Below, piece by piece: positions 1 to 64,000 of a DNA stretch of 64,000 bases. This stretch comes from an uncultured Candidatus Saccharibacteria bacterium (GTDB lineage Bacteria > Patescibacteriota > Minisyncoccia > Phycocordibacterales > UBA9973). How positions within the stretch are numbered: the first letter of the stretch is position 1; each line of letters starts with the position of its first letter. The DNA is taken from positions 14,175-78,174 of the forward strand of contig CAZKJE010000002.1 of the NCBI GenBank assembly GCA_964553015.1. The letters are read 5' to 3'. Below the pieces are notes generated by a model. That model saw nothing but the letters and a program-made list of their open reading frames with translations. It did no database searches and had not been told where the DNA came from. The position numbers were made by a program, and so were the translations under genes.

Positions 1-173
1 CCGGCAGTGACACTCTCTACAGTGTAGTTGTCATTATGCTTGTAAAACATTAAAAGAGTATAGCACTTGCTATGCGAAATTAAAATGCTATTATTGGTGC
101 ACATGTCCCGTACTAAATTTTTGATTACGGGATATAAACGATAAACATTATTAGTTAAAATTTTAGTACTGGG

Positions 174-530
174 ATGTTAGATAAGAAAAAAATAAAAGAA
201 AAATTGGAAAAAGAGCGCGATGTTTTGCTCGCCGAGATGAAAGACATGGGCAAGCTCAACACGGAGACTGAAGAATGGGAAGCAACTCCAGAAGAGCAGA
301 CTTTTCCTGAATCCGATCAGAATGATATGGCCGATCGCTTTGAAGATTTTGAAGCGCGAAGCTCCATGATGCGGACGCTCGAACCAAGGCTTAATAATAT
401 TTTAAAAGCGCTTAAGTCGCTAAACAACGACTCATTCGGCAAATGCAAAGTTTGTAAAAAAGATATTGAGATGGCGCGCCTCGAAGCGAATCCTGCGGCC
501 AGAACCTGTAAAAAACATTTAGAAGAGTAG
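174..530 (+). CDS. DksA/TraR-family C4 zinc-finger protein
   Basis: 118 aa with a C-terminal CxxC-N17-CxxC motif (CKVCKK...CKKH) and an acidic coiled-coil N-terminus, typical of DksA/TraR. Confidence 0.6.
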   Translation: MLDKKKIKEKLEKERDVLLAEMKDMGKLNTETEEWEATPEEQTFPESDQNDMADRFEDFEARSSMMRTLEPRLNNILKALKSLNNDSFGKCKVCKKDIEMARLEANPAARTCKKHLEE

Positions 531-547
531 AATAACAAAAAAATAAA

Positions 548-2140
548 GTGGCTTTTGCCAAAATATACTCAGCGCAAGTAAATTTACTTACCGGAGCTAT
601 CGTAACTATAGAAGTGGATCTCTCCCGAGGCCTGCATTCTTTTAGTGTCGTCGGCCTGCCGGACAAAGCAGTCGATGAATCTAAAGACAGGGTATCGGGC
701 GCGATAAAGAATTCCGGTTTCCAGTCCCCGAAGGCAAAAAATCAAAAAATAATTGTTTCTCTTTCACCGGCCGACTTAAAGAAAGAGGGGCCATTTTTTG
801 ATTTAGGAATTGCCATCTCGTACATGAAAGCAGCGGGAGATATTAAATTTGATTCCGAGAAAAAAATATTTTTAGGCGAGCTAGGCTTGGACGGCACACT
901 TCGCCCTATCCGCGGAGCTTTGCCTTTGGCGCAGGAAGCCAGACGGAAAGGATTTGAAGAAATATATCTGCCGAAAGAAAATGCCTCCGAGGCGGCCTTG
1001 GTGGAAGGTATTAAAATTTTTGGCGCTGAAAGTTTGCAGGAAGTCGTGGAGCATATCGATGAGTATAAAAGACCCCCTCTGTCCGATAAAAATAGGACAT
1101 CTCCCCCTTCGCAGGGGGCGAGGAATAAAATTCCGGTCCAGCCGCAGACAAAAGTAAATTACAAAAAAGAAACAAAGGGCGCAGACTTTTCTGATATTCG
1201 CGGACAGGAAGGCGCCAAGCGCGGGCTCGAGATCGCGGCCGCCGGCGGGCATAATATAGCGATGTATGGCCCGCCCGGCACAGGCAAGACGATGCTGGCC
1301 CGGGCTTTTTCGCAATTGTTGCCGGATCTGCCAATTGATGAAGTACTTGAGCTCACGGGAATACATTCTGTGTCCGGCAGCACGCAAGGGGAGCTTGTGT
1401 GCTTTCCCCCGTTTCGCGCCCCGCACCACACTTCTTCTTATGTTTCTATTATCGGCGGGGGAACGTATCCAAAGCCAGGAGAGGTTACACTCGCGCATCG
1501 CGGCGTTTTATTTCTAGACGAGTTTCCGGAATTTGAGAAGAGGGTTATAGAATCTTTACGGCAGCCGCTTGAAGACAATATCGTTTCCATTTCCCGCGCC
1601 AAGGGCACAGCAGTCTTCCCTTCAAATTTTATTTTAGTGGCCGCCATGAATCCCTGCCCGTGCGGAAACGCTGGGAACAAACAAAAGGCCTGCATCTGCA
1701 AGCCGTCCGATTTAGACAGATATAAAAGGAAACTTTCCGGTCCGATTATAGACCGTATTGACCTCTGGGTTTCAGTCGGCAACGTGGATTATAAAAAACT
1801 CGGCGCAAGTGACGATGAGCGGAACGCAGAGAAAAGTGAAAAAATAAAAGATAGAGTTACCCTAGCCAGAGAAATTCAAAAAAAGAGATTTCAAAAATTT
1901 ACAAAAAAAATCAGCACAAACAGTGAAATGAATGTGAAAGACTTAGGCACGATGGCAAAACTCGATGCAAAAGTTCGCGAACTCTTAGACAACAGTGCCG
2001 AAAATCTAGGCCTGTCCGCTCGCGCCTATCACCGCGTAATAAAAATAGCCCGCACTATTGCCGACTTGGAAAATTCTGAAAACGTAGAAGCGAATCATAT
2101 CTTAGAGGCCATTCAATATAGGCCAAAAGTTAACTCATAG
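548..2140 (+). CDS. comM: Mg-chelatase-like AAA+ ATPase, YifB/ComM family (GTG start)
   Basis: Lon-like N-terminal domain, Walker A GPPGTGKT, and the cysteine cluster (CPCGNAG...CICKP) typical of ComM/YifB. Confidence 0.8.
   Translation: MAFAKIYSAQVNLLTGAIVTIEVDLSRGLHSFSVVGLPDKAVDESKDRVSGAIKNSGFQSPKAKNQKIIVSLSPADLKKEGPFFDLGIAISYMKAAGDIKFDSEKKIFLGELGLDGTLRPIRGALPLAQEARRKGFEEIYLPKENASEAALVEGIKIFGAESLQEVVEHIDEYKRPPLSDKNRTSPPSQGARNKIPVQPQTKVNYKKETKGADFSDIRGQEGAKRGLEIAAAGGHNIAMYGPPGTGKTMLARAFSQLLPDLPIDEVLELTGIHSVSGSTQGELVCFPPFRAPHHTSSYVSIIGGGTYPKPGEVTLAHRGVLFLDEFPEFEKRVIESLRQPLEDNIVSISRAKGTAVFPSNFILVAAMNPCPCGNAGNKQKACICKPSDLDRYKRKLSGPIIDRIDLWVSVGNVDYKKLGASDDERNAEKSEKIKDRVTLAREIQKKRFQKFTKKISTNSEMNVKDLGTMAKLDAKVRELLDNSAENLGLSARAYHRVIKIARTIADLENSENVEANHILEAIQYRPKVNS
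1101..1123. repeat. GC-rich palindromic element inserted in-frame in comM (ctcccccttcgcagggggcgagg)
   Basis: CCCCCT/AGGGGG stem; shares the word ccttcgcaggg with the recG copy at 49481-49515; encodes TSPPSQGARN. Confidence 0.6.
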
Positions 2141-2160
2141 AGTTATCCACATCTGGCTTG

Positions 2161-2190
2161 TTGACAGTGAACGCTCGTTCACTTATACTA
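2161..2190 (+). promoter_or_regulatory. Sigma70-type promoter (TTGACA-18-TATACT) with an embedded LexA (Cheo-type) box AGTGAACGCTCGTTCACT at 2166-2183
   Basis: The -35/-10 hexamers are read directly. The spacer holds a perfect 8+2+8 palindrome whose core is GAAC-N4-GTTC. It lies upstream of the small ORF and lexA. Confidence 0.65.
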
Positions 2191-2205
2191 ATTAAGTCGC
2201 AAATA

Positions 2206-2252
2206 CCCCTACCCGGCCTCTCCCTAAAGTAGGGGGAGGAGAAAGGAGGGGG
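2206..2252. repeat. GC-rich palindromic repeat, intergenic copy (cctctccct aaag tagggggagg...)
   Basis: Inverted halves CTCCCTA/TAGGGAG; same family as the copies at 9412, 13252, 40727 and 49481. Confidence 0.55.
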
Positions 2253-2278
2253 TAAATTATAAAATTAAAAACAAAGCT

Positions 2279-2479
2279 ATGAGTCAAACACAATATTTAA
2301 AAATGCTGGAGAGAGAAATCCAAGCAATAAATAAGAGGATAGATCTTAAAATTCTCAAGGGTCAGAATTATCACAAAGAGGCGATAGAACACAAGCTCCT
2401 AATTAGGAAAGTGCGATATCATTCCCGAAGTAACTTTTTGCGTAAATTTTTTCCCACTTTTGCGCAGTTTTCTTTTTAG
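2279..2479 (+). CDS. Small hypothetical protein (66 aa), first gene of the putative LexA-controlled operon
   Basis: ORF lies between the LexA-box promoter and lexA on the same strand, with no terminator between them. Confidence 0.4.
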   Translation: MSQTQYLKMLEREIQAINKRIDLKILKGQNYHKEAIEHKLLIRKVRYHSRSNFLRKFFPTFAQFSF

Positions 2480-2506
2480 TTTCTTTCTAAAAGATAAACA
2501 AAATAA

Positions 2507-3076
2507 ATGATAAGAAATCCCCATCAGATAAAAATAGAATCTTTCTACGGAGAGAATAAGAGGATGCCGACGTATTCGGAAATGATGAAGCTCTTCGGCT
2601 ACAAATCCAAGAATGCGGTTTTTAAAGTCGTGGAGAAATTGATTGACGCAGGGCTCGTCGCCAAAGATCATCTCGGCCGGTTAGTACCCACACAATCTTT
2701 TGGCGAAGTTCCGATGCTTGGGCTGGTGACTGCCGGTTTGCCTGCAAGTGTGGAAGAAGAGCTCGCAGATACTGTGAGCTTGGACGAATTTTTAATAGAA
2801 AAGAAAGCTTTTACATATATGCTAGAGGTGGACGGGGATTCTATGATAGATGCGCACATAGAAAAGGGGGATATGGTTCTCGTCGAGAAGGCAAACCAGG
2901 CTAAAGATATGCAGATAGTCATCGCCGAAGTGGATGGCGAATTTACGATGAAATATTTTAGGCGTGATGGGAATAAATGTTGGCTCGAGCCGGCCAACAA
3001 AAACTACAAACCGATCTATCCGGAACATTCTTTAAATATAAATGCAGTGGTGAAAGCGGTGATTAGGAAATACTAA
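2507..3076 (+). CDS. lexA: LexA repressor (S24 peptidase)
   Basis: N-terminal winged-helix region; C-terminal GDSM serine motif and the downstream catalytic Lys region (EFTMKYFRR). Confidence 0.85.
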   Translation: MIRNPHQIKIESFYGENKRMPTYSEMMKLFGYKSKNAVFKVVEKLIDAGLVAKDHLGRLVPTQSFGEVPMLGLVTAGLPASVEEELADTVSLDEFLIEKKAFTYMLEVDGDSMIDAHIEKGDMVLVEKANQAKDMQIVIAEVDGEFTMKYFRRDGNKCWLEPANKNYKPIYPEHSLNINAVVKAVIRKY

Positions 3077-3092
3077 ATAAGATAGGAAATCA

Positions 3093-3118
3093 AAAAATCC
3101 CCCGAATGGGGATTTTTT
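3093..3118. terminator. Bidirectional intrinsic terminator (aaaaatccccc gaat ggggatttttt)
   Basis: Perfect 9-bp stem flanked by A-run and T-run between convergent lexA and hup. Confidence 0.75.
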
Positions 3119-3166
3119 GATTTCCTAATTTCTCTCGAGAGAACCCCACTTGGCGGGGCAGGAATA

Positions 3167-3439
3167 TTACGCAACCATATCCTTCAAACCTTTTGCAGGT
3201 CGGAATTTTGGCACTTTCTTTGCAGCCACTTTGACTTGCTCCCCAGTCTTTGGATTGCGAGCCATGCGAGCAGCGCGAGATTTTACTGAAAAGATTCCAA
3301 AGCCGGCGATCGATACTTCCTGTCCCTTTTTCAAGGTCTGGATGATAGCATCAAACATTCCGTCTACGAGCTCTTCAGCCTGCACTTTTGTGCCGCCTAG
3401 TTTTCCGTGTACCCATTCAGCTAATGCTTGTTTATTCAT
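3167..3439 (-). CDS. hup: DNA-binding protein HU
   Basis: 90 aa; GFGxFxV...RNPKTGE...KxVPKFRPxKxLKD HU/IHF signature. Confidence 0.9.
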   Translation of the reverse strand: MNKQALAEWVHGKLGGTKVQAEELVDGMFDAIIQTLKKGQEVSIAGFGIFSVKSRAARMARNPKTGEQVKVAAKKVPKFRPAKGLKDMVA

Positions 3440-3530
3440 AATGTAAAAAAATTATTTTTGTAATTCTTTCGACCTTTTAACCCTTATTTTTGATACCTAT
3501 TCATTATATATCAAGGGTTTTTTAGCGCAA

Positions 3531-5057
3531 CTACCGGGCGTATTCCACAATTCTTGTCTCTCGGATCATAGTGACCTTGATTTCTCCCGGATATTTTAGT
3601 TCCTGCTCTATTTTTATAGCTATATCGCGTGCCATTATTTTAGCTTCGGCGTCAGATATCTTTTCCGGAGTTACAAATATGCGGATTTCGCGTCCGGCCT
3701 GCAGAGCATATGATTTTTCAACAGCAGGGAACTGGTTTACCAGAGCTTCGAGCTCCTGCAACCTCTTTAGGTAATTTTCAACAGAGTCTCGACGGGCTCC
3801 CGGACGGCCTCCGGATATCGCGTCTGCGGTCTGCACGATGATGGATTCAATAGTTTCGTATGGATAGTCCTCGTGGTGCGATTTCATTGCAGTCACGATG
3901 CGTTCGTCAGCGCCGAATTTCTGAAGGATACGCATGCCTATCTCCACATGCGTGCCCTGTACTTCGTGGTCGAGCGCTTTTCCGATGTCATGCACCAAGG
4001 CTCCAGCCTTGGCAATCTGTACATCGGCGCCGAGCTCTTCGGCAATCATGCCGGCAATGTGAGACATTTCCGTAGAGTGCTGTAGAACGTTCTGGCCATA
4101 GCTTGTTCGGAAATATAATCGGCCGATAATCGCTACGATGCGCGGATCAAAGTTAAATATTCCGCATTCATACACCGCCTGTTCTCCTTTTTCCTTAATT
4201 ATTTTATTTATATCTTCCTTCGCTTTTTCTACGAGCTCTTCAATTTTTGCCGGCTGAATGCGTCCGTCTAAGATTAGGTTCTCAAGCGCCAAGCGGGCTA
4301 CCTGTCTTCGGATAGGATCGAAACAGGAGATAACAATAGAGCCAGGAGTATCGTCCACGATGAGCTCCACTCCCGCTGCCCGTTCAAATGCGCGGATATT
4401 GCGGCCTTCTTTTCCGATAATTTTTCCTTTAATTTCATTGTTTGGAATAGAAACAACTGTCGTCATGAGTTCGGAAGCTGTACTCGCGGCTAAACGCTGA
4501 ATAGAAGTCGCCAGGATATCTTTTGCGTGCCTATCAAGCTTTTCCTCGTTACTATTTTCCAATTTCTGAATACGAATCATGATGTCTTCTTCATATTTTT
4601 TTTCTACATCTCGAAGAAGTTCTTCTTTGGCTTCGTTTTCTGTCAGCTCTGCGACTCTCTCCAGCTCTATTCTTTTTTCATCTTCTATTTTTAATATTTT
4701 TTCCTGTATTTTTTTAACCTCCTCAACTTTTAGCTTGATCACTTCGGCTTCCTTGTTTACTTCCACCTGCCGCGCGTCCAAGAACTCATCTTTTTTTATG
4801 AGTCTTTTTTCGGTTTCTTTCCATTCATCAGTCTTTCTCTTCTCTTCTTCTTTTAAGTTGCCGACCAGCTCTTCGGATTTTTTCTTGGCTTCATCCGTGA
4901 TCCTTTGCGCTTCTTCTTTCGCGCCGACCATCATCTGTTTTATGTCTATCTCAATAGACCTGCGTTTTCCGAGCGCGACCAAAAGGCGCAGATAGTATCC
5001 GACTATCACGCCCAAAAGGAGCACTCCGACTCCGACTAGAATTATTATTATGCTCAT
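3531..5057 (-). CDS. rny: Ribonuclease Y
   Basis: N-terminal TM helix, long coiled coil, KH domain (IIGKEGRNIR), HD domain (HDIGK...H..E). Confidence 0.9.
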   Translation of the reverse strand: MSIIIILVGVGVLLLGVIVGYYLRLLVALGKRRSIEIDIKQMMVGAKEEAQRITDEAKKKSEELVGNLKEEEKRKTDEWKETEKRLIKKDEFLDARQVEVNKEAEVIKLKVEEVKKIQEKILKIEDEKRIELERVAELTENEAKEELLRDVEKKYEEDIMIRIQKLENSNEEKLDRHAKDILATSIQRLAASTASELMTTVVSIPNNEIKGKIIGKEGRNIRAFERAAGVELIVDDTPGSIVISCFDPIRRQVARLALENLILDGRIQPAKIEELVEKAKEDINKIIKEKGEQAVYECGIFNFDPRIVAIIGRLYFRTSYGQNVLQHSTEMSHIAGMIAEELGADVQIAKAGALVHDIGKALDHEVQGTHVEIGMRILQKFGADERIVTAMKSHHEDYPYETIESIIVQTADAISGGRPGARRDSVENYLKRLQELEALVNQFPAVEKSYALQAGREIRIFVTPEKISDAEAKIMARDIAIKIEQELKYPGEIKVTMIRETRIVEYAR

Positions 5058-5248
5058 AAGCCTGTGTCAGCTTACAAGAACAAACCACTATATTTTAGAT
5101 TTTTCCTGCCTGCATGCCAAAGATTTGCAAACTTTCTCTTATCTTTTCTTTTGAAAACTTCATAATATATGGGATATTCCTGTGAACCAATGTAAAATAA
5201 ATTTTTAAAATTCAACGTACATAGTATAACAGAAAGGATAAAATTAGT

Positions 5249-5854
5249 CTAGTTTTCCTGTTTTGACCCTGGAGTTTTGGATTTGGTGACTATTTCGTCT
5301 ATTATTCCGTACTTCTGCGCCTCTTGCGCATCCATGAAGAAGTCCCTCTCCACGTCTTTTTCAATCTGGGTGAGGGATTTGCCGGTATTTTTTGCCAAAA
5401 GTTTGTTTAAATTATCTCTGGTCTTTAAAATATGCTTTGCCGTGATTGCAATATCGGTGGCTTGGCCTTCCACTCCGCCCAAGGGCTGGTGGATCATGAT
5501 CTCGGCGTTCGGCAAAATATAGCGCTTGCCACGCTTACCGGAAGACATGATGATAGCGGCGCCTGAAGCAGCGAGGCCGACACAGAAGGTAGAAATATCC
5601 GGACGGACATGATTCATGGTGTCCACTATGGCCATAGTAGAAGTCACCGATCCGCCCGGAGAATTTATATAAAGATGAATATCTTTTTTAGCATCTTCGG
5701 ATTCTAGAAATAGAAGCTGGGCGATGACGATATTTGCGGTGTTGTCGTCAATCGGTCCGGCTAAAAAGACTATCCGCTCGCGCAAAAGGCGGGAATATAT
5801 GTCGTAAGCGCGTTCTCCAAATTGCGATTTTTCTATTACTGTTGGTATTAACAT
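5249..5854 (-). CDS. clpP: ATP-dependent Clp protease proteolytic subunit
   Basis: Ser-His-Asp triad context ([16 protein letters not shown]); typical ClpP length plus a short C-terminal tail. Confidence 0.9.
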
Positions 5855-5893
5855 GTAAATATTATATTCTAATTTTTAACTTTTTCAAGCTTG

Positions 5894-5922
5894 TTGACAT
5901 AAACCTACTTTAAGTGTATAAT
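5894..5922 (+). promoter_or_regulatory. Consensus sigma70 promoter TTGACA-17-TATAAT
   Basis: Exact hexamers with 17-nt spacer ~40 nt upstream of the small ORF at 5964. Confidence 0.6.
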
Positions 5923-5963
5923 ACCAAACGAATAAAAATTGAACCAAAAGGAGGATTCCAATC

Positions 5964-6143
5964 ATGAAGTTTATTTTCTTGCAGAATACATCTGACGGGT
6001 GCAAGCCCATGTGGCTTACGCCCCCGTTTGATGCCCCGTCCGTAGAAAGAGCGGATCAGATCACCAAAGAGCGATACCTCCACGAGGGCGAGCTCTACAA
6101 AAAGGTTGAAAAAACCGAGACGATCGTGAGAGGAATCTGGTAG
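5964..6143 (+). CDS. Small hypothetical protein (59 aa) with a strong Shine-Dalgarno
   Basis: AAAGGAGG sits 7 nt upstream of the ATG and a consensus promoter lies upstream. Terminator-like hairpins follow. The ORF is below the 60-aa cutoff of the ORF track. Confidence 0.5.
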   Translation: MKFIFLQNTSDGCKPMWLTPPFDAPSVERADQITKERYLHEGELYKKVEKTETIVRGIW

Positions 6144-6299
6144 AGTAGCACAACAACATCGCTCGCTCTGGGCAAGAAGACTCGTCTTCTGCTTCGGGCG
6201 AGTTTTCTTTTTACCTCCTTGCCCTGCTTAGCGGGGCTTGCTTCTCTTTTTTAAAGTGCTACTATTTTACCTAATGTGTCTAATGAAATACGTAAAAAT

Positions 6300-7523
6300 A
6301 TGCCAAGAAAAATGATAAGTGTAGAAGGCAACATAGTAAATAAAGATAAAGTTTTCCGCGGAAGAATTGAAATTGATCAGAGCGGAATGATAGATAAAAT
6401 CGGCGAACCGAAAGGTGACGCCGATTTTATTTTTGAGGATGAATTAATTTTTCCCGGATTCATAGATCTGCATGTGCATGCGCGGGAAGATGCAAGCCAC
6501 ACGCAAGATTACAAAGAAGATTTTATCTCCTCGGGAGTTGCGGCGATAAGCGGCGGAGTGACAGCATTTGCAGAAATGCCGAACAATCCAGTACCGCCGA
6601 TTGATGATAAAAGTTACGCAGAAAAAAAAGAATTAACTAAGAAATCTCCAGTTCCAGTTTTACTTTATGCAGGCATCGGCCCTAAGACAAAACCGCTTTC
6701 ATCAAAAGTTCCGTACAAAGTTTTTATGGGTAAATCTGTCGGCGATCTTTTTTTTACAACACTGGAAGAATTAGAATCAGTAATAAAAAATTACAAGGGA
6801 CAATACGTGAGTTTCCACTGCGAGGATCCGGAAATTCTGGAAGAAAAAACTCATGAGTTAACTCATGAGTTACAGCGCCCCAGAGAAGCTGAAATTTCCG
6901 GAATAGATTTCGCGCTCAAATTAATAGAAAAATATAATATTTTTGGAAAAATTTGTCATGTATCTACGATAGGAGGAATACAAAAAATTATTGAAGCAAA
7001 AAAAAGAGGGGTAAATGTAACAGTAGAAGTAACTCCGCATCATTTGTATTTTGCGAAAGCAAATAAAAATTTACAAGTCAATCCGCCCATACGTGATGTA
7101 GAAGATTGTGCGGCTTTAATAAAACTTTTGAAACGAGGCGATATTGATTTTCTTGCTACCGACCATGCTCCGCACACAAAAGAAGAGAAGAAAAAAGGAG
7201 TTTCAGGCATGCCGCATTTAGATACTTACGGACCGTTTATCGCATGGCTTATAAAAGAACACGGTTTTACGCAGGAAGAAATTGCGAGAGTATGCGCATA
7301 TAATCCGGGTGTTTTTTTAAATAGTTTTATGCCTGAGAAATATGGAGAAACAAAAGAAGGCTACGTTGGCTCGCTTACAGTAATAAATATGAACAAGCCA
7401 GTAAGGATAAAAAAAGAAATGCTTAAAACGAAATGCGGCTGGTCGCCTTTTCTGGGGGTGACATTTCCGGGAAGCGTTACTATGACAATAGTAAAAGGAG
7501 AAATTTATGAAAACAGAAAATAG
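6300..7523 (+). CDS. pyrC: Dihydroorotase (cyclic amidohydrolase); alternative GTG start at 6276
   Basis: PGFIDLHVHARE metal-binding motif, DHAPH motif; first gene of the pyrC-carA-carB-pyrB cluster. Confidence 0.8.
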   Translation: MPRKMISVEGNIVNKDKVFRGRIEIDQSGMIDKIGEPKGDADFIFEDELIFPGFIDLHVHAREDASHTQDYKEDFISSGVAAISGGVTAFAEMPNNPVPPIDDKSYAEKKELTKKSPVPVLLYAGIGPKTKPLSSKVPYKVFMGKSVGDLFFTTLEELESVIKNYKGQYVSFHCEDPEILEEKTHELTHELQRPREAEISGIDFALKLIEKYNIFGKICHVSTIGGIQKIIEAKKRGVNVTVEVTPHHLYFAKANKNLQVNPPIRDVEDCAALIKLLKRGDIDFLATDHAPHTKEEKKKGVSGMPHLDTYGPFIAWLIKEHGFTQEEIARVCAYNPGVFLNSFMPEKYGETKEGYVGSLTVINMNKPVRIKKEMLKTKCGWSPFLGVTFPGSVTMTIVKGEIYENRK

Positions 7524-8565
7524 AACAGCAAAATTAATTCTGAAAGACGGTACTATTTTTGAGGCAAAAAGTTTCGGCGCTTCAAAATCTACTGCCGGCG
7601 AAGTGGTTTTTGCCACGGGAATGACCGGCTATCCCGAAGCGCTGACAGATCCATCCTTCAAGGGACAAATTTTAGTAATGACATATCCCTTGATCGGGAA
7701 TTATGGAGTTCCTAAAAAAGAAGACTGGGAATCGGACAAGATCCAAGTTTCCGGGCTTGTAGTGTGTAATTACATAGATACGCCGTCGCATCATGCAAGC
7801 GAGATGACTTTGGCCGAGTGGTTCAAAAAAGAAGGCGTGCCACTTCTTGAGATAAAAGACACAAGGCTGCTTACAGAAAAATTACGGGACGAGGGGGCAA
7901 CACTAGGCAAAATAATTATTGGAAGCAAAAATGTTAATTTTGCAGATCCGAATTTGAGAAACTTGGCTGGAGAAGTGAGTACGAAAGAAATTTATTTTAT
8001 GGGCGAGGGAAAAGATACGATTGTGCTTTTGGATTGTGGCGCCAAGAGGAATATAATTAGAAGCCTTGCAGAAAGAGGGCTTAGGGTTGCAGTAGTTCCG
8101 TGGAATACCGATGTAACCAAATTAGATTTTCAATTTAGCGCGGTAGTGATTTCAAACGGCCCCGGAGATCCAAAGAAAGTAACCGCTACTATCAATAATG
8201 TTAAAAAAATTATTGCTAAAAAAATCCCTACGCTGGGTATTTGTTTGGGAAACCAAATTTTAACTTTAGCCATGGGAGGCACAACGTATAAAATGAAATT
8301 CGGGCACCGAAGCCAGAATCAGCCAGTAGTGCAAACGGGTACAAATAAGTGTTATTTAACAACCCAAAATCATGGTTTTGCAGTTAAACAAATTCCCAAA
8401 AATTTCAGACAATGGTTTCATAATGCGAACGATAATACGAATGAGGGAGTTATTCATGAGACCCTGCCATTTATGTCTGTGCAGTTTCATCCGGAAAGTA
8501 CTCCGGGACCCGTGGACACTGATTGGGTATTTGATTATTTTTTGAAAAAAGCTGATGAAAAATAA
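7507..8565 (+). CDS. carA: Carbamoyl-phosphate synthase small (glutaminase) subunit
   Basis: Class I GATase motif LGICLGNQIL with His/Glu region; overlaps pyrC stop. Confidence 0.9.
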   Translation: MKTENRTAKLILKDGTIFEAKSFGASKSTAGEVVFATGMTGYPEALTDPSFKGQILVMTYPLIGNYGVPKKEDWESDKIQVSGLVVCNYIDTPSHHASEMTLAEWFKKEGVPLLEIKDTRLLTEKLRDEGATLGKIIIGSKNVNFADPNLRNLAGEVSTKEIYFMGEGKDTIVLLDCGAKRNIIRSLAERGLRVAVVPWNTDVTKLDFQFSAVVISNGPGDPKKVTATINNVKKIIAKKIPTLGICLGNQILTLAMGGTTYKMKFGHRSQNQPVVQTGTNKCYLTTQNHGFAVKQIPKNFRQWFHNANDNTNEGVIHETLPFMSVQFHPESTPGPVDTDWVFDYFLKKADEK

Positions 8566-11500
8566 AGTATTTAAAAAAATATTGGTATTGGGTTCGGGAG
8601 CCTTAAAGATCGGCGAAGCGGGAGAATTTGATTATTCCGGCAGCCAAGCCATCAAGGCGCTCAAGGAAGAAAAAGTAAAAGTAATTTTAGTAAACCCAAA
8701 CATCGCAACTTTCCAGACTTCAAAAACTTTTGCCGATGAAGTTTATTTTCTGCCGATAAACGAATATTTTGTGGAAAAAGTTATCAAAAAAGAACGTCCA
8801 GACGGTATCTGCCTTTCTTTCGGTGGACAAACTGCTCTGAACTGCGGACTTGCCCTAGCAGAGAAGGGAATATTTAAAAAATACAATGTAGAAATTTTAG
8901 GAAGTCCGATTTCTTCGATAGAACTCACCGAAGATAGGGAAAAATTTGCAGAACATTTACGAAGCATACATATTCCCGTACCGCCTTCCGGCAGCGCGAC
9001 TACATTTAAAGAAGCAAAAAAAATTGCGGAAAGAATTGGGTTTCCGCTCATGGTCCGTGCAGCGTTTGCCTTGGGCGGACAGAAGTCCGGTGTGGCAGGC
9101 AGTATGGAAGAGCTTGAAGAAATAGTTGCCGGCGCACTCTCAATCTCTCCGCAGGTTTTGATAGAAAAATATCTGCATCACTATAAAGAAATTGAATATG
9201 AAGTGGTCCGCGATAAATTCGGGAACTGCGTTACGGTGTGCAACATGGAAAATTTAGATCCGCTCGGAATACACACCGGGGATTCTATTGTGGTCGCACC
9301 CAGCCAGACACTAAATAATGATGAATATCATGGTCTTCGAGAGGCCAGCATAAAAATAGTTGAGAGTTTGAAAATAGTCGGAGAATGCAATGTGCAGTAT
9401 GCTTTGAACCCGACCTCTCCCAACCCTCCCCTTGGCAGGGGAGGAGCTCTAGATTATTTCGTCATTGAAGTAAATGCCAGATTGTCGCGATCCAGCGCGC
9501 TTGCCTCCAAGGCTACAGGTTATCCGCTTGCATACGTCGCCGCTAAACTTGCCCTAGGAAAAAGTTTGCTTGAAGTGGAAAATAAAATCACAAAAGTAAC
9601 CCAGAGTTTCTTTGAGCCGGCTCTTGATTACGTCGTCGTAAAAATGCCGAGATGGGATCTGTCTAAATTTGCCGGCGCGGCGGAACAAATAGGGAGCGCC
9701 ATGAAATCTGTCGGCGAAGTGATGGCTATCGGGCGAAGCTTTGAAGAAGCGCTCCAAAAAGCTGTGCGCATGTGCGGAGCCGGGCAGGAGGGAATAACTG
9801 ACAATGGTTTTAGAAATAGCGCAGATTTAAATAAATTCCTAACAGTTCCGACACCGAAAAGAATTTTTGCAGTAGCCGAAAGTATAAAAAAGGGAGTAAG
9901 CCTGAAAAAAATCCATAAAATAACAGGAATTGATTTGTGGTTCTTGTATAGAATAAAAAATATTGTAAATACGGAACAAATATTTACAAAAACTAAGTTA
10001 CTCAATAAAGAAAATTTACTTATTTTAAAGCAAACCGGATTTTCAGACAAAAAAATTGCGAGCCTATCGGGCAAAACTGAATTAGAAATCAGAAAACTGC
10101 GAAAAAAGCTTGGCGTAACACCATACATTTTTGCGATAGACACTCTCGCGGGAGAATTTCCGGCGAAAACTAATTATTTATATCTTACCTATCATGGAGC
10201 GCACCATGACATACAGCCTTCAGGCAAGAATGCGATCATGGTTCTGGGTTCCGGTCCTTATCACATAGGCTCCTCGGTGGAATTTGACTGGTCTTCGGTG
10301 TACACCGCGCTGGCTCTCTCCAAATACGACAAACAATCAATCATAGTAAATTGCAATCCGGAAACCGTGTCTACGGACTATGATATTTCTAACAGGCTGT
10401 ATTTTGAGGATTTATCTTTTGAAACAGTGGCAGACATTTTTGAATTTGAAATGGCTGGTGGAATTATTATTTCTGTAGGCGGACAACGGCCGAACAATCT
10501 TGCGAAAAAGCTTTCGCAGGCTGAATTTAAAATTTTAGGCACAAAGGCGGAGGATATCGACCGCGCGGAAGACAGAAATGCCTTTTCAGCCCTTCTGGAC
10601 AAATTGGAAATTCTCCAGCCGACATGGCAAAGCTTTACTTCTAAAAAGGACGCGGAAAAATTTACCAAAACTGAAGGCTTTCCCGTGTTAGTCCGGCCTT
10701 CGTACGTGCTTTCCGGCGCGGCTATGCGAGTGTGCTACAACAAAGCCCAGCTTCACAATTTTATCGGCAAAGCCGCAGTTCTTTCGCCTCTTCATCCCGT
10801 CACCATATCTAAATATATTGAAAATGCCAAAGAGCTTGAATTTGATGCCGTGGCGCAGGAGGGAAAAATAATGGTGTATGGAATTTCCGAGCATGTGGAA
10901 AACGCAGGAGTGCATTCGGGAGACGCGACAATCGTGTATCCGACCCAGCGCGTGTATGCGTCTACGGAATTTCAATTGCGAGAAATATCTAAAAAAATTG
11001 CACAAGAGCTTTCCATAACCGGTCCTTTTAATATTCAATTTTTAGTAAAAAATAATATACCATATGTCATTGAAGTAAATGTGCGGGCCAGCCGAACTTT
11101 TCCGCTCTTATCCAAAGCTATGAACATAAACTTTCCGGAAATAGCAGTGGACAGCTTTATGGGACGTGCCAAAGTACAAAAAGTTACCTACCCGAGAAGC
11201 GTAGTTGTAAAGTCTCCGCAGTTTTCTTTCTCTAGATTGCTCGGAGCAGACCCGATACTTCGTGTGGAAATGTCTTCCACGGGCGAAGCAGCCTGCTTTG
11301 GCAAGGATTACGATGAGGCTCTTTTAAAATCAATACTTTCCACCAACAAATTTGATTTCAAAAATAAAAATGTGCTGCTTTCTTTGGGCGGGGAGTTAAA
11401 CAAAGCTAAATTCTTAGAAACTGCGCAAATGCTCCATGCTCTCGGCTATACCATCTTTGCCACAGATACAACAGCAGAATTTCTTCAAAAACAAAACGTG

Positions 11501-11797
11501 AAATGCAGTGCTGTACGCAAGGCTTTTGAGCGGTCGCCAAACGTACTCAATATAATTTTGAGAAAAAAAGTAGCCTTCGTGGTAAATTTAAGCAAGACAG
11601 AGACAGGAATGAGTGGAAACAAAGAAGAGGGAAAGCGTGTCGTTACAGATGGTTTTCGGATACGACGGGCGACAGTAGACGGACAGATACCATTGTTTAC
11701 AGACTTGCATCTAGCGCGCGCGTTTATCAAAGCCCTATTTCATTACAAAGTAGAAGATTTGGAGATTAAATCTTATCAAGAGTATTTAAAAGAATAA
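8555..11797 (+). CDS. carB: Carbamoyl-phosphate synthase large subunit
   Basis: 1080 aa; duplicated ATP-grasp halves, IEVNxRxSRSSALASKATG motif, C-terminal MGS-like domain. Confidence 0.95.
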   Translation: MKNKVFKKILVLGSGALKIGEAGEFDYSGSQAIKALKEEKVKVILVNPNIATFQTSKTFADEVYFLPINEYFVEKVIKKERPDGICLSFGGQTALNCGLALAEKGIFKKYNVEILGSPISSIELTEDREKFAEHLRSIHIPVPPSGSATTFKEAKKIAERIGFPLMVRAAFALGGQKSGVAGSMEELEEIVAGALSISPQVLIEKYLHHYKEIEYEVVRDKFGNCVTVCNMENLDPLGIHTGDSIVVAPSQTLNNDEYHGLREASIKIVESLKIVGECNVQYALNPTSPNPPLGRGGALDYFVIEVNARLSRSSALASKATGYPLAYVAAKLALGKSLLEVENKITKVTQSFFEPALDYVVVKMPRWDLSKFAGAAEQIGSAMKSVGEVMAIGRSFEEALQKAVRMCGAGQEGITDNGFRNSADLNKFLTVPTPKRIFAVAESIKKGVSLKKIHKITGIDLWFLYRIKNIVNTEQIFTKTKLLNKENLLILKQTGFSDKKIASLSGKTELEIRKLRKKLGVTPYIFAIDTLAGEFPAKTNYLYLTYHGAHHDIQPSGKNAIMVLGSGPYHIGSSVEFDWSSVYTALALSKYDKQSIIVNCNPETVSTDYDISNRLYFEDLSFETVADIFEFEMAGGIIISVGGQRPNNLAKKLSQAEFKILGTKAEDIDRAEDRNAFSALLDKLEILQPTWQSFTSKKDAEKFTKTEGFPVLVRPSYVLSGAAMRVCYNKAQLHNFIGKAAVLSPLHPVTISKYIENAKELEFDAVAQEGKIMVYGISEHVENAGVHSGDATIVYPTQRVYASTEFQLREISKKIAQELSITGPFNIQFLVKNNIPYVIEVNVRASRTFPLLSKAMNINFPEIAVDSFMGRAKVQKVTYPRSVVVKSPQFSFSRLLGADPILRVEMSSTGEAACFGKDYDEALLKSILSTNKFDFKNKNVLLSLGGELNKAKFLETAQMLHALGYTIFATDTTAEFLQKQNVKCSAVRKAFERSPNVLNIILRKKVAFVVNLSKTETGMSGNKEEGKRVVTDGFRIRRATVDGQIPLFTDLHLARAFIKALFHYKVEDLEIKSYQEYLKE
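9412..9447. repeat. GC-rich palindromic element in-frame in carB (ctctcccaaccctccccttggcaggggaggagctc)
   Basis: CTCCCCT-TGGC-AGGGGAG perfect hairpin. It adds ~TSPNPPLGRGGA immediately before the conserved YFVIEVNAR segment. Confidence 0.65.
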
Positions 11798-11802
11798 AAT
11801 TT

Positions 11803-12720
11803 ATGCCACACATAATCAAAGCAGAACAGTTTACAAAAAATGATCTGGAAAACATTTTGTCTTTGGCCGGAGTGATGGAAACTAATTGCAAAGATGGAAA
11901 AATAAAAAAAGTCTTAGAAGACAAGGTTGTTGCCTGTATTTTTTATGAGCCGTCCACTCGTACGCGCCTGTCTTTTGAAACCGCAGCGCTCAAGCTCGGC
12001 GCCAAGGTTATTTCTGCCGAGAACGCTATGGAAAATTCGTCCGCCCATAAAGGCGAAACGATAGAAGATACCACTAAAATACTCTGTTCGTATGCGGATG
12101 CCATAGTTATTCGCCACCCTATTGCGGGAACTTTAGAAAAAGCCGCAAAAGTTTCTACGAAACCGCTCATAAATGCCGGCGATGGCACTAATCAGCACCC
12201 TTCGCAGGGGCTTCTGGATGTCTATACTATAAAGAAAGAAAAGAAAAGACTTATGAACTTAAATATTGGATTTGGCGGGGATTTACTAAACAGCCGAACC
12301 CTAAAATCTCTTGTGCCGTTTCTCCGAATGTACGAAAGCAATAAATTTTATTTTATTTCTCCGAAAGAATTAGAACTGCCGAGGGAATATATAAAAGAAT
12401 TACAAAAAAACAAAGTACAGTTTGAAGAATTGAGAAGTCTGGAAGAAGCCTTGCCGCATTTGGATGTGCTGTATATGACCCGAGTGCAGAGAGAAAGATT
12501 CAAAGATATAAGCGAGTATGAAAAAGTAAAAGATTTATTTATTCTTAAAAAAGAACATTTAAAAATACTCAAACCAGATGCAATTATTATGCATCCGCTG
12601 CCAAAAATAAATGAAATTGAAATAGAAGTAGACGCCGATCCGCGCGCCGCCTATTTCCGTCAAGCCGAAAACGGCCTTTACATACGCATGGCGCTTTTGC
12701 AGTATGTTTTAGGAATATAA
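11803..12720 (+). CDS. pyrB: Aspartate carbamoyltransferase catalytic subunit
   Basis: STRTR carbamoyl-phosphate binding motif and HPSQGLLD motif. Confidence 0.9.
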   Translation: MPHIIKAEQFTKNDLENILSLAGVMETNCKDGKIKKVLEDKVVACIFYEPSTRTRLSFETAALKLGAKVISAENAMENSSAHKGETIEDTTKILCSYADAIVIRHPIAGTLEKAAKVSTKPLINAGDGTNQHPSQGLLDVYTIKKEKKRLMNLNIGFGGDLLNSRTLKSLVPFLRMYESNKFYFISPKELELPREYIKELQKNKVQFEELRSLEEALPHLDVLYMTRVQRERFKDISEYEKVKDLFILKKEHLKILKPDAIIMHPLPKINEIEIEVDADPRAAYFRQAENGLYIRMALLQYVLGI

Positions 12721-12721
12721 G

Positions 12722-13810
12722 CTACTGGCTTTCCAAAAACCTGAAGATTTTTTCGTTGGTGAGGACGTTTTCGGCATGCATGCGGGCGCGTTCCGGATCT
12801 GCTTCTTTGTAGTGCTCAAGTATCGCCGAGACTTCTTTAGCCACATCGGTTTCATCTGGCTCTATTTTTTCCGCTTTTGCTATTTCGTTTAATATAAGAG
12901 CTAATTTAGCTTTTTTCTCGGCATCTTTTCTAAAATCTTTTCTTAAGTCCTCCATATTTTTATTCAAGTGCTTCAGATAATCCTCAAATTTTAGCCCCAT
13001 CTGGGTGATGTCGGACTCCATGCGGTATAAAATCTTTTCCAATTCTGCTTCGACTAAAATATCCGGAATTTCAAGCGTGCTTTCGTCAATTATTTTTTCA
13101 ATAATTTGTAAACGCATTTTTTCTTTCTGTAAATTTTCTTTTTCTAGCTTAATATTTTCTTTCAGTTTTGTTCTGAAATCTTCTACGTCCTTAAAAGGTC
13201 CCATGGCTTTCACAAATTCATCATTGAATTCCGGAAGCTCTTCTTTCACCTCTTCCCCCGCCTTCCCCGAAGGGGAAGGAGCCCCTCCCTCTTGGGGAGG
13301 GGTTTGGGGTGGAGTGGCCACATGTATCTTTGGTGCGCGGGATTTTCGTATATCCATTATCGTATTTTCCATATCTTCATCTGTCACAATGATATTCTTT
13401 TCTGCATCAGTGACTTTAGAAATTACTTTTTTCGCCACGGCTTTATAATCCGGAAGCTTAATTTCAGGCAATACTGCAGTTTTTATTTTGAATCCGAGGG
13501 GGTTCTTTCGGGCAAGCTTGGTGATAGAAATATCCGGTCTACTAATAGCATCTATTTTATTTTCTTCTGCTATCTTGGGGTAGGCCTCTCCGAGCGCCAT
13601 CTCGGCCATTTCTCCCAAGATCTGCGCTTCCGGGACATTTGAAACAAGGACATTTTCCGGAACTTTGCCTTTCCTGAATCCCGGGAGTTCCACATTCTCG
13701 CCGATCTTTTTTAAGGCAAGGCTATAGTAGCTCTCAAAAACGTCGGCATCTATCTCGCCTTCTATTTCCACTTCGCTCTTTGGCAGTTTCTTTATATTTA
13801 TTTTTGGCAT
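12722..13810 (-). CDS. tig: Trigger factor (short form, apparently lacking a PPIase domain)
   Basis: N-terminal ribosome-binding signature GFRKGKVP; 362 aa; acidic C-terminal arm. Confidence 0.75.
   Translation of the reverse strand: MPKINIKKLPKSEVEIEGEIDADVFESYYSLALKKIGENVELPGFRKGKVPENVLVSNVPEAQILGEMAEMALGEAYPKIAEENKIDAISRPDISITKLARKNPLGFKIKTAVLPEIKLPDYKAVAKKVISKVTDAEKNIIVTDEDMENTIMDIRKSRAPKIHVATPPQTPPQEGGAPSPSGKAGEEVKEELPEFNDEFVKAMGPFKDVEDFRTKLKENIKLEKENLQKEKMRLQIIEKIIDESTLEIPDILVEAELEKILYRMESDITQMGLKFEDYLKHLNKNMEDLRKDFRKDAEKKAKLALILNEIAKAEKIEPDETDVAKEVSAILEHYKEADPERARMHAENVLTNEKIFRFLESQ
13252..13316. repeat. Tandem pair of GC-rich palindromic elements in-frame in tig
   Basis: ccttccccgaaggggaagg plus cccctccctcttggggagggg; the reverse complement of ggggaggggtttgggg matches the recG-copy word ccccaacccctccc. 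Confidence 0.65.
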
Positions 13811-13848
13811 ACGCCTATACTATATGTAGGAGTCTTGTTTGTCAAAAA

Positions 13849-13878
13849 AAGCCGCTTCGACATGTGTCGAAGCGGCTT
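13849..13878. terminator. Bidirectional intrinsic terminator (aagccgcttcgaca tgt gtcgaagcggctt)
   Basis: Perfect 13-bp stem with flanking A/T runs between tig start region and the downstream minus-strand gene. Confidence 0.7.
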
Positions 13879-13893
13879 TTCCCCGTGCACTTT

Positions 13894-14133
13894 CTACTCT
13901 ACGCTATTTATAGCGTTGGCCTCTATGTTGGAATCTGCAGAGTTGACTTCCATTTCTAAAGAGTTGAGTTCATCCTCGTCAGTAGGGGACACGACTTCTC
14001 CCTGAAGCGTGCCTTCAGGCAAAGGCTGTTCTTCTACTTTAGACTGCCATATGTAGATTCCGCCCGCGATCAGAATAATTATTATTATTATTGACCCGAT
14101 AAGCGCTCCGTTTGATTTTTTTTCTGGTTCCAT
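13894..14133 (-). CDS. Small membrane protein, hypothetical
   Basis: 79 aa, single TM helix (LIGSIIIIIILIAGGIYIW), acidic tail. Confidence 0.4.
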   Translation of the reverse strand: MEPEKKSNGALIGSIIIIIILIAGGIYIWQSKVEEQPLPEGTLQGEVVSPTDEDELNSLEMEVNSADSNIEANAINSVE

Positions 14134-14186
14134 TTGTTTTCCCCGCCACGGCAGGGCAAGTTAATTAAAATTGATAATTTATTAGA

Positions 14187-14864
14187 CTAATTTTCATTTT
14201 CTTCGCTATCACTATTGTCCCCAACTGGCTTCTCTGCCTTAATTGCCTTAATTTTGGTTTTCACAGCATCTTTAAGGGATTTTACTGCGTCTCCCAGAGC
14301 TTTATGAGCTTCTTTTATAAGGGCTTGTGTTTCTTTTGTTAAAGTTTGGAGAGTTGCTTTATTTTCCTCGCTAAGCTTTTCTATGGAAGTGCCAAAAAGG
14401 GCATTGGCCTCGGCAATTTTTGCCTTAGCTTCGTCTATTTTGGTTTCAGCTGTGGCGACAAATGCTTCAGCTCCTGCTGTGTCCACTCCTTTCGCTTTTA
14501 ATTTAGCGATATGGGCGACTACTCTTTCTTTTAAGTTTGTCATTCTCAAAACCGCTCCGTCAAATCTCTCCAGCGCTTTTTCGCGCCCTACGATGCGGGC
14601 TTCTTTTATTTTTGCCTTAGCCGCATCCCTTTCAGTTTTTAAAGATGCTCGCAAAGCTTCCATTTTTGCTTTCGCTTCTTCTCTTTTCATTTCAAACTCC
14701 TTTCTAAATGCGTCTCTATTTGCTTCCCATTCTTTTCTCGCTTCTTCGCGCTTTAGCCGCAGGTCATCCCTAACAGCACCTCCATTTTCTTCCGCGAGTA
14801 CAGAAGAAGTGTTAAAAGAAAGCACTAACGCCAACACCGCAAAAAAACTTAAATATTTTTTCAT
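14187..14864 (-). CDS. Secreted coiled-coil protein, hypothetical
   Basis: Signal peptide (MKKYLSFFAVLALVLSFNTSSVLA), Ala/Lys/Glu-rich heptad-like sequence. Confidence 0.5.
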   Translation of the reverse strand: MKKYLSFFAVLALVLSFNTSSVLAEENGGAVRDDLRLKREEARKEWEANRDAFRKEFEMKREEAKAKMEALRASLKTERDAAKAKIKEARIVGREKALERFDGAVLRMTNLKERVVAHIAKLKAKGVDTAGAEAFVATAETKIDEAKAKIAEANALFGTSIEKLSEENKATLQTLTKETQALIKEAHKALGDAVKSLKDAVKTKIKAIKAEKPVGDNSDSEENEN

Positions 14865-14910
14865 AAATAATTATTTTTTATTAGTTAATAATATAGAACC
14901 CTGTCTGTTA

Positions 14911-16926
14911 TTATATCAGAAAAGCCACGAGAAGCAATGCAACAATGTTGAGTATCTTTATCATCGGATTAATAGCTGGGCCGGCTGTATCTTTATAAGG
15001 GTCGCCGACAGTATCGCCGGTGACAGCGGCCTTGTGCGCATCGCTGCCTTTGCCTCCATGATAGCCTTGCTCTATGTGTTTTTTAGCGTTATCCCAAGCT
15101 CCTCCTCCGGAAGTCATTGATATTGCCACGAAGAGGCCGGTAATGATGGAGCCGACTAACAGTCCGCCCAAAACTATTAAGCCGTTAGTTTTTCCAAAAA
15201 TAATTACTACTAATATAGGGGCGAGGACAGGTATGAGGGCGGGGAGAACCATTTGCTTTATGGCTGCGCCGGTGATTATAGAGACTGCTTTTGCATAATC
15301 AGGCTTTGCAGTACCTTCCATTATTCCTTTTATTTCTCTGAACTGTCTTCGGATTTCTTCAACTACTTTTCCGGCAGTCTTGCCCACTGCTTCCATGCAA
15401 AGCGCTCCGAAATAATATGGAAGCAACCCCCCGATAAATAAGCCGACGATGACGTACGGATTACTAAGATCAAAAGTAAGGCTTTTGCCAGCTTTTATTA
15501 TTTCTTCAGTGTAAGAAGCGAAGAGCACCAGAGCCGCGAGGCCTGCCGAGCCTATGGCGTATCCTTTGGTGACTGCTTTGGTAGTATTTCCGACAGCATC
15601 CAATGGATCTGTAACATCGCGAACTTCTTTTGGAAGCTCCGCCATCTCCGCGATGCCTCCGGCATTGTCAGTGATAGGTCCGTATGCATCTATGGCGACA
15701 ATTATTCCGGTCATGGAAAGCATGGACATTGCCGCGACGGCAATACCGTAGAGTCCGCCGTAATTGTAACTAAGCAATATTCCGAGAACGATGGTAATAA
15801 GAGGCCACGCCGTAGATTTCATTGAAATTGCTAATCCCTGAATGACGTTTGTGCCGTGGCCGGATACTGAAGCCAGCGCGATAGACTGAACAGGGGAATA
15901 TTTTGTAGAGGTAAAATATTCTGTGATGACTACCAATGCACCAGTCACGAGCAAGCCTACAATGGAGCAGATGAACAGATCCATCACGCTGTATGCGCCG
16001 TTTCCGGACATAAGTATTTTTGTAACAGGATAAAACAAAGCTCCGGCAATTAATCCGGAGGCGATGAGCCCTTTATACAAAGCACCCATTATGTTTTGGC
16101 TACTTTTAGTTAATCGTACAAACCAAGTACCGATGATAGAAGCGAATATTGCCATACCGCCGATGACCAGAGGATAAATAATCGCATTTTCAAAATCTAC
16201 AAAAAGAAGCGATCCCAAAAGCATCGTGGCCACAGAAGTGACAGCGTAAGTTTCAAATAAGTCAGCGGCCATGCCGGCGCAGTCTCCGACGTTATCTCCG
16301 ACATTGTCGGCGATAACTCCCGGATTCCTCGGATCATCTTCGGGAATGCCGGCTTCAAGTTTACCCACGAGGTCTGCGCCCACGTCTGCAGCTTTAGTAA
16401 AAATTCCTCCGCCCAATCGAGCGAAAATAGAAATAAGCGAAGCGCCGAATCCGAGGCCGACTAGCGCATTCACGTCTTTAGTAACCATATAAAACAAAGT
16501 TACGCCGAGAAGCGCCAGACCGACGACTAAAAGGCCGGTAACTGTTCCGCCGCGGAAAGCAAGACTAAGTGCCGAATCTATGCCGTCTCGGGCCGCCTCT
16601 GTCGTGCGTACATTTGCGCGCACAGATACATTCATGCCGATGTATCCGGCAAGAGCAGAGAAAACAGCCCCAACTAAAAACCCAAAGGCCATAGTCCAGC
16701 CGAGTTTTTCTATAAATCCGATCGCGAAGAAAAGTATGAGAGCTATATAGCCGATAGTTTTATATTGTTTGTTCAAGTAAGCTCCGGCGCCGTCTTGGAT
16801 TGCCTTGGCGATCTCCTGCATGCGCTCATTACCGGGGCTCTTTTTTAAAATTAGTCTTGCTAAAAATAAACCGTATACGATAGCCACCACAGAACTTATT
16901 AATGCAAACAATAAAAATGAATTCAT
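14911..16926 (-). CDS. hppA: Membrane-bound proton/sodium-translocating pyrophosphatase
   Basis: 671 aa polytopic protein; GGG(I)[16 protein letters not shown] and DNVGDNVGD PPase motifs. Confidence 0.9.
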
Positions 16927-16948
16927 GAGTTTTGTTTTAACTAATAAT

Positions 16949-18109
16949 TTATTCTTCTTTTACTTCGTCAGTGGAAGCTATTTCGCCTCCCATTCCTTTT
17001 ATATCTATTCTCCAGCCGGTAAGCTTGGCGGCAAGGCGGACATTTTGCCCTCCTTTACCGATAGCGAGCGAAAGCTGATCATCGGCTACTTCTACGGTCG
17101 CCTTATGTTCCGTTTCGTCTACGTTGATAGAAATAACTTTTGCCGGAGAAAGCGAATTTGAAACGAACTGTTTTGGATCTCCCGACCACGGAATTATATC
17201 AATTTTTTCTCCGGAAAGTTCATTGGTTATGGTATTTACCCGGGTTCCTTTCTGGCCGACACAAGAGCCGACTGCATCTATGTGCTCATCGTTTGAGTAC
17301 ACTGCGATCTTGGTGCGCGCTCCGGCTTCGCGGGCTACGGATTTTATTTCCACAATGCCATTTTCTATTTCCGGCGCTTCAGTAGCAAAAAGTTTTTCCA
17401 CAAATTTTGGATGCGTGCGGGACAGGCGAAGATTTATTCCCCGCGGGGTGTCTTCCACGCTGTACAAATATGCGCGCACTCGGCGTCCGCGTTCCCAGAA
17501 CTCTCCGGGAATTTGTTCTTCGGCCGGCAATATGCCTGTCGCTCGGTTGAAGTCCACATATACATTGCCCCGCTCTACCTTTTGCACTATGCCGGAAATT
17601 ATTTCGCCTTCCTTGGTGCCGTACTCATCTATGATTGAAGTGCGTTCCGCTTCGCGTATCTTTTGGACTATGACTTGCTTTGCTGTCTGGGCGGCGATGC
17701 GGCCGTAATCATCTTTGGCTTCGAGCGGAAAAATTACTTCATCGTTGAGCTCCACCCCCTTTTTTATTTTCTTGGCATCTTCTAAGAGAATGTGATGCTC
17801 GGGATTAAAATGTACGCGTTCTTCGCCTTCATCTTTTACCGAATATTCGGCATGTTCGCCAAGTTGATGTTTTTTATCATCTTCTAATATCGCAATTGTT
17901 TCATCTACAACTATCTTCACCTGATAGAAATCCGTCTTGCCGCTATCCATGTCAAATTTTGCACGGATAATTTGTCCTTTCTTGCCGTAATCTTTCTTAT
18001 AAGCCGCCGCCATTGCCTGCTCGATGGCTTCGAGTATTTTTGCTTTTGGTATTTTTCGTTCTTCTTCCAGCTGTTCCAAGGCTGATTTGAATGTTTTTAG
18101 GTCTAACAT
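16949..18109 (-). CDS. nusA: Transcription termination/antitermination factor NusA
   Basis: N-terminal domain, S1 domain and two KH domains. Confidence 0.9.
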
Positions 18110-18140
18110 GGTTGGTTTTTTATTAAATTTTATTAAAAAA

Positions 18141-18160
18141 AGCCCTGTTTCGGACAGGAC
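18141..18160 (-). terminator. Intrinsic terminator downstream of the GNAT gene
   Basis: Minus-strand hairpin (gtcctgtccgaaacagggc) followed by a U-run. Confidence 0.55.
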
Positions 18161-18187
18161 TCATACAAAGGGAGCATAGCATAAAAC

Positions 18188-18715
18188 CTATGTCGATGCA
18201 ACATCTAGTTCCATCTCCATTTCAGGAATCATGGCTCCGCTTTTCATCACTCGCTTTTGGTCCAGCCATTTTTTGCCAGTATCTTTGAATCCAAGCTTTG
18301 TATAGAATCCTATAGCCCTTTCATTATAAGTAGCGCACTGAACAATCCATTTATTTGATGGATTCCCATGTTTTAAAACTTCTTGCCATAACATTTTTCC
18401 TATGCCCTTACCTTGATATTCTGGAGTAACATATATTACCTTAAGCTGATTTTTATCGGCGTGAAAGACAATTGTAATTACCCCCACAATCAAATTTCCG
18501 TTTTTTGCTATAAGAGTTTTTGAATCAGCGCTATCGTTCATTTTTTCCCATTTTTTACTAAGGCCCTCCTGTGTAAAACTTTTTTTGAAATGATCTTCAA
18601 CATCTTCTCTTGTTATGCCTGCTTCTTTATTTGGATATGTCTCCAACCAAGTTTCATAAAGAACTTTTACTATTCCCAACATATCTTTTTGTTCTGGCTG
18701 TGTAATTTTTATCAT
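18188..18715 (-). CDS. GNAT-family N-acetyltransferase
   Basis: Acetyl-CoA binding motif (V..EYQGKGIGKML). Confidence 0.75.
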   Translation of the reverse strand: MIKITQPEQKDMLGIVKVLYETWLETYPNKEAGITREDVEDHFKKSFTQEGLSKKWEKMNDSADSKTLIAKNGNLIVGVITIVFHADKNQLKVIYVTPEYQGKGIGKMLWQEVLKHGNPSNKWIVQCATYNERAIGFYTKLGFKDTGKKWLDQKRVMKSGAMIPEMEMELDVAST

Positions 18716-18957
18716 GTCTTAATTAATAGAATAGGAGATTAAAAATATAAGTCAACAACAATTAGAGCCATATTTTAATAAAACGTAAGCAATATATGCT
18801 CAAAAAGGCCAAAAGGGCAGTTATCCACAGAATCCACAATAGATTTGTGTTTTTGATATTTTTATGGTATACTTCTAAAGAATCAGTAAATTGTCAAAAC
18901 TTCTCAACTAATAAAACACAACCAACAAACACCTCGAAAGAGGGAAAGGAGGGCGTC

Positions 18958-19707
18958 ATGCGGCGCAACATAATCGGTTGTCTCGTTGTTCTCTTGGTCT
19001 TGGCGTTCTCTGTTAACGCACAAGACTCTGAACTCTTAACGCTTGACCGTCGTCCAGACATTTTCTCAACGAAGATGGCGGTCCAACAGGGGGTGGGCGG
19101 AGTTTTCAACTCCGTTCAAATTCCGACTAGACGTCGCGGAGCACGTCGCCCTGTGCCAACTCCCACTTATATGACGCTCGAAATGGGAATCGGAGTAGTG
19201 GGGCCTGACGAGTTCGGGAAGTACAAGGTTCCTTTCTCCATTTGGTTTCCCGTTCCGGAGGGAACCACGTTCACAGGTTACTCTGTGGATGTGAATGGGA
19301 ACAGGAGTTACCTTGGGCACAACACGGTGACCAGCGAAACTGCGAACCTCGGTTGGGCGGGTAATCTCTGGGGTCCATATACGGGAGGTGCTCTCCTGCC
19401 AGAGAGCATCGTAGGGTTCGAGGTTGAGTTTACTGGTAACTTCCAGACCTACGGTATGCATACTCCGGCACCAGGGGCTACCAGACCTCCAGTGATAGTG
19501 GACGTGTACCCCAATGGGTTGCTCTTCCTCAAGGAGACGTTCGCAGTTCCACCGGTTATCTCTCTCAACGGAAGAGGCCATCCGATTCTGAACGGATGGG
19601 TGACTCCGATGGAGGGATATACGGGACCGGACGTTGTCGTAATTAGGTGCACAGGCTTTCCTCGTTCGGAGTGTCTGACCCAGGTCGTCGACATTCCGAC
19701 CTCATAA
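18958..19707 (+). CDS. Secreted hypothetical protein on the high-GC island (the ORF-track start at 18796 is probably an upstream extension)
   Basis: Strong SD (GGAAAGGAGGG) before the ATG at 18958; signal peptide MRRNIIGCLVVLLVLAFSVNA. GC content and codon usage differ visibly from the flanking genes. Confidence 0.6.
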   Translation: MRRNIIGCLVVLLVLAFSVNAQDSELLTLDRRPDIFSTKMAVQQGVGGVFNSVQIPTRRRGARRPVPTPTYMTLEMGIGVVGPDEFGKYKVPFSIWFPVPEGTTFTGYSVDVNGNRSYLGHNTVTSETANLGWAGNLWGPYTGGALLPESIVGFEVEFTGNFQTYGMHTPAPGATRPPVIVDVYPNGLLFLKETFAVPPVISLNGRGHPILNGWVTPMEGYTGPDVVVIRCTGFPRSECLTQVVDIPTS

Positions 19708-19758
19708 CATTGAGAAGTTTAATAGAATCTGACCGAAAGGAAAGGTTCGAAGATCAAC

Positions 19759-19795
19759 CGCCCCGGTTCCGCAAGGAATCCGGGGCATAACTTTT
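19759..19795 (+). terminator. Intrinsic terminator with GNRA tetraloop (gccccggttcc gcaa ggaatccggggc + T-run)
   Basis: 11-bp stem with one bulge, GCAA loop, followed by TTTTT. Confidence 0.65.
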
Positions 19796-19865
19796 TATAC
19801 CAAAGTCTGAGTTATCCACATGCTTTCTTGATATTTTGTTTACTTTTTAAAGTATAATTGAGTAT

Positions 19866-22676
19866 ATGAACAAACTAAAATATTTTTTATTTGGCGCATT
19901 TTTTCTTTTAGCATTCGCTTTTTTATTTACTAATGTTAATCAAGTTTCCGCAGCTGGAAATTGTACGACAGATACTTGGAATCCTCCTAGTCTGGTTCCT
20001 TGGAAGACTACAGCCTCTACTCAAACATTTGACTTGACCCATACTTATAAGGATGGGTTTTTGCCTGGAGCCCCTTCTACAACTGAAACAGATTCTTGTA
20101 CAACAACAGCAAATCACGGCGCTACTTGCCAAGCGGGAGGTGTAACTGAATCATTACAAGGTCCACAGGATCCAGAATTTGGATATCCATGTAATCCAAG
20201 TGGATTAATAAACGTAACCAGTCCCATAAATAGAATAGATACACTTCTGCCAGTTTGCGGTACATGGAGTGGTTCGGGGCCGACATATACTCTCTCGGGT
20301 TCAACTGACCCGGCTGCAAGCGGGGGTAGTGGACAAAGTGGGATAAATGTTTCTGGTGGTTCTTGTACCGCTTCATCGGGGAGTTCTTGTACAGTAACTA
20401 TTTCAGATGTTGCGGGAAATCTAAAATCTTGTACCAGCCCGGTTTATGGTAATTATACAGTAGCCGCAGTTGCAAATAGTGGTGGCAGTGTTTCTCCAAT
20501 TTCTCAACCAAATGTAGCTTATGATTCTACGACAAATTTTACCGTTACCCCAAGTAATGGCTTTACTCATGCTGTTGGATCTCCAGGCTTTGGTCCTTCA
20601 GGGTGTGCTGATAATACAGGGACTTTTACTACTGGTACTAACTATCTTACTGGTAAGATTAAAAACAACTGCAACTACACTTTTAGTTTTACTCTTAGCG
20701 TTCCCGCTACTCCCACTGGTCTAACTGCCACACCTAGTTCTTGCGGAACAGGGAGAATAGATGTTTCGTGGAATGCATCCAGCGGCGCTACCAGCTACAC
20801 GCTTAAGGATGGAGCTGTTACTATTTATACCGGAGCTGCAACTTCTTTTGCTCACACTGGTCTAGTAGCGGGCTCGAGTCATAGTTACACCGTGAGTGCT
20901 ACAAATAGCGGCGGCACTTCTGCATACTCAAGCGCTGTTTCAGCGAGTGCGCCGATAGCGTGTGCTGCAGTTGTCAACGGCTCCTGTTCAGTAACCCACT
21001 ACGGTTGTACTGCAGGAACAAGCGCCAACAATGTAGACGGCGCTACTTCTTGGACTTGGGTTTGCAATGGTTCAAATGGCGGAACCAACGCATCCTGTTC
21101 TGAAGCGAAACCTTTACCCGATCTCACTGCTTCCTCTCCCACGCCAACGACAGCCACCACCGGCGTAGCGCAGACGTTCTCTTCAACTATCTCCAACATC
21201 GGCACCGCTTCAACTGGAGCTTCTTTCTCCAACTTCTTCCAGGTAGCCACAGCTGCCGGAGGAGGGGGAACTGTTACGGATCTTGCCTCTACTACAATGA
21301 CAACTCTGGCTGCCGGAGCCACTGGCACCAGCACCAAGGCCTACACCTTCCCATCTGCCGGCACATACTCTGTCCGAGCTTGCGCGGACAAGACTAACGC
21401 CGCTTCTACTGGAGTAATTACGGAATCAAATGAGGGTAACAATTGCAGTTCGTGGACAAATGTTTCAGTCACCAGCACCCCTGTCATGTCCGGCACCCTG
21501 ACTCCAAATCCTACTTCTTGTGTTATAGCTTCTGGTGCTTCAAGTTGTTCTGTCACTCTTAATTGGAGCATAGCAAATCCTGAAGGAATACCGACCGCTA
21601 TCACAGCCACAGGAATGACTAATGTGAATGTCACAAACACTCTGGCAACACCCCAATCCGGGAATCAATCTTTAACTGTTCCGTACAGTTCTAGAATATT
21701 TTATCTTTACAATAATGGAGTTCAGCTTGCTACCAGCAGTGCTACTGCCAGTTGTACAGGGGGGACTGCATGGAATGGAAGTATCTGCGCTCCCGCTATG
21801 TCCGGCACACTTACGTCTTCAGCTCCATCTTGCGTAATTGCTTCCGGAGCAAGCACTTGCATTGTAAATCTCACTTGGACTACGACAAATCCCGAAGCAA
21901 CTTCTGCGGTCACTTCTTCTTATCCTGCTCCTAACACTACTGTTTTCACTGGATTAAACGGCGGTCCTTCATCGGTTACCATTCCGTACAGTTCCAGAAC
22001 TTTCTATCTTTACAATAATGCAAAATCACTCGTGCCGACTTCTCCTAGCGGAGCCGGTATCGTCGTGACTGCAAGCTGTACAGGAGGAACAGCTTGGAAT
22101 GGAACAGTTTGCGCAAACGTTCCTCCCACGGTTAACGCCGGTCCCGATAAGGCCATAACTCTTCCTACTAGTTCTTCCGCTCCTACCGGCGCCTATGCTA
22201 CCGATGTCTCGCCTGGCACAATAAGCAGCAGATTGTGGACGAAAACTTCTGGCCCGAGTGCTACCATTACCAATGGGACGACGCTTACTCCTACGTTTTC
22301 TAATATGACAGCCGCCGGCACATACGTCTTCCGTCTCACTGCTACCGACAATCAGGGGGCTACAGGATTTGACGAAATGCAGGTTGTGGTTTCAGCTTCC
22401 GGCGGTGGAGAAGAATGCACTAATGGAGCAACGAATTATCCCGAGTGTACTATCGATGGCGGAGGATGCCTCAACGGCGCAACCAATCCGCCTCTTTGCA
22501 CCATCGGGGCAGGCACTAATGGCAACTGCGCAATCACGCCTAACACCTGTTCTTCTGGAACACCGACCGTTGGCGCATGGAATGCCTCTAACCATGTCTG
22601 GACTTGTACTGGAACGAACGGAGTGCCTGTATCATGTTCAGCCCCGAAGAGACAGCCGGACTTTATAGAAAATTAA
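19866..22676 (+). CDS. Large secreted Thr/Ser/Gly-rich surface protein with FN3-like and Cys-containing repeat modules (candidate adhesin)
   Basis: Signal peptide. An FN3-like module (GLTATPSSCGTGRIDVSWNASSGATSYTL...YSSAVSASAP). Two tandem ~110-aa repeats (MSGTLT...CTGGTAWNG). Recurring ~45-aa Cys-spaced motifs. Visibly high GC. Confidence 0.7.
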   Translation: MNKLKYFLFGAFFLLAFAFLFTNVNQVSAAGNCTTDTWNPPSLVPWKTTASTQTFDLTHTYKDGFLPGAPSTTETDSCTTTANHGATCQAGGVTESLQGPQDPEFGYPCNPSGLINVTSPINRIDTLLPVCGTWSGSGPTYTLSGSTDPAASGGSGQSGINVSGGSCTASSGSSCTVTISDVAGNLKSCTSPVYGNYTVAAVANSGGSVSPISQPNVAYDSTTNFTVTPSNGFTHAVGSPGFGPSGCADNTGTFTTGTNYLTGKIKNNCNYTFSFTLSVPATPTGLTATPSSCGTGRIDVSWNASSGATSYTLKDGAVTIYTGAATSFAHTGLVAGSSHSYTVSATNSGGTSAYSSAVSASAPIACAAVVNGSCSVTHYGCTAGTSANNVDGATSWTWVCNGSNGGTNASCSEAKPLPDLTASSPTPTTATTGVAQTFSSTISNIGTASTGASFSNFFQVATAAGGGGTVTDLASTTMTTLAAGATGTSTKAYTFPSAGTYSVRACADKTNAASTGVITESNEGNNCSSWTNVSVTSTPVMSGTLTPNPTSCVIASGASSCSVTLNWSIANPEGIPTAITATGMTNVNVTNTLATPQSGNQSLTVPYSSRIFYLYNNGVQLATSSATASCTGGTAWNGSICAPAMSGTLTSSAPSCVIASGASTCIVNLTWTTTNPEATSAVTSSYPAPNTTVFTGLNGGPSSVTIPYSSRTFYLYNNAKSLVPTSPSGAGIVVTASCTGGTAWNGTVCANVPPTVNAGPDKAITLPTSSSAPTGAYATDVSPGTISSRLWTKTSGPSATITNGTTLTPTFSNMTAAGTYVFRLTATDNQGATGFDEMQVVVSASGGGEECTNGATNYPECTIDGGGCLNGATNPPLCTIGAGTNGNCAITPNTCSSGTPTVGAWNASNHVWTCTGTNGVPVSCSAPKRQPDFIEN

Positions 22677-22747
22677 AAAATAAAATTATTCAGCAAAAAA
22701 ATCCCCCAGATAAACATTTGCGGGATTTTTTTGTTATAATAGAGAAG

Positions 22748-24511
22748 ATGCAGATCAATGAAGACAAGATAAAAAAATTTATTTTAGATTCAGGCCTCGT
22801 TTCTAAAACGGATCTCGAAGATGCTATGGAAAAAGCCGCGGAGAAAAATCAAAAGATCTCCGATTTTTTACTTTCCGAGGGAAAAATATCTGAAACGGAT
22901 ATGAGGCGGATGCAGGCTTTTGCCTTAGGCATTCCTTTTATAAGCTTAGCTGGAGAAAAAATAGAATTTTCCGTCTTGTCCCTCATTCCGGAGCCGATCG
23001 CCCGAAATTACAATATAGTTGCCTATAAAAAAAATGACGATAAATTGGAAGTCGCCATGCTGGACGCAGATGACCTGCCGGTAATTGATTTCATCAAGAA
23101 ACGCTCTGGGTTGAAAATATTGCCTCGGCTTACCGACGATGCTTCTATAAAGTCTGTACTGGTGCAATACAGGCAGAGTTTAAAGGCCGAATTTCAGAAT
23201 ATAATTCAAAAAGAAGCAAATGCACTTGCCAAAGCAGGGGGTGAAAAGACAGGAGATAAGGGAGCAGAAAAAACTGAAAGCGAACTCAAGAAAATGGCCG
23301 AAGATTTGCCGGTGGTCAAAATCGTCGACTCACTTATTTTTCATGCTATTCTCCAAAGTGCTTCAGATATTCACATAGAGCCGGGAGAAAAAGAACTGAC
23401 AGTGCGCTACAGGATAGACGGCATATTGCATGATGCCATGGTTCTGGACAAGACCGCCGGCGCCGGCATAACCGCCCGCATAAAAGTATTATCCAATTTA
23501 AAACTGGACGAAAAACGCTTGCCCCAAGACGGCAGATTTAAAATAGAGCAGAACGGAGAAAAAATTTCTTTCCGCGTTTCCACTCTGCCGACTTTTTACG
23601 GAGAAAAAACTGTTATCAGAATCCTCAAGGAAAACGCGCACGGCTTTTCTTTGGAGACGCTCGGCTTTCACGGGGAAGGACTGGAGCGGATCCACGCTTC
23701 GCTCAAACAAAAAACCGGAATGGTGCTCGCGACGGGACCGACGGGTTCAGGAAAGACGACGACGCTCTACACCATGCTCGATATTTTAAATAGGCCCGAA
23801 GTAAATATTTCTACGGTTGAAGATCCGATAGAGTATCAGATGCCGAGGGTGAATCAAACTCAAGTCAAACCCGAAATCGGGCTAACTTTTGCAAACGGCC
23901 TGCGCTCACTTTTGCGTCAGGATCCGGATATCGTGATGGTTGGGGAGATTCGCGATGGCGAAACGGCCGGCCTCGCCATCAACGCGTCTTTAACCGGACA
24001 CCTTGTACTCTCTACCATCCATACCAATTCCGCCGCCGGCGCGATACCTCGGCTCATAGACATGGGAGCTGAGCCGTTCCTCATAACCGCCACCGTCAAA
24101 ACTATCATCGCGCAGAGATTGGTGCGCAAGCTTACCCCGAATAAAGAAAAATATTTTTTGTCTCCGGCTGAGTTGAAAAATCTCGGAAACGTTGTTGACT
24201 TGGATCGCCTGCTTGGATTTCTAAAAGCTGAAAAAATAGTGGGCGCGAGCGATACTTGGGCGAAAATTCCTTTTTACAAGCCGGTAGCTTCAAGTGAATT
24301 TGAAGATGGATATTCCAGCCGAATAGGCATGCATGAGGTTCTAAAGGTTACGCCTACTATCAAGGAAATGATCATAAAAGGAAGCTCACAGGATGAAATG
24401 GAAGCGCAGGCAAAGAAAGAGGGAATGATGACCATGATAGAAGACGGAGTTTATCAGGCGGTCTTGGGAGTGACGACGCTTGAAGAAGTGTTCAGAGTAG
24501 TTTCAGAATAG
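22748..24511 (+). CDS. pilB: Type IV pilus assembly ATPase PilB (GspE family); the ORF-track start at 22604 overlaps the upstream gene
   Basis: N-terminal GSPII-like region, Walker A GPTGSGKTTT, Asp/His boxes. Confidence 0.85.
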   Translation: MQINEDKIKKFILDSGLVSKTDLEDAMEKAAEKNQKISDFLLSEGKISETDMRRMQAFALGIPFISLAGEKIEFSVLSLIPEPIARNYNIVAYKKNDDKLEVAMLDADDLPVIDFIKKRSGLKILPRLTDDASIKSVLVQYRQSLKAEFQNIIQKEANALAKAGGEKTGDKGAEKTESELKKMAEDLPVVKIVDSLIFHAILQSASDIHIEPGEKELTVRYRIDGILHDAMVLDKTAGAGITARIKVLSNLKLDEKRLPQDGRFKIEQNGEKISFRVSTLPTFYGEKTVIRILKENAHGFSLETLGFHGEGLERIHASLKQKTGMVLATGPTGSGKTTTLYTMLDILNRPEVNISTVEDPIEYQMPRVNQTQVKPEIGLTFANGLRSLLRQDPDIVMVGEIRDGETAGLAINASLTGHLVLSTIHTNSAAGAIPRLIDMGAEPFLITATVKTIIAQRLVRKLTPNKEKYFLSPAELKNLGNVVDLDRLLGFLKAEKIVGASDTWAKIPFYKPVASSEFEDGYSSRIGMHEVLKVTPTIKEMIIKGSSQDEMEAQAKKEGMMTMIEDGVYQAVLGVTTLEEVFRVVSE

Positions 24512-24533
24512 TTCTCACGAGCACCATAAATAA

Positions 24534-25751
24534 ATGTTATTTTCATACAGCGCAAAATCAAAAACGGGAGAAATCATGGAAGGAATTTTGGAGTTCCCGG
24601 ATCGTTTTTTGGCAGCGCGCGATTTGCGGTCTCGGGGCTACACGCCTATTTCTATTTCCGAAAAGGGCAAAAGTATTGCTGACAAACTTGGTTCCATGAA
24701 AGGCATGTTCTCAAAAGTAAGCGTAGGAGAGCAGATTATTTTTACAAAAAATTTAAGCGGTATGATAAAGGCGGGACTTTCGCTGTCGCGAGCGCTCTCG
24801 GTTTTACAAAAACAAACAAAGAACCCAAAACTTATTGATATTCTGACTTCGGTCTCAAGCGATATAAATTCCGGCGGAAACTTTTCCGCGGCGCTTGCAA
24901 ATTTTCCAGATGTATTTTCCAAACTTTTTACTTCCATGGTCCGTGCAGGAGAAGAGTCCGGAAATCTATCTGGCGCGCTTTCTGATATAGGAGTAAATCT
25001 GGAAAAAGCTTATTCGCTGACTAAAAAAGTTCGTGGAGCGCTCATATATCCAGGGGTAATAATGTCGGCCATGATAGTCATAGGCGTGCTCATGTTTGCT
25101 TTCGTGGTGCCGACCTTGGCGGGAACCTTTAGAGAGCTCGGGGTTACATTGCCGACTTCAACTCGTATTCTTGTATTCATCGGCAACTTTTTCTCAAACC
25201 ACCTCCTGCTAACTTTTTTGATACTAGTTTTGGCTTTCTCTGCCTTGTTTTTCTTTTTTCGCGCAAAGTTTATGGCAAAGTATATAGACTTCGTTATTTT
25301 AAAAATACCCGTTATAGGTGTTTTAGCAAAAGAAATAAATACGGCTCGTACCGCTCGCACTATCGCCTCTCTTTTGTCTTCTGGGGTTTCTATCGTTCGA
25401 GCGGTCGAGATAACGGAAGATGTCGTCCAGAATGTTTTTTATAAAAGAATTTTAAACGAAGCAAGAATTGCTATTGAAAAAGGCGCTCCTTTTTCCGCTG
25501 TATTTGAAGCGAACGAAAAGCTTTATCCGGTAATGATGGCGGAAATGGTAGCCGTCGGCGAGGAGACGGGAAAGCTATCGGACATGCTTCACGAAATCGC
25601 TCTTTTCTATGAAGAAGAAATAGAAAATAAGACAAAAAATCTTTCTACTATCATCGAGCCGGTACTGATGATCCTGATTGGCACAGCAGTGGGCTTCTTT
25701 GCTATTTCTATGATCTCTCCGCTTTATTCAATTTTGGGCAGCATAAATTAA
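24534..25751 (+). CDS. pilC: Type IV pilus inner-membrane platform protein PilC (GspF family)
   Basis: Two GspF repeat domains with three TM segments. Confidence 0.85.
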   Translation: MLFSYSAKSKTGEIMEGILEFPDRFLAARDLRSRGYTPISISEKGKSIADKLGSMKGMFSKVSVGEQIIFTKNLSGMIKAGLSLSRALSVLQKQTKNPKLIDILTSVSSDINSGGNFSAALANFPDVFSKLFTSMVRAGEESGNLSGALSDIGVNLEKAYSLTKKVRGALIYPGVIMSAMIVIGVLMFAFVVPTLAGTFRELGVTLPTSTRILVFIGNFFSNHLLLTFLILVLAFSALFFFFRAKFMAKYIDFVILKIPVIGVLAKEINTARTARTIASLLSSGVSIVRAVEITEDVVQNVFYKRILNEARIAIEKGAPFSAVFEANEKLYPVMMAEMVAVGEETGKLSDMLHEIALFYEEEIENKTKNLSTIIEPVLMILIGTAVGFFAISMISPLYSILGSIN

Positions 25752-26219
25752 ATGAAAAATTTTTACAAAAAAGGAATAAGCGCTATTGAGATATTTGTGG
25801 TAGTGGCCATAGTAGCTCTTCTCGCTACTGTCGTTATTCCTCAGTTTTCTAAAATTCGCGAAAGACAGGTTTTAAAAAGCGCTGTCAGTGACATTTTATC
25901 CAGTATAAATAAAGCACAGATAAAAACTCTGGCCTCGGTCGACTCGTCTTCTTATGGCGTGCATTTTGAATCAGGTAAAGTTATAATTTTTAAAGGGATA
26001 GTTTTTTCTTCCAGCGACTTAAATAATGAAAATGTAGATCTGACCTCGCCGGCAAATATTTCTAATGTAACTTTGGCAGGAGTAAGCGCAAGTTCAGGGG
26101 AAATTTATTTCAATCGACTGTCCGGTGTTCCCAATAAATCCGGTACGGTGACGGTATCAACGACAAATTTTGTAAAAACCATTACTATTTCCGCCATAGG
26201 CCAGGCAAGCGCGAACTAA
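25752..26219 (+). CDS. Prepilin-type pseudopilin/minor pilin
   Basis: N-terminal KKG|ISAIE with Glu at +5, hydrophobic helix. Confidence 0.7.
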   Translation: MKNFYKKGISAIEIFVVVAIVALLATVVIPQFSKIRERQVLKSAVSDILSSINKAQIKTLASVDSSSYGVHFESGKVIIFKGIVFSSSDLNNENVDLTSPANISNVTLAGVSASSGEIYFNRLSGVPNKSGTVTVSTTNFVKTITISAIGQASAN

Positions 26220-26220
26220 A

Positions 26221-26640
26221 ATGAGAATAAATTTTAAAAATAAAGGCTTTATGATGGTGGAAGTATTGGTAGCAGTCTCAATTATTACTGCTGCTATATT
26301 GGCTACGATGGCCGTCGCCCAAAAGTCTGTGTATGTTTCCCGTCAAGCTCTGCATACTACACAGGCGGCATTTTTATTGGAAGAAGGGGCGGAAAATGCA
26401 CGAATCGCGCGAGACAATGCATGGAGCAATGTCGCTTCTTTGAACACCTCGGAACAAATAGGGATTTTTACCAGAACAGTTGCTGCTTCCGGTGTGAACC
26501 GAGACAATACCACTTCAGATATTAGTGCCGCTGGCACGGATGATCCGGATACAAAATTGATCACCGTTACCGTATATTGGCCGGAAGGAGGAAACGTAAT
26601 AACCAAGACTTTACAATTTTATATTATGAATATTTTTTAG
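26221..26640 (+). CDS. Prepilin-type pseudopilin/minor pilin
   Basis: NKG|FMMVEVLVAVSII class-III signal peptide. Confidence 0.7.
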   Translation: MRINFKNKGFMMVEVLVAVSIITAAILATMAVAQKSVYVSRQALHTTQAAFLLEEGAENARIARDNAWSNVASLNTSEQIGIFTRTVAASGVNRDNTTSDISAAGTDDPDTKLITVTVYWPEGGNVITKTLQFYIMNIF

Positions 26641-26648
26641 TTGTTACA

Positions 26649-27152
26649 ATGCTTACAATTTATAAAAATAAGAATAAAAACGGTTATGCGCTTCTCGAGC
26701 TTTTGTTTTACATAGCTTTTTTCTCACTGCTTTCGATTATAGTTATAAACGCCATGATAACCATGGCGCAATCTTTCAAAGAAACAGAAATCCAAACAGA
26801 ACTTTTGCGAAGCGGATCAATAATGGAAAGGATCTCGCGAGAAGTAAGAGGAGCGATTAACATAAGCTCAATAACTACGACTGACCTCAAATTAAATACA
26901 ACAGACAGTGCCGGAACAGCAAAAACCGTAGAATTTTTAATGTCCGGTTCAAATCTGCAGCTTTTAGAGAATGAAATCCTTACCGGAAATTTAAATAGTG
27001 CGAATATAATCATTTCTGGCCTTACTTTTACGCAAATAACCACCACAGAAGGAGTCGGAGTTAAAATTGTTTTAACTGTGCAGTCTCCAAGCGATAAATA
27101 TAGCAGAACAGTGGATTTTTACGACACTGTCATTTTACGAGGAAATTATTAA
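26649..27152 (+). CDS. Prepilin-type pseudopilin/minor pilin (start moved to MLTIYKNKNKNG|YALLE)
   Basis: G|YALLELLFYIAFF prepilin motif; the ORF-track start at 26577 overlaps the previous gene. Confidence 0.65.
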   Translation: MLTIYKNKNKNGYALLELLFYIAFFSLLSIIVINAMITMAQSFKETEIQTELLRSGSIMERISREVRGAINISSITTTDLKLNTTDSAGTAKTVEFLMSGSNLQLLENEILTGNLNSANIIISGLTFTQITTTEGVGVKIVLTVQSPSDKYSRTVDFYDTVILRGNY

Positions 27153-27158
27153 TCAAAC

Positions 27159-28439
27159 ATGAAAAAAGATTTCAAAAAAATTAATAATCAGTCCCTGCCT
27201 GCCGGCCGGCAGGGCGGAGCAGCGATGCTGATAGCCGTAGTTTTTTTTCTGTTTATTTCTTTAGCAATAATTTCCGGCCTCGTGTCGCCGTCTGTGCGCG
27301 AATTCAAAAATGCCAATGATGCGGTCAGATCGAGACAAAGTTTATTTTTGTCCGAATCGGGAACAGAGGACGCCTATTTTAGATTGAAAAATGCAAAAAC
27401 TATAAGCTCTCCGGTGGTGCTGGTTTTAAACGGTAATACTGCGACAACCACTATCACAGATTCCGGATATAACGAAAAAACTGTAACGGCGCTTGGAGAT
27501 GTTTCAGCGCGGCAGAGAAAAAGTGAAATTGTTCTGACCACGGGCGACGGGGTTTCTTTCAGCTATGGTATCCAGTCAGGGGTCGGCGGATTTGTTATAG
27601 GTAACGCTGTCGTGAATGGTAATGTATATTCAAACGGAAATATCACAGGGGCTAATGGCGCTACTATTACCGGTTCGGCTTTTGCCGCCGGAGCGACGGG
27701 GGTTATTGATAATATAGATGTGGGACAGGGAGGCATAGGGGACATAAAAGCGCATACTGTGAATGATTCTACTGCTGCCGGCAATTTATATTGCCAAGTT
27801 GGCTCGAACAATAATAAATCCTGCAATACATCTCAGGCTGATCCGGAAATAGCGCCGATGCCAATCACGGAAGAGATGATTAATAAATGGAAAGCAGATG
27901 CAGAACTTGGCGGAATTTTTACTGGAAACATGATTATATCCGAGCAGACGAGCCTAGGGCCGAAAAAAATTACAGGCAATTTGTCTATTGAGGCTGATGT
28001 AGTTATTACGGGTACTGTTTATGTAACAGGGAATATTACGACTAATAACGGCGCAGAGGTTTCTTTGAGCAGTTCTTATGGGGCTCTCGGCGGAATTATT
28101 GTTGCTGACGGAAGAGTAACTCTTTCCAATAACGTTAAATTTTTTGGATCTGGCACTGCAGGCACATACATATTATTAGTCACTACAAGCGCGTGCCCGA
28201 CGGACTGTTCAGGCTTGAATGCTCTGGAAATTTTAAACAACGTAGGCGCAATACTGGTGAATGCTCAAAATGGCACGGTGCACCTCAACAATAATGTTAC
28301 CCTGAACGAAGTTGTGGGAAATACAATTATTGTAGACAATAGCGCGGTGATAAATTATCTTTCGGGGCTTGCTAACCAAAATTTTTCTTCCGGACCTTCG
28401 GGAGGATGGAACATTGATAGCTGGAAGGAGGTGGAATAA
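27159..28439 (+). CDS. PilX-like N-terminal anchor followed by an Asn/Gly-rich repeat (putative beta-helix) pilus-associated protein
   Basis: RQGGAAMLIAVVFFLFISL hydrophobic N-terminus (PilX_N-like); NGN/TGN repeats. Confidence 0.5.
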   Translation: MKKDFKKINNQSLPAGRQGGAAMLIAVVFFLFISLAIISGLVSPSVREFKNANDAVRSRQSLFLSESGTEDAYFRLKNAKTISSPVVLVLNGNTATTTITDSGYNEKTVTALGDVSARQRKSEIVLTTGDGVSFSYGIQSGVGGFVIGNAVVNGNVYSNGNITGANGATITGSAFAAGATGVIDNIDVGQGGIGDIKAHTVNDSTAAGNLYCQVGSNNNKSCNTSQADPEIAPMPITEEMINKWKADAELGGIFTGNMIISEQTSLGPKKITGNLSIEADVVITGTVYVTGNITTNNGAEVSLSSSYGALGGIIVADGRVTLSNNVKFFGSGTAGTYILLVTTSACPTDCSGLNALEILNNVGAILVNAQNGTVHLNNNVTLNEVVGNTIIVDNSAVINYLSGLANQNFSSGPSGGWNIDSWKEVE

Positions 28440-28458
28440 GGTGTGTTATACTGTACTC

Positions 28459-29229
28459 ATGGCAATGAAAAAGCTCGTAATAGGCAACTGGAAAATGAAT
28501 CCGCTCACCTTAAAAGAAGCGGAAAAACTTTTTAGTGATATCGCTTTTGGAGTATCGCGCACTAAACATACTGATGTCGTAGTATGTCCTCCAGTTTTAT
28601 ATCTTGAAAAATTAACCAAAATCAGAACGAGTAAAATAAAACTCGGCGCGCAGGACAGTTTTTGGGGAGATACTGGCGCTTTTACCGGCGAAGTTTCCTC
28701 GGAAATGCTGTATGAAATTGGAGCACGGTATGTGATATTAGGGCATTCAGAAAGGCGGGCCTTGGGTGAAAGCAATGTTGATGTAAATAAAAAATTAAAA
28801 GGCGCTCTGGCATCAGGTCTTCGCCCCGTGTTGTGCGTAGGTGAAACCGTTCGGGACGAGAATCACGGCTATTTCAGCTTGGTAAAAACACAGCTGGAAG
28901 AATGCCTTGCCGGCATTTCAAAAAACTCAATTTCTAAAATTGTTATTGCCTATGAGCCAGTGTGGGCGATATCCAGCACCGTAAATCGCAAAGATGCCAC
29001 CGCCGATGATTCCAGAGAAATGAGTATTTTTATTAAAAAAATTCTGTCAGACAAATTCGGGAAAGGAGCCTCGGCTGTGAAAATAATATACGGCGGATCT
29101 GCCAATGAAAAAGATGCGGAAGATTTTCTCTCAAACGGAGGAGTGGACGGACTTCTTGCGGGTCGGGCCAGCTTGAGTGCCAAAAAATTCACGGAAATTG
29201 TAAAAATATGCGAAACATTAAGTCGTTAA
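28459..29229 (+). CDS. tpiA: Triosephosphate isomerase
   Basis: GNWKMN, HSERR and GGS motifs; start chosen at MAMKK. Confidence 0.9.
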   Translation: MAMKKLVIGNWKMNPLTLKEAEKLFSDIAFGVSRTKHTDVVVCPPVLYLEKLTKIRTSKIKLGAQDSFWGDTGAFTGEVSSEMLYEIGARYVILGHSERRALGESNVDVNKKLKGALASGLRPVLCVGETVRDENHGYFSLVKTQLEECLAGISKNSISKIVIAYEPVWAISSTVNRKDATADDSREMSIFIKKILSDKFGKGASAVKIIYGGSANEKDAEDFLSNGGVDGLLAGRASLSAKKFTEIVKICETLSR

Positions 29230-30350
29230 AGTCTGCAAAAAATTTAAAAGGAAAAACAATACTCCTGCGGGTAGATTTTAATGTGCCGGTTAAGGATGGC
29301 AGAGTTCAGGATGACTTCAGAATCGCTAGAGCGCTCCCCACCATAAAATTTTTGCAGAAAAAAGGAGCGAAAATAATTTTAATCACCCACTTGGGCAGAG
29401 GCGGGGATACGCTTCTGCCCGTTCATAAAGTTTTAAATAAATATCTAAAAACAAAATTTATTCCCAAAATTCTTGGGCCGGAAGTTTCGGCTGCAATTTC
29501 AGGCATGAAAAATGGAGATGTGATTTTACTTGAAAATTTACGCAATAACACAGGCGAAAAAGAGTGCAGTAAAATTTTCGCTCTTGAGTTGTCAGAACTA
29601 GCTGAAATGTATGTGAATGAAGCTTTTCCCGTTTCCCACAGAGGAGACGCTTCAATTGTTCTATTGCCCAAAATATTACCTGCGTATGCAGGACTCCAGC
29701 TTGAAGAAGAAGTAAAAAATCTGTCTCACGCCTTGAAAAAGCCCAAGCATCCGTTTTTGTTTATCTTGGGCGGCGCAAAATTTTCAACTAAAATGCCGTT
29801 AATCAAAAAATACCTAAAACTTGCTGACCATGTTTTTATCGGCGGAGCTTTGGCAAATGACTTTTTGAAAGCTAAAGGCTATGAAATAGGGCAGTCTCTG
29901 GTAAGCGACACAAGTTTTGAAATTGCAGAAATTTTAAAAAGTAAACTTGCCCGCCATGGCGGAAAATTAATAATACCCTCCGATTTTTTGGTAAAATCCG
30001 GCGACAAGCTGATTAATAAAAAAGCTGATCAGGTAAAAAGCGATGAAATTATTTTAGATATTGGAAAAGAAACGATAGAAAATCTTGCCCCCCTGATTAA
30101 AAAGTCAAAACTTATTTTATGGAACGGACCACTGGGCAAATATGAAGATGGCGGCGCACAAGGCACAAAAGAAATACTAAAAATCACTGCAGCATCAAAA
30201 GCTGAGACAATCATAGGCGGAGGAGACACGGTCGCTTTAATTTCTGAAATGAAATTAGAAAAAAAGTTTTCCTTTGTTTCTACAGGGGGAGGCGCTACGC
30301 TGGATTTTCTTGCAAACGGAACCTTGCCGGGAATCAAAGCGCTTCTATAA
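29208..30350 (+). CDS. pgk: Phosphoglycerate kinase
   Basis: RVDFNVP N-terminal motif; 380 aa two-domain PGK. Confidence 0.9.
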   Translation: MRNIKSLKSAKNLKGKTILLRVDFNVPVKDGRVQDDFRIARALPTIKFLQKKGAKIILITHLGRGGDTLLPVHKVLNKYLKTKFIPKILGPEVSAAISGMKNGDVILLENLRNNTGEKECSKIFALELSELAEMYVNEAFPVSHRGDASIVLLPKILPAYAGLQLEEEVKNLSHALKKPKHPFLFILGGAKFSTKMPLIKKYLKLADHVFIGGALANDFLKAKGYEIGQSLVSDTSFEIAEILKSKLARHGGKLIIPSDFLVKSGDKLINKKADQVKSDEIILDIGKETIENLAPLIKKSKLILWNGPLGKYEDGGAQGTKEILKITAASKAETIIGGGDTVALISEMKLEKKFSFVSTGGGATLDFLANGTLPGIKALL

Positions 30351-30693
30351 TCTTCTGTGCGTTTCCTGCTAAATCTTTTTCGTCGCCGACGGTTTCCGGC
30401 CAGACCCAGATATGCGCATGATGTATTTCTTCGCCGTATACTTGCGAGCGGACTATGTCCGCATTAAAAGCTTTCTTTTGCGCGAGCGCAATTTTTCTGG
30501 CAACTTCGAAATATTCTCCTATGTTTGGCACTTCCCATACCCAGCGGAAATGTTTCTTTGGAATGATCTGCACGTGCCCCGGAGCTATAGGCCGTATATC
30601 TAGAAAGGCTAAAAAATTGCTGTCTTCATATATCTTTGTAGCAGGTATCTCACCTTTTACAATTTTGCAGAAAATACAATTTTGTTCATTCAT
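30334..30693 (-). CDS. HIT-family hydrolase
   Basis: CIFCKI zinc motif and histidine-triad HHAHIWV. Confidence 0.85.
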   Translation of the reverse strand: MNEQNCIFCKIVKGEIPATKIYEDSNFLAFLDIRPIAPGHVQIIPKKHFRWVWEVPNIGEYFEVARKIALAQKKAFNADIVRSQVYGEEIHHAHIWVWPETVGDEKDLAGNAQKIIEAL

Positions 30694-30729
30694 AAGAATA
30701 TTATATCAAATTATGCTAGAATTTCACCT

Positions 30730-32388
30730 ATGCATCAGTATGGCGAGCTGCTAAGGAGTCTTTTAGAGAAAAGGGGAATTTCTGATCTGGAAAAAGCGGA
30801 TATTTTCCTGAACCCCAGCTATGAACGCGATTTGCATGACCCTTTTTTAATGCGCGACATGGAGCGTGCCTGTGTTCGACTGCTTGAAGCCATTGAAAAA
30901 AAAGAGAAAATAGTGATATATGCAGACTACGACTGCGATGGCATACCGGGGGCTGTAATATTAAACGACCTGTTTAAATTACTGAATTATAAAAACTATG
31001 AAGTATATATACCACAGAGAAATTCTGAAGGCTATGGACTAAACATCGAAGCCATAGATAAGTTTAGAGATTCTGGCATCAAACTTATAATAACTATAGA
31101 CTTGGGGATCACGGCAGTAGAAGAAGTTGCTAAAGCAAAAACTTACGGCATTGATACGATAATAACCGATCACCATATTCCTCATGCGGTTCTGCCGGAG
31201 GCGTTTGCAATTCTAAATCCAAAAGTAGATGATTATCCGGAAAAAATGCTCTGTGGGGCGGGGGTAGCTTTTAAGTTTGCGCAGGGAATGATAAAGATGG
31301 CAAATGGTGATTTTGCCTTTAAAATAAAGCCCGGCGCCGAAAAATGGATGCTAGATATGGCAGGGCTCGCCACTCTTTCCGATATGGTGCCGTTAACGGG
31401 GGAGAACAGAGCTATTGCATATTTCGGAATGAAAGTTATGAAAAAATCTCCGCGCCCGGGTCTGCAAAAACTGCTTGCAAAAATGAATATTGATCAGCGA
31501 TATTTGTCTGAAGACGATATCGGTTTTATGGTTACCCCGAGATTAAACGCGGCCTCGCGCATGGATGATCCGATGCGGGCGTACGAACTTCTTTCCACTG
31601 ATGATGAGGTAGAAGCCGGAAGACTTGCTAGCCATCTGTCAAAAATAAACGACGACAGAAAAAGTTTGGTAAAAGGAATCATGCGGGAAGTTAATAAACA
31701 CTTTGAGGAGAGAAAGGAGACGGATGTGATAGTGATCGGGAATCCGGGGTGGCGCGTGGGCATACTCGGGCTTGTGGCCGGTAAAATATGCGACGAATAC
31801 GAAAAACCGGTTTTCGTGTGGGGGAAAGATGAAAATGACTGCATAAAAGGCTCCTGCCGAAGCGATGGATCGGTATCTGTGGTGGAGCTTATGACCGAAG
31901 CCAAAGATTCGTTCGTAGATTTTGGAGGACACGAGCTTGCCGGAGGATTTACAGTACGGAATGAAAAGATCCATTTTCTGGAAGAAGCATTGTCTGTATC
32001 TTTTCAAAAAGTAAAAAGGGCAGTAGCGGAAAATAAAGCTCTGCATGATGTTAAAACGGAATTAGGCGCGGTCAATATAAAAAACTGGAGAGATATAGAA
32101 AAAATGTCGCCCTTCGGACTCGCTAATCATAAGCCGGTTTTTCTATTTGAGAAAGCAAAAATTGAAAAAATAAAAAAATTCGGCAAAAATGGTTCCGGTG
32201 AGCATTTGGAAATAGTTTTTTCAGACGAAAGCAGCAAAAAAGCCACAGCCGTTTCTTTCTTTTCTGGGATTGATTCATTTGGCAAGCTATTGGAGGAAGC
32301 AAAAAATGTAAATGTTCTGGCGACTTTTGATCTGTCTAGGTTTAGAGGCAGAGAGGAGCTTCGTTTGAGAATTGTTGATATAATATAG
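30730..32388 (+). CDS. recJ: Single-stranded-DNA-specific exonuclease RecJ
   Basis: DHH motifs (ADYDCDGI, ITDHH), DHHA1 domain, C-terminal OB fold; an extended -10 TGCTAGAAT lies just upstream. Confidence 0.85.
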   Translation: MHQYGELLRSLLEKRGISDLEKADIFLNPSYERDLHDPFLMRDMERACVRLLEAIEKKEKIVIYADYDCDGIPGAVILNDLFKLLNYKNYEVYIPQRNSEGYGLNIEAIDKFRDSGIKLIITIDLGITAVEEVAKAKTYGIDTIITDHHIPHAVLPEAFAILNPKVDDYPEKMLCGAGVAFKFAQGMIKMANGDFAFKIKPGAEKWMLDMAGLATLSDMVPLTGENRAIAYFGMKVMKKSPRPGLQKLLAKMNIDQRYLSEDDIGFMVTPRLNAASRMDDPMRAYELLSTDDEVEAGRLASHLSKINDDRKSLVKGIMREVNKHFEERKETDVIVIGNPGWRVGILGLVAGKICDEYEKPVFVWGKDENDCIKGSCRSDGSVSVVELMTEAKDSFVDFGGHELAGGFTVRNEKIHFLEEALSVSFQKVKRAVAENKALHDVKTELGAVNIKNWRDIEKMSPFGLANHKPVFLFEKAKIEKIKKFGKNGSGEHLEIVFSDESSKKATAVSFFSGIDSFGKLLEEAKNVNVLATFDLSRFRGREELRLRIVDII

Positions 32389-32390
32389 AA

Positions 32391-32882
32391 GTGACAGAGA
32401 AAACTATTAAAATTTATACTGACGGTTCAGCCAGAGGAAATCCGGGAAAAGCAGGCTGGGGAGCTGTTTTTCTTTTAGGCGATAAAGTTTTTGAAATGGG
32501 CGGGCGGTCCGATCACGCGACAAATAATCAGATGGAGCTCACTGCGCCAATAGAAGCGCTTAAATATTTAAAAAAATCCCCTAGGCAAGGTCTAGGGGAA
32601 AAAATTACACAGGGGAGTTCTGTGCAAATCGTGTCTGACTCAAAGTATGTTATTTTAGGTATTACCGAGTGGATCTTAAACTGGCAGAAAAATAATTGGC
32701 GAAATGCCGCAAAAAAGCCTGTTATGAATCGAGAACTTTGGGAAGAGCTGTACAAGCTTACGGAAGAATTAAAAACAACATGGGAATATGTAAAAGGCCA
32801 CAACGGCGACAAATATAATGACCGAGCAGATGAAATAGCGACAAGCTTTGCAGACAATGAGCCAGTGGAGTTGAAAAAATAA
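32391..32882 (+). CDS. rnhA: Ribonuclease HI (GTG start)
   Basis: YTDGS, MELTA and HNGD catalytic motifs. Confidence 0.85.
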   Translation: MTEKTIKIYTDGSARGNPGKAGWGAVFLLGDKVFEMGGRSDHATNNQMELTAPIEALKYLKKSPRQGLGEKITQGSSVQIVSDSKYVILGITEWILNWQKNNWRNAAKKPVMNRELWEELYKLTEELKTTWEYVKGHNGDKYNDRADEIATSFADNEPVELKK

Positions 32883-32890
32883 ATATTTCA

Positions 32891-34456
32891 ATGCAAGATA
32901 AAATTTTTCATACGGTTTGTTTTGGATTTTTATTCGGAGTGCTGTTGCGCTCCTTCTTTTTTATAAGTATATATTTTTCGCTATTAGCCGGAATTATAAC
33001 GCTCGCTTTAATTTTATTTTTTACTCTTATATCCTTCGGCCATAGCCCTACCCTCGGGCGTAGTCCTACGGGCGAGCCGGGTGAGGCAAAAAGCAAATGG
33101 GGAGTTCTGATATCTGTTTTTATTTTTGCCTTTAGTTTTGGAGTTTTTAGATTTGGTCTTGCAGATGTGCCAAATCCTGTCGCCTTTGAATCTCAAGTAG
33201 GCGAAAAAATAACTCTCTCTGGGGAAATTGTAGATGAGTCCAGTATTAGAGAAAATAATCAGCAATTGATTATCGAAACAGAAAAAGAAGCGAGTATAGA
33301 TAGTAAGACAGGAATTTTATTATCAGTAAGTTTGAGTGAGAGTTATAAATACGGTGATAAGATAAATTTTACAGGAACTCTGAAAAAACCGGAAAATTTT
33401 ATCACGGATACCGGCAAAGAGTTTGATTATATAAATTATCTGCGCAAGGACGGCATTTTATACGTCATGAGTTATCCCAAAGTTGAAATTATTTCGCGCG
33501 GCAATGGTAATTTAATAAAAAAATATTTATTTCTCATAAAAGAAAAATTTCTAAATAAAGTGAATTTAGTTATAGCAAGTCCGGAAAATTTATTAATGGG
33601 TGGATTGATCTTGGGGGAGAAATCATCTTTTAGCAAAGATCTCCGGCAGGATTTCGTAGACACCGGCACGATACACATCGTCGCTCTGTCTGGCTACAAT
33701 ATCACCATAGTCGCTGAATGGTTTATGAAACTTTTCGCTCAACTGCCATACCTGTCTAAAAATTTTGGCATAGGCATGGGTGTTTTTGCTATTATATTAT
33801 TTATTTTGATGACGGGCGGAAGTTCGACGGCAGTCCGCGCCGGCATTATGGCAACTCTCGCTCTCGTGGCTAGGGCGACGGGAAGAAATTATGATGTGGC
33901 GCGGGCATTAATTCTTGCCGGAGTCGGCATGATACTTATTAATCCATTTATTTTAGCCTTTGATGTTTCTTTCGAACTTTCTTTTATCGCAACCGTTGCC
34001 GTGATATTCCTAGCGCCAAGAATAGAAAAATATTTTCTATGGGTCACCGAAAGTTTTGGCCTGCGGGACATAGTGTCTGTAACTTGTGCTGCATACATTT
34101 TTGTCTTCCCTTTTATTCTATACAAAATGGGCAATTTATCTCTCGTAGCTCTGCCGGCAAACATTTTAATACTTCCCTTTATTCCGTTTACTATGATGCT
34201 TGGATTTCTGACTGGTATCGCCGGTCTTGTTTTGCCGATATTGTCCCTGCCCATTGGCTATATATCTTATCTTTTTTTACATTATGAGCTATGGGTTATT
34301 AAATTTTTTGCAAATTTGCCGTTTGCGTCATTTTCTTTTCCGAATTTCCCGCTTTTCCTCACTTTGCTAATTTATGCCTATTTTGTCTACTATCTTTTCG
34401 GCAGAAATATAAAAGATTTTTTTAATATGGATAAAGACGAAATAGAAATATTGTAA
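32891..34456 (+). CDS. comEC: ComEC/Rec2 competence channel protein (DUF4131 + competence domain; no MBL domain)
   Basis: Polytopic; TGTIHIVALSGYNI competence-domain core. Confidence 0.75.
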   Translation: MQDKIFHTVCFGFLFGVLLRSFFFISIYFSLLAGIITLALILFFTLISFGHSPTLGRSPTGEPGEAKSKWGVLISVFIFAFSFGVFRFGLADVPNPVAFESQVGEKITLSGEIVDESSIRENNQQLIIETEKEASIDSKTGILLSVSLSESYKYGDKINFTGTLKKPENFITDTGKEFDYINYLRKDGILYVMSYPKVEIISRGNGNLIKKYLFLIKEKFLNKVNLVIASPENLLMGGLILGEKSSFSKDLRQDFVDTGTIHIVALSGYNITIVAEWFMKLFAQLPYLSKNFGIGMGVFAIILFILMTGGSSTAVRAGIMATLALVARATGRNYDVARALILAGVGMILINPFILAFDVSFELSFIATVAVIFLAPRIEKYFLWVTESFGLRDIVSVTCAAYIFVFPFILYKMGNLSLVALPANILILPFIPFTMMLGFLTGIAGLVLPILSLPIGYISYLFLHYELWVIKFFANLPFASFSFPNFPLFLTLLIYAYFVYYLFGRNIKDFFNMDKDEIEIL

Positions 34457-34457
34457 T

Positions 34458-35327
34458 ATGCCAAAAAATTCTAAAAACTACAACTTGCTGATCCTGACTA
34501 TTTTCCTCGTAGTAATAAATATTTTTCTCGCACATGCTGACTGGCAGAATTCGCACAGGGTTCTGACTTTTGCTATGCTTGATGTGGGGCAGGGGGATGC
34601 GCTTTTTATAGAATCACCAACGGGTACGCAAATTCTTTTTGACGCCGGATCTGTGCGGAAAATTTTAGGACCGCTTAAGCGCCTGATGTCTCCCATTGAT
34701 AAAACAATAGATGCTATCGTGATAACAAATCCAGATGCGGATCATATCGGCGGATTTTCTGATATTATAAAAAATTATAAAGTAGGGGCTGTCTTGGAGC
34801 CGGGGACGCTGAACGATTCAAAAACTTTTCAAAATTTAAAAGAAGAAATAGACAGGCAAAAAATTCCGAATATATTAGCAATGCGAGGCATGAGAATTGA
34901 TATGAGCGGGGGAGTAATGATAGAAATTTTATTTCCGGATCGCGAAGTGAGAGAATGGAGCACAAACGACGGCTCAATAGTCGCGCGCCTTACTTACGGC
35001 AATACTTCTATTATGCTTACCGGAGACTCTACTACAAAAACAGAAGAAATAATTCTAAAGAAAAATAATATTTCAGAGCTTAAAAGCGCGGTATTAAAAG
35101 TGGGGCATCATGGCTCGCGCACCTCTACTTCATCTTCATTTGCCGAAGCGGTTTTGCCCGCGTATGCTCTTATATCAGACGGCGTAGACAATAAATATGG
35201 TCATCCGCATAAGGAAACTCTGGACACATTAACGAAGGTTGGCGCAAAAATCTTGCGCACTGATTTGCTTGGCACGATAATCATGAAATCAGATGGTAAA
35301 AATGAGACCTTTTCATTCCACAAGTAA
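34458..35327 (+). CDS. Metallo-beta-lactamase domain protein (ComEC C-terminal-domain-like, encoded separately)
   Basis: N-terminal TM helix; DVGQGDA...HHGSRTS motifs of the ComEC MBL nuclease domain. Confidence 0.7.
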   Translation: MPKNSKNYNLLILTIFLVVINIFLAHADWQNSHRVLTFAMLDVGQGDALFIESPTGTQILFDAGSVRKILGPLKRLMSPIDKTIDAIVITNPDADHIGGFSDIIKNYKVGAVLEPGTLNDSKTFQNLKEEIDRQKIPNILAMRGMRIDMSGGVMIEILFPDREVREWSTNDGSIVARLTYGNTSIMLTGDSTTKTEEIILKKNNISELKSAVLKVGHHGSRTSTSSSFAEAVLPAYALISDGVDNKYGHPHKETLDTLTKVGAKILRTDLLGTIIMKSDGKNETFSFHK

Positions 35328-35346
35328 CTTGTGATAGTATATAAAG

Positions 35347-36591
35347 ATGAAAGATAAAAAAATAGAAATGCTAATTAAAGGGGAGGAAAAAAGGCAACGG
35401 GAAGGGCTGGAGTTGATACCTTCAGAAAACTATGTTTCAGAAGACGTGCTTAAGGCGAATGGGTCAGTTTTTACAAACAAATATTCAGAAGGCTATCCGG
35501 GCAGGCGGTATTATGGTGGGCAGGATTTTACCGATCAGGTGGAAAGGCTAGCTATAGAAAGGATTTGCAAGCTTTTTAAATGTAAATTTGCGAATGTGCA
35601 GCCTCATTCCGGCGCGCCGGCAAACTTGGCAGTATACGCTGCGCTTCTGGAACCGGGCGATACCGTCCTAGGCATGGATCTCTCTCACGGCGGACACCTG
35701 ACCCACGGCCACCCGATGACTCTGCCGGCAAAGATATATAAATTCGTCACCTATAAAATGAAAAATCCGGATACCGGAGAAATTGATTACGAAGATATGC
35801 GAAAAGTGGCGCTTGCGACCAAACCGAAATTAATTATCGCCGGATTTTCTGCATATCCAAGAACTCTGGACTACAAAAAATTCGTGGATATTGCGCATGA
35901 AGTAGGGGCGATAACCATGGCCGACATGGCGCACATCGCCGGACTCATTGCTGCAGGCGTACTTCGTAATCCTTTTGATGATGGTTTTGATATTATTACT
36001 TCCACGACACACAAAACTCTCCGTGGTCCGCGCGGAGGAATAATTCTTACCCGCGAGAGCGAAGAAATAGCAAAGAAAATAGATAAATCAATTTTCCCCG
36101 GTATTCAGGGCGGCCCGCACATGCACACAATCGCGGCCAAAGCTGTCGCCTTTGGAGAAGCTATGACTCCAAAATATAAAACATATGCCAAGCAGATTCT
36201 GAAAAATGCGAAAGCCATGGCAGAAATTTTCAAGAAAAATAAAGTTCGCATGATCGGCGGCGGCACGGATAATCACCTAATTTTGGCAGATGTGTTTGGC
36301 TCGCTCGGAGTAACCGGCAAAGAAGCGCAGACTGTGCTGGACGAAGTAGGCATTACTTTGAACATGAATTCCATTGCGGGGGATACCAGAAAACCGCTTG
36401 ATCCTTCCGGTATCAGGTTTGGAACTCCGGCTATAACAACCAGAGGATTTAAAGAAAAAGAATGCAAAAAAGTTGCAGAAATGATGATCACAGTGCTAAA
36501 AAATAAAGACGATAAAAAGATAAAAGAATCAATCCACCAAGAAATCAAAAAACTTGCCAAAAAGTTTCCGATCCCAAAGAAGTTTGTATAA
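35347..36591 (+). CDS. glyA: Serine hydroxymethyltransferase
   Basis: LIPSENY, PLP-binding TTHKTLRGPRGG. Confidence 0.95.
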   Translation: MKDKKIEMLIKGEEKRQREGLELIPSENYVSEDVLKANGSVFTNKYSEGYPGRRYYGGQDFTDQVERLAIERICKLFKCKFANVQPHSGAPANLAVYAALLEPGDTVLGMDLSHGGHLTHGHPMTLPAKIYKFVTYKMKNPDTGEIDYEDMRKVALATKPKLIIAGFSAYPRTLDYKKFVDIAHEVGAITMADMAHIAGLIAAGVLRNPFDDGFDIITSTTHKTLRGPRGGIILTRESEEIAKKIDKSIFPGIQGGPHMHTIAAKAVAFGEAMTPKYKTYAKQILKNAKAMAEIFKKNKVRMIGGGTDNHLILADVFGSLGVTGKEAQTVLDEVGITLNMNSIAGDTRKPLDPSGIRFGTPAITTRGFKEKECKKVAEMMITVLKNKDDKKIKESIHQEIKKLAKKFPIPKKFV

Positions 36592-36595
36592 AATT

Positions 36596-37003
36596 ATGGA
36601 ATTACAAGTCGGAGTGAAAATTTTATTGAAGAATAAAGACGGCAAGTATCTCACAGTTTGTCGTAGTGCAGAGAAATACCCCGATGCTGGCCGGCAATGG
36701 GAAATTCCCGGCGGACGCATAAATCCGGGCGTATCTTTAATGGAAAATTTAAGGAGGGAAGTACTTGAAGAAACTGGACTTGAAATTACAGATGAACCAA
36801 AGTTGGTAGCTGCGCAAGATATCCCAAGACCACAGAGAAACAGACACATTGTTCGCTTGACCTATTTAGGCTTTGCAAACGGGGAAGTGAAATTGAGCGA
36901 CGAGCATACAGAGTACAAATGGCTGAGCCTAGAAGAAATTTCTAAACTGGATCCAATAGATTTATATTTCAAAGAAGTTTTAGCACATTTTGATCTAGAT
37001 TAA
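36596..37003 (+). CDS. NUDIX hydrolase
   Basis: Nudix box GGRINPGVSLMENLRREVLEETGL. Confidence 0.75.
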   Translation: MELQVGVKILLKNKDGKYLTVCRSAEKYPDAGRQWEIPGGRINPGVSLMENLRREVLEETGLEITDEPKLVAAQDIPRPQRNRHIVRLTYLGFANGEVKLSDEHTEYKWLSLEEISKLDPIDLYFKEVLAHFDLD

Positions 37004-37006
37004 TTT

Positions 37007-37564
37007 ATGATTGAAGTTGAAAAACAATTTCAGCCAACAGAAGAACAACTTAGGGTTCTAATTGAAAATGCGAAGTTTGTGAATGAAGTTATAAATCATG
37101 ATGTTTATTATGACTATCCAGATTACAGGCTTTTTAAAAAAGATATAAGATTGCGCATTAGAAATGGAACTTTCGAATTAAAGATTGGAAAATCTTCAGG
37201 GGTAAGTCAAGAATTAGAAATAAAAGAGGAAATAGCGAAATATTTTAACGTTAATTCTCTGGAAGAATTTATAAAAAATAACCTTATTGTAATAATAGAT
37301 TTTAATAATAAAAGAAAAAAGTACAAAAAAGAAAATTTTAATATTGATATAGATGAAACAAGTTTTGGATATAAACTTTGCGAAATTGAGCTTATGGTTG
37401 AGACAGAAGATAAAGTAAAAGAGGCCGAAGGTAGAATAATTGATTTAGCAAAAAAATATAATTTTGAGATTAAAAGAATACCATCTAAGCGCTCTGAATA
37501 TTTTCGTTTAGTTAAACCAGAAGTGTACAAGCAACTGTATGGAGAAAGAAACCTAGACTCGTAA
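37007..37564 (+). CDS. CYTH-domain protein (triphosphate tunnel metalloenzyme)
   Basis: N-terminal IEVEKQF (ExExK) motif. Confidence 0.55.
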   Translation: MIEVEKQFQPTEEQLRVLIENAKFVNEVINHDVYYDYPDYRLFKKDIRLRIRNGTFELKIGKSSGVSQELEIKEEIAKYFNVNSLEEFIKNNLIVIIDFNNKRKKYKKENFNIDIDETSFGYKLCEIELMVETEDKVKEAEGRIIDLAKKYNFEIKRIPSKRSEYFRLVKPEVYKQLYGERNLDS

Positions 37565-37608
37565 CAAAAAATCCCCGTTACTGGGATTTTATTATGTATT
37601 CATAACTT

Positions 37609-37950
37609 TTAGAAACTAATGCCAGGAGTGGTGTTGGTAGTCCAAAAGAAAACTGGGAAAAATAGAAAGATAATTATTGACAGTACTAAAAGTAATATAT
37701 AAGTATTTCTTAAAATACCAGGATTGTCTTTTCTGTAAAGTTTCTTAACTGATAAAAAAGTTCCAATCATTCCAAATAATAGAGATGAAGGTAAACATAT
37801 GAATAATAGATAAGCTGCTTCATCTATATATTCCATACTTTTTGGGAGAAGAATTAAAGTAACAGAACCACCAAAAATAATAATTTCTAAAATAAATAAA
37901 AGAGTTAATGACGAAATACTATCTTTTGTTTGAGGTGGTGTTGATTCCAT
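37609..37950 (-). CDS. Membrane protein, hypothetical
   Basis: 113 aa with 3 predicted TM helices. Confidence 0.35.
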   Translation of the reverse strand: MESTPPQTKDSISSLTLLFILEIIIFGGSVTLILLPKSMEYIDEAAYLLFICLPSSLLFGMIGTFLSVKKLYRKDNPGILRNTYILLLVLSIIIFLFFPVFFWTTNTTPGISF

Positions 37951-37978
37951 TAATTTATTTGCAATTCATTACGATTTT

Positions 37979-38323
37979 TTATCTTACAGTTTCCAGAATT
38001 CTTTTGAAAGTTGCGGGATGATGTTCTGCAAAGTCGGCCATAATCTTTCTATCAAGCATTATATTTTTCTTTTTGAGGGCATCAATAAGTTTGGAATAAG
38101 TCATGCCGAGCTCTCTACTTCCAGCATTTATTTTTATATTCCAAAGCTTTCTGTTGTGAGATTTTTTATCCTTTCTATGCGCGAAAGAGTAATTTCCTGC
38201 GTGCAGAAGCGCATCTTTTGCCTGGCGCTCTTTCTTGCTTCTGCCGTGGCGCATTCCCTTTGTCTGCTTCAATACGCTTCTCCTTCTCTTTAACGCATGT
38301 ACCCCCTTTTTTACTCTGGTCAT
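37979..38323 (-). CDS. rplT: 50S ribosomal protein L20
   Basis: MTRVKKG...RRR basic N-terminus; infC-rpmI-rplT operon order. Confidence 0.9.
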   Translation of the reverse strand: MTRVKKGVHALKRRRSVLKQTKGMRHGRSKKERQAKDALLHAGNYSFAHRKDKKSHNRKLWNIKINAGSRELGMTYSKLIDALKKKNIMLDRKIMADFAEHHPATFKRILETVR

Positions 38324-38365
38324 AAAATCAATTACGAATTATAGATTATTAATTACAAATTTAAA

Positions 38366-38560
38366 TTAACTGAAAGGCAGCAAGTAACTCTTTGGCTTGT
38401 TTTTGATCACGAAGTTTACTCCCTTTCGCCCTGCAAGCTGTGAATTTCGCGACTGTTTTGCATTAAAATGGTTAAAGCCAGCCTTGCGAGAAAGAACCTT
38501 GCCGTTTTTGGTAAGCTTTAATCTTTTGCTGTATGACTTGTTTGTCTTCATTCCTTTCAT
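38366..38560 (-). CDS. rpmI: 50S ribosomal protein L35
   Basis: 64 aa basic protein MKGMKTNKSYSKRLK. Confidence 0.85.
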   Translation of the reverse strand: MKGMKTNKSYSKRLKLTKNGKVLSRKAGFNHFNAKQSRNSQLAGRKGVNFVIKNKPKSYLLPFS

Positions 38561-38566
38561 AAAATT

Positions 38567-39070
38567 TTATTTTTTCTCTATTGTTATGGTTAAACCCTTC
38601 GGACCCTTTTTATAACTGTCTGAAACTTTGTAATCTTCGGTAATTAAATGCAATACTCTATCTAAGCGCTCCCTTAAAAATTTTTCATCCATATACTTCG
38701 CGCGTCCCGCGAGGAAAAGTTCTACTTTGATCCTATGGCCTTCCTTGATCCACCTGGATGCCGTTTTGGCTTTTAGTTCGAGGTCGTGATCTCCGGTGCC
38801 TATTTTTATCTGAATGGATTTCGTCTCGGTCTTGTTTGCTCCGGCTTTGGCCTTTTTTAATTTCTTTGCGGCTTCGTACTGATATTTGCCAAAATCCATT
38901 ATCTTGGCAACCGGCGGATTGCCGGTAGGACCAATCTCAATTAAGTCTAAACCCTTACTTTGCGCTAATTCCAAAGCATCTCTTATGCTTAAAACACCTA
39001 AATTTTTATTTTCACTATCCAGAACCCGAAGTTCCTTGGCCCGTATTTGGTTGTTTATTCGTTCGCGCAA
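38567..39070 (-). CDS. infC: Translation initiation factor IF-3 (non-ATG start; TTG at 39070 or the in-frame ATA)
   Basis: IF3 N- and C-domains (RVLDSENKNLGVL...DLIEI...). Confidence 0.85.
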   Translation of the reverse strand: MRERINNQIRAKELRVLDSENKNLGVLSIRDALELAQSKGLDLIEIGPTGNPPVAKIMDFGKYQYEAAKKLKKAKAGANKTETKSIQIKIGTGDHDLELKAKTASRWIKEGHRIKVELFLAGRAKYMDEKFLRERLDRVLHLITEDYKVSDSYKKGPKGLTITIEKK

Positions 39071-39145
39071 TTGATATTAGTAGCAAAATAGACTTATGAA
39101 ACTACAAGAAGGATAATAGCGTAACTAAACCATAAAGTCAATTTG

Positions 39146-39535
39146 TGGAGATGGGGGAAATTGAATCCCCGTGCAGAAGGTTTTTGCAAAGAAGTCTACA
39201 TGCGTAGCGCGCTTTTTGTTTTAAATTAAAAAATTATGAAACGCGCCAAATATTTTTTAACCGAGTTCTTTTGTTTTGCGAGAGCGTCAGAACAGGCGTT
39301 CAAGCTATCCCGATAATGTTATGCCTCGTCTTATATATCGGAAGTCTATAAGAGAGACACCACCTCAGGCTTACGCGAAAGATGGAGCGAAAGCGAGCGC
39401 ATTACCGAAGTAAGGCGAACGCATTGCTGTGAAAGCTGATTTTGCAATTAGCTGTTGAACGAATTTTTACGAGATTACGTTCATTCTCGGCATGCATCAA
39501 TAACAAATGGCCAACTGTCTATGCCTTGCATCCCC
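39146..39535 (-). ncRNA. ssrA: tmRNA (SsrA)
   Basis: 5' GGGGAUG pairs with 3' CAUCUCC (G3-U70 Ala identity wobble) plus discriminator A. T-arm GGGGA-UUCAAUU-UCCCC. An in-frame GCA at nt 91 opens a tag frame ending ...NALAFAPSFA-UAA. Lies immediately downstream of smpB. Confidence 0.7.
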
Positions 39536-39546
39536 ATATTTACTTT

Positions 39547-39993
39547 TCAACGTCCTTTAAAATCTCGGCGAATCTCGCGATCAGTGTCACGCTTTTTTAG
39601 AGTTTCGCGTTTATCAAATTTTTTCTTGCCTTTCACCAGGGCAATTTCCAATTTGATTTTCCTGCCTTTATTATACACTGAAATCGGCACTATTGTCAAA
39701 CTTTTATTCTTCTCGCTGCCTTGTAGCTCATTAATTTCTTTTTTGGTCAGCAAAAGTTTCCTATTGCGCAGAGGATCATAATCTTTTGGCGCATTTTTTG
39801 CCTGATATGGAGGTATGTTGGCATTGATCAGGTATGCTTCGCCGCCGCGTATAATTACAAAAGCCCCCTCGAGCGACATCTGACCCGTTCGTACAGCTTT
39901 TACTTCTGTTCCCAAAAGCTCAATACCGGTTTCGTGCTTTTCTAGGAATTCATAATTGAATCGCGCTTTGCGGTTTTCTGTATAACTAGCCAT
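39547..39993 (-). CDS. smpB: SsrA-binding protein SmpB
   Basis: NRKARFNYE...GTEVKA...DPLRNRKLLL conserved SmpB motifs. Confidence 0.9.
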   Translation of the reverse strand: MASYTENRKARFNYEFLEKHETGIELLGTEVKAVRTGQMSLEGAFVIIRGGEAYLINANIPPYQAKNAPKDYDPLRNRKLLLTKKEINELQGSEKNKSLTIVPISVYNKGRKIKLEIALVKGKKKFDKRETLKKRDTDREIRRDFKGR

Positions 39994-40064
39994 AGCTTTA
40001 TCTTAACATAACTTTTCTTTATTTTATGATGACTATGATTCTATGTGCTTAATTGATAGTAAAT

Positions 40065-40092
40065 TTGACTCAAATTTTCTAAAGTGTATAAT
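40065..40092 (+). promoter_or_regulatory. Sigma70-type promoter TTGACT-16-TATAAT
   Basis: Hexamers read directly, ~40 nt upstream of the 40130 ORF. Confidence 0.5.
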
Positions 40093-40129
40093 CTAGGTAT
40101 TATTTTTATAATTAAATCTTGAAAAAACT

Positions 40130-40642
40130 ATGAAAAATATAGAGAACGCGGGGCGTCTTTCCGAGGAAAAAGCTCAAAAGGAAGCCAAAGCAATTCAAGG
40201 TATGTCAGAGTTTAGGTCTTACGAGGAAGGCTACAAGAATCCAACAGCAGAACATTATGAAAAATCCTCAAAACATTTGGATAATCTAAAAGGGATAAGT
40301 TCTAAAGTTGCAGAGCTTTTTATAGAAGCAGCCGGACTAGGAAAGGATTTGAGAGATGAAATGGGTCCTGAAACACATAGGATATTTGAAATAGCCCAAA
40401 GAGATATTGTCCAACGCCTCAGATTAGAGGGTCTTTTTCTAAGATTGGGTAGTGAAGATCCAGAAGAAGAAAAAGAGAATATGGATTATATTCTTTCCAG
40501 ATGGGACAATGAGATTCGTTCAGATGAACGCATTAAGGATGTTTTCTTAGGGAAAGAGGAATTACTTAATAGGACAATAGAGTTTACTAAAAAGCACACC
40601 TTTCAACTTCTTGCTGGTATTAAGATAGAGATAGGAGAGTAA
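40130..40642 (+). CDS. Hypothetical protein (170 aa)
   Basis: ORF with upstream promoter; no recognisable motifs. Confidence 0.45.
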   Translation: MKNIENAGRLSEEKAQKEAKAIQGMSEFRSYEEGYKNPTAEHYEKSSKHLDNLKGISSKVAELFIEAAGLGKDLRDEMGPETHRIFEIAQRDIVQRLRLEGLFLRLGSEDPEEEKENMDYILSRWDNEIRSDERIKDVFLGKEELLNRTIEFTKKHTFQLLAGIKIEIGE

Positions 40643-40726
40643 TATAAAAATTTTATAATTAAATCTCGCTTTTCGGTGTAATGAGACATAACTTTATATT
40701 AACATAGATTTTTATTCCCCTCTTGA

Positions 40727-40850
40727 GGGGTGGCTCGCGTGCAAGACGGGGTGGATAATTTACCTCACCCTGCTGCCCTCTCCTGTAAAGGGGAGGGGAA
40801 AATTCATCCACCTCCCTCCGACCCATGTCGGAGTACTCCTCAAGAGGAGA
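40727..40850. repeat. Composite cluster of GC-rich palindromic elements (cccctcttgagggg ... ccctctcctgtaaaggggagggg ... ctccgacccatgtcggag ... ctcctcaagaggag)
   Basis: Four hairpins in an AT-rich intergenic region. The middle unit matches the 2206-2252 copy. The overlapping ORF 40730-40930 is judged spurious. Confidence 0.55.
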
Positions 40851-40926
40851 ATTTTTTACTCATATACTACTCTAATCCTATAAATAAGGGTTTTTTGACT
40901 TTGCTAGCAACAAAGTGTAAAAATGC

Positions 40927-40954
40927 TTGACAAAAAATGTAGATATGCTATGAT
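40927..40954 (+). promoter_or_regulatory. Sigma70-type promoter TTGACA-16-TGcTATGAT (extended -10)
   Basis: Hexamers read directly; would drive the ~330-nt structured region upstream of ftsH. Confidence 0.55.
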
Positions 40955-41260
40955 ATAAGCATCTCATAGATTTTATTTGATTTAATATGAGGTCAAGAGA
41001 TTGTTTCGTATAGTCTCTTGCATATCCCTAAATCAAATGTAGTTTCTCAAAAACGATTAGCGAATTGAGAGATTTTCGCTAAAAACGCTTGAGAAATGAA
41101 GAGCTGAAATCTCTCTGGGTCTGGAGCGCTCGGGTTACCTTTAGCTCTTTGATCCATCTGTTGGTAAAAACCCGAACATCATCGCCGTCGGTTCGAAACA
41201 ACCCTCGGCACCCCACCCAAAGCTTCGGCCGCGGGTGGGTTTTTATTTTTATACTGAATT
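40955..41260 (+). other. Candidate structured ncRNA or long ftsH 5' leader, ending in a terminator-like hairpin (cccaccc...gggtggg + T-run at 41212-41245)
   Basis: Nested inverted repeats (ctcata..tatgag; caagaga..tctcttg; atttgatttaa..ttaaatcaaat; gagagattt..aaatctctc); no ORF with coding signal. Confidence 0.3.
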
Positions 41261-41301
41261 TTTTATTTCACATTTTGGGTTTTTTGTGCTATTATCTCAA
41301 A

Positions 41302-43230
41302 ATGGATTTAAATTTTCTTAACAATAAAACTGGCGACAAAGGGCGAAAGAAACTTCCGAAGCCGACGAAGTTCAGTGGGAATATTTTAGGCGCGATAATT
41401 TTTTTCATGCTCATCACTGCGCTTTACTTGGTGGTAGCAGGAGACCAAAAAACGGTTCCAGAAATTCCAATTTCCGACCTGGCGCAAAGCGTATCTGCGG
41501 GAGAGGTAAAAAATATTTTAGTTTCCGGAGACAAGCTCACCATCACGTACAAAAACGATCAAGTTAAGACATCCAAGAAAGAAGTGGGCTCGGCGCTGTC
41601 GCAGACACTTTTTAATTATGGGGTGCCGCCGGAAGCACTTGCGCAGACAGAAATAGAAATAAAAAACGAAAGTGGATTTGCGTACTGGCTCGTAAATATT
41701 CTGCCGTTTCTTCTGCCGGTAATTTTTATTCTGTTGTTTTTCTGGTATTTATCACGCCAGGTAAAAGGCGCAGGCATGCAGGCGTTTACTTTCGGACAAT
41801 CCAAGGCCCGCATCACAGATCCGAATGATAAAAATAATAAAGTTACTTTCAAAGACGTGGCCGGAGCCAAAGAAGCGAAGGAAGAATTGAAAGAGATTGT
41901 AGACTTTTTGAAAAGTCCGAAAAAATTTCTGGATATTGGCGCAAGGATTCCAAAAGGTGTAATGCTGACAGGAGCCCCGGGTACAGGAAAGACGCTGCTC
42001 GCTCGCGCTGTAGCAGGCGAGGCCTCCGTGCCGTTCTTTCATTTATCCGGCAGCGAATTCGTGGAAATGTTCGTTGGTGTCGGGGCTTCGCGTGTGCGTG
42101 ACCTATTTAAAATGGCTAAAAAAGCTGCACCGGCCATCATATTCGTGGATGAAATAGACGCTATCGGGCGCACGAGAGGGGGAGGCTTTGGCGGCGGGAA
42201 TGATGAACGCGAGCAAACCTTGAACCAGATTTTGGTGGAGATGGACGGCTTTGAACCGAACGATAAAGTGATAGTCATGGCGGCTACAAACAGGCCGGAC
42301 GTCCTCGATCCGGCGCTCATTCGCCCGGGACGTTTTGATAGAAAAGTAATGATAGATCTTCCGGATCGCGCTGACCGCGAAGAAATTTTAAAAATTCACG
42401 CTGTTAAAAAACCTCTCGCCGAAGATATAAATTTGAAATTAATTGCCGAACGTACACCTGGTTTTTCTGGCGCCGACCTGTATTCGCTCATGAACGAAGG
42501 TGCGATACTCGCCGCACGCGAGAACCGCAAGAAAGTTTTTCAATTTGATCTCATACGCGCGATAGAAAAAGTAATGCTCGGTCCTGAGAGGAAGAGCCAT
42601 TTGCTTTCCAAAAAAGAAAAAGAAATTACTGCGTACCATGAAGCGGGTCATGCGATCGTCGCATCAGTTTTACCTCACGCAGATCCCGTTCATAAAGTTT
42701 CTATCATCTCCCGCGGAAACGCCGGAGGATACACTTTGAAGCTTCCGCTTGAAGAAAGGCGATTGCAATCTAAAAAAGAATTTATAGATGACATTGCGAT
42801 GTCGCTCGGAGGATATGTGGCCGAGCAGATGATGTTCGGAGATATCACGACTGGTCCGTCAAGCGATTTGCAGGCAGCAACAAACATTGCGCGCGCCATG
42901 GTGACGCGCTGGGGCATGTCGGACATTATCGGACCGATAGCCTTGAACGATTCTCCCGGCCGTTCTATGTATGGAGGAGAAACAGTAGAAAAAGAATTTT
43001 CCGAAAGTGTTTCTACTAAAGTAGATGCTGAAGTTTCAAGAATAATTAGTGATGGGCTAAAGTCTGCGCAAATCGTAATTACCGAAAACAAAAAAGCCTT
43101 TGAGGCTATAGCACAAAAACTCATAGAAGTTGAAACCATAGAACAGGAGGAATATGAAAAAATTCTCATAGCGCACGGAATTATCTTAAAAAAGAAAGAA
43201 GTCATAGCTCCACCGGAAGGTACAAAGTAA
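41302..43230 (+). CDS. ftsH: ATP-dependent zinc metalloprotease FtsH (start at MDLNFL; the ORF-track 41089 start is an upstream extension)
   Basis: Two N-terminal TM helices, Walker [20 protein letters not shown] zinc site. Confidence 0.9.
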
Positions 43231-43323
43231 AAACCAAAGCGCTTTTCTGACTGTTTATATTATATGCGAACTATGGTATGCTATACTAGTACTAACTATT
43301 TGTAAGTTCATAAATAAAAAGAA

Positions 43324-43998
43324 ATGGCGAGAAAACAAGATAAACAAAGCGTTTTGGCTATGCGCAAGAGAGGAATGAGCTACAGCCAGATCAAAGGGAA
43401 AATAAAAATAAGCAAAAGCACTTTGAGTGTCTGGCTTAAAGATTTACCACTCGATGAAAAACGGATAAGAGAATTAAGAGACAATAGCCCTATTCGTATT
43501 GAAAAATTCAGAAATACAATGCGAGCAAAAAAAGAGATGAGACTTTATGAGGTATATAAAAAAGTCGCAAATGATATTTGTGATCTCTCAAAAAGAGATT
43601 TATTTTTAACAGGCTTGTTCTTATATTGGGGAGAAGGCACGAAATCACAAAATTCTTTAGTTGCCCTCACAAATACAAATCCAGCCATGGTTAAGTTTTT
43701 CATACAATGGCTAAAATTGTTTGGAGTAAAAAGCAAAGATTTGAAAATTAAACTACATTTATACTCCGATATGAAAATTAAAGAAAGTCTTGATTTTTGG
43801 TCAAAAGAGCTTAATATTCCGATAAGCCAGTTTTATAAGCCGTATGTTAAGAAAAATACTCTCAAATCTATCTCGTATAAAAATGGCTTTGGAAAAGGAA
43901 CATGTAGTGTTATATTTGGGAGTAGAGATCTTTGGGAATATATAACAATGGGATTGAAATATATTTCTGAAATTAGTAATGAAAATTTCCGCCCCTAG
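43324..43998 (+). CDS. HTH-domain protein with a LAGLIDADG-like motif (possible free-standing homing-endonuclease-like protein); its 3' end overlaps the tRNA
   Basis: N-terminal HTH (RKRGMSYSQIKGKIKISKSTLSVWLKD); LTGLFLYWGEGTKS resembles a LAGLIDADG block; stop codon lies within tRNA positions 8-10. Confidence 0.4.
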   Translation: MARKQDKQSVLAMRKRGMSYSQIKGKIKISKSTLSVWLKDLPLDEKRIRELRDNSPIRIEKFRNTMRAKKEMRLYEVYKKVANDICDLSKRDLFLTGLFLYWGEGTKSQNSLVALTNTNPAMVKFFIQWLKLFGVKSKDLKIKLHLYSDMKIKESLDFWSKELNIPISQFYKPYVKKNTLKSISYKNGFGKGTCSVIFGSRDLWEYITMGLKYISEISNENFRP

Positions 43999-44061
43999 CT
44001 CAGTTGGTAGAGCAATCCGCTTATACCGGATCGGTCCTTGGTTCGAGTCCAAGGGGGCGGA
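43989..44061 (+). tRNA. tRNA-Ile (anticodon UAU)
   Basis: Manual cloverleaf: acceptor CCGCCCC/GGGGCGG, D-arm GCTC-AGTTGGTA-GAGC, anticodon arm ATCCG-CTTATAC-CGGAT (U33, anticodon UAU, A37), T-arm CTTGG-TTCGAGT-CCAAG; CCA not encoded. Confidence 0.8.
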
Positions 44062-44063
44062 CA

Positions 44064-44624
44064 ATGAAAGATAATTTGAACGAAAAATTAATTTCTGTTC
44101 CCCAACCACCCGTATTCCATACCTCAAGCCGTTTTTTATACGACGAATGGGTGCGCCTGAGTAAGCGTCTGGAAATAGAAGAGTTAAACGAAGAGGAGCG
44201 TGTTATAATAGAACAAAAGAGATCTGCGCTATTTAAAGAATATGAAGTTGCGTCTAATCGTGAGCAAGCCGAACCCGAAGCCATAGGCTTAGAATTTCTA
44301 GAAAACTTGAAATACGCTATTAAACAGAAAGACAAAGCTTTGTTACGAAAAACAATCCTTATGATTCAAGAGTTTGTTAATCGCCCTAACTTTTATAAAG
44401 ATTTAGATTTTATCAGATTTGCTGATGATGAATTAGATAAGATTTTAAATAATCGAATTGCCGCTATTATTGTCGGATCAGGTACTTATGGTCAAAGAAT
44501 TTTGATTTCTTCCAGCCGCTTGCGCATGAGCGGAGATAGACACGGACAGGAGTATAGAAACCGTTTTGCTAAACTTTTCGGTCTCAAATTCGATCCTAAC
44601 ATTGATTTAAGTATTGAATTTTAA
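44064..44624 (+). CDS. Hypothetical protein (186 aa; start at MKDNLNEK)
   Basis: ORF immediately after the tRNA; no recognisable motifs. Confidence 0.45.
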   Translation: MKDNLNEKLISVPQPPVFHTSSRFLYDEWVRLSKRLEIEELNEEERVIIEQKRSALFKEYEVASNREQAEPEAIGLEFLENLKYAIKQKDKALLRKTILMIQEFVNRPNFYKDLDFIRFADDELDKILNNRIAAIIVGSGTYGQRILISSSRLRMSGDRHGQEYRNRFAKLFGLKFDPNIDLSIEF

Positions 44625-44773
44625 ATCTAATCCAGCTTATAGATACTCGGTTTCTGGAAGTCGCTCTTGTGTTCTCTTTTTCGGTGTTTTCTTTTGCGAA
44701 ATTTGCAAAAAAATGGCGGTTATCCACTTGCTATGGGTGTGTAAAATGGATTATTATTATAGTCCAACCAAGC

Positions 44774-44799
44774 TGAACAAAAATTATCTAAAATGTTCA
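44774..44799. promoter_or_regulatory. 26-bp inverted repeat TGAACA-N14-TGTTCA upstream of nrdJ (candidate operator)
   Basis: Perfect 6-bp arms 31 nt upstream of the nrdJ ATG. Confidence 0.3.
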
Positions 44800-44829
44800 C
44801 TTTTAATCCAAAAATAATTTAAAAAACTC

Positions 44830-47124
44830 ATGAAACCAACTGCAAAAATTTCAAAAAGCGAATTAGCAAAAATAAAAACTATCCGAAGGAGAACCGGAGA
44901 AGTGGTTCCGTTTGATCTCGACAGGGTAGCCCGCGCTACATTCAAGGCTTTTGAAGTTACCAGAGAGGGGGGAGAAAAGGAATCGGAAAAAGTTGCTACG
45001 AATGTTTTCAAAATGCTGCTTGACCTTCGGGAAGGCCTTTTGAAATCAAACAAGAGCGCAAAATTTCTGCCGACCGTGGAACTTGTGCAGGATTTTGTTG
45101 AAAAAGAATTGATGAAAGACGGGTTTACGGATACCGCGAAAAAATATATTTTATACCGAAACAAGCGTTCAGAGCTTCGCGCTACTTTCGGGCCGGTGTC
45201 AGAAGCAGTCCGCACCGCGGTTGAAGAATCCAGTAAATATTTCGGAAGCGCGTACTCTGAATATATTTTCTATCAATTTTATTCGCGCTGGGTGCCGGAG
45301 CTTGGCCGCCGCGAGACATGGATAGAAACTGTTGATCGCTACATGGCTTACATGAAAGAAAATCTGGCAAATAAACTTACCGCAAAAGAATATTCAGATG
45401 TGAGACAAGCTATCTTAAATCAGGATATTTGTCCTTCCATGAGGCTTCTCTGGTCTGCGGGCAAGGCCTGCAGACAATCGAACGTCTGGGCATACAACTG
45501 TTCCTACATCGCGCCTACGTGTCCGCAAGATCTAGGAGAGATAATGTATGTTTCAATGTGCGGAGCAGGCTTGGGGTTTGCCGTTGAATGGGAAAATGTT
45601 CAGCAGTTTCCGCAAATCCAAAAGCAAACAAATGAAAAGCCGATCACTCACGTAGTTATAGACAGCAAAGAAGGCTGGGCAGATGCTTTTGTTCTCGGGC
45701 TAACATCTTGGTTTGACGGCAAGGATGCAAAATTTGATTATTCGGGGATCAGGCCGGCCGGCGCACGACTGGAAACAGCAGGCGGTAAAGCATCCGGACC
45801 GCAGCCGCTGATGGATCTAATGGAGTTTGCAAAAAGAAAAATTTTAGCAAAACAGGGACGCAGACTTTCAAACATAGACATGCATGACATCATCTGCCAG
45901 ATCGGCATGATCGTCGTAGCCGGCGGAGTTCGCCGAAGCGCCCTCATCTCCTTGTCAGAACTGGAGGACACAGAGATGCGCGACGCAAAGAAGGGACAAT
46001 TTTATCTGACCGAAGGTCAGCGCAGCATGGCAAACAATTCTGCGGTGTACAACGCAAAGCCGGGAGCAGAAGAATTTCTTGATGAATGGACTTCTCTTGT
46101 AAAATCAAAATCCGGCGAACGCGGAATTTTCAATCGCGCGGGGCTGGAAAAACAAGTGCCGGCTCGCAGATGGGCAGCGATCAAAAATGAAAGACAGATG
46201 GGATTAAATCCTTGCGGAGAAATTTATCTTCGTTCAAAACAATTTTGTAATTTGACCAGCATTGTAATCCGTCCGAAGGACACCGCGGAAACTCTGAAGA
46301 GAAAAATGGAGCTGGCGACACTTCTCGGAACGTATCAGTCCACCCTTACCAATTTCGGATATCTTTCAAAGAAGTGGAAAGAGAACTGCGAAGAAGAAAG
46401 ATTGCTCGGCGTATCGCTCACTGGCTACTATGACAATCCTCTTATACGAACCGATAAAGTTTTGGATATGTTAAAAAAGGATTCAGTAGAAACAAATAAA
46501 AAATATGCAAAACGCTTTGGCATAAATCCTTCTACGGCTATCACCTGCGTAAAACCTCATGGAAATTCCGGGCAGCTCCTCGGCGTCGGCTCCGGCATGC
46601 ACCCTTGGTTTGCTCCTTATTTCATCCGCCGTGTGCGCATTTCTCACACTGATACTCTTTTAAAGATGGCCCGAGATCAGGGAGTGCCATGTGTCCCAGA
46701 AGTAGGACAGGCAGAAGGAAGCGCCACTACGTATGTACTCGAATTTCCAGTCAAGGCGCCGCAGGGAGCAATATTCAAAGATGAAGTTTCCGCTCTTGAT
46801 CTCATGAAAGAATGGAAGAGGCTAAAAGAGCATTTTGTGGAGCACAATCCTTCGGCTACCATATATGTCGGCCCTGACGAATGGATCGCCGTAGGAAACT
46901 TTGTCTACGAAAATTGGGACTGGATCGGCGGACTTTCCTTTCTTCCTCGCTCGGAACACGTGTATCAGCTCGCTCCATACGAGCCCATAACAAAAGAACA
47001 GTACGAACGCCGCACAAGGGCAATCGGCAAGATTGACTTCTCAAAACTTTCTCAATATGAGGCGCAGGATAATACTACCGGCGCCAAAGAATTCGCGTGC
47101 GTTTCAGGCGTCTGTGAAATATAA
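44830..47124 (+). CDS. nrdJ: Class II (adenosylcobalamin-dependent) ribonucleotide reductase with N-terminal ATP-cone
   Basis: ATP-cone (KTIRRRTGEVVPFD), active-site NPCGEI...CNL motifs. Confidence 0.9.
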   Translation: MKPTAKISKSELAKIKTIRRRTGEVVPFDLDRVARATFKAFEVTREGGEKESEKVATNVFKMLLDLREGLLKSNKSAKFLPTVELVQDFVEKELMKDGFTDTAKKYILYRNKRSELRATFGPVSEAVRTAVEESSKYFGSAYSEYIFYQFYSRWVPELGRRETWIETVDRYMAYMKENLANKLTAKEYSDVRQAILNQDICPSMRLLWSAGKACRQSNVWAYNCSYIAPTCPQDLGEIMYVSMCGAGLGFAVEWENVQQFPQIQKQTNEKPITHVVIDSKEGWADAFVLGLTSWFDGKDAKFDYSGIRPAGARLETAGGKASGPQPLMDLMEFAKRKILAKQGRRLSNIDMHDIICQIGMIVVAGGVRRSALISLSELEDTEMRDAKKGQFYLTEGQRSMANNSAVYNAKPGAEEFLDEWTSLVKSKSGERGIFNRAGLEKQVPARRWAAIKNERQMGLNPCGEIYLRSKQFCNLTSIVIRPKDTAETLKRKMELATLLGTYQSTLTNFGYLSKKWKENCEEERLLGVSLTGYYDNPLIRTDKVLDMLKKDSVETNKKYAKRFGINPSTAITCVKPHGNSGQLLGVGSGMHPWFAPYFIRRVRISHTDTLLKMARDQGVPCVPEVGQAEGSATTYVLEFPVKAPQGAIFKDEVSALDLMKEWKRLKEHFVEHNPSATIYVGPDEWIAVGNFVYENWDWIGGLSFLPRSEHVYQLAPYEPITKEQYERRTRAIGKIDFSKLSQYEAQDNTTGAKEFACVSGVCEI

Positions 47125-47157
47125 GCGCGAAATAGGAAAGCTCTAAAATAAAAGTTT

Positions 47158-47715
47158 ATGCTTTATACCAGAAAAGGGGATGGAGGCACGACCAAGACTT
47201 TTGGATGCGATCAGCGCATTTCAAAAAGCTCTTTGGTGGCGGAAGCACTCGGTTCGCTGGATGAGACTAATTCTTTTTTAGGCATTGCGCGAGCTAAAAC
47301 TGAAGGCTTGAGTTTTAAAGTTGGAACAGGGGAAATAAAATTTTCAGAACTGATTTTAGAAACCCAGCAGAATTTATTTATCGTGCAGGCAGAAGTCGCA
47401 GGTTCTACTCTTTTCATCACGCAGGATAAAATAACTCGAGTTGAAAATATAGTTGATGAAATAGAAAAAGTTCTACCGCCGATTAAAAGTTTCTTCATCA
47501 GCGGGGCGACAGAGCTAGGTGGAATTTTTGATTTCGCGCGAACGCTTTCAAGGCGGGCGGAGAGGAGAGTAGTCGCCGCCAAAGAAGAAGGTAAAATAAC
47601 TGTGAGCGCAGAAACAATGTCTTATTTAAACAGACTTTCAAGTTTACTGTATGCTCTAGCAAGAATCTCAAGCCACATTGAGGGCGTAGAAGAAGTAAAA
47701 CCAGAATATAAATAA
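47158..47715 (+). CDS. ATP:cob(I)alamin adenosyltransferase, PduO type
   Basis: MLYTRKGDGGTT N-terminal motif. Confidence 0.8.
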   Translation: MLYTRKGDGGTTKTFGCDQRISKSSLVAEALGSLDETNSFLGIARAKTEGLSFKVGTGEIKFSELILETQQNLFIVQAEVAGSTLFITQDKITRVENIVDEIEKVLPPIKSFFISGATELGGIFDFARTLSRRAERRVVAAKEEGKITVSAETMSYLNRLSSLLYALARISSHIEGVEEVKPEYK

Positions 47716-47749
47716 CACTATATTTTGACGGCCGTCTAAAAGTGACGCT

Positions 47750-49957
47750 TTACTCGAAGTGAAACTCTCCGGCTTTGGTGCGGACTTTTTGTTTTAGGAG
47801 AGGATATTTACTTAGTTCGGGGTCAGATTCTATCATGCTAATAGCTTCAGTTCTAGCCGCTTCTACCATTTTTATATTTTTTATAGCTTCCATGCCGAGA
47901 TCAGTGATGCCCCACTGCTTTGTACCGCCAAGCTCTCCGGCGCCTCGGAGTGTGAGATCTAGCTCTGCCAATTCAAAACCATTTTTTGCAGTCTTGAGCG
48001 CTTTAAGGCGGTCTACGGTTTTTGCGCTTTTGGCTTCAGCAAAAATATAACAATATGCCTGATGCGAACTTCGGATCACCCGTCCGCGGAGCTGATGCAA
48101 TTGGGCCAATCCAAAACGCTCCGCACCTTCTATGATAATTATTGTCGCATTTGGAACATTCACTCCGACTTCTACCACGGACGTAGCGCATAAGATATGT
48201 ATCTTGCCTTCGGTAAATTCCTGCATTACCTCTTCTTTTTTTTCTCTGCTCATCTTGGAATGAAGTACGCCTATTTCATACTCTTTGAACACTCGCTCTT
48301 TTAATATTTTAGCTTCAGCTACGGCAGATTTTACATTTAAAGCCATTTCTTTTTCAGGATCAGGCTCAAAAATTCGCGGGCAGATGACGTAGAGCTGTCT
48401 ACCGGCCTCCAATTCTTTTCTGATTGCTTCGTAAGTGTTAGTCCTCTTGTCCGGAGTAATAATCTCTGTAATTATTTGTTTTCTTCCTACCGGCATTTCG
48501 TCTAAAAGCGACAGATCCAAATCTCCGTATATCGTGAGCGCGAGCGTGCGGGGGATAGGAGTTGCGGTCATGGATAGCAGGTGCGGAGCGATGTTATCTT
48601 TGCGCACTAACTTTCTTCTTTGTGCTGTGCCGAAGCGATGCTGTTCGTCTATCACCACAAGTGCAAGATTTTTAAATTTAACAGTTTTTTGAATGAGCGC
48701 ATGTGTACCGATAAGTATAGGTATCTCGCCGTTTCCGATCCATTTCAAAAGTTGTGCTCGGGAAATTGTTGTCCAGCTTGCCCCGTCCTTGGCGGGACCG
48801 ATTGTTTTTGATGGAAATTTTCTGCAGCCACTTCCAGTGATCAAGCCTATGTTTATCGGCAAATGCTTGAAATATTCTATGAAAGATTCAAAATGTTGCG
48901 TTGCTAATATTTCTGTCGGCGCCATGTATGCCACTTGCAAATTACCAAAATTTTGTGGTTTACCCTGGGTGTAATCGAAGGGCCTTTGCTGTACTGTCAC
49001 ATAGCTTGCAGTCGCAGCTACAGCAGTTTTACCGGAGCCGACATCGCCTTCGAGTAATCGCGACATCGGAAAATTCTTTGCCAGATCAGCAAGTATCGTT
49101 GCGATGGATTTTTCTTGTGATTTTGTCGGTTTAAAAGGGAAGCGCTTCAGAAATTCTTCTGCACTTTTCTTTTCAGGTTTTATTTGAAAAGATTTATTTT
49201 TTCTATATTCAAATTTATCATGCTGGCGTTCCAGCTGAATACAGAATACTTCTTCAAAAGCGAATCGTTTGCGTGCCGACTGCGCATCGGCTTTATTTTT
49301 CGGTTTGTGTATCCAAATAAGCGCGGTTTTCAGAGTAGGCAAATGATATTTTTTTAAAATTTCGGCCGGAATATAATCTTCAATATTATCCAAAGTTTTT
49401 TCTTTAAATATTTTTTCAATTGCGTGGTAAAACCATTTGGAAGTGATACCTCGCGTCTCCGCATAAATTGGATAAGACAGACCCTCCCCCAACCCCTCCC
49501 TTCGCAGGGCGGGGCTTTTAAATAATGTGTCGTGCGAATCTATCGGCATATTCGGCAATTTTTCAAATTCCGGATTAGCAAGATACATGCCATTTTTGCC
49601 TTGCGTGACTTTGCCCGTCAGCTTCACATTTTCGCCGTCATGGATCATTTTTGCCAAGTAAGTCTGATTGAACCATGTGATTTTTATTTTTCCAGATAAA
49701 TCTTCTATTTCGCCTTCGCCCATGGGCATTTTTGAACGAAATCCTTTTTTGGTTTTCAATTTTGAAACTTTGCCATATACAGTAGCCATATCTCCGGCAA
49801 CTAATTCAGCAATATTCTTTACCTCGCTGATATCGCTGTAGCGGACAGGGAAGTGAAACAAGAGATCAGCCACAGAAAAAATCTTGAGCTTATGCAAAGC
49901 CCTTTTCTGGCTTTCATCCAGCCTGAATTTTAGTTCAAGCTTATCGCTTAAATTCAT
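47750..49957 (-). CDS. recG: ATP-dependent DNA helicase RecG (start at MNLSDK; the ORF-track 50215 start overlaps the pilin gene region)
   Basis: Wedge/OB N-domain, SF2 helicase motifs (GDVGSGKT, DEQHRFG), TRG motif region. Confidence 0.85.
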   Translation of the reverse strand: MNLSDKLELKFRLDESQKRALHKLKIFSVADLLFHFPVRYSDISEVKNIAELVAGDMATVYGKVSKLKTKKGFRSKMPMGEGEIEDLSGKIKITWFNQTYLAKMIHDGENVKLTGKVTQGKNGMYLANPEFEKLPNMPIDSHDTLFKSPALRREGLGEGLSYPIYAETRGITSKWFYHAIEKIFKEKTLDNIEDYIPAEILKKYHLPTLKTALIWIHKPKNKADAQSARKRFAFEEVFCIQLERQHDKFEYRKNKSFQIKPEKKSAEEFLKRFPFKPTKSQEKSIATILADLAKNFPMSRLLEGDVGSGKTAVAATASYVTVQQRPFDYTQGKPQNFGNLQVAYMAPTEILATQHFESFIEYFKHLPINIGLITGSGCRKFPSKTIGPAKDGASWTTISRAQLLKWIGNGEIPILIGTHALIQKTVKFKNLALVVIDEQHRFGTAQRRKLVRKDNIAPHLLSMTATPIPRTLALTIYGDLDLSLLDEMPVGRKQIITEIITPDKRTNTYEAIRKELEAGRQLYVICPRIFEPDPEKEMALNVKSAVAEAKILKERVFKEYEIGVLHSKMSREKKEEVMQEFTEGKIHILCATSVVEVGVNVPNATIIIIEGAERFGLAQLHQLRGRVIRSSHQAYCYIFAEAKSAKTVDRLKALKTAKNGFELAELDLTLRGAGELGGTKQWGITDLGMEAIKNIKMVEAARTEAISMIESDPELSKYPLLKQKVRTKAGEFHFE
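49481..49515. repeat. GC-rich palindromic element in-frame in recG (accctcccccaacccctcccttcgcagggcggggc)
   Basis: Shares ccttcgcaggg with the comM copy and cccaaccc(c)tccc with the carB copy; encodes PALRREGLGEGLS. Confidence 0.65.
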
Positions 49958-49971
49958 AAAACCATTATACC

Positions 49972-50424
49972 CTATCTGGTCAGTGTAATAGATTGGCCAA
50001 GTTCCGCATTTGGAGCGGCTATAGTGTAGCGGCCATTTGAATCCACTAATACAGTGTATTGCGTGTCTGCCGCTGTTCCCGCAGTCAATCCAGCTCCGCC
50101 GGGGTCCATAGGAATTACTGAAGGAATATATGTAGGTACCAGGCAGCTCAAGTCCATATTCCCTGCGCCGGTTCCAATATTTTCGGCAGTGGAAGTTATG
50201 GTAACGCCGGCACAAGTAAATATACCTTTGTTATCGGCAAGATTTTGCCCGATTGCATTTAAAATAGTCTCGACGTTGCTAATGCGTTGGCTGTTTCTCG
50301 CCTGCGCAAACTGACGAGCGGGATTTATAGCTACTACCACGATAGATGCCAATATCGCGATAATACCGATCACAACTAAAATTTCAATAAGCGTGAAACC
50401 TCTTTTCCTCGCAACTTTTTTCAT
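49972..50424 (-). CDS. Type IV major pilin (PilA-like)
   Basis: Canonical prepilin signal KRG|FTLIEILVVIGIIAILA; 150 aa; C-terminal Cys pair. Confidence 0.8.
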   Translation of the reverse strand: MKKVARKRGFTLIEILVVIGIIAILASIVVVAINPARQFAQARNSQRISNVETILNAIGQNLADNKGIFTCAGVTITSTAENIGTGAGNMDLSCLVPTYIPSVIPMDPGGAGLTAGTAADTQYTVLVDSNGRYTIAAPNAELGQSITLTR

Positions 50425-50562
50425 ATTTAATTTTTGAAAACATTAGAGAACGTCGACGTTAATATAATTATAATTTTACGCTTCAATAATTATCTTGTAA
50501 AGATAAAATGTTTATAACTTAATCAATTTTTCATTTCTATCTTTTTCTGGTATATTTCCTGT

Positions 50563-51273
50563 ATGGCAAAAAAGTCAAAACGAGGTAAACTCATAGTCAT
50601 AGATGGCACGGACGGCAGCGGAAAAGCGACACAGATAGGCCTCCTCATAAAACATCTAAAAAAAGACGGCAAAAAAGTAAAGCTTGTCGATTTTCCGGAA
50701 TACTATTCAAACTTTTTTGGCGCATTCATAGGGCATTGTCTTTCCGAGCAATATTATAATTTCGTAAAAGTGCATCCCAAAATTGCTTCCGTGCTTTACG
50801 CCGCAGACCGCTTTGAATCAAAAGATAAAATACAAAAATGGCTAGCAGAGGGAAACATCGTAATTGCAAACAGGTACGCGAGCGCGAATCAGATCCATCA
50901 GGGCGGAAAGATTGCTAATACACAAAAAAGAGAAAATTTTTTAAAATGGCTTGCCGAGATGGAGTACGAGGTCTTTAAAATTCCAAGGCCGGATGCAGTT
51001 TTTTATTTAAGCGTGCCGATCCCGATAGTTATGAAGCTGATAAAAGAAAGAAATAAGGAAAGTAGGCGCGCCTACCTCGGCAAGAAAAAAGATGTGGTGG
51101 AAAAAGATAAAAATTATATGGAAAATTCCAGAAAAAGCGCACTCTGGCTCGCCAAGACCCAGAGGGGCTGGATAAAAATTGAATGCCTAAAAAATAGCGA
51201 ACTAGAAAGCCGTGAAGTTATTCACGATAAGATTTATGAAAAAGTTAAAAATATTTTGCTTGCCCGTCCATAG
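50563..51273 (+). CDS. tmk: Thymidylate kinase
   Basis: P-loop IVIDGTDGSGKAT, DRF/LID region. Confidence 0.85.
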   Translation: MAKKSKRGKLIVIDGTDGSGKATQIGLLIKHLKKDGKKVKLVDFPEYYSNFFGAFIGHCLSEQYYNFVKVHPKIASVLYAADRFESKDKIQKWLAEGNIVIANRYASANQIHQGGKIANTQKRENFLKWLAEMEYEVFKIPRPDAVFYLSVPIPIVMKLIKERNKESRRAYLGKKKDVVEKDKNYMENSRKSALWLAKTQRGWIKIECLKNSELESREVIHDKIYEKVKNILLARP

Positions 51274-51299
51274 CTTTAGCGAAGGAGGGGAATAAACCA

Positions 51300-51722
51300 A
51301 TGAAAATCAAAGTTAAAAAATTAAAAGAAAATGCAAAGCTGCCTACATATCATCACCCCGGAGATGTGGGCATGGATTTGTATTCTATGGAAGAAGTGAC
51401 AGTAAAACCCGGAGAGCACTATCGTTTCTGGCATGGCTTTGCTCTTGAATTTCCGGAAGGCTATGCGGCTCTTATAATGGATAAAGGAAGTATTTCCAGG
51501 GCTGGATTTGCGCATATGGGCGGAGTATATGATGCAGGCTACAGAGGCGAATACAATACACTATTGGTAAATTTGTCCGATCAGCCGTATACTTTTGAAG
51601 TAGGTGATAAAGTTTCCCAGCTTGTCATCACGCCGGTAGAAATTGCAGAATTGGAAGAAACAGATACTTTGAGCGAGTCTGCTCGCGGGGAAGGTAAATT
51701 TGGAAGTACCGGAAGAAAATAA
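51300..51722 (+). CDS. dut: dUTP diphosphatase
   Basis: dUTPase motifs (GDVGMDL, RAGFA, GVYDAGYRGE, GDKVSQLV, RGEGKFGSTG). Confidence 0.85.
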   Translation: MKIKVKKLKENAKLPTYHHPGDVGMDLYSMEEVTVKPGEHYRFWHGFALEFPEGYAALIMDKGSISRAGFAHMGGVYDAGYRGEYNTLLVNLSDQPYTFEVGDKVSQLVITPVEIAELEETDTLSESARGEGKFGSTGRK

Positions 51723-51770
51723 GCGCCGCGCTTTAATTGACGATTACGCGGCATGATTTCGTAAAATCAT

Positions 51771-53486
51771 ATGCAAACCAGAATAAAAAATTTAATAAGA
51801 GATGCGCTGAAAAATCTCAACATTGAAGTGAGCGAAATTTCCCTGGAGCATCCGGAAGATTTGAAAAACGGGGATTATTCTACAAATGTTGCCCTAGCTA
51901 TTGCAAAAAATATGGGAGAAAAACCGAAACATCTTGCCGAAAAAATAGTAAAAGAATTAGAAAGATTAAATACAGACAAAAATATAGAAAAATTTCAAGT
52001 TGCAGGCGCTGGATTTATAAATTTTTATTTATCGCGCAGATATTTTGCCGGCAGCATAGAGGAAATTGTAAACAAAGGGGGTAATATCGGCAAAAACGAC
52101 GTGCTTTCTGGAAAAAAAATAATGGTGGAATACACCGACCCAAATCCTTTTAAGCCTTTTCATATAGGCCACCTCATGACAAATGCCATCGGTGAATCTT
52201 TGGCAAGAATCTTAGAACACTCGGGCGCCGAAATTTCCCGCGCAAATTATTATGGAGATGTGGGGTTGCATGTGGCAAAAGCGATCTACGGCCTATTAAA
52301 AGATACTGATCTTCAAAGCAAAGCAGGTTCACACAACGAACAGGCTTCTAATATAGGCAAAGCATACGTTCTCGGCGCGGAAGTCTATGATAGTAATGAT
52401 TTTTCTAAAAAAGACATTGATGAAATAAATAAAAAAATTTATGCTCGAAGCGACCAGGAAATAAATGACATATATGACTGGGGATATAAAGTGACGATGG
52501 AGGCGTTTGAAGATTTATATAAAATGCTTGGCACGAAGTTTGATTTTTATTTTCCAGAAAGCCAAATGGCGCCCATTGGTGAAGATATTGTTCGTGCTAA
52601 TGTTGGTAAAATTTTTGACAAATCGGACGGCGCTATTGTGTTTAAAGCTGAAAAACATGACCCAAAACTGCATACTAGAGTTTTTATAACCTCCCAGGGA
52701 CTACCTACTTACGAGACAAAAGAATTCGGGTTAACTGAAGAAAAATTTAAAACGGAGCCAGATATGGATATTTCTGTTGTGGTTACGGCAAACGAGCAGG
52801 CAGATTATATGAAAGTTGTTGCCAAAGCCATTTCTCTTATTAAACCCGAACATGAGAAAAAAATGCTGCATATAACTCACGGCATGATGCGCTTGGAAGG
52901 CGGCAAAATGAGTTCCAGAAAAGGAAATGTAGTAACGGGTGAATCTCTAATTCGCGATACCATAGCCCTCATAGGTGAAAAAATCAAAGATAAAGACTGG
53001 AATAATGCAGAAAAAAATAAAATTGCCGAGATTGTCGGCGTCGCAGCGATAAAATATTCCATACTTCGCTCCAGAGCGGGAAGTGATATTGTGTATAACG
53101 CCGAAGAATCAGTTTCCACCGAAGGGGACTCTGGTCCATACCTGCAATATTCCTATGCCCGCGCAAATTCTGTCTTAGAAAAAGCGCAAAAGGAAAACAT
53201 ACTGCCGGATTTTGAAAAATTGCCGGAAGAAATTTTTGAAATAGAAAAATTTCTGTACAAATTTCCAGAAGTTGTCCTGCGCTCTTCATCGCTGTATGAG
53301 CCGCATCATATTACAGGCTACTTAGTAGAAATCGCTCGCGCATTTAACAGTTTTTATGGCAACAATTTGATCGTAAAAAAAGAAGACGACACCTCTCCGT
53401 ACAAAGTCGCCCTGACGTACGCCTTTTCTTTTGTAATGAAAACCGGTCTGCACCTCCTCGGCATCGAAGCCCCGAAGCAAATGTAG
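51771..53486 (+). CDS. argS: Arginyl-tRNA synthetase
   Basis: HIGH motif (PFHIGHLMT), class I ArgRS architecture, C-terminal DALR anticodon-binding domain. Confidence 0.9.
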   Translation: MQTRIKNLIRDALKNLNIEVSEISLEHPEDLKNGDYSTNVALAIAKNMGEKPKHLAEKIVKELERLNTDKNIEKFQVAGAGFINFYLSRRYFAGSIEEIVNKGGNIGKNDVLSGKKIMVEYTDPNPFKPFHIGHLMTNAIGESLARILEHSGAEISRANYYGDVGLHVAKAIYGLLKDTDLQSKAGSHNEQASNIGKAYVLGAEVYDSNDFSKKDIDEINKKIYARSDQEINDIYDWGYKVTMEAFEDLYKMLGTKFDFYFPESQMAPIGEDIVRANVGKIFDKSDGAIVFKAEKHDPKLHTRVFITSQGLPTYETKEFGLTEEKFKTEPDMDISVVVTANEQADYMKVVAKAISLIKPEHEKKMLHITHGMMRLEGGKMSSRKGNVVTGESLIRDTIALIGEKIKDKDWNNAEKNKIAEIVGVAAIKYSILRSRAGSDIVYNAEESVSTEGDSGPYLQYSYARANSVLEKAQKENILPDFEKLPEEIFEIEKFLYKFPEVVLRSSSLYEPHHITGYLVEIARAFNSFYGNNLIVKKEDDTSPYKVALTYAFSFVMKTGLHLLGIEAPKQM

Positions 53487-53544
53487 TAATTATCCCCCTT
53501 TTGTCTGGCTATTGTTTTCAATCCTGTTATTATTAAGGATAGTT

Positions 53545-55965
53545 ATGAATCTCCGGCAAAACTTGTCGATTTTATTTATTCTAGCTATTTTTTCGTTTCT
53601 AGTATTTTTAGGCAGTTTCCCTTCTCTGGTTTTTGCCACTGTGTATACAGGATCTACGGGTATTGTGTACTCAGATTTTGATGAGGTTGGGTTAGGGCCT
53701 CATGGCTTTAAGGATGTAATTGCGGAATGTCCTCCCGGCATTGGGGCAGTAAACTCTTTGAAAGATAATATTACTCTCGGCAGTGCTGCTTCCTGCAGCA
53801 ATTCGTATTTTTGGTTACAAAATAACATGGCCGTGAATGGTAACAATAACGACGAGCAGATTGCGGACGGGCATTACTGTATTTATGTAAATGGTGGAAA
53901 CCAGAGTGAATGTACGCATGGAGAATTTGATATAGTAAACGGTCTTCTTGTAGGTTCGCCTTGCTTAGAAAATTGTTTCTCAAATGTGCTTTTCTTGCCG
54001 GGGCTTGAATCAAGCCGTTTGTATACCCAAAGAACTGATGGCAGCGAAGACCAGCTCTGGGAGCCAAATGGCAATAGCGATGTTGAAGACATATATTTAA
54101 ATACAGACGGCACAAGCAAAAATCCTGATATTTACACACGAGATATTATTAAAGAAACAAATACGCCATTTCCATCAGGCTCTGCCGGCCAAAATATTTA
54201 TAAAAGCTTTTCCGACACTATGAATCAGCTTGTCGATGATTTTAAAATTGCGGACTGGCAACCTTACGCCTATGACTGGCGGCAAGATGTAAATGATATT
54301 GTGAATAACGGAACAAAATATCAGGATGGCAGTAAATCTCTCATTGAAACCCTGCAGTCGCTTGTCGATTCGTCAAAAAATGGAAAGGTGACAATAGTAG
54401 CTCACAGCAACGGCGGACTTTTAGCGAAAGCTCTGCTCAAAAAATTACAGAATGATAAAGCTGCCGGAATTAATAATTTAATTGATAGTGTAGATGTGTT
54501 GATTTTAGTCGCTGTTCCGGAAATAGGGACGGCAAAATCAGTGTCAGCAATACTGCATGGATACGATCAGCAAATATTGGGAGGTCTGCTCATGAATGAA
54601 ACTCATGTGCGCGAACTCGGCAGAAATATGAACGGAGCTTACGGACTTTTGCCAAGCCGGGAATATATAAATAGAGTGAGTGCGTCGCCGGCGACTTTCG
54701 TGGATACAGCGCTTCCTTCAAATGTCACAACTTCATTTGTGCAAAAATATGGGAATGTAATAGATTCGTATGCTGAATACAAAGATTTTCTCTTTGGCGC
54801 AGAAGGCAGGACAGATCCAGCGATAAGCCAAACAAATTTACCGATTAATTTATCTCAAAATTTATTTTCAAAAGCTGAAAATTTGCACGACAGCATAGAC
54901 AACTTTACTCCACCCACAAGCTTGCGAGTGATAGAAGTAGCCGGTTGGGGCTTGGACACGGTGGCGAGTTTTGAATACTATCCGAAAAAACAACAATGCG
55001 GGCAATTGATTTGTCCTTTCACTTTAGACGAAAGACCTCGTTTTACGTCGGATGGAGATAAAACTGTTGTGGTGCCGAGTGCACATTATATGAGCCTTGG
55101 CGGGGCGGAGAAATATTGGGTAAATCTTCCATTTTATAATGATGGATTAACGAAAAATAGAGAACATAAAGATATATTGGAAGTTGATCCAATTTTGAAT
55201 TTAATATCAAGTACAATTCAGAATTTGTCGTTAGATAATTCACCTTATTTATCTTCCGCGGCACCAACAGATTCTTCAAATCGTTTTCGAATTTCAATTC
55301 ACTCGCCCGTAACCATAGATGCATACGATGAAGAAGGAAATCACACCGGGAAAATTTGTCCTCAAAATTCTGACTTCTGTTATGCAGAAGAAAATATACT
55401 AAATAGCTCATATCTTGAATTCGGAGAAGGGAAGTACATTAATCTGCCAGAAGACCAAATGGCAAAAGTCATACTTCAGGGAACCGATATTGGAACTTTT
55501 ACCTATGAATCTGAAAAAGTTTTACCCGACGAAACATCAACCACTTCTTCCTTTATAGATATTCCAGTGACGACGCAGACACAAGGAGAAATAACGCTTG
55601 ATCAAGATGGTATGCCACAACTGGCATTAGACGTGACAGGAGATGGGGTTATTGATTTCAATATTTTACCAAATACTGCTTTTGACCCTGTTTTATATTT
55701 ACAGATCATGAAAACTACCATTGATTCCCTTGATTTAAACCAAGGCCAGATCAAAGCCTTTGATAATCGGGTTGATATCATAATTAAATCCATACAAGAA
55801 GGAAAATCTGACAACACTAAACTAAAAGCAGAGATATTCAAATCTGCTATTCAAAAGACATTATCTAAACCCGATTTGAAAACTCCAAAACCCAAAAAGT
55901 TATCTAAAACAGACGCACAATTATTGCTTGATATAATGAATAAATTATTAGATAATATTAGTTAA
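53545..55965 (+). CDS. Secreted alpha/beta-hydrolase (lipase/esterase-like) with large C-terminal extension
   Basis: Signal peptide; nucleophile elbow VTIVAHSNGGLLA (GxSxG). Confidence 0.55.
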   Translation: MNLRQNLSILFILAIFSFLVFLGSFPSLVFATVYTGSTGIVYSDFDEVGLGPHGFKDVIAECPPGIGAVNSLKDNITLGSAASCSNSYFWLQNNMAVNGNNNDEQIADGHYCIYVNGGNQSECTHGEFDIVNGLLVGSPCLENCFSNVLFLPGLESSRLYTQRTDGSEDQLWEPNGNSDVEDIYLNTDGTSKNPDIYTRDIIKETNTPFPSGSAGQNIYKSFSDTMNQLVDDFKIADWQPYAYDWRQDVNDIVNNGTKYQDGSKSLIETLQSLVDSSKNGKVTIVAHSNGGLLAKALLKKLQNDKAAGINNLIDSVDVLILVAVPEIGTAKSVSAILHGYDQQILGGLLMNETHVRELGRNMNGAYGLLPSREYINRVSASPATFVDTALPSNVTTSFVQKYGNVIDSYAEYKDFLFGAEGRTDPAISQTNLPINLSQNLFSKAENLHDSIDNFTPPTSLRVIEVAGWGLDTVASFEYYPKKQQCGQLICPFTLDERPRFTSDGDKTVVVPSAHYMSLGGAEKYWVNLPFYNDGLTKNREHKDILEVDPILNLISSTIQNLSLDNSPYLSSAAPTDSSNRFRISIHSPVTIDAYDEEGNHTGKICPQNSDFCYAEENILNSSYLEFGEGKYINLPEDQMAKVILQGTDIGTFTYESEKVLPDETSTTSSFIDIPVTTQTQGEITLDQDGMPQLALDVTGDGVIDFNILPNTAFDPVLYLQIMKTTIDSLDLNQGQIKAFDNRVDIIIKSIQEGKSDNTKLKAEIFKSAIQKTLSKPDLKTPKPKKLSKTDAQLLLDIMNKLLDNIS

Positions 55966-55966
55966 T

Positions 55967-56344
55967 ATGAAGAAAATTATTAGTTTGTCCTTGTTTATAT
56001 TATCCTTAGCAATATTCTTTTGGTTGTCATCTTATACTAATGAATGGCCATTTAATTACCATGTATCAGAATTTGTTAGCTACTTGTTTTATTGGAGTAG
56101 CGTGTTATTTATAGTAAGTCTACTAGCCTTAACTCTTAATCAAAAAAAATATAAAATTTGGCTTTTTGTAACTATTATTTATATTGCAATATCTGTTTTA
56201 ATTGCTTGGGCTACAGGAGATGGAAATGGTGCTATTGTAAGCTTTGACGGAGAATTAACTACATGGTTTTTAATAGGGTTGTATTCTTTAATTTCAATAA
56301 TTTATTTTATTGCTCAATTCTTCAAGGAAAACAAATCCAACTAA
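55967..56344 (+). CDS. Membrane protein, hypothetical
   Basis: 125 aa, four predicted TM helices. Confidence 0.35.
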   Translation: MKKIISLSLFILSLAIFFWLSSYTNEWPFNYHVSEFVSYLFYWSSVLFIVSLLALTLNQKKYKIWLFVTIIYIAISVLIAWATGDGNGAIVSFDGELTTWFLIGLYSLISIIYFIAQFFKENKSN

Positions 56345-56396
56345 TTACGTAGCAAATTACGTAATTAAATAATTACATAGAGCGGCGTTAGTTTTC

Positions 56397-56600
56397 TTAG
56401 TCGTCTCCTACGTGATCGTTATGGTCTATGGGCGTGATATCGTATGGTGATTTTGGTTTTTCGCCGGGTGGCGGTGGTTCGGGAAGAATACCTATTCGTA
56501 GTTCTTCCTGTATCTCTCGGAACGGCTTTCTCTGGGGAGTTGGTTCCCATTCTTCTTGGTGGTTTTTCATGTTTTTATTATAGCACAAAAAGTTATGCAC
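56397..56600 (-). CDS. Small Pro-rich hypothetical protein
   Basis: 67-aa ORF; weak support. Confidence 0.25.
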   Translation of the reverse strand: MHNFLCYNKNMKNHQEEWEPTPQRKPFREIQEELRIGILPEPPPPGEKPKSPYDITPIDHNDHVGDD

Positions 56601-56882
56601 TTTGGCAAGTACTTGACTTTGTTTATAGGTATATAATTATAGTGGAGTCAAATTGCACGCCTGAGTAGTTTGAAAGGAAATCCAAATGAGCTCTGAGTCA
56701 CGGTCACCCAATTTCCCAAGGCAGATGAAGCGGTATTGGTGGATGCGAAGGACACCACCGCCTCCATACCCCGTTCTCCGGCGCTTGCGCCTAGTGTTTC
56801 AGAACCACAACAGCGCAGTGTCACTTTCGGTCAAGGGAGTGATTCAGAGACATCTCGTGCGAGGCTAATCACTCCGCAGACC

Positions 56883-56916
56883 CGCGGGCACACCCGAGTG
56901 CCCGCTTCGTTTTTTC
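56883..56916 (+). terminator. Intrinsic terminator ending the GC-rich ileS leader (gcgggcac acccga gtgcccgc + cttcgTTTTTT)
   Basis: 8-bp GC stem plus T-run 32 nt upstream of the ileS ATG. Confidence 0.65.
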
Positions 56917-56947
56917 TTTTGATATATGGTATATTTTCTTTACATAT

Positions 56948-59900
56948 ATGCAGAAGCATGAAAACAATAACTCCAAATCAGAAGCAGCTTTGCGCGAAGA
57001 GCGAGTTTTGGAATTTTGGAAAGAAAATAAGATATTTAAAAAGTCGCTGGAGAAAAAATCCCCAAAGGGAGAATTTGTGTTTTATGATGGTCCAGTTACG
57101 GCAAACTCAAAGCCAGTTTTGCATACAATGCTACCTTTTTCTTTCAAAGATGTTATTCCCAGATATAAAACTATGCGCGGATATCATGTACGAAGGAAAG
57201 GCGGTTGGGATACGCATGGGCTTCCGGTAGAACTGCAAATAGAAAAAAAACTTGGGTTCAATTCAAAAGCAGATATTGAAAATTATGGTATTGCAGCTTT
57301 CAATAAATTATGTAAGGACAGTGTTTGGGAGTACGTTGGGGCATGGAAAAGTTTTACCGAACGAATGGGCTACTGGGCAGATCAAGATAATGCATATGTC
57401 ACATATTATAATAATTATATTGAATCTGTTTGGAATATAGTAAAAAAAATAAATGAGCAGAATCTGCTTTATAAAGATTACAAAGTGGTGCCGTGGTGCC
57501 CGAGGTGCGGTACAGCACTGTCTTCGCATGAGCTCGCACAGGGATACGAAGATGTAAAAGATCTGTCAGTGTATGTAAAGTTTAAGATAACTACGCCAGT
57601 GCAGGAAAATTCTGCCGCTTTACCCGCAAGCGGGCTCCGACACGGACAAAATTTTCCCGCATTGGCTCCGCAGTATATCCTCGCCTGGACGACGACGCCG
57701 TGGACCCTGCCCGGGAACGTTGCCTTAGCCGTCGGCGAAAATATTGATTATGTAAAGGTAAAGAGTGGAGAAGAGTTTTATATTCTCGCCAAAGAGAAGC
57801 TTTCAATCATAACCGAACCATATGAGATAGTGGAAGAGGTCAAGGGCGCGGGGCTAGTAGGGCTCGAATACGAGCCGTTGTATCCATATCTTGCAAATAC
57901 GGTTTCGGATACAGAAAAACCAAAATTAGAAAAGGCATACAAGGTGCACAAGGCAAACTTTGTGACCACAGATGACGGCACCGGCGTGGTGCATACGGCT
58001 GTGATGTATGGGCAAGATGACTTTATGCTCGGAACAGAAGTCGGCCTGCCGAAGCACCACCTCGTAGGTCTCGATGGCAAATTTTTAGCAGGCACAGGTA
58101 TTTTTGAAGGACGATTTGTAAAAGATGAAGAAGTCGCCGTAGATATCATTAAAGACTTGGCGCACCGCGGGCTTCTTTTCAAAAAAGAAAAATACGAGCA
58201 CTCGTATCCGCACTGCTGGCGCTGTAAAACTCCGCTCATATATTACGCGCGGGATTCTTGGTATATCCGGATGTCTGATCCTAGAATAAAAGCCGAAATG
58301 ATAAAGGAGAATAAAGAAATAAACTGGGAGCCGGAGCATATTCGCGACGGGCGGTTTGGGCAGTGGCTGGAAGAAATAAAAGACTGGGCAATATCCCGCG
58401 AACGGTACTGGGGCACGCCGCTGCCGGTCTGGGCCTGCGAAGCGTGTAAAAAAATTGAAGTAGTAGGAAGCGTAGAAGATCTAAAAAGTAGAACCAAAAA
58501 GTCTGGCAATAAATATTTTGTGATGCGGCACGGCGAGGCTGTCGATAACGCCAAGCATTTGGGTGATCCGAAAGGCGATCCAAATAATCACCTGACTGAT
58601 AAAGGGAAAAAAGAAATAATTCTTACCGCAGAAGAATTAAAAAATAAAAAAATTGATTTTATCTTTACGTCTTCTTTTCTGCGAACCAAAGAAACAGCAG
58701 AGGTCTTGAGAAAAGAACTAGGTTTGGAGCAAGAAAAAGTAATAGTTGAAGATAGATTGCATGAACACAATGAGGGAGACACTAAGCTCGTTCGCAAAAG
58801 GATGGCCGACTTTATTTATGAAATAGAAAAAAATTACGAAAATAAAAATATCTTAATAATTTCGCACGGAAATCCTATCTGGATCCTGCAGAAAACCGCT
58901 TTGGGCTTGTCTATAAATAATTTTACAGAAGGCGAGATGCTGCATACCGGCGAAGTCAAAGAATTAGATTTTATACCGCTACCGCATAATGAAAATTATG
59001 AGCTTGATCTGCACAAGCCTTATATAGATGAAATAAATCTTGTTTGTTCATGTGGTGGAAAATTAACACGCACGAAAGAAGTCATGGACGTGTGGTTTGA
59101 TTCGGGAGGCATGTCTTTTGCGCAGGATCATTACCCTTTCGATAACGCTTCCGGTAAATCTTTTGACGGCAAAGAACTTTTATATCCGGCGGATTTTATT
59201 TCAGAGGGCATAGATCAGACGCGCGGATGGTTTTACACCTTGCATGCTGTTGGAATTCTCTTGGGGCGGGGCAAGGCTTACAAAAACGTAATCTGCCTTG
59301 GCCATCTTCTCGACGCTAAGGGCAAAAAAATGTCCAAATCTCTCGGCAACGTCGTCGAGCCGTTTCTTGCGATGGATACATATGGCGTGGATACTTTGCG
59401 TTTGTGGATGTATTCCATAAATCAGCCGGGCGAATCCAAGAATTTTGATGAGAAAACAGTAGCGCTTCTTTCTCAGCAGATTTTTGGCTTGCTTTACAAT
59501 GTGCTTGCGTTTTATGAACTTTATCGCGATGTTTCGCTAGAGCCTAGAGCCTATGGCCTAAAGCCCAGCAATATTTTAGATAAATGGATCTTGGCGCGTC
59601 TAGATGAGTTGACAGAGCTTGCAACCAAAAATTTAGATAACTACAAATTGCTGGAGCCAGTGCGGGGCATGAGAGACTTTATCGGCGATCTTTCTACTTG
59701 GTATTTGCGCCGTTCGCGCGACAGGATAAAATCCTCCTCCGCACAAGGCTCCGGTGGAACAAGGGAAGGAGATGAAGCGAAGGAAACTCTGTACTATGTG
59801 CTAAAAACCTTGGCAAAACTCATGGCTCCGCTCGCGCCGTTTGCCGCTGAAGACATCTGGCTTAAGTTAAAAAATGAAGATGATGAAGAAAGCGTGCATT

Positions 59901-60448
59901 TGGCGAGCTGGCCGGAAGTAAAAAAGACATCTTTTATCTCCAAGTTGCTTAAAAATGATCCAAGCAAAAAAATAATTGAAAATATGGAGAGCGTCAGAAG
60001 AGTAGTCACACTCGGACTCGAAGCTCGACAGAAAACCGGAATAAAAGTCCGCCAGCCTCTTAATCAATTACGAATTAAAAATTACGAATTAGGAATTGAG
60101 TATGCAGACTTGATTAGAGAAGAGCTGAATGTCAGAGAAGTTATTTTTGATAATTCTATTGAAGGCGAGGTGTGGCTCGATATAAGAATAAACGAAGAGC
60201 TCAAAGCTGAAGGGGATTACAGGGAGTTTGTCCGCGCGCTGCAGGATATGAGAAAGAAAACCGGACTGACGCCGAGCGACGTGGTCTCTGTTACTTTTGA
60301 AACAAACAAAGCAGGCAAGGAACTTATTAAAAAATTCGAAGCTGAAATGAAAAAAACAGTGCTTGTCTCTACGATAGAATTTTCGGAAAATGAAGGAGAA
60401 AAAATAAAAATCGACAATCTTCACTTCAGGATAAAAATTGATAAATAA
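56948..60448 (+). CDS. ileS: Isoleucyl-tRNA synthetase, type 2 (eukaryote-like), with an inserted histidine-phosphatase domain
   Basis: GWDTHGLPVE, CP1 editing motifs (TTTPWTLPGN, GTGVVHTA), CWRC zinc knuckle, KMSKS; ~170-aa insert with RHGE...SSFLRTKET...ISHGNP motifs. Confidence 0.9.
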   Translation: MQKHENNNSKSEAALREERVLEFWKENKIFKKSLEKKSPKGEFVFYDGPVTANSKPVLHTMLPFSFKDVIPRYKTMRGYHVRRKGGWDTHGLPVELQIEKKLGFNSKADIENYGIAAFNKLCKDSVWEYVGAWKSFTERMGYWADQDNAYVTYYNNYIESVWNIVKKINEQNLLYKDYKVVPWCPRCGTALSSHELAQGYEDVKDLSVYVKFKITTPVQENSAALPASGLRHGQNFPALAPQYILAWTTTPWTLPGNVALAVGENIDYVKVKSGEEFYILAKEKLSIITEPYEIVEEVKGAGLVGLEYEPLYPYLANTVSDTEKPKLEKAYKVHKANFVTTDDGTGVVHTAVMYGQDDFMLGTEVGLPKHHLVGLDGKFLAGTGIFEGRFVKDEEVAVDIIKDLAHRGLLFKKEKYEHSYPHCWRCKTPLIYYARDSWYIRMSDPRIKAEMIKENKEINWEPEHIRDGRFGQWLEEIKDWAISRERYWGTPLPVWACEACKKIEVVGSVEDLKSRTKKSGNKYFVMRHGEAVDNAKHLGDPKGDPNNHLTDKGKKEIILTAEELKNKKIDFIFTSSFLRTKETAEVLRKELGLEQEKVIVEDRLHEHNEGDTKLVRKRMADFIYEIEKNYENKNILIISHGNPIWILQKTALGLSINNFTEGEMLHTGEVKELDFIPLPHNENYELDLHKPYIDEINLVCSCGGKLTRTKEVMDVWFDSGGMSFAQDHYPFDNASGKSFDGKELLYPADFISEGIDQTRGWFYTLHAVGILLGRGKAYKNVICLGHLLDAKGKKMSKSLGNVVEPFLAMDTYGVDTLRLWMYSINQPGESKNFDEKTVALLSQQIFGLLYNVLAFYELYRDVSLEPRAYGLKPSNILDKWILARLDELTELATKNLDNYKLLEPVRGMRDFIGDLSTWYLRRSRDRIKSSSAQGSGGTREGDEAKETLYYVLKTLAKLMAPLAPFAAEDIWLKLKNEDDEESVHLASWPEVKKTSFISKLLKNDPSKKIIENMESVRRVVTLGLEARQKTGIKVRQPLNQLRIKNYELGIEYADLIREELNVREVIFDNSIEGEVWLDIRINEELKAEGDYREFVRALQDMRKKTGLTPSDVVSVTFETNKAGKELIKKFEAEMKKTVLVSTIEFSENEGEKIKIDNLHFRIKIDK

Positions 60449-60452
60449 AAAT

Positions 60453-61055
60453 ATGAAGCTCGTTATTTTTGATTTTGATGGGGTGCTGGTTGATACGCTC
60501 ATAATGCATTATGAGATCAGTAAAAAAATCAATAAAAATATGTCTCTTGACATGTTTCGTTCCATTTTTAGTGGGAATATCTACGATTCATTAAAAAATA
60601 ATCCTGCCATAAAACAACATCCTCAGTTTTTCGAGCAATATGAAGACAAATCACGAGAGCTCAAAGTGCCTCAATCGTTGAAGGGTTTGATAGGTAAATT
60701 AAGCAAAGAACATACCCTTGCGATTGTTTCATCAACTCCATCTGCGCTCATTAGAAAAATTCTAAAACAAGAAGCTGTTTTAAATTATTTTTCTGATGTA
60801 CTTGGGGCAGATGTTAATACAAGTAAAGTTATTAAAATAAGAATGCTTTTGGGAAAATATAAAATTAAACAAGAAGATGCAGTTTTTATTACAGATACCA
60901 CAGGGGACATTTTTGAGGCCCTAGAATGCGGAGTAAAAGCCATAGCTGTCACATGGGGTTTTCACGAAGAAAAAACATTAGAAAAATCAAATCCAGCGAA
61001 AATTGTTAGGAGCCCCGAAGAATTATTTGAAGCTGTGAAGCAAATTTTGTGTTAA
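60453..61055 (+). CDS. HAD-superfamily hydrolase
   Basis: MKLVIFDFDGVLVDT motif I. Confidence 0.8.
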   Translation: MKLVIFDFDGVLVDTLIMHYEISKKINKNMSLDMFRSIFSGNIYDSLKNNPAIKQHPQFFEQYEDKSRELKVPQSLKGLIGKLSKEHTLAIVSSTPSALIRKILKQEAVLNYFSDVLGADVNTSKVIKIRMLLGKYKIKQEDAVFITDTTGDIFEALECGVKAIAVTWGFHEEKTLEKSNPAKIVRSPEELFEAVKQILC

Positions 61056-61064
61056 AATAGAAGG

Positions 61065-61703
61065 ATGAAGATAACAAAGCTGGGGCACTCTTGTTTTATC
61101 GCAGAGCCAAAACAGGGAGTGCGAGTGATGACAGATCCTGGGGCATTTTCGCCTTTGGCAACAGAAATAAAAAATATTTCTGCAATTTTAATTACCCATG
61201 AACATTCGGATCATCTGCATATTGAAACCTTAAAAAAAGTTTTAGATAACAATCCTGATGCAGTCGTTATAACAAATACTGAAGTAGGCAAACACCTTGA
61301 AGAAGCCGGAATCAAGTATATAAAAATTGAAAACGGTCAAAAATATGATTTAAACGGAGTAATTATCGTCGGTTTTGGAAATACTCATGCCGAAATTTAT
61401 CCAACAATTGGTCCGTTTCAAAATACTGGATATATAATTGAGGGCCTCTGTTATCCGGGAGACGCCCTAGAGAACCCTGATTCAAAAGTAAACATAATAG
61501 CTCTTCCTATTATTGGACCATGGATGAGACTAAGAGACGCGATTGATTACGCAAAAGCATTAAAACCAAAAGCCGTATTTCCAATTCATGATGCAATACT
61601 GCAGAACTGGGCGACTTTCGTGTCGGCTACTTCAGAGAAATTACTAAAAGAAGCTGGTATAGAATTTAAAAAATTGGAACTAGGTAAGGAAGAAGACCTG
61701 TAA
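61065..61703 (+). CDS. MBL-fold metallo-hydrolase
   Basis: THEHSDH metal-binding motif. Confidence 0.75.
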   Translation: MKITKLGHSCFIAEPKQGVRVMTDPGAFSPLATEIKNISAILITHEHSDHLHIETLKKVLDNNPDAVVITNTEVGKHLEEAGIKYIKIENGQKYDLNGVIIVGFGNTHAEIYPTIGPFQNTGYIIEGLCYPGDALENPDSKVNIIALPIIGPWMRLRDAIDYAKALKPKAVFPIHDAILQNWATFVSATSEKLLKEAGIEFKKLELGKEEDL

Positions 61704-61712
61704 AAATCAGAA

Positions 61713-62294
61713 ATGCACCACATTTATCATACTGAAGGCATAATATTGGGCAGTAGAGGCTACGGCGAAACGGGGAAGTACTATTCTATTTTTACTAAAG
61801 ATTTAGGCATGATATACGCGTGCGCACAAGGCGTGCGCAAGATGTCTTCCAAGCTGCGTTTTATTCTGCAGGATTTTGCTTATCTAAAAATTGATCTGGT
61901 GCAGGGGAAGGATTTTTGGCGGGTGACCAGCGCTTCTAAAACTAATATACTTGAAAATGTTTCTAAAAATTCTTCAACCCTAAAGGTATTTTTCAACATC
62001 GCAAGCCTGCTCAAAAGACTGCTCGCCGGCGTAGAGCCAAATCCCGCTTTATTTTCTGATTTAATCAATGGTCTTGCAGTGTTGGAAAAAATAGAAAAGG
62101 AAGCGGACTTGCGAAATGTTGAAGCAGTCATGGTCTTGCGAATTCTTAACAACTTGGGGTATATAGGCGGAGATAAAATTCTGGAAAATCTTATCACGTC
62201 TCCTTTTGAGCAAGAGCTTATATATGAAGCCTCAAAGCAGAGGCGCGATGTTCTCAAAGAAATCAATAAAGCGTTAAAAGAAACGCATTTGTAA
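61713..62294 (+). CDS. recO: DNA repair protein RecO (short form)
   Basis: N-terminal OB-fold pattern (EGIILGSRGYGETGK...ACAQGVRKMSSKL). Confidence 0.6.
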   Translation: MHHIYHTEGIILGSRGYGETGKYYSIFTKDLGMIYACAQGVRKMSSKLRFILQDFAYLKIDLVQGKDFWRVTSASKTNILENVSKNSSTLKVFFNIASLLKRLLAGVEPNPALFSDLINGLAVLEKIEKEADLRNVEAVMVLRILNNLGYIGGDKILENLITSPFEQELIYEASKQRRDVLKEINKALKETHL

Positions 62295-62298
62295 AATA

Positions 62299-62307
62299 TG
62301 CTATAAT
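62299..62307 (+). promoter_or_regulatory. Extended -10 element TGcTATAAT; the downstream ATG at 62314 implies a near-leaderless transcript
   Basis: Read directly 7 nt upstream of the ATG. Confidence 0.4.
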
Positions 62308-62313
62308 TGCTGA

Positions 62314-64000
62314 ATGCCCCTAGATGACAAAAACAAGCTCAACAGGCTTGAAGAATTAAAAAATAAGCTTTTCAGCAAGAATTATCAGACCAGAATAGAG
62401 CATCGAGACGGTTTTTCCCATACAAGCAGGAAAGAAGTCACGGATTCATGGGACACAGGAGAAAGCCCGGAGCCGGACTTTGAAAATAAATTTTTTATGA
62501 AAACGTCAATGTTCAAAAAGCTTTTTATTTTCTCGCTGACCTTTTTTGTTTTTACGTTATTCTATGCCACTTACGTTTTTTTTGCCGGTAATAACACAGT
62601 ATCAAATGACAACATTGAAATATCGATTCTCGGTAATAATTTTACCGCCGGCGGGGAAACGCTTGACCTTGTTGTCGGTATAACAAATAGAAATAGTTCA
62701 TCTCTAGACTTGGTAGATCTCGTAGTTGAATATCCGAGGGGCGGAGCGCTTGATCCGCTCACTGATACCGAGCGGCTTCGCCAGTCCCTCGGCACAATTC
62801 CGGCCGGCGCCGTCCGAAACGAAAACGTAAAATTAGTGCTGTTCGGAGAGCAGGGCAGTATAAGACCGATAAAAATAACTCTGGAATACAGGGTTTCCGG
62901 ATCAAACGCGATTTTCGTAAAAGAAAAACTTTATAACGTAAATATAAATTCTACCCCGATAAATCTTTCGATAGAAGCTCCGTCGTCCATAAGCCCGAAT
63001 CAGAATATAATATTGGATATAAAAGCATCGCTGAATGCTACCAAGCCCGCGGAAAAAATTTTGGTAAAGCTGGATTATCCTGTCGGATTTCAATTTATAA
63101 GCGCTACACCGGCGCCTTCTTATAGTAATAATATATGGAGTCTGGGAGACCTTGCTCCGGGAGCAGAGCATGGCATAACTATTACAGGCAAAATGATAGA
63201 TGTCTTTGACGGCGAGGAGAAAACTTTTAATGTCTCTAGCGGTTCACAATCCGCAATCAGTAAGTCTGTCATCGGCGTAGTTTTCAATTCCATAAGGCAT
63301 ACAGTGATGATAAAAAAACCTTTCATCGAAGCAAATTTATATGTGAACGGAGTTACGGGAAGGGAATATGCTGTTGATTCCAAGACTCCTTTAAATGTGG
63401 AAGTGCGCTATGCAAATAATCTTGATACAAGAATCGACGATCTTAAAATCAGAGCAAAAATCTCCGGCAATGCTTTTAATGAAAAAACGATAAACGTGCA
63501 GGGAGGTTATTATGATTCTTCCAAGGATACTATAACCTGGGACAAAACTTACCAGAACAGACTTAGAGAAGTGAATACCGGAGATTCTGACTCGGTATCT
63601 TTTTCAGTTTCTCCTCTTACTTTATTTTCTTCGGAGGGCGGATTGCTTTCAAACCCTCTAATAAATATTGAAGTAAGCGTGGAAGGCGATCAGTCAATTC
63701 AGGGCGTTGAATCCACCGAACTGACGAATTCCTCTTCGGTCTTGGTGAGAATTATTTCTGATGTTGGATTTTCCGCCAAAGCGCTTTATTTCTCAGGTCC
63801 TTTTACTAATTCCGGCCCAATCCCGCCGAAAGCCGAAGAGGAGACGACATATGCCATCGTATGGACACTTTCCAACACCTCAAACAGTATTTCAAACGCA
63901 GAAGTAAACTCTACTCTTCCGCCGTGGATGTCTTTCCTTGGCTCTATTTCTCCAGCAGGCGAAGTACTGACTTATAATTCTTCTACGAGATCAATACAAT
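62314..64000 (+). CDS. Membrane-anchored extracellular protein, hypothetical (3'-truncated by the window end)
   Basis: Open frame from ATG 62314 to the window end (>560 aa); TM helix LFIFSLTFFVFTLFYATYVFF; Asn/Ser/Thr-rich ectodomain. Confidence 0.5.
   Translation, partial: MPLDDKNKLNRLEELKNKLFSKNYQTRIEHRDGFSHTSRKEVTDSWDTGESPEPDFENKFFMKTSMFKKLFIFSLTFFVFTLFYATYVFFAGNNTVSNDNIEISILGNNFTAGGETLDLVVGITNRNSSSLDLVDLVVEYPRGGALDPLTDTERLRQSLGTIPAGAVRNENVKLVLFGEQGSIRPIKITLEYRVSGSNAIFVKEKLYNVNINSTPINLSIEAPSSISPNQNIILDIKASLNATKPAEKILVKLDYPVGFQFISATPAPSYSNNIWSLGDLAPGAEHGITITGKMIDVFDGEEKTFNVSSGSQSAISKSVIGVVFNSIRHTVMIKKPFIEANLYVNGVTGREYAVDSKTPLNVEVRYANNLDTRIDDLKIRAKISGNAFNEKTINVQGGYYDSSKDTITWDKTYQNRLREVNTGDSDSVSFSVSPLTLFSSEGGLLSNPLINIEVSVEGDQSIQGVESTELTNSSSVLVRIISDVGFSAKALYFSGPFTNSGPIPPKAEEETTYAIVWTLSNTSNSISNAEVNSTLPPWMSFLGSISPAGEVLTYNSSTRSIQ

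Follow-up and report, generated by a model that had tools for sequence, protein, structure and literature searches.

Within the 64,000-nt stretch of Patescibacteria (CPR) DNA analysed here (the window), ileS encodes a type-2 isoleucyl-tRNA synthetase (IleRS) inside which, as judged from structural models, there is a complete branch-1 histidine phosphatase with a confident fold and well-ordered linkers. The gene occupies 56948..60448 of the plus strand as a single unbroken open reading frame of 1166 codons plus a stop codon. The nested phosphatase, a short form lacking the cap, comprises residues 515-678 (58490..58981, plus strand), as delimited by the Pfam model PF00300, by alignment to the IleRS structure 8c8w and by its predicted fold.

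The synthetase that surrounds the insert is assigned to type 2 by its nearest structures and its C-terminal domain. Its best matches in the PDB were Priestia megaterium IleRS2 (8c8w, 770 bits) and the Thermus thermophilus enzyme (1ile, 727 bits), compared to 310-321 bits for 8c9f and 1ffy, which are type-1 enzymes, and Pfam placed DUF5915 at its C-terminus and also matched Anticodon_1. The TIGR00392 ileS model scored 868.9 bits (cutoff 621.4), and the full-length AF2 model reached a mean pLDDT of 89.6 and a pTM of 0.84. The window protein is colinear with 8c8w and 1ile over the full length, sharing the CP1 motifs, KMSKS, the anticodon-binding and C-terminal domains and the CxxC...CxC hairpin, but these enzymes have 2 residues where the window protein has the 164-residue phosphatase. 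The N-terminal part, residues 1-514 (56948..58489, plus strand), aligned with 8c8w chain residues 7-476 and contains the first half of the Rossmann fold, the CP1 editing domain and CP2, through the WGTPLPVW strand and the first zinc-knuckle half, with GWDTHGLP at residues 86-93, CWRC at 423-426 and CEAC at 497-500. The C-terminal part, residues 679-1166 (58982..60445, plus strand), aligned with chain residues 479-848 and beyond and contains DLHKPYIDE (residues 687-695), CSCGG (700-704; 59045-59059), DVWFDSG (714-720), KMSKS (794-798; 59327-59341) and the anticodon-binding and DUF5915 domains. The CP1 editing domain was recognized by WTTTPWTLP at residues 247-255 and by DGTGVVHTAVMYGQDDF, both conserved with relatives. 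As side observations, CP1 carries an additional disordered 20-aa segment compared to the IleRS2 structures, and a 72-nt palindromic element is present in this ileS, within 57.59-57.67 kb.

All of the phosphatase and synthetase motifs quoted in the preliminary description were found in frame within 56948..60448, and the flanking synthetase motifs that it listed are indeed intact; the class-I HIGH signature, which it did not list, is atypical. In the alignment of relatives this position (57116..57127, plus strand) reads VLHT and not HxGH (37/62 relatives) or GxHH (24/62), and VLHT is common only to the window and one other locus, L004. The third-position His is retained, Thr stands in place of the fourth-position His, and KMSKS is intact. 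Since VLHT is unusual, full synthetase activity of the window IleRS is an assumption. The models for the mupirocin-resistant enzymes MupA and MupB remained below cutoff (751 and 737 bits versus 1900), as did the ileS_w_GNAT model NF040702 (333 bits versus 1999). The latter family, named [quoted passage not shown], is a precedent for a bacterial IleRS with an added catalytic domain, although the added domain is a GNAT and not a phosphatase.

In the alignment to 8c8w, query residues 514 and 679 were paired with chain residues 476 and 479, respectively, so that the insert corresponds to residues 515-678 (164 aa). It separates the CxxC half of the zinc knuckle from the CxC half in an otherwise intact type-2 IleRS. 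The preliminary description had placed it correctly, after the CxxC motif and ahead of DLHKPYIDE, but had given it about 170 aa; the start stated there (58488) misses the codon boundary at 58487 by one base, and the stated end (58995) is 14 nt past the insert. Searched alone, the insert matched His_Phos_1 (PF00300) with 90.8 bits (E 1e-25; cutoff 21.7), and the whole protein matched with 83.4 bits, bearing out the in-frame branch-1 histidine-phosphatase domain that had been claimed. The phosphatase motifs FVMRHGEAVDN (within residues 519-534), LTDKG (549-553), SSFLRTKETAEVL (575-587) and ISHGNPIW (638-645) are in frame. The model of the isolated domain had a pLDDT of 94.1, showed the three-layer alpha/beta fold of branch-1 histidine phosphatases and matched PhoE, PspA, a riboflavin-pathway HFP and Rv2419c in fold, while the linker blocks around the insert had pLDDT values of 89-93 in the full-length model. 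The insert also covers nearly the whole length of its stand-alone relatives. There was no step in GC content at the insert edges exceeding the variation along ileS.

The branch-1 catalytic core is complete in the insert, and its residues are conserved in 59 to 62 of 62 diverged full-length fusions. The RHG motif contributes R527 and H528 (58526..58531, plus strand; 60/62 and 62/62), H528 being the predicted phospho-acceptor nucleophile, and this pair was invariant in two further alignments (A1 and A3). The second phosphate-binding Arg is R579 of the SSFLRTKET motif (58682..58684, plus strand; 60/62), the predicted general acid is E606 (58763..58765, plus strand; 59/62), and the second catalytic His is H640 of the ISHGNPIW motif (58865..58867, plus strand; 61/62).

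The insert reached the NCBIfam cutoff of no named phosphatase family, SixA included. Its description as SixA/PGM-like is sound at the level of the superfamily (PF00300), whereas membership in SixA (TIGR00249, 44.4 bits versus 74.5; stand-alone relatives 32-36 bits) or dPGM (NF038349, 55.6 versus 225; TIGR01258, 27.3 versus 81.7) is rejected. GpmB was likewise below cutoff, and so were the alpha-ribazole phosphatase CobC (TIGR03162, 47.6 versus 162.9) and the phosphoserine phosphatase PspA (NF045917, 50.6 versus 350), whose cutoffs were also not reached by the stand-alone and long forms. The structural neighbours PhoE/YhfR (1h2e), PspA (4ij5), the riboflavin-pathway HFP (9mmh) and Rv2419c (4qih) are 17-27% identical to the insert; unlike them, the insert is nested in another enzyme, and the window form is without their substrate-selecting cap. 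SixA (1ujc) matched the insert less well than these small-molecule phosphatases, and most of the family, being of the long form, differs from SixA in size. Known fusions of histidine phosphatases are end-to-end and have different partners, as in the mycobacterial RNase H/acid phosphatase Rv2228c (NF005567, 51 bits versus a cutoff of 326) and the MutT1 Nudix-histidine phosphatase (NF052459, PDB 9cxx, 15 bits versus 475). A role as a defence component was not supported by PADLOC, which returned only a chance-level match for the insert (E 0.004, 13.7 bits) and none for P0008, P0002 and P0156.

The window copy is a derived short form. A cap segment of about 30-40 aa, present in most relatives, is absent downstream of E606 after G610, and in the full-length model the pLDDT falls to 79 at residues 601-610. 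Because the active-site cap is missing, the site should be more open to bulky substrates. The short form is common to the window and 12 related genomes or loci, among which the catalytic residues are invariant. Identity to the window within this clade was 0.40-0.69 for the insert, 0.44-0.72 for the IleRS body and 0.30-0.54 for the C-terminus, so by these sequence comparisons the insert is about as conserved as the body. The host site is a surface zinc-knuckle hairpin (CxxC...CxC) between the WGTPLPVW and DVWFDSG strands, and its first half, CEAC (58436..58447, plus strand), brackets the insert. Across the loci both knuckle halves were present in 32, neither in 43 and only one in 3, such that the knuckle is missing in more than half of them. 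A search of the IleRS structure literature did not find residue boundaries or a role for this hairpin.

In sequence databases the fusion is frequent among Patescibacteria. At E<=1e-30, proteins from at least 205 clusters (formed at 50% identity) matched, and of the 150 clusters listed nearly all contain the fusion; a search with a single junction pattern found it encoded by 250 species-representative genomes. Among these genomes, every lineage named in the 80 record titles listed belongs to the Patescibacteria. The databases name these proteins isoleucyl-tRNA synthetase or class I tRNA ligase family protein, the latter being the only name in the public record of at least one of them, P0089. 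The literature searched yielded no description or explanation of an IleRS-phosphatase fusion; the earlier statement that no such IleRS had been described therefore holds for that literature and not for the databases.

The nearest stand-alone homologues of the insert formed five clusters (P0002, P0004, P0008, P0010 and P0013). In four of them the phosphatase gene immediately precedes ileS in the same orientation, with about 1-58 nt between the two, while in the fifth one gene separates the phosphatase from ileS. The adjoining ileS is free of the insert wherever its full sequence is available; the contigs of L086 and L089 hold only its N-terminus. Because these stand-alone relatives are encoded just ahead of an ileS that lacks the insert, the pairing of phosphatase and IleRS exists in both a neighbouring and a nested arrangement. 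The two forms are mutually exclusive at the locus, and no fusion locus contains a second phosphatase copy within +-5 kb. A ValRS with the same domain nested at the homologous WGHRIPVW site was found in two sources. Within the IleRS family the insert is common to two very different backbones, about 45% identical, and pairwise identities of insert and IleRS body were weakly correlated (rho 0.10-0.20) with a clear mosaic, which rules out strict co-descent. This discordant ancestry, seen in sequence comparison, suggests that the phosphatase cassette was swapped between IleRS backbones. Other inserts occur in the same IleRS family, namely a second phosphatase and, in P0156, a P-loop kinase-like AAA_18/AAA_33 domain.

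The conserved neighbour of ileS is recO, in 66 loci. The HAD phosphatase gene overlapping the stop codon of ileS in the window was rejected as a functional partner, since a HAD homologue was present in only 8/80 related loci and immediately downstream of ileS in only 4/72 loci with room for one. Upstream of ileS there is a structured leader in which no T-box or other known riboswitch was recognized: the window had no Rfam match even at E<=1, 13 related loci had none at the gathering threshold, and the leader is not conserved in nucleotide sequence.

We lean, by a little more than even judgement, towards the view that the domain is active as a phosphatase and that its activity is functionally coupled to IleRS. 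The ileS product would then be a two-enzyme protein, a type-2 IleRS with a nested branch-1 histidine phosphatase that would act as a phosphomonoesterase through a phospho-His528 intermediate, its activity being tied to isoleucylation and not to unrelated housekeeping. A candidate substrate would be a nucleotide-type ligand of aminoacylation that bears a terminal phosphate, the likeliest being the 2'/3'-phosphorylated acceptor end of tRNA-Ile, healed into a chargeable form, with a product or by-product nucleotide as second choice. Taken by itself, the tRNA-end substrate is a tentative proposal that we rate as rather unlikely. Phosphates or pyrophosphates at the 2'/3' position of A76 are of the kind made by tRNA-targeting toxins, and in its fullest version, which we consider unlikely, the nested phosphatase would give a class Ia synthetase a third catalytic site, one that removes them from tRNA-Ile before the same enzyme charges it. 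Weak hints of a nucleotide or RNA substrate are the stand-alone phosphatases that are extremely basic (4/7), the AAA_18/AAA_33 domain of P0156 and the absence of the cap in the window. The basic charge was set aside as evidence of RNA binding because the signal is mixed, leaving only a weak hint: the nested domains have a median pI of 6.3, close to neutral, and two of the stand-alone copies are acidic, which does not favour direct RNA binding. Counting against the coupled and tRNA-end readings are also the nearest structural relatives, which are small-molecule phosphatases, and the cap, which is kept in most fusions. In addition, tRNA-end repair is not obviously a need restricted to tRNA-Ile, the PADLOC comparison revealed no resemblance to catalogued defence proteins, and the neighbour arrangement could be explained by conserved synteny alone.

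These points bear on a different explanation, which we regard as a possibility well short of probable, namely that the domain is a PhoE/PspA/CobC-type housekeeping phosphatase that was co-expressed with ileS and became lodged in a tolerant hairpin, with IleRS as its carrier and a metabolite substrate unrelated to charging. The best fold and sequence matches to small-molecule phosphatases and the retention in most copies of the cap that defines their pockets are consistent with such a passenger. So are a host hairpin that is dispensable, given the frequent loss of the knuckle, the acceptance of other inserts by this IleRS family (the palindromic element of the window among them) and the habit of domain fusion and swapping noted for CPR aminoacyl-tRNA synthetase genes (PMC5370408). 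However, losing a stop codon is not enough to turn a neighbouring gene into an internal domain, so the pairing must have arisen, or persisted, through at least two separate rearrangements. The cassette has moreover been kept across both IleRS backbones, the domain recurs at the homologous ValRS site, and the fused and neighbour forms do not occur together at a locus, all of which speak against a mere passenger and for coupling to the synthetase.

By analogy with SixA, PGAM5 and Sts, which are protein phosphatases with the histidine-phosphatase fold, the domain might instead dephosphorylate IleRS or a partner, for example in order to reverse inhibition by a Hip-type kinase toxin. The toxins HipA and HipT phosphorylate and thereby inactivate GluRS and TrpRS, and the full-length model places the domain rigidly on the catalytic domain; but the SixA score is well under its cutoff, most family members have a cap, the ileS neighbourhood contains no conserved kinase, and to our knowledge IleRS has not been reported as a target of Hip-type toxins, which makes this role very unlikely. 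We give as little credence to a non-catalytic module, either a sensor or regulator of IleRS that only binds a phosphorylated ligand, or a structural brace that replaces the zinc knuckle. The knuckle is frequently absent where the domain is present, yet the near-invariant nucleophile, general acid and second His form a pattern of catalysis and not of binding alone. Finally, some relatives are broken (L001 by a TAA in frame plus a frameshift in an A-run, L088 and L091 by many frameshifts), and these, together with the discordant ancestry of insert and body, could point to an assembly chimera, a frameshifted pseudogene or an intein-like mobile element. This is extremely improbable: the window frame is intact; nearly all of about 65 independently assembled relatives, counted from ileS loci not cut by a contig end, have the domain at the same position in one open frame; the domain is under purifying selection; and a Pfam scan of the window protein found no intein or endonuclease motifs. 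The broken relatives resemble error-prone assemblies, and the pattern in L001 and L091 (one TAA with an A-run frameshift, or many frameshifts) indicates assembly errors or pseudogenes and rules out stop-codon recoding of these split genes.

Returning to the coupled phosphatase that we prefer, its pairing with IleRS is kept in evolution, either as a gene upstream of ileS or as a nested domain. We know of no bacterial aminoacyl-tRNA synthetase that carries a phosphatase, nor of an aminoacylation or editing step that needs one. A built-in activity for healing tRNA ends or countering toxins, if true, would be previously unknown in any aminoacyl-tRNA synthetase. For annotation, the consequence is that these fusions go under plain synthetase or ligase-family names, while the long, short and stand-alone forms, with or without a zinc knuckle, are natural variants of the system. 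The organisms that host the pairing are minimal, host-dependent bacteria, and its retention across much of the Patescibacteria, the exchange between backbones and the recurrence in ValRS argue for an unrecognised phosphate-removing step tied to isoleucine charging, whose substrate could reveal new tRNA repair or quality control, a new connection of nucleotide metabolism to translation, or a means of resistance.

The ileS gene of the window (56948..60448, + strand) is a single open reading frame of 1166 codons, and the motifs quoted in the preliminary description, which had reported a SixA/PGM-like histidine-phosphatase domain in a continuous ileS frame, were all found in it. The product scored 868.9 bits against TIGR00392 (the NCBI isoleucine--tRNA ligase equivalog; cutoff 621.4), and Pfam matched tRNA-synt_1, Anticodon_1, DUF5915 and His_Phos_1 (PF00300). 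The nearest solved structures were type-2 enzymes, Priestia megaterium IleRS2 (8c8w, 770 bits) and Thermus thermophilus IleRS (1ile, 727 bits), with type-1 structures reaching only 310-321 bits. Together with intact KMSKS and editing motifs, this shows the host to be a complete IleRS2-type enzyme. In the alignment with 8c8w, query residues 10-514 paired with chain residues 7-476 and query residues 679-1066 with chain residues 479-848; since both edges are fixed by this alignment, the insert comprises residues 515-678 (164 aa; nt 58490-58981, + strand), placed between chain residues 476 and 479, where IleRS2 has two residues. The coordinates first proposed (58488-58995) were thus correct within a few bases. 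The insert is bracketed by the zinc-knuckle halves CEAC (497-500) and CSCGG (700-704) and has the conserved strands WGTPLPVW (488-495) and DVWFDSG (714-720) on either side.

When the insert, extended by about 45-60 IleRS residues at either end, served as query for an exhaustive HMMER search against 1.84 billion cluster representatives, at least 205 clusters matched at E<=1e-30, and for nearly all of the 150 listed the match extended out of the IleRS flank into phosphatase sequence. The junction pattern [KT]SGNKYFV alone matched 250 genomes, with one genome searched per GTDB species. Whether orthologues in related genomes carry the insert, a question raised by the preliminary description, is thereby answered in the affirmative. 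All lineages named in the 80 listed record titles belong to Patescibacteria/CPR (Zambryski-, Nomura-, Campbell-, Kaiser- and Wolfebacteria, Paceibacteria and others), and in these 80 loci the insert-bearing ileS, unless cut by a contig end, forms one open frame about 1065-1370 codons long, with shorter exceptions at two loci (L003, 981; L057, 986). The fusion is neither an artefact nor a singleton. In the orthologue at locus L001 (4720-8242, GCA_034680565.1) the gene has two breaks, an in-frame TAA at the Ser codon in YEHSYPHCWRC plus a frameshift in an A-run, reflecting either sequencing error or a recent pseudogene; loci L088 and L091 are fragmented in a similar manner. Among the proteins found in the search, the closest to the insert region were 59-69% identical.

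The insert alone matched PF00300 at 90.8 bits (E 1e-25, cutoff 21.7; 83.4 bits within the whole protein), and its AlphaFold2 model, built from a 30-sequence alignment, had a mean pLDDT of 94.1 and a pTM of 0.90, in agreement with the assignment first made from motifs. In the full-length model (49-sequence alignment; mean pLDDT 89.6, pTM 0.84) the phosphatase blocks scored 76-96, mostly 87-96, and the two linkers 89 and 92-93; the phosphatase is predicted to sit rigidly nested inside IleRS without disturbing the IleRS fold. Because the insert reached the curated cutoff of no named family (SixA 44.4/74.5, archaeal dPGM 55.6/225, CobC 47.6/162.9, PspA 50.6/350), we place it in a branch-1 histidine phosphatase subfamily outside the named families; two stand-alone relatives and one long-form fusion likewise scored below cutoff for every family matched. 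The term "SixA-like" holds for its small size only. Across 62 full-length fusions (cluster matches no shorter than 1090 aa, with bodies about 45% identical in pairwise comparison), H528 and S575 were conserved in all 62, H640 in 61, R527 and R579 in 60 each, and E606 and R618 in 59 each, showing that the guest is a complete histidine phosphatase with its full catalytic set under purifying selection.

The segment from WGxPxPxW to HRPYxD spans 180-204 aa in 14 sequences, the window's among them; in the remaining 65 it spans 219-250 aa. The short form, a derived one, lacks a "cap" of ~30-40 residues (consensus xFDGKxxxEY...PxGGES) found after E606 in other members. Identity to the window within the short-form clade was 0.40-0.69 for the insert, 0.44-0.72 for the IleRS body and 0.30-0.54 for the C-terminal domain, so that the insert is as conserved as the body and more so than the C-terminal domain. 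Since the clade conserves the insert, all catalytic residues (invariant) and a common derived motif, DPKGDPNNHLT, the short form is a lineage trait and not an assembly defect. The zinc knuckle around the insert (CxxC...CxC) had both halves in 32 sequences, neither in 43 and one without the other in 3, and is thus absent from more than half of the fusions (loci L002-L081); because it is missing in 43 fusion genes and its halves are nearly always lost together, the knuckle is kept or lost as a unit and the metal site is dispensable in these enzymes. Related architectures were also found. A ValRS-like protein (P0141) carries four His_Phos_1 domains (417 bits), and a ValRS-like gene of locus L091 (3369-7188, GCA_942491595.1; a frameshifted assembly) carries several, with a phosphatase directly after WGHRIPVW, a site homologous to WGTPLPVW of IleRS. 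Two IleRS clusters (P0134 and P0164) have two phosphatase domains each, the second of P0134 lying just before the anticodon-binding domain, and a third (P0156) adds to its phosphatase a P-loop kinase-like AAA_18/AAA_33 domain at residues about 746-869.

The nearest stand-alone relatives of the insert are proteins of 189-212 aa with 35-41% identity. Four of them (P0008, P0004, P0002 and P0010) are encoded by the gene that immediately precedes ileS in the same orientation, at a distance of about 1-58 nt, and a fifth (P0013) is separated from ileS by one gene, the usual order being argS - phosphatase - ileS - recO. In tblastn searches with the window protein, residues about 518-674 matched the upstream phosphatase gene, while residues 17-515 and about 643/689-1117 matched the adjacent insert-free ileS (955-969 aa); absence of the insert is readable only where ileS is complete, and two loci (L086, L089) hold only its N-terminus on the contig. 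The stand-alone proteins align with the insert all the way from their own first few residues (xKYFxLRHGE) to their last (GEVKELN), so that the insert amounts to a whole phosphatase gene. No second phosphatase copy was found within 5 kb of any fusion locus or in the 64-kb window. As a neighbouring gene cannot become an internal domain by loss of a stop codon, a real rearrangement must link the two arrangements. The pairing is kept through this rearrangement; IleRS has the phosphatase as its partner either as a neighbour gene or as a nested domain, which shows that the pairing itself is under selection and provides a strong evolutionary signal for a functional link.

Insert and body identities were only weakly correlated: rho was 0.10 for the 62 representatives, a value that 2 of 500 permutations reached, and 0.20 for 65 loci, a value that none of 500 reached, and only 12 of 65 sequences had the same nearest neighbour by both. 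RecO identity served as an independent marker of locus ancestry. Two loci with a long-form insert (L062 and L077) resembled the window at 0.76-0.77 in the N-terminal body, 0.44-0.45 in the insert, 0.74-0.75 in the C-terminal body and 67-69% in RecO; for two with a short-form insert on a canonical HxGH backbone (L003 and L005) these values were 0.45-0.46, 0.61-0.63, 0.41-0.50 and 67-72%, and for two in which the whole ileS is similar (L002 and L004), 0.68-0.73, 0.63-0.69, 0.59-0.60 and 32-33%. RecO thus groups L003, L005, L062 and L077 with the window and leaves L002 and L004 outside; the window RecO is 72% identical to those of L005 and L001, and the window IleRS body 77% identical to that of L062. 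By these identities the source organism is probably a bacterium of the Parcubacteria/Paceibacteria class, close to Candidatus Nomurabacteria. The simplest reading of these comparisons would be that the phosphatase cassette, or ileS segments, were exchanged between lineages and two IleRS backbones, the phosphatase probably being retained inside IleRS each time.

The ileS-recO linkage, present in 66 of 80 loci, is the conserved feature of the neighbourhood. In the window, a HAD-family phosphatase gene (60438-61055, +; 11-nt overlap with the ileS stop codon) and an MBL-fold gene (61065-61703) precede recO (61713-62294); such genes lie between ileS and recO in 8 and 11 of 80 loci, respectively, and are variable inserts. 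Upstream of ileS, a sigma-70-like promoter (ttgact..tataat, near 56612-56645, +) is accompanied by a GC-rich leader of about 280 nt (within 56600-56945, +); shortly ahead of the ileS start comes a terminator-like hairpin, gcgggcac...gtgcccgc, trailed by a T-run (together at about 56883-56925). The leader has a better predicted fold than shuffled sequences (z -2.6). Neither a T-box nor any other Rfam family was matched, and relatives show no conservation of the leader, which could be an attenuator or leader of uncharacterised type. At the class-I signature position (57116-57127, +; residues 57-60) the gene reads VLHT, with Thr at the fourth position, in common with L004 (Parcubacteria GW2011_GWA2_40_14) only; 37 of 62 relatives have HxGH and 24 the IleRS2-type GxHH, which has been linked to mupirocin hyper-resistance (PMC10485003). 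An in-frame GC-rich palindromic element (57595-57666, +; 20-nt arms, 85% complementary, inner hairpin CCGCTT/AAGCGG) occurs once in the window and encodes residues ~219-240, which are disordered in the model (pLDDT below 50) and absent from relatives save for a shorter extra segment in L004; it looks like a small hairpin element tolerated within coding sequence. The Rfam scan also located a tmRNA gene (39143-39535, -; 119.6 bits) and a single tRNA gene (43989-44061, +) in the whole window.

Judging from sequence, we lean towards the view that the nested domain is active as a phosphatase and functionally coupled to isoleucylation. In this superfamily a His attacks the phosphate, an acid protonates the leaving group and the phospho-histidine is hydrolysed; here H528 would attack the terminal phosphate of the substrate, E606 would protonate the leaving group and the intermediate would then be hydrolysed, in a role tied to isoleucylation. 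Since histidine phosphatases need a terminal phosphate, there are few candidates around an aminoacyl-tRNA synthetase: tRNA with a phosphorylated 3' end, the 5' phosphate of tRNA, nucleotides (AMP/ADP/ATP or alarmone-type), PPi and phospho-proteins. We favour a nucleotide-type substrate because the domain is anchored on the catalytic domain with an active-site strand on either side, ValRS (the closest paralogue of IleRS, in which the CCA end also shuttles between two sites) uses the same insertion site, the cap is missing from the window's form, one relative adds the kinase-like domain, and of the seven free-standing forms four are extremely basic (net charge per 100 aa of +9 to +16, pI above 9.8; neighbouring proteins of three of them, +1 to +7). 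These points are weak, and against them stand the near-neutral charge of the nested domains, the cap present in most of them, and nearest structural relatives that act on small molecules. The 2'/3'-phosphorylated tRNA acceptor end comes first among the candidates, unlikely as it is in itself; we found no reason why tRNA-Ile alone would need repair.

That IleRS merely carries a passenger metabolic phosphatase is possible, if rather improbable: the small-molecule relatives would suit such a role, and the selected pairing speaks for a functional link. We assign little probability to a protein-phosphatase role, a phospho-protein being one conceivable substrate, and little to a non-catalytic role, to be set beside the near-invariant catalytic residues, or to an artefactual fusion, to be set beside its recurrence across genomes. 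The coupled phosphatase remains our preferred reading. In possible mode of action, the nearest analogies may be mycobacterial MutT1 and the RNase H/acid phosphatase Rv2228c, in which a histidine phosphatase is likewise fused to a nucleotide or nucleic-acid enzyme, and the NF040702 IleRS variants, which likewise have an extra catalytic domain; the window protein is a member of none of these.

IleRS and histidine phosphatase are each a known kind, and the window protein belongs to both. For their combination, we found no description in the searchable literature and no curated family that covers it; full-text search gave no mention, and targeted reading of a CPR aaRS paper and of a 2026 survey annotating domain architectures in a 96,219-sequence IleRS database gave none either. 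The statement that no IleRS with this fusion had been described thus stands for the literature; the sequence databases contain many, under no more specific a name than "isoleucyl-tRNA synthetase" or "class I tRNA ligase family protein". The mosaic ileS points to segments of this gene being often recombined or transferred among Patescibacteria, and the arrangement in which the catalytic domain of a class Ia synthetase houses a histidine phosphatase, matched elsewhere by a neighbouring-gene version, is not rare.
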